The notes under the pieces are model-generated. The model was given only the letters and a program-made list of their open reading frames with translations, searched no databases and was not told the origin of the DNA. DNA of 20,000 bases from Xylographa opegraphella (Eukaryota), in contig JALDZX010000058.1 in assembly GCA_022813865.1 (NCBI GenBank), positions 107,413 to 127,412 of the forward strand. Direction: 5' to 3'. The translations under genes and the position numbers were made by a program. Below, piece by piece: positions 1 through 20,000 of this stretch. How positions within the stretch are numbered: position 1 is the first letter of the stretch; every line of letters begins with the position of its first letter.

Positions 1-33
1 GCATGGTTTAAGACTGTTCTAATCTCTGGGCAG

Positions 34-266
34 AGACGAAGGAGCTGAAGCGTCGTGTAAGGGACATCATCGAGCCGGGCAGGGATCTGGGGCATGTGGA
101 CGGGAAAAAGGTAAAGGGAGACTTGCTAGCAGTGGACCATACAGCAACGGAATCTAGTGTGGTGGGGCCCGGCATGAACCAGACCGCCCGAAGCAGCTCG
201 ATACCAGTTGAGTCCAGAAGGCATTCGGACCCAAGCGTCTGCGAAGATTGTACACAGGTGCTATAG
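34..266 (+). CDS. 3' terminal exon of a SelT/SelW/SelH (Rdx family) thioredoxin-like protein; gene starts upstream of the window
   Basis: CTAAT branch site and CAG acceptor ending at 33. The frame then reads (E)TKELKRRVRDIIEPGRDLGHVDGKK...SVCEDCTQVL* with TAG at 264-266. KELKRRVRDxIxPxRDLGHVD is recognised from memory as the C-terminal motif of Rdx/SelW-like proteins. Confidence 0.8.
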
Positions 267-727
267 TTTCACGAAATGCATCAAAGATGTAACAGAATCA
301 ACCAAAGCGGCAGCAAGTTTTGGACCTTAATGGTTGTATTTACTTCAAGATTAGACACTCCGTTCCCGTATTTTGAAGAAACCACCCTACTTGCAAATAT
401 TGCACAGAATCGAAAGAACAGGTCTGCCAACCCCGCAGAGCATCCGCCCAATGTGTTCAGAACGCATACACACATCAGTCCTGCCGAGCTCGCTACTTCA
501 ATCACAACAGCCGCAAGCCTAAAGAAATGCACAGTCCCTCAAAGAATCGTGACACGGAATAGCGAGTAACAAAGTCACAAGACAGCCCTAGTAGTCGTTC
601 CACTTCACTTCGCTAGGTACATGGATCCGGTGGTGCGATAGAGGGCTAGCTGAAGTATTGGTGTCGAGTATGAGTCCACAGAACGCCACGCTGATGAATT
701 GAGTTAAGGAGTCTCGAGCGTCCTGGG

Positions 728-1167
728 TTACATGACGATACAGCAGCCGTTGGCTTGCTGTGGTGCATAAGGGTCGTCACGTTTTTCAACCTGTTCGTAA
801 AAAAAAGATGATTTAGCGCTTTGCTGAACAATTACTTGTAGGGGTCAGAAGTTGGGCTGGACTTACTTGGCCCCATAGCGAGGGCACCATGAAATCCTTA
901 GTTGAGTTACAGTATGAAATTAAGCTACTGGCTATCAGCCTGAGGTACGAACCACGCTGGAGCCAGCTTCCCTTCACGTTGAAACTAGTACAGCGGAGAT
1001 AGTTATTCGACGTACCTCATCGACGCTTCCGACACTCTTATACGTGGCCGCTCCAGGTCCTCCTTCAAGCGCATATTCAGCTCATTCAGCCTACGCAGCT
1101 TCAATTCTGCCATCGATTGCTTCTTGTTTTTACCATCTCCACCAGGACGCATCTCAAATTGTGGCAT
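728..1167 (-). CDS. gpgA: Heterotrimeric G-protein gamma subunit (GpgA/Ste18-like), 90 aa, 3 exons: 1167-1016, 924-867, 790-728
   Basis: Spliced translation is [90 protein letters not shown]. Introns are GTACGT..TAG and GTAAGT..CAG. It ends in a CCaaX prenylation/palmitoylation motif. Not present in the ORF track. Confidence 0.95.
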
Positions 1168-1630
1168 ATTGGACTAGGTCTCGGACTAGCAACCAGGTTA
1201 GAATCAACATTGAAACGGCACAAGGACACTTGCGTGAACAAGGAGGTGAGGTTGATGGCCCACAGGTGAGGCTGAGTCCTCTCTCGATCGCGATGAGCAC
1301 GGCAGAAATAGAGGCAAGCTATACGTGATGGCTGACTGTAGAGATCTGCTTGAAGGCGATTCGACTTAATGGTAGAAACCGTGTGCGATTGATCTCACCT
1401 GCACTGGTGAAGTGCTTTCCCCAGAACACAGGCACCAACGCCTTCCCGCATTTACGCTAGTTATAATTAGCGGCCTCACTTTGATATTACCGCACAACCT
1501 AAAATCTCTACAGAGCACCTGGTGTCAAGAGTCTTGAGTTCTTCGATAGGACGTGATTGATATTTTGTGAGAACTCCAGAGAGCTGCTGAGCCATTTCTT
1601 CCTACAATCCGGTAGAAGAGATCGTCCAGC

Positions 1631-4600
1631 ATGCCTCCACCACCCCACACGAAGCCCGAGAATGTGCTCAAGGTGAGCTAACACGGTCGCCTCTCTGCTA
1701 CATCTACACGCGATGATGCTGCTACAATCGATACCAATAAGGGATGATGCTGATAATTCACTAAATAGCGAGCACAAGAACTTATCGCGGTTGGCCAGTC
1801 ACCGGCTGCGCTTACGATACTCCATGAACATATCACGTCCAAACGATCCCGGAACAGTCCGATTACCTCATTGGAGCCTGTGATGCTACTGTTTGTGGAG
1901 CTATGTGTAGATCTAAAAAAAGGCAAGCAAGCGAAAGACGGGCTTTATCAGTACAAGAATACTGCTCAGAACACCAATGTGGGCACGATTGAAGTAAGCG
2001 ATACCGCGTGGCAAGGAAACCAATAGTGCTAAGGAATAACTAGCTCGTGCTTCGACACTTCATCGAACTTGCTGGGCACAAGGTCACCGAAGCTCAAGCG
2101 AAAGCAGATGAGGTGCAGTCTACTCTCGAGCCTTATGCGTCTAGTGCTGCAGGTGTGGACGACCTTGAAGCGATTGAGACTCCTGAATCGATACTTCTCT
2201 CCACTGTCTCTGGAGAACAGTCGAGGGATCGGACCGACCGCGCTATCGTTACACCATGGCTGAAATTCCTTTGGGAAACATACCGAACTGTCTTGGAAAT
2301 TTTGAAAAACAATGCGCGGCTCGAAGTAATGTATCAAGCCACTGCACTCCAAGCGTTTGGTTTCTGTCAAACATATGCCCGAAAAACGGAGTTCCGAAGA
2401 CTATGCGAACTTCTCAGGAACCATGTCCAGAATGCAGCAAAATATCAGAGTCAGATGCACGCTATCAACCTCAGTGATGCTGATACTCTACAGCGCCATC
2501 TCGATACCCGTTTTCAGCAGCTGAATGTCGCTGTCGAGCTAGAACTATGGCAAGAGGCTTTTCGTAGTGTCGAGGATATCCATACTTTACTCAGCCTGTC
2601 CAAGCGGCCGGCAAAGAATATCATGATGGCCAACTACTATGAGAAGCTCACTCGTATTTTTCTTGTCAGCGAAAATTATTTGTTCCATGCAGCTGCCTGG
2701 AGTAGATATTATAATCTCCTTCGACAGTCCGCAACTGTGGTGGCTGCCGGACAGAGCTTGAAAAAGGACAATCCAGCAGTTACGGAAGCCGATATGAGCC
2801 GAGCAGCATCCTTCGTCTTGCTGTCCGCGCTCTCTATTCCCGTCATCAGCACATCTAGATCTCGTGGAGCTTTAATCGATGTCGACGAGGCCAGAAAGAA
2901 TAAGAACAGCCGGCTCACAAATCTGCTGGGGATGTCTCAGGCTCCAACTAGAGCTGTGCTCTTCAAGGACGCAATGAGCAAAGGACTCCTAAAACGTGCG
3001 AAGCCAGAAATCCGTGAATTGTACCAGATCCTCGAAGTCGACTTTCATCCTCTGTCTATATGCAAGAAGATTTCACCTATTCTCACACAGATTGGTTCGG
3101 ATTCTGAGATGGAGAAGTACATCATGCCACTGCAGCAGGTCATTCTTACTAGACTATTCCAGCAGCTCTCGCAGGTCTACGAATCGGTTGAGCTGAACTT
3201 TGTCTACGACCTCGCACAGTTTCCAGATCCTTTCCAAGTTACTTCGGGGACAATTGAGAAATTTATCATGAACGGATGCAAGAAAGGTGACCTTGCAATC
3301 AGAGTTGACCATGCAAGTGGTATACTTACTTTCGATTCCGATGTCTTCTCAGCTGCCAAGGCTCTGCATCCCAGTAGTGGCACCGGATCTGCTGAATCTG
3401 AGACTGCTTCCGTGCAGCGCCTGCAGAGTACTCCGGCGGAGATTGTTCGTTCTCAACTGACACGGCTGTCTAAAACTCTGTACATTACTTGCCAGTATGT
3501 CGACACAAGTTTCAATGTTGCTAGGCAGCAATCAAAAGCCGCAGCTTTCGCTCGAGCTGAGGCCGGAGCCGAACAAGAGCATCAAGAAACCCTTGCAAGA
3601 CGTGCTATCATTGAAAAGAAGAAAGAGCTTGCTTCCGATGCACTGCAGAAGAAACAAAAGGAAGAGGAGACACGAAAAAGACTTCACATTCAACAACTGC
3701 AGGAGCGAGAGGCTTCCAGACTTGCTGAAGAACAGAAAGCTCGAGAGCGAAAGCGTTTGGCGGATGAACAACGCAGGGTCAAGCAGGAGACAATTGCCAA
3801 GGAGGTTGAAGAACTCAAAAAGCATAAAAATATCGATCTGGAAGGACTGGACATCGATGATCTTGACAGTGACCGCCTTCGGATGATTCGAATTGAGCAA
3901 CTCGCTCGAGAAAAGAATGAGTTGAGCAACAACCTCAGAATAACTGGCAAGCGTATTGACCATTTAGAGCGAGCTTTTCGCAAGGAAGAGATCAAGCTGT
4001 TGCCGAAAGACTACGAAGCACAGCATGAGCTAGACTTTGCCAGCTTCGAGAAGAAAAAGGAGGAGACACTGAAAGAGGCCGAACGGAAACACAAAGACGA
4101 TGTTGGCCTGAAGAATCGGCTGAGTCGCCTCGTACCTGTATACGAGAGGTTTCGCAAAGACCTCCAAGAACGTCGACACGACGAATTCGAGAAGCGGAGA
4201 AGGCAAGCCGACAGGGAACTCGAGAATGCAATTCAGAAACGAAAGCGAGACGTTAGGGAGGCAAAAGCTCGAGAACAACGTGAGCGCGAAGAAGCCGAGC
4301 GACGTCAACGCGAGGAAGAGGAGAGGATGACAAGAGAAGCCGAAGAAAAGGCATCCGAAGAAGCCGAGAAGAGGCGTAAGCTTCAGGACCTTAAAGCACA
4401 GAAAGATGCTGAACGCAGGTAAGTAGTGTTGAACCTTCCTTAATCTGATCAATGGCTTACAGACAACTCAGGGAACTCGATCAACAAGCTTCGTTACAAC
4501 GGAAGCGCGAAGAAGAGGCAGAAGCAAAAATTGCAGCAAGGAAGGCTGGTGTCCCAGCTACCCGAATTCCAGACCGTACTGCGCCCACCCGCACGGACTC

Positions 4601-5171
4601 GACCGAGAGACCTTCCGGAGGTCCACCACGTCTTGCGCTTACTGGCAACAAACCAACATGGAGAGAGCGAGAAGCACAGCGACAAGCCGACATTACTGCA
4701 ATCGGCGCAGCACCTCTCTCAACATCCCCGGCTACCCCCTCTGCTGTTGCTACTTTTGATGCAGAATTGCCAAAGCAGACCGGGTATGTACCACCTGCCA
4801 AACGAGGTGATAGCGCCATATCTCGTGGTCGTACCGATACTCAGCTACCTAGCAACAGTCGCGACCAGAGTTTGGGAGGAGTTGATGCTGGTGCGAAATG
4901 GCGCCCAGCACCACGTGGTAACTCTGGTCGTGATGGTTCGCCGGCCGATGGACCTGCGCCTCGTTTCCTAACACCCGGTCGCCGCGGCCCCGATGGACCT
5001 GGTGCGCGAGATCAGTCGCCGGCCGAGCCTAAATACGTTCCGAAATTCCAGCGTGAAGGCGGTGCTGGCCGCAGCGAGACACCTCCCGCCAGAACCGACA
5101 GCCCAGCCAATGGCCAGACTGCGCCAGCCATCGGGAAATACGTTCCTCGCCATCTGAGAGACAAGCAGTAG
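1631..5171 (+). CDS. TIF32: Eukaryotic translation initiation factor 3 subunit A (eIF3a), ~1116 aa, 4 exons: 1631-1672, 1769-1993, 2044-4418, 4463-5171
   Basis: N-terminus [24 protein letters not shown]. Conserved [29 protein letters not shown] and [11 protein letters not shown] motifs, PCI domain region, long E/R/K coiled coil and P/G/R-rich tail with KYVP repeats. All three introns are GT..AG and keep the frame. Confidence 0.97.
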
Positions 5172-5531
5172 ACTGGACAGATCAGGCAGGATATCGATAG
5201 TGATCGAAGTGTGGCGTTATATTGCAGCTGTGGTCTTCTTCTTGATCTGTATTTTCTGGAAGGATACAAAGAACGGGTGGACTTCGCAGTGCTATTGATT
5301 TGGCTTTTGAAACGTGTAATTTGTATGTCCTTCCCTACAGGTGGCTCTAGGTAGCAGCAGCAATCAGATACGCAAGCTATCTATTGTCTCGTCATGATTA
5401 AGCACCAAATTTGTCTTCAAATCCACAATCTTTGGATAGCTACTTGGTACCATCGGCATGGTCACTGTCTAATGCCCAGTCATCCAACCGTTTCAGTGCG
5501 CCATTTATTAGAATACCACTGCGAGTAAACT

Positions 5532-6836
5532 TCATCCGGCGCCAACTTCCACACCTCCACTACTCTGCCTGGTCAACCTCTCCCTCCAGCCCGCACACAC
5601 CTCTTCAAACCCACCCACCACTTCCCCACATAATCTTGCCGCCTCTCTGTCCTTCAATCTTTCATCCCAACCACCTGTCTCTATCCACCGCATTCCCTGC
5701 TCCGCCTCCTCCACTTCCCGTCTCATGCTCTCCACTGCATCTCTAGTCGCTCGCAACCGCCGCGCTGCCAAGGTAGTTGTCTGCCGTGCCATATGTAGCG
5801 TGTCAGAAAGATAGGAGAGCGTCGACAGGAGGTCGGTAGTCGAGGCAGAAAGGCTGTGGAGTAACGGCAGTGCTGAAGTGGGCGCTTGGGGAAGTGAAAG
5901 GATCAGAGTGGGGAGGAGAGAGAGAAGAGCGTCGGTCAGCTCTACTGATGGAGGCGTTCCCACTGGCGAGAGTACCGGGTGCGTAAGAGCCTGCATGAGG
6001 CGTGTCTGGTCCATGATGTGGGTTGTCAATGCTGTATGCGCCGTTGAAAGGCTGAGAGATATTTATGTTAGTGGAGATATTCGACACCTAAGAAAAGGGG
6101 CAGCTTACCGAGTCGAGTGGCTTTCGACATCAGCCTGGGCAGTTAAGTCCTTCAGGGAGTCTGTGATTCTGACAAATACGCTGTTAGCTTCCATTCCCGT
6201 CAATACGGCGCCTTGCTTTGCCAGAGCGTGGATGACAGCCATTCGCGTCTCGAGAGACGCAGGTATCTCCAACTCCTCGATTTCAACATGCTCGCTGTTG
6301 TCCGGGCTGTTGTAAGCGGTCTCTTTCCGTTGAGGCTTAGGCTGCATGCCGTACTCTGGAGGCTCTCGAGTGTTAAGCCACTTCTCCTTTGACTTTGATG
6401 ATATTGCCACTCCGATAATGTCCTTTTCGTCTGGATCTAGGGACAGGAGCAATAGTGACTCTTCCGCCCCCCTAACGCACAACCCTTCATCTTCCGCTTT
6501 TATACTAGATACATCTTCCTCTTCCGCTTTTATACTAGATACATCTTCCTCTTCCTCTCCCTCATCGCCTTCGTCCCAAGCTTCTGCCAGCTCATCTGCC
6601 AGATTTCCGAGGCCGTTCTCGGCTTCGGCTGATCCCCCAAAACCTCTCGAGAAATTGAACCCCTCCATCCGATCATGAGATGAAGGTGGGCGGGGCGTGG
6701 TGGGGGTAGGTAGAGATTGTATAGAAGACTTCCGACTGTGTGAAAGTCTGGCCGGTGTAAATGTGATGCTTTGTGGGCTTGAGGACGTGAAGGAAAGGGC
6801 GGAAGACCGCCGCCTTCGATGGGGAGAGTAAGGCAT
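5532..6836 (-). CDS. Fungal hypothetical protein, ~415 aa, 2 exons: 6836-6109, 6051-5532
   Basis: Intron 6108-6052 (GTAAGC..CTAAC..CAG) joins the 243-aa and 165-aa ORFs in frame (...HSTR|LSTAHTALTTHIMDQTR...). S/P-rich and acidic N-terminal half, helical/coiled-coil C-terminal half ending ..GGFEEVCAGWRERL... Function not recognised. Confidence 0.85.
6491..6550. repeat. Perfect 30-bp tandem duplication within CDS (encodes EEDVSSIKAE x2)
   Basis: cttccgcttttatactagatacatcttcct occurs at 6491-6520 and 6521-6550. Confidence 0.95.
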
Positions 6837-7307
6837 GATGGGCGGATTTCTTGAGTTGTGGTGGTCCTTACTCCATGTGACCTGGGCTTTACAGCTTATC
6901 TCACAAATTTCGCTGCAGCAATGTAAACGTCGCAGATCAAAGACTTGGCTCTGTTTGTGGTGCTCTTTGTGTGGACACTGGCCACGGTCAGTGGCCTGGA
7001 AGTGAGAGAGTCTCAGAACGCTTCTAATACCTATAAGCTTTCATACAAAATTGCACGAGATGCTCTGCCGTGCTACATAATGTCGTTTCCATTTTTTGCG
7101 TGTAATTCAAAGTCTGTCTCTAGTATCGCCCATGTCTTCGCCGAAGAAACGTGACGCGCAAAGATCGGAACTTTGTTCCACGGCATGTCTTTATCAAGCG
7201 ACTTACTTCGTGTACCTATGTAGTTATATTCGCTTGTTCACGGGACTACAGTATACTAAAATTTCTGTTCATCTCAAGTCCGGGAATCTCAATCACAGTA
7301 CTGTATA

Positions 7308-8003
7308 ATGACAGCACTGCGTCAATGCCGCATGACCGACCTCCTGCGCATGAGCCTCTGCAACCTCGATCCCCTCACAGAAAACTACGATGTGCACTTC
7401 TACATCGAGTATATGGCACGATGGCCGTCACTGTTCACCATCGCGGAGAACTCAGATGGCCAAATTGTCGGCTACAGTGAGCTTCGCAGCTCCCGAGTCT
7501 CGTCGATGGTGCCTGGACTAATATTGGCGCACCGTAGTTATGGGCAAAGTCGAAGAAGACCCAGCATACTTCAGCTTCTCAGAACATTATCTCCCCTGGC
7601 ACGGCCATGTGACAGCGTTGACTGTTGCACCTCAGTACAGGCGGCTAGGGATTGCGAAGCTCCTGACAGAGGCATTCGAGCGAGCTTGTGACAATCAGAA
7701 TGCCTGGTTTGTGGACCTGTTTGTGCGGGCTAGTAACGACAGAGCTATTACGATGTATCGAAAGATGGGGTGAGTTCCATAGCTATGTATGCAAAGCCAC
7801 TGACAACTGAGGCCCAGGGTCCGAATAGCTATACTGTGTTTCGAAGAGTAGTTGACTACTATAGTGACAGTCCAACCAGCAAAAGTGCTGGTGAAGATGC
7901 GTTCGACATGAGGAAGCCAATGAGGCGAGATAAGCATCGGAAGCATATCAGGGGGAACGGAGAAGAGTTCAGGATCAATCCAGAAGACATATACCATGGC
8001 TGA
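7308..8003 (+). CDS. NAT3: N-terminal acetyltransferase B catalytic subunit (Nat3/NAA20), 191 aa, 3 exons: 7308-7476, 7538-7769, 7829-8003
   Basis: Motifs NLDPLTENY, GYIMGKVE, PWHGHVTALTVAPQYRRLGIA, FVDLFVRASNDRAITMYRKMGYTVFRRVVDYY and EDAFDMRKP. Two GTGAG..TAG introns keep the frame. Confidence 0.96.
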
Positions 8004-8280
8004 CCTTGCATCCTAACAATATGAGGCTGGAGGCGCGAATGATGCTCACTGGGAGGTAATGTATGTGATATGTAATACTACACGGTGTAGCTCAGACTGT
8101 CGTCTGAAAAATGTGTCATCGAGTTTTTATTTATAATCACAGAATGAGGATTTGCAGCAAAAGCAGGAAATCCATACATTCAAGCTTTGGCTCAACAGGA
8201 TCGCCAAAGCGCTCTCGCGCAGGATCCTTCTGCTCCAGATTGCTACATCCGAGCAATTACAAAATCCTTAGTATACTCAG

Positions 8281-10320
8281 TTACTTTCGTTTCGGACCGA
8301 TTTCCACTTTAATGAGTGAATCTTTACTCTCTTGCAGCATTACCCATACTTTTATACCTCGGGCACTATTCGTTACTGCATCTTCCTCTCGCCCATGTTG
8401 CTTGCCGGTCTTCACCTCAACCCGAGTTCCACGCTCCTTTGACGTAATCTTTACTTGCATTTGAGGCTTTGCAGCTGTACGGTACGTCATAGTTCCAGAT
8501 GCTGGTGGCATGATCGACCGGAACACGTCCCGCGAGCCGTCCCCTGAAAGATCTAGGGGCTCCAAATCCTCATCGTCCTCGTGACCGCACTGAGCGAGAG
8601 TGTGCGTTGCACGTCCTGAAGATTTAGCAGGACCAATAAATTGTAGCTTGGCAGATGGTGGATCCGGCTCTGTGTACTCCCGTTGCGTACAAGCTCTCTC
8701 TAATTGTTCCACGAGATGACTAGGCTCGTATCTCATGTCATTGTGTCCATAGTCAGCAAGAGGATGGTTCACACGTCCCCAAGTCGACATCTTCCTCGGC
8801 TGTCCCTCTGTGTATGACTGGCCATCATGCGAAGATTCTTTATCAACCATAGCCAGCTTCCACCATTTCCACCTCTTGTGAGATGACCCTCGACCTTGTG
8901 TTTGGTTGTAGGAACGCTGTGATCGAGGTCTTGGAGCAGTGGCCGCGTATTTCTGTAGACTATGTCTTCGAGCCCTGTCCTTGGGAACTGTGCTATGTGT
9001 TTTGCAAAAAGACTTGCTATGTTGTTCGTGCATTTCGCGGAGGAAAATTTCGTACCGATCATTGCTGCAGATATGTCTCTCCTTAGACGGAATCATCGGA
9101 CTCGAAACTGAGCGTCTGATGGCGGATCCCGGAACGTGGTCCTCATCGCCAAGGGGAAGAAGCCGTTCAGTAGTATAGGTGCAGGCTCGTGGCCGTGGAT
9201 GATGAGTTGGCGTCTCAAATTGGGACTCCACTCCTGGGTTACTAATGAAGTGCTTCTCAGTATCCGAGCCGTCTCCTGAGGGATAGATAGCATCAGTGGA
9301 ACTATACCTTCCATCGTATCTACGGAGATGGTACGACCGCGTCCCACTACCTATGGTATCAACCTCTGGAACACGAGATGTGAAAGAGTCTTGCGCTGTG
9401 TTGGCATGCTTCAGGCCAGGCCTGATGGGTGCTTGGATTTCCGTACTCTGCCTTGTGAACCGTGCGAAACTTTCTCGGTCCAGCTTGCCTGTTTGGGTTT
9501 CAAGTCTGTTGTCAAAGAACTCTGGAACCGAACTTCGAGGTGTCATGGTCTCTGCAGTATCGTCTCGCCCTTGTAATGCCCGGTCTATCATTTCCCCAAT
9601 TTGCTCTGCGATACTCATTTTTTGTGTGAACAGCTTCGCTGTGGGCGAGGGATGTTGGGTAGAGACCTTCCTAAGCATTGGTCTTTTATTTGGCCACATC
9701 CCATCCTGGTAACCATTGGCGGGTGTAGGCCTTGCAGTGGTAGGCTCAGGGCTTCCAGTATTATCTCCTATAGCCTTTCCTGAACGAGCAGCTACGTTCT
9801 GTTTGATTGTCTGCTTCCATGATGTTTCCCGTGAAAGTCTAGGCAATGGAGCTGCAGATTGAGATTGTAAAGCGGTTTTTTTCGGTCGTTCGATATCTGG
9901 AGGCGTTTTGCTTCCGTGCCCTAGAACTGCAGTATTTTTATGTCGAAGAGCGGAGGTACTAATGACGATGCTATGGTTGCGTACTACATCAGGCACGATT
10001 TCCTCTCCGTGCTGAGGTGAATCGTTCAAGATGTAGTCGGCAAGTTGCGCATGGGACTTCGGGGAATTTTGTCGGTCTGGGGAGCGTGAACCTAATACCG
10101 AATGTGATCTCCAATCAGGAATCAGCTTGCAAGGCGGCGTTGGTGTCACAGGCGTATGGGACCGAACAACATCCAGATTGTCCCTCGTGGCATTTTGCAA
10201 AGCTTGTATACGCGCAGCAACAGTGCCTTCTTCAACAATTGGACCAGTGGCTTCGCAATAAGGCGAATGATGTCTGACGACTGAATGGCCGAGAGATCTG
10301 GGAGTGCGCGGCTCTGTCAT
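8281..10320 (-). CDS. Hypothetical protein, ~679 aa, largely low-complexity/disordered; 5' end uncertain
   Basis: Uninterrupted 2-kb ORF with first ATG at 10320 (the track starts at GTG 10335). S/T/P/R-rich, with a WKWWKLAMVDK motif and a beta-strand-like C-terminus (GIKVWVMLQESKDSLIKVEIG). The frame stays open upstream to a possible CAG acceptor near 10380, so an upstream exon is possible. Confidence 0.75.
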   Translation of the reverse strand: MTEPRTPRSLGHSVVRHHSPYCEATGPIVEEGTVAARIQALQNATRDNLDVVRSHTPVTPTPPCKLIPDWRSHSVLGSRSPDRQNSPKSHAQLADYILNDSPQHGEEIVPDVVRNHSIVISTSALRHKNTAVLGHGSKTPPDIERPKKTALQSQSAAPLPRLSRETSWKQTIKQNVAARSGKAIGDNTGSPEPTTARPTPANGYQDGMWPNKRPMLRKVSTQHPSPTAKLFTQKMSIAEQIGEMIDRALQGRDDTAETMTPRSSVPEFFDNRLETQTGKLDRESFARFTRQSTEIQAPIRPGLKHANTAQDSFTSRVPEVDTIGSGTRSYHLRRYDGRYSSTDAIYPSGDGSDTEKHFISNPGVESQFETPTHHPRPRACTYTTERLLPLGDEDHVPGSAIRRSVSSPMIPSKERHICSNDRYEIFLREMHEQHSKSFCKTHSTVPKDRARRHSLQKYAATAPRPRSQRSYNQTQGRGSSHKRWKWWKLAMVDKESSHDGQSYTEGQPRKMSTWGRVNHPLADYGHNDMRYEPSHLVEQLERACTQREYTEPDPPSAKLQFIGPAKSSGRATHTLAQCGHEDDEDLEPLDLSGDGSRDVFRSIMPPASGTMTYRTAAKPQMQVKITSKERGTRVEVKTGKQHGREEDAVTNSARGIKVWVMLQESKDSLIKVEIGPKRK

Positions 10321-10735
10321 CGTAATTTTTTTCACGACAGAATATCTTTGGAGTGGTTCCAGTGCAGGACGATGACTGTACTGCAGAGCTCAATATGTGG
10401 GTAATGAATGTTCAAACAAACGATTCGGTGATTTACGCGTTTGTTGTAAACCTAAGGGGGTTCGTAATCGATCAGAAACATACACATCGTCTGACAAGAA
10501 GTGTGAGAGACTTAAATACTCGGGTAATCATAAGACACATGATTTGGTGGCACTGTTAACTAACATCAATACGAGTAGGCAAGTGAAAGAGGAAAACATA
10601 GGTACGTATCACATTGACTCCGCGATTGAACGATGATCACAAACGGAAGGTTCAAAATGATAGCAAGTGCGACCAGAAGGGCTGCATCACACGCTTTCCA
10701 TTGAGCAAAGCTAGCAATAATTTACAAAAATGCAG

Positions 10736-11685
10736 TCAGCGCAAGGATGCTTGCAAACTCTCCAGCACCTATGGACACAATCAGTAAATTTCAGCGCTCA
10801 ACCACCAAGCATACTAGTCTTACCTCAAGCTCGATTTTCGCTTCTGCAACGTCTTGCTCACTGCCGCTTCCACCTGCTATCTTCTGGGCCTCACTAATCT
10901 GAGAACGAACAGCCTGAAAAAAATCAAAATCTTTATAACTCATCTTGTACTGTTTCGGTTCTTGCATACCTCCGCGCTAAAATCTTCCAGAGGAAAGCCC
11001 TCCACGGCGTTGATGCTGAGTTGCGAGTTTGGCTGGACAATAGCAAATCCTCCGGACACTGGGATCGGTGGATATCAGCATTGCCTATTTGATTCCTGAT
11101 AATAGATTCCAATCGTTGCCCGAGCAGATTATCATTGGCAATGATAATGCCAGTTAAGCCAACTTACAAAAGAATTGTTTGCTTCCACCACTCTCTTCAA
11201 TGATCTCCACCAGACCGGGCTTTAATTGCTCAATTGATGGAACATGATTCGCAAGGACACCCATCTCCCCAGATTCCGCGGGGATATTGACTTGCACGCT
11301 GGGTGTACAGTTCGTCAGCTTGGCGCTTAGGAGGCACATACAGTAGCTGGCTATCTTAGCTCATGAACATACACATCAGTAGATTTGTAGATAGACTAAA
11401 CGATGATATCCGATCAGTAAGCCTAAGTATACATGACCAATTGATTTTTATGTAGGCATGACCAATTGATTTTTATGTAGGCATGACCAATTGATTTTTA
11501 TGTAGGGAAATAGTCACTGACAATAGATGAAAACGTCGAGGATGACTTACCTGATGGGGAAGTGCCAGTGTCAATTTGATCTTATCAGATACTGCTTCAG
11601 CATATCCTCGTCGCTGTAGCGACGTTCTGATTGCTGACTGATAAGTGCGAGAAGCCGTACGGACCATACGTAAGGCGTTCATCAT
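10736..11685 (-). CDS. ATP16: Mitochondrial F1 ATP synthase subunit delta, 166 aa, 6 exons: 11685-11551, 11395-11373, 11298-11168, 11058-10970, 10913-10824, 10768-10736
   Basis: Arg-rich presequence ending RRGYAEAV, then DKIKLTLALPHQ|SIYKSTDV|VQVNIPAESGEMGVLANHVPSIEQLKPGLVEI..FF|LSGGFAIVQPNSQLSINAVEGFPLEDFSAE|AVRSQISEAQK..AEAKIELE|VLESLQASLR*. Five GT..AG introns keep the frame. Confidence 0.97.
11432..11506. repeat. Three perfect copies of a 25-bp minisatellite in ATP16 intron 1
   Basis: catgaccaattgatttttatgtagg starts at 11432, 11457 and 11482. Confidence 0.97.
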
Positions 11686-11953
11686 GTTGTGCTCAATTGA
11701 CCTTAAATGCCAGGTTGAGATTTAATGGCGAAAGCTGCACGATAGAGCCAGTCACGTGAACCTGTTCCCAAATCTAGTACTTCAGGAAGGCTTTGACGCG
11801 CAGCGAATTCCTCGGCTAACCCTCGCGCACGCCCGTAATTGCCCTGTTGTACCACGTGTCAACTGTTTTGTCACTATTCCCTGGGTGACCCCCGCTCCTC
11901 ATATTCCAACTAGTTGTTTTACTACGAATATTAATGGATATCTTTTAACGTAT

Positions 11954-12098
11954 TGTTAGAATTGGAGTCTATAAGCTCGAGTCCCCGAAGGGGGCCCCGG
12001 GGGCGGAGTATGGCTACCTGGGGATAAAAGTCTTTGAAAAATGGGCGAAAACCCTGCGAGCCTTCTTTGTTTTTTTTTTTTTTCTTTCGAACCTTCTC
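11954..12098. mobile_element. LTR-like repeat fragment, family X, copy 1 (interrupted at 12098)
   Basis: Begins TGTTAGAATTGGAG, has a GC-rich core CTCGAGTCCCCGAAGGGGG, then CCCTGCG and a poly-T tract. It is homologous in the same orientation to 19823-20000. The TG start suggests an LTR terminus, but the other end was not found. Confidence 0.6.
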
Positions 12099-12196
12099 TG
12101 TTACGTTCGACACAGGACGCTGGCCTGTACGCATCGCTTGGCAATGCTTGGCAATTGCTTGGCGAACCCAGCCCCTTTATATAATGGTCTTCGGGC

Positions 12197-12522
12197 TGAT
12201 AAGGTTCTGACCAATGTTGTGTGAAACAAGGGTCGGTGAAACCTTATTCTGGTTGCCTCCTTTGTCTTAATGGCCTCCCTTGGGAGGCATGGGAGGCATT
12301 TTAGAACAGGATTTTTATATAAAGTGGAGAATTTCCTTTATTGTAAAAGGCGTGTTCAATTTATATTATGATTTTAAATTAATAGGCTTTAATACAATAT
12401 TGTACGAAAATTATTACTCTTGAAAAACAATCAGTTTACCATTATATATTTTTATTTATTTATTAACGAATTCAATTTAAATTATTAATCGAATTATATT
12501 AATAAAAATTAAAATCGTAACA
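12197..12522 (+). repeat. 5' LTR of element Z (326 bp)
   Basis: TGATAAGG...ATCGTAACA, with TATATAAA at 12316-12323. Aligns with 18185-18734, mostly by transitions. Confidence 0.93.
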
Positions 12523-12543
12523 CTTTAAACATTTTTAAAACAA

Positions 12544-15500
12544 ATGTATCAGGAGTACGACCAAACTCAATTTCAAGCGTCGCAAAAAATAATAAATAAA
12601 TACTATAAAAATTAATCGTATCAAGGTAAAAAAACCCGATAAATATAAAGAAAATAGAAATCACCTAAAGAACTGATTTATACAAATAAATACATTTTTC
12701 GAGTTTTAAAGTAATGGTGTTTTAAAATTAAAAAAATCACTTTTCGTTATTATATATATATACGAGAACAAGCTTAGAAATAGATCGCTTTTTATTTTAA
12801 AAAATATCTCGAGGATTTTAACGACAAAAACTTTAAGTAGTTAAAAAACTTTGCGACATTTAAAATCGAAATCAAAAGAATTTTCGAATTATTAAATAAA
12901 AAAATAGCAATACGAATCATATAGCATTTTAGATAAATTTTTATTATATAAAATACTCGACTCGATTTTAACAGTTTGCGACTCAAATTAAATAAAACAA
13001 CGGCGTTTTAATAATAATATACCGCAAGGGATTTAAAGACTCGATAAAAAATAAATGAATAGAAACTAATGCCGTAATCGAAAGTATAAATCAAATAATC
13101 GAGATATACATAAAAATTAATAATAAACTGTACGAAAAAGTTATAAAACGTAAACACGAAATTAAAAATACAACAAAAATTAATTATTAAAAAACGATTT
13201 TAAAGCAAAAAAAATAATATAAAACGCCAAACTTTTATCGACCAATACCAATAAAAATAAATATATTTTAAAAGTAAAAGCAGGGATTTGAAAAACAGCA
13301 CTCACAAGGAAAAAAACAAAGATTATCTATTACGTATATAAATAAATCGGCCACATTACTAAAATTATCGATCAAAGAACAAAATACTTAAATTATAAAT
13401 AAATATATATTTAAAATATTCGATAAAGTCGAAATTTAAAAAAAATAACCGGCTATTTTGATACAAGGAAAAGAATACAAAATTTACCTTAATTTTAAAC
13501 AATCAGGTCAGTATCAGCAAAAAACACGAAAAAGTTTAAAAAACCAATATTTAGCACAGAAAAAACAGCCCTTAAATAAAAATTAATGATAACGAAAAAA
13601 GCAATTTAAATATTAATAATTTACAAATCGAGGAAGATTTTGAGAAACAGAATATTGAGCTAAACAATCTCGAAAATTAAATTTATAAAAAAATTAACAA
13701 GTTAATAACCGATAAAAACTAAAAAAATAAATATATAAAAACATCGAGTAAATTCGAAATATTTATATTATAATCGAATATGTCATAATATTTATACAAA
13801 CACGTACTGCAAGGTTTATTAAAAAGATTATGATTACAATAATTATATAAGAAGAATTTATTGTAGTATTTAAATTTAAAATAAATACTTTAAAAATAAA
13901 TGCCCGTGACACTTTCGAGAAAAACGAAAATATTTATACTTTTTAAAATATATATAAGAATTTTGCAATAATTTTATTGTATACGAAACTCGCTTAAAAA
14001 ACGACTACGGATATTCGTTATAGCAATAGTATTTTTATAAAGAATATATAATATATATAAAAATTAAAGAAATCCACGGCTACCTCGAACAGAAATTTTT
14101 TTTATATGTTATAGGAAAATATATAAAAATTAATATACTATACTTTAAAATATACTAAAAAAATCAGACTGTATAAATTTTATAAAGATTTTAATTAAAA
14201 TAACCGATCACCGAACAACCGTATTATTAAATATTAAAATTAATTCGAATTATATATTTAGCACTTTCGCGAAAAGCTGCGATTTCAAGTTTTTAATTTT
14301 AAAATAAATTTAAATAATAATGGCCGACGAATTATTAAGAAAAAAAGAAAAACGATATGCAAAATCACTTTTTATTGCGATTCATTAATATTATAAATAA
14401 ATAATTTTTAATATAATTATTATGGTAAAATATTATATTATTCTAGGTTTATTTTAATAAATTAAGCACAACGTGTTTTTAAACTGGGACAGAAAAGTAT
14501 TTATTAAAAAGTATATCAACTGCGTTATTAATATATATTTTATACATCGACAGAGAACGGTAGTAAATAAAGAAAAGAATCGAAAATCGATCAAGATTAT
14601 AAAATTTTTATTTTTAAATAAAATTGATCTTACTCGAGGATTCGACTCGATACGCATTAATAAAAGTTAGCAGAACAAAATAAGTTAAAATTTAAAAAAA
14701 ACCAATGCACCTTTTAATATTCCTAAAAAGCATAAAGTATAAACATGGTTTTTTTATGGAAAAAAAGGGCTTAATACTTTATTTAAATACCAACCTTGAA
14801 ACTGTAAAATCAACTTCGAATCAGGGAAAAAACTAACATTTAAATCTATATACGATATGTTAAAGAAAGAACTTCAAGAGTTTCGTAAATATATTAATAA
14901 AAATTTAAAAAAAGGATTTATACGTAAATCAAAATTTTCGACAGAATATTTCGTAATATTAATACCTAAAAAAACGAAAGTTTGAGACCTTGTATTTATT
15001 ATCGAAAGTTGAACGATGTTATTATTAAAAATCGATATTCTTTACCGAAAATTAACGAGATACGGGACAGATTTAGCAAAATAATATTTTTATTAAATTT
15101 AACCTTAAAGGCGTATACAATTTAATTAGAATAAAAAAAGACGAAAAATGAAAAACTGCATTTCGAAATAAGTATAAATACTACGAGTATCAAATAATGC
15201 CCTTTAAATTAATTAATATATTAACTACTTATTAAGTATTAATTAATAATATATTAAAAACACACTTGAATTTAACGATAATAGTCTATTTAAACGATGT
15301 ATTTATTTACTCAAAATTAATAAAGAAATATATAAAGTATGTATTAAAAATATTTATACATCTAGGAAAAACAAGATTGCTTTTTAAATTAAAAAAATAT
15401 AAATTCCGTAAAAATGAAGTAATTTTTCTAGAATTTATAATTAGTAAAAACGGAATTAAAATAAACTCGAAAAAATACGAATTATACTCGAATAGTTTTA

Positions 15501-17640
15501 ATTAATAACAGTAAAAAAAATTCTAAAATTTGCAAACTTTAATAAAACTTTTATTAAAAAATTACTTAAAAAAGGCGATACCTTTAACGAATTTGGTATA
15601 TAAAAATGTAAACATTAAATAGAATTCGAATCAACAACGAGCCTTTAATATTTTTAAAAAAAATTGTACAAAACTACCAGTTTTAATAATATTCCAGGTA
15701 AAAAAATTTAGAAAAATCAAAATAAACGTATTAAACTTAGCCGTAAAAGCATGTCTGCTATAAATATAAATTAAAAAAATGACACCTTATTGCATATTAT
15801 TTAAAAATAATATTACAAGCAGTGTAAAACTATAATATTTACGACAAGGAATTACTCGTTATAATAGTATTTATTTAAAACTGAAGAGTATATATAGAAA
15901 ATTGCTTAAAACTTATTATTTATATAAATTACAAAAATATATTAAGCTTTACGACAATAAAAGTATTTAATAAAAGATAAGTAAAATAGACAGAACTTTT
16001 AAAATTGTATAAATTTAAAATTGTATATATATCAGGCAAAGATAATAAAAGAGCAGATATATTTAGTAGAAAAAAAACCTTATAAATAAAGAACTAATAA
16101 ACGAAGTATTGCTGAAATAAAATAACAATAAAGCTTTTATTTTTATAAAATAAATCGTAGCTTTCGAACTAAAAACGATTACAAAAAATCTAACAGAACT
16201 GTTAACAGAAGAAATAATTAAATATTATTACGATGAATTAACGAATGGCCACCCAGAAATTATTAAAATAATAAAATTCATAAGAAAAAACTATAAATTT
16301 TCGAATATAAAAAAGCATGTAAAGGAATATATCAAAAAATATATATTGTGTCAAAAAAATAAATCAACAAGATATACAGTATATAAAAATTTTCAATTTT
16401 CAAACGTTTTAGAAAAATTATGGGAACAAATCTTAATTGACTTTATTATTAAATAATTGAAATTAAAAGATTTAACTACAGAATTAAAGTACGATCCGAT
16501 AATGATATTTATAAATAAATTTATTAAATACTCCATTATCGTATCTTTTAAAAAAACATTTAAAGCGGAACAACTAGCTTTTCTTTTATTAAATAAATTA
16601 ATAAAAATTCATAGGTTTTCAGCAGGAATAATATTTAATAAAAACAAACTATTTATATCGATTTCTGGAAAACTTTAATGTTTGAACTAGAAGTTAAATT
16701 AAAAATATTGATCGTTTATGTTAATTGGTAGAAGCATCACTTGCTGGTAGGCATAAAGGAATACCTGAAGGCTAGTTATATTTATGTATAGCGTAGTTCA
16801 GTACTAGCGTAGGAGGTATATGTCACGTTCTCGTGGCCTATACCGAACTTCACCGAATATACGATTACTGTTGCCCCCGCCCTGATCCAAATACACGTGC
16901 CTTTTAATAATTTATTATTTATAAACAGATAATCAAACGAAAGGAATAAATTAAAGTTTGAAAGTGTATTTACGATACTTTATTAATTTCAAATAAAATA
17001 ATGGAATATTATTATTGCCTTTGGGGCAATTAGCACTAAACGACAAACAATTTACAATAACGAAAATATCGCTTTTTTCGCAAATACAGAACGATATTCG
17101 AAATTTTTTAAAAATAAAAAATTTAAACCTAATACTAATAAGATAATAACATTAATCAATGAATTAAAGAATACGCACGAAGCGTTATTAAAAAATCGAA
17201 TAAAATAACGATAAAAAGCTGCTGTAAAATATAAAAATACGACAAATAAACCTTAGCTAAAGAAAGGGAATAAAATATTTTTTAACAAATAATTTAATAA
17301 TTAATAAAAATCGAAGCAAAAAACTCGATTATATCAAGGTCGGATTATTTTTAATCAAGCAAGTCAAAGAATTAATCAACTACCTTCTCAATCTGCTAAA
17401 AAAAATGCGAGAGTACACTCAGTGTTTTATATTTTATTATTAAAATTAGCAGACATAAGTATTTTATTATAAAAAACCTTTCGTTACAACAAAAAAACAT
17501 AGGAATTCGAAGTAAAAAGAATCCTGGACAAGCAAAATCAGAACTATTTGGTCAAGTAAAAGGGATACCCAGAATTAAATAATACTTGGGAACCACTTAC
17601 TAACCTTGGGAACTGCCAGGAATTTCTTTAATAATATTAC
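12544..17640 (+). pseudogene. Degenerate gag-pol of the chromovirus
   Basis: Gag from ATG 12544 (KVKKPDKYKENRNHLKN*FIQ..., YIREQA*K*I). CCHC knuckle remnant ~13325-13375. Protease remnant TVLLNIKINSNYI ~14215-14260. RT YRKLNDVIIKNRYSLP, *KTAFR and VYLNDVFIYS ~15000-15310. RNase H NYNIYDKELLVI ~15830-15865. Integrase GHPEIIK..CQKNK, WEQILIDFI and TDNQTKGIN ~16200-16950. Chromodomain EFEVKRILDKQNQNYLVK*KGYPELNNTWEPLTNL ~17503-17610. Many stops derive from TGG/CAA/CAG codons, plus frameshifts. Confidence 0.93.
16719..16909. mobile_element. Solo LTR (191 bp) inserted in the integrase
   Basis: TGTTAA...TTAATA (TTAACA with one transition), TSD GTTTA (16714-16718) / ATTTA (16910-16914). GC-richer than its flanks. 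Removing it restores the (S)TAYHPQTDGQTE-like frame. Confidence 0.88.
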
Positions 17641-17744
17641 CAAGTAAAGTCAAAATCTCAAAAAAAGAAACTTTCAAAGTCCCAGAAAAAAAAAGGGAGA
17701 AAAAGTTTGAAAAAAATCGTTGGTAAAATTTTTCGCCTCTCAAA

Positions 17745-18128
17745 GTTTATTGTTTTTTAGGGCTTCGATGTTAAATATTTTACGCTAAAATATTTCCCGT
17801 TCCTCATTTTTATTATTTAAAAATCGACGCTTTTTACGGCTTAAAGCTTGTAAAACCTGATTTAAAGTTTATTTTAATTTCACTATTCGACGTTTTATTT
17901 TATTTTTTGTTTTTTTAAATCACGACGATCAACCTTTATAATAATCAAAAAATAACGAGTTTTGACCGCAATATGGTTTACGCAAAACTTCGACTCCGAA
18001 GAGATCGTATAAATTAAATACTTTTTAATACAGCGAACACAAAAATGCATCGTGAACTTTCCTTTATCACGAATACTGTACGATTAAACCTTTCGGCGAT
18101 AAACGCTTGTTAATTTATATTTTGGCAT
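17745..18128 (-). pseudogene. Antisense extra ORF of element Z: Zn2Cys6-like cluster plus coiled coil, RIP-degraded
   Basis: ATG at 18128: MPKYKLTSVYRRKV*SYSIRDKGKFTMHFCVRCIKKYLIYTISSESKFCVNHIAVKTRYFL..., then after an A-run frameshift KRRIVKLK*TLNQVLQALSRKKRRFLNNKNEEREIF*RKIFNIEALK. The 3' end is approximate. Confidence 0.65.
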
Positions 18129-18184
18129 AATATAAAAAAACTGCTGGAATTCTTTCGGAGTAAAAATCTGGCGGAAAAAGTTGG

Positions 18185-18734
18185 TAATAAAATTCTGACC
18201 AATGTTGTATAAAACAAGGATTGGTAAAATTTTATTTCAATTGCCTTCTTTGCCTCTGTGACGGCTATGACATCAGTCACAGGTAATAGGGGTCGGGCTG
18301 GATCAGGACTAGCACCTTTAGTATATANTCTCGCCCATGGAGCAGCCTCACCGCTTCTCCATCTTAATCTAGGTTGAAATCGTCCACCTAAAGCTTACGT
18401 TCTAGGCGTGCTTGTGTGGTGAGTTGATGAGCCGTAACAGCCTCCCTGAGAAAATATAAAAAACATGACCTCTTTATTTTAATGGCCTCCCTTGGGAGGC
18501 ATAAAAGGCATTTTAAAATAGAATTTTTATATAAAATAAAGAATTTCCTTTATTGTAAAAAATATGTTCAATTTATGTTATAATTTTAACTTAATAGACT
18601 TCAATACAATACTGTACGAAAATTATTATTTTTGGAAAACGATTAATTTGTTACTATACCTTTTTATTTATTTATTAACGAATTCAATTCAGATCCTTAA
18701 TCGAATTATATTAATGAGAAACAAGATCGTAACA
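18185..18734 (+). repeat. 3' LTR of element Z (contains a nested solo LTR)
   Basis: TAATAAAA (TGATAAGG after RIP)...GATCGTAACA. It has ~36 bp at 18445-18480 that the 5' LTR lacks. Confidence 0.93.
18257..18439. mobile_element. Solo LTR (183 bp) inserted in the 3' LTR of element Z
   Basis: TGTGACGGCT...AGCCGTAACA (9/10 inverted match), perfect TSD GCCTC (18252-18256 and 18440-18444), absent from the 5' LTR, balanced GC. Contains one N at 18328. Confidence 0.92.
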
Positions 18735-18812
18735 CGGGCTTTCACAATAAATTATTTTTTATATTTTTAATATAATGAATATAATAGCAATATTTGATTA
18801 TTAATTATAATA

Positions 18813-19822
18813 ATATCAGAAATTTCGCGAATTCGTCAAATTTTTAATTATTAAATTTAACTTTTCGAGTTATAATTATTTACGCGATAATTTAATATTA
18901 ATTTTATAATTTAATATTTTTTTCGTAGCAAATATTAATAGCAAAAGTTATTAAAAAAATTTACAAAATTATCACGAGTTTTGAATTTTGAATTTTGATT
19001 TGATTTGTACTTTCCTGTTTTTACTCTGTTTGCACATTTTAGCGAGTTATTATATAATTAAACCTTTTTTCATAATTAAAATTCAGTTTTTTCATATTAT
19101 GATAAATTATAAATTTTGTAGTCGTGCGTTTATCTTATAAATAATAATATTATCGAGGTTATTTAATCATTCGAAACGCCAGAAATAGTTTATTTATTTT
19201 ATTAATTAAGAAATTTAATTTTTCAGCGAATGATTATTTTATAAATTAAATTTAATACCATTTCGCAAAATCTTTAACTATTCTTTATTTTATTTTATAA
19301 ATATAAAAAAAAATTTAAATTAATATATTTGTTATTTCTTAAATCGTGTATTACAAAAAATTGTATCGTTATAAATAACGTAGTTTTTTTATTTTTTCGA
19401 AAAAAACCTTTAATTTATATCACTTAAAAAAATTTAGTAAATTTTTTTAAAATTTTTTTGATTTATATTACTAAAAGAAATTTAGTAAATTTTTTTTATT
19501 TATCGTAATTTTTTCGATTGGAAATGCTATAATAATTCGAGTTTACTTTCGTTTTAAAAATTTTATCGAATTCGGTTTTAATTCGGTCAATAAGTTGTTT
19601 CGTTTTTTAAAAATTTCGTTAGATTAATTATAATTAATAACGTTAAATTTAGATATTTTTTATTTTAATTATTTCGAATTAATTAATTGTATCGATTTAT
19701 TTTAAGCAATACGAGCAAGATCTTTAAATTTTTTAATTTAACATTAAAATTAAACAGTCGACAAAATAATTTTTAAATTTAACGTAAAATTTTTATCGAA
19801 GTCGTTTTTTATTTATTATTAA
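18813..19822. mobile_element. Heavily RIP-mutated repeat-derived sequence, family unassigned
   Basis: Extreme AT richness with surviving C mostly in CpG. T-rich on + (A-rich on -), opposite to element Z. No domain recognised. Confidence 0.55.
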
Positions 19823-20000
19823 TATTGGAATGGGAGTTCATAAACTCGAGTCCCCGAGGGGCGCCCCCGAAGAAGGCTTTTAAGGCGAGTATAATTACTC
19901 GAGAATAATTTCTTTTAAAAAATATGCGAAGGCCCTGCGTTTTATTTTTATTTTTATTTTTATTTTTATTTTTATTTTTATTTTTATTTTTATTTTTATT
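19823..20000. mobile_element. LTR-like repeat, family X, copy 2, running off the window into a (TTTTTA)n tract
   Basis: TATTGGAATGGGAGTTCATAAACTCGAGTCCCCGAGGGG...CCCTGCG followed by (TTTTTA)n from ~19940. Homologous to 11954-12085 with transitions, some transversions and an indel. Confidence 0.6.

What the first reader, a model, noticed from the sequence alone, without database searches (positions are those of the whole stretch)
17745..18128. Chromovirus carries an antisense ORF with Gal4-type Zn(II)2Cys6 spacing and a coiled coil
Seen: between the chromodomain and the PPT, a minus-strand ORF starts ~57 bp inside the 3' LTR boundary. Codons 30-59 (18041-17952) read C-x2-C-x6-Y-x8-C-x2-H-x6-Y. 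Both Y codons are TAT, one RIP transition from TGT (Cys). The fifth ligand is CAT (His), which RIP does not explain. A helical, basic RKKRR-containing segment follows. Known: C-x2-C-x6-C-x5-12-C-x2-C-x6-8-C is the fungal binuclear zinc-cluster DNA-binding signature, usually followed by a dimerisation coil, and it is not part of canonical gag-pol. Inference: the element family encodes its own small DNA-binding accessory protein, transcribed antisense from the 3' LTR. It could be an LTR regulator, an integration-targeting factor or an anti-silencing factor. Extra antisense ORFs are reported in some LTR elements, but I know of no function for this type.
Basis: partly seen in the sequence, partly recalled or inferred. 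Interest (0 to 1): 0.75.

Follow-up and report, generated by a model that had tools for sequence, protein, structure and literature searches.

The report
Dead antisense Cys6 gene in chromovirus
A mutation-riddled fungal retrotransposon carries, on its opposite strand, the wreck of a small extra gene; an intact relative found elsewhere has six cysteines spaced as in Gal4-type zinc clusters, then a long helix, so this element family probably encoded an accessory protein of its own.

Summary
The "ORF" is not open. The stated frame 18128-17745 has 9 stops in 128 codons, and the RKKRR segment lies in a different frame.

A full HMMER scan of 1.84 billion protein representatives with the 62-aa open stretch found two relatives. 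P0003 (177 aa, normal composition) starts with the same Met-Pro-Lys as the window's ATG at 18128. Its only six Cys form C-x2-C-x6-C-x8-C-x2-C-x6-C. Both of the window's Tyr codons and its His codon align with Cys. P0002 (166 aa, AT-biased composition) matches the window colinearly in three minus frames down to a stop at 17600.

So the window holds a RIP-degraded copy (4 stops, 2 frameshifts) of a roughly 175-codon antisense gene. It runs from about 54 nt inside the 3' LTR to a tail-to-tail overlap with the end of pol.

Membership in Pfam Zn_clus is not shown (11.5 bits, cut-off 21). Zinc binding, DNA binding and transcription are all untested.

An antisense gene at this position (brtn of Boty) is already in print for Botrytis, and homology to it could not be tested.

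Verdict: a real, degraded accessory gene; a new variant of a known kind; function inferred only.

The parts
12192..12196 (.). Target-site duplication CGGGC, left copy
   Evidence: Read from the sequence. The same 5 bases follow the 3' LTR at 18735-18739.
12197..12522 (+). 5' LTR (TG...CA); its 5' part is little mutated
   Evidence: Direct repeats D1 and D2; ends read.
15771..16010 (+). pol: RNase H domain, read through stops with X
   Evidence: Pfam RT_RNaseH, E 2e-06, 28.3 bits against a cut-off of 24.8.
16202..16366 (+). pol: integrase zinc-binding domain
   Evidence: Pfam Integrase_H2C2, E 3.5e-11. P0001 is 43% identical to 16154-16678.
17515..17628 (+). pol: chromodomain, followed by TAA TAA at 17629-17634
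   Evidence: Pfam Chromo, E 4.6e-09, 36.5 bits against a cut-off of 25.1; stops read.
17600..18128 (-). Degraded antisense accessory gene: ATG at 18128, stop TAG at 17602-17600; 4 internal stops and 2 frameshifts along the path set by the homologues
   Evidence: tblastn of P0003 residues 1-75 against 18128-17904: 40% identity, E 8e-15. P0002 matches colinearly in three minus frames, Expect(3) 4e-20. phmmer E 3.3e-06 and 2.1e-04 in 1.84 billion proteins.
17952..18041 (-). Cys-motif remnant C-x2-C-x6-Y-x8-C-x2-H-x6-Y; in P0003 all six positions are Cys
17686..17916 (-). Second frame segment: basic helix region including RKKRR and the conserved FNIEAL stretch; 3 stops
   Evidence: The corresponding part of P0003 is a helix, residues 65-142, with block-mean pLDDT of 87-95 over residues 71-140.
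17603..17704 (-). Third frame segment: C-terminal tail ending ..PGSSQG. Its last 26 nt of coding sequence (29 nt with the stop codon) lie antisense to the end of pol
   Evidence: P0003 ends ..PGSS and P0002 ends ..PGNF.
18170..18180 (+). Polypurine-tract-like run just before the 3' LTR
   Evidence: Read from the sequence; inference.
18182..18734 (+). 3' LTR, carrying a 216-bp foreign insertion at 18256-18471
   Evidence: The insertion is absent from the 5' LTR.
18735..18739 (.). Target-site duplication CGGGC, right copy

Best explanation
The window holds a RIP-inactivated copy of a Ty3/gypsy chromovirus (LTRs 12197-12522 and 18182-18734, 5-bp target duplication).

Between pol and the 3' LTR, on the opposite strand, lies the wreck of a small accessory gene of about 175 codons (18128 to 17600). 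In its intact form, represented by P0003, the protein has four parts:
- a basic N-terminal tail;
- a block holding the protein's only six cysteines, spaced C-x2-C-x6-C-x8-C-x2-C-x6-C;
- a long charged helix of about 78 residues;
- an acidic C-terminal tail.

Shown here: homology, colinearity, the shared start, a stop within 2 codons, Cys at the predicted places, and the helix.

Inferred: the gene was transcribed from an antisense promoter in or next to the 3' LTR. The protein bound zinc through the six Cys. It acted in the nucleus as a nucleic-acid-binding regulator of the element's own expression or silencing, perhaps as a dimer through the helix, in the manner of the DNA-binding and dimerisation module of Gal4-type factors. 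I give about 0.35 to that specific mechanism.

The copy in the window cannot make the protein.
For: (1) phmmer of the 62-aa open stretch against 1,835,955,588 representatives gave 2 hits at E <= 0.001: P0002 at 3.3e-06 and P0003 at 2.1e-04. Both cover query residues 3-60.

(2) Sequence that was not in the query also matches. The window's Met-Pro-Lys start at 18128 and the next 14 codons align with the start of P0003. The window's stop at codon 15 aligns with Gln, one RIP-type change away. Default tblastn of P0003 residues 1-75 gives 40% identity, E 8e-15.

(3) P0002 aligns colinearly in three minus frames (18077-17904, 17916-17686, 17704-17612), Expect(3) 4e-20. The three proteins end within 2 codons of each other.

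(4) P0003 has exactly six Cys (residues 30, 33, 40, 49, 52, 59), all in the motif. Window codons 40 and 59 (TAT) and codon 52 (CAT) align with Cys. P0002 has Tyr at four of the six positions.

(5) Of the 48 mismatches between the window and P0003, 17 can be derived by C>T or G>A changes alone. The label-shuffle null is 14%, and 0 of 5000 shuffles reach the observed share.

(6) Other copies in run X1 are closer to the homologues. Codon 31 reads Asp in 8 contigs, as in P0002 and P0003. Codon 29 reads Ser in 7 contigs, intermediate between Pro in P0003 and Phe in the window.

(7) AlphaFold2 on the two-sequence alignment predicts a helix at residues 65-142 with block-mean pLDDT of 87-95 over residues 71-140.

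(8) The ESM Atlas places P0003 nearest to clusters of unnamed Ascomycota proteins (score 0.95; 122, 62 and 210 members). This is a lead only.

(9) Antisense genes between pol and the 3' LTR are documented in Boty and in plant elements (passages).
Against: Only two relatives were found, and I could not fetch the DNA of either. Their position inside a retrotransposon, their strand, and any dN/dS are therefore untested.

P0003 found only itself in the word-based search of 5.8 billion clusters.

Pfam Zn_clus scores 11.5 bits (E 0.33) against a cut-off of 21. It aligns the first three Cys of P0003 to the second half of the model. P0002 and the window peptide give no Zn_clus hit.

No Zn2Cys6 chain appears among the 9 PDB sequences matched at E <= 10.

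The Cys block is modelled at pLDDT 50-65, and Foldseek finds nothing.

Heptad periodicity in the helix is weak: 50% hydrophobic at a/d in the best register, against 38% overall.

Within this genome, codon 52 is CAT in the window and TAT in 3 other contigs. RIP-type changes alone cannot derive CAT from a Cys codon, so the fifth ligand in this lineage was probably His or Arg rather than Cys.

The rows that would show Cys at 18010 or 17953 in other copies were not among the 40 of 391 rows printed.

Among the 10 printed variants inside 17895-18128, 5 are synonymous and 5 are not. That is no clear sign of constraint.
Confidence: 0.62

Rival explanations
1. Conserved but non-coding spacer. The region between pol and the PPT is conserved as DNA, for example for reverse transcription or as a 3' UTR. 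P0002 and P0003 would then be spurious ORF calls on its antisense strand, and the Cys spacing would be accidental.
For: There are only two relatives. Each is a singleton cluster without a name, from ENA assemblies. There is no Pfam family and no listed RNA evidence. RIP-derivable mismatches would also arise in non-coding homologous DNA.
Against: P0003 has a 177-codon open frame with ordinary composition (FYMINK 0.24). The start is shared with the window, and the stops lie within 2 codons in three sequences that are only about 40% identical. All six Cys of P0003 fall on the motif. A 78-residue helix is confidently predicted.
Confidence: 0.2
2. Pure chance: a Cys/Tyr/His pattern thrown up by AT-rich, RIP-mutated sequence, with no gene behind it.
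For: The frame is closed by 9 stops. The window peptide gives no Zn_clus hit. Across a scan of very many windows, some such patterns are expected.
Against: 0 of 300 shuffles give the pattern. Homologues found without reference to the motif restore Cys at all three relaxed positions and extend the match to the whole gene.
Confidence: 0.03
3. It is simply a diverged member of the published brtn gene family of Boty-like elements, so the whole architecture is already known. This concerns classification and is compatible with the best explanation.
For: The position, orientation and element type are the same: an antisense gene between pol and the 3' LTR of a chromodomain-bearing gypsy element in an ascomycete. 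See passages in PMC7264820, PMC4227169 and PMC8365987. A Monilinia transcript matches both a truncated Pol and BRTN (PMC5987419).
Against: No protein named BRTN, and no NCBI-sourced relative, surfaced with the window peptide or with P0003. These searches can miss distant relatives, and I could not obtain a BRTN sequence to compare.
Confidence: 0.3
4. Captured host fragment: the gene descends from the N-terminal DNA-binding plus dimerisation module of a host Zn(II)2Cys6 transcription factor, transduced into the element. This is a hypothesis about origin and is compatible with the best explanation.
For: The order of parts (Cys6 block, then long helix, then acidic tail) resembles the N-terminal module of Gal4-type factors (established knowledge). 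There is a weak Zn_clus match at E 0.33.
Against: No host-type Zn_clus protein appears among the hits. The Atlas's nearest clusters carry no Pfam family. The review I read states that antisense ORFs of plant elements do not look like transduced genes (PMC7264820).
Confidence: 0.12

Closest known systems
brtn, the antisense gene of Boty-like LTR retrotransposons of Botrytis cinerea and Sclerotinia (Zhao et al. 2011, Virology 417:248). I saw only the title in reference lists and citing passages; the paper itself is not held.
   Same: An extra gene on the antisense strand between pol and the 3' LTR of an ascomycete gypsy element whose pol ends in a chromodomain.
   Different: The sequence relationship is untested. 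No BRTN-named protein was recovered by any search. I could not learn from the held literature whether BRTN has a Cys6 block.
Plant antisense aORFs between pol and the 3' LTR (maize Grande gene23, rice RIRE2, Silene Retand, Phaseolus PvRetro13)
   Same: Same position and orientation. They are present in most copies of a family, and some products are nuclear. Their function is unknown, and a regulatory role has been proposed (PMC7264820 passages).
   Different: Different kingdom and element lineages. The review reports no clear similarity to known proteins for them. Here there is a recognisable Cys6 spacing.
Fungal Zn(II)2Cys6 binuclear-cluster DNA-binding domain (Pfam PF00172, Gal4 type)
   Same: A long helix follows, as the dimerisation element does in Gal4-type factors.
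   Different: The match is below the Pfam cut-off and out of register. No solved member matches by sequence. From memory, family members carry basic residues right after the second Cys, and these are mostly missing. The protein is only 177 aa and has no middle homology region.
HBZ of HTLV-1 (recalled from general knowledge, not from a call)
   Same: A small nuclear regulatory protein with a DNA-binding or dimerisation helix, encoded on the antisense strand and transcribed from the 3' LTR of a retroelement. The review read here also points to retroviral antisense genes as the analogy.
   Different: HBZ belongs to a retrovirus of animals and is a bZIP protein, not a Cys6 protein. There is no sequence relationship. 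The analogy concerns architecture only.

Membership tests
Pfam Zn_clus (PF00172), fungal Zn(II)2Cys6 domain | Six Cys with spacing C-x2-C-x6-C-x5-12-C-x2-C-x6-8-C | tested here: met
   Met in the intact relative P0003: Cys at 30, 33, 40, 49, 52 and 59, and no other Cys. The window has only 3 of the 6, with Tyr, His and Tyr at the other three. P0002 has 2 of 6.
Pfam Zn_clus (PF00172), fungal Zn(II)2Cys6 domain | Score at or above the curated gathering cut-off of the family model | tested here: not met
   P0003 scores 11.5 bits, E 0.33, against a cut-off of 21. Residues 27-44 match model positions 16-34, which is the wrong half. The window peptides and P0002 give no hit at E <= 10.
Pfam Zn_clus (PF00172), fungal Zn(II)2Cys6 domain | Similarity in sequence or fold to solved Zn2Cys6 domains | tested here: inconclusive
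   No Zn2Cys6 chain is among the 9 PDB sequences at E <= 10. Foldseek has no match at E <= 0.001, but the Cys block of the model has pLDDT of only 50-65.
Pfam Zn_clus (PF00172), fungal Zn(II)2Cys6 domain | Binds two zinc ions and DNA (CGG-type sites) | not testable with these tools
   Needs purified protein.
Antisense aORF between pol and 3' LTR (aORF-3R; includes brtn of Boty) | Lies between the end of pol and the 3' LTR, on the strand opposite to gag-pol | tested here: met
   The gene spans 18128-17600 on the minus strand. The pol chromodomain ends at 17628 and the 3' LTR starts at 18182.
Antisense aORF between pol and 3' LTR (aORF-3R; includes brtn of Boty) | Present and conserved in most copies of the family and in related elements | tested here: inconclusive
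   The stretch is covered by several other contigs of run X1 (about 3-12 per place). Two relatives exist elsewhere. Their sequences and context could not be fetched.
brtn family specifically | Sequence homology to BRTN | not testable with these tools
   No BRTN sequence could be obtained, and the paper is not held. No BRTN-named hit appeared.
Chromovirus (chromodomain-bearing Ty3/gypsy LTR retrotransposon) | LTRs with a target duplication; pol with RNase H and integrase, ending in a chromodomain | tested here: met
   RT_RNaseH, Integrase_H2C2 and Chromo all pass their cut-offs. The 5-bp duplication is CGGGC.

The most novel reading that the evidence does not exclude
A lineage of ascomycete chromoviruses encodes its own minimal Gal4-like transcription factor: a zinc cluster, a dimerising helix and an acidic tail. 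It would be expressed from an antisense promoter at the 3' LTR and would bind the element's LTR or target DNA to control transcription, silencing or integration. This would be a fungal retrotransposon counterpart of retroviral antisense regulators such as HBZ. It may correspond to the large unnamed Ascomycota protein clusters seen in the ESM Atlas.
Probability: 0.25. Interest if true: 0.8.

Novelty: new variant of a known kind. Interest (0 to 1): 0.55.

Why it matters
Antisense extra genes of LTR retrotransposons are known in plants and in Botrytis, but the review I read says none has an assigned function. A member with a recognisable six-cysteine block and a long helix gives a concrete hypothesis that can be tested at the bench: zinc binding, DNA binding, and action on the LTR. 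It would also explain a set of unnamed small Ascomycota proteins. The result further shows that a gene can be recognised through heavy RIP damage. For the genome at hand the copy is dead and has no present function.

Tried and rejected
- **No whole genome held for the window.** Copies could not be collected, and no deRIP comparison of copies was possible beyond the printed part.
- **Sequencing runs.** One DNA holder (X1, share 0.91); no RNA holder listed.
- **Read laying.** Only 40 of 391 variant rows were printed. Places 18010 and 17953, which decide Cys or Tyr in other copies, are not among them.
- **The search for homologous proteins.** The window peptide found no candidate. P0003 found only itself. 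The integrase stretch found one unnamed RIP-like relative, P0001.
- **The search for related loci.** P0003 and A2 in metagenome contigs gave 0 confirmed of 130 and 0 of 478 pattern matches. P0003 in viral contigs gave 0 of 7.
- **Complex prediction.** Two copies of P0003 residues 20-145 with four zinc ions returned "no answer" (0.49 against a control at 0.34). This is not evidence either way.
- **Foldseek against PDB:** nothing.
- **Atlas on the Cys block, named clusters only:** all scores below 0.9, and no family.
- **Rfam (E <= 1) and ARAGORN:** Rfam on 11900-20000 and ARAGORN on the whole window found nothing.
- **Earlier findings of this scan:** nothing by place, sequence or words.
- **Literature.** The Zhao 2011 paper is not held. 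Five searches listed no paper describing a zinc-cluster antisense ORF in a fungal LTR element. This covers only the held library. The PDF supplement of PMC8365987 that draws brtn could not be read.
- **Correction.** The count is 9.

Full report
**Setting**

The last 7.8 kb of the window is AT-rich: GC is 0.17-0.30, against 0.49 in the gene-bearing first 12 kb. Its dinucleotide indices fit repeat-induced point mutation (RIP): TA/AT is about 1.0 and (CA+TG)/(AC+GT) is 0.6-0.8 inside the element.

Direct repeats and the sequence itself define an LTR element on the + strand:
- 5' LTR at 12197-12522;
- 3' LTR at 18182-18734;
- both LTRs run TG...CA;
- the element is flanked by the 5-base duplication CGGGC (12192-12196 and 18735-18739).

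Read through its many stops with X, the interior gives Pfam RT_RNaseH, Integrase_H2C2 and Chromo above their cut-offs, in three different frames. The chromodomain ends at about 17628 and is followed by TAA TAA.

**The observation**

On the minus strand the frame that opens with the ATG at 18128 does read C-x2-C-x6-Y-x8-C-x2-H-x6-Y at 18041-17952. The codons are TAT, CAT and TAT, as stated. The pattern occurs once in the six frames of 12300-19800 and in 0 of 300 dinucleotide-preserving shuffles. A looser version allowing C, Y or H at all six places occurs in 4 of 300.

The frame is not open, however. It has 9 stops in 128 codons, and the longest open stretch around the motif is 62 codons. Pfam finds no Zn_clus in any reading of the window. 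On the window alone I would have called this a chance pattern.

**Relatives**

The word-based search with the 62-aa stretch found nothing. A full HMMER scan of 1.84 billion representatives found two proteins: P0002 (166 aa, E 3.3e-06) and P0003 (177 aa, E 2.1e-04). Both cover residues 3-60 of the query.

P0003 has ordinary composition and P0002 is AT-codon-biased like the window. FYMINK residues make up 0.24 of P0003 and 0.49 of P0002.

Parts of the window that were not in the query also match:
- P0003 begins Met-Pro-Lys, exactly as the window does at 18128.
- The next residues align without gaps.
- The window's first stop (TAA, codon 15) aligns with Gln.

With default statistics, tblastn gives 40% identity over residues 1-75, E 8e-15.

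P0002 aligns colinearly with three successive minus frames: 18077-17904, 17916-17686 and 17704-17612, Expect(3) 4e-20. The second segment contains the RKKRR stretch and a conserved FNIEAL word shared with P0003. The third ends ..PGSSQG-stop in the window..PGSS-stop in P0003 and ..PGNF-stop in P0002.

The real unit is therefore about 175 codons, 18128 to 17600. In this copy it is broken by 4 stops and 2 frameshifts (near 17910 and 17700). Its 3' end overlaps the end of pol tail to tail by about 30 nt.

**The cysteines**

P0003 has six Cys in 177 residues, at 30, 33, 40, 49, 52 and 59. This gives C-x2-C-x6-C-x8-C-x2-C-x6-C and nothing else. P0002 keeps Cys at two positions and has Tyr at the other four.

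Of the 48 positions where the window differs from P0003, 17 can be derived from a codon of the P0003 residue by C>T or G>A changes alone. The expectation is 14% when residues are shuffled among those positions, and 0 of 5000 shuffles reach the observed share.

Contigs of the one run that holds the window (X1) show other copies of the stretch:
- In 8 contigs codon 31 reads Asp, as in both relatives.
- In 7 contigs codon 29 reads Ser, midway between Pro (P0003) and Phe (window).
- In 8 contigs codon 30 is TGC, still Cys.
- In 3 contigs codon 52 is TAT where the window has CAT.

Since RIP-type changes cannot turn a Cys codon into CAT, the fifth position in this genome's lineage was probably His or Arg. 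His would still be a possible zinc ligand. The printed table held 40 of 391 variant rows and does not include 18010 or 17953. It is answered here only through the relative.

**What the protein looks like**

The regions of P0003 are:
- a basic N-tail (pI 10.5);
- the Cys block (residues 26-64);
- a region at 65-142 with 21 K+R and 16 D+E;
- an acidic tail (pI 4.1).

AlphaFold2 on the two-sequence alignment predicts one helix at 65-142 with block-mean pLDDT of 87-95 over residues 71-140. The Cys block scores only 50-65. Heptad periodicity in the helix is weak, so a coiled coil is plausible but not shown.

Pfam Zn_clus scores 11.5 bits (E 0.33, cut-off 21), and the match is out of register. No Zn2Cys6 chain is among the PDB sequence matches. 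Foldseek finds nothing.

The ESM Atlas puts P0003 next to unnamed Ascomycota clusters of 122, 62 and 210 members at 0.95-0.94. The Cys block alone gets scores below 0.9 and no named family.

I therefore describe the block as Zn2Cys6-like in spacing, but I do not file the protein as a member of that family.

**Mechanism**

Shown:
- a conserved antisense reading frame with a shared start and a shared end;
- a six-Cys block;
- a long helix.

Inferred:
- zinc binding by the six Cys;
- nuclear action;
- binding to nucleic acid, perhaps as a dimer;
- transcription from an antisense promoter in or beside the 3' LTR, which begins 54 nt upstream of the ATG;
- a role in regulating the element.

The architecture parallels retroviral antisense regulators. 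The review of plant antisense ORFs draws the same analogy (PMC7264820, passages). I could not test expression, selection or binding.

**What is known**

The held literature shows that antisense genes between pol and the 3' LTR exist in maize Grande, rice RIRE2, Silene Retand and Phaseolus PvRetro13. In fungi they exist in Boty of Botrytis and Sclerotinia, as the gene brtn (PMC7264820 passages). A Boty-like element is described with gag, CCHC finger, protease, RT, integrase and chromodomain plus brtn (PMC4227169 passage). A Monilinia transcript matches both a truncated Pol and BRTN (PMC5987419 passage). A survey of fungal chromoviruses draws an additional ORF of unknown function in a figure legend (PMC2864245).

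The brtn paper itself is not held, and I could not obtain a BRTN sequence. Whether the present gene is a brtn homologue is therefore open. No BRTN-named or NCBI-sourced protein surfaced, which argues against a close relationship only. None of the five literature searches listed a report of a zinc-cluster-like antisense ORF in a fungal LTR element. That statement is limited to the held library.

**Verdict**

- The motif is real.
- The open frame is not.
- Family membership in Zn_clus, DNA binding and function remain unproven.
- The copy in the window is a pseudogene.
- I rate it a new variant of a known kind (an antisense accessory gene of an LTR retrotransposon), of moderate interest.

Noticed in passing
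window 18256-18471: A 216-bp insertion sits in the 3' LTR and is absent from the 5' LTR. Its GC is 0.48, so it is not RIP-mutated, and it is flanked by an imperfect direct repeat of about 8 bases. In run X1 the summed contig depth over it is 70,000-277,000, against roughly 500-3,000 on the neighbouring element. It therefore looks like a very high-copy short element (SINE or MITE-like). There is no Rfam or tRNA match.
   Followed up: partly
window about 16700-16900: A stretch with higher GC (0.37 for 16680-16920) interrupts the integrase core. The pol homology resumes in another frame after it. It looks like a second small insertion, unrelated by blastn to the one in the LTR.
   Followed up: partly
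window 12273-12288 and 18485-18500: A perfect 16-base palindrome (7-base arms around two central bases) is kept identical in both LTRs despite RIP around it. It could be a protein-binding site and would be a natural first probe for the accessory protein.
   Followed up: no
window 11951-12196 and 19820-20000; 18740-19819: The chromovirus is inserted into another repeated sequence. A 48-base stretch upstream (11951-11998) recurs at 19820-19867 at 81% identity. The 1.1 kb between the 3' LTR and that repeat is the most AT-rich part of the window (GC 0.17) and has no recognisable coding. The window ends in a TTTTTA-type microsatellite.
   Followed up: no
window 12197-12330 versus 18182-18255 and 18472-18560: The 5' end of the 5' LTR, next to unique DNA, is far less mutated than the matching part of the 3' LTR. 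For example, several G/C in the 5' copy are A/T in the 3' copy. This shows the RIP gradient at the edge of the repeat.
   Followed up: no
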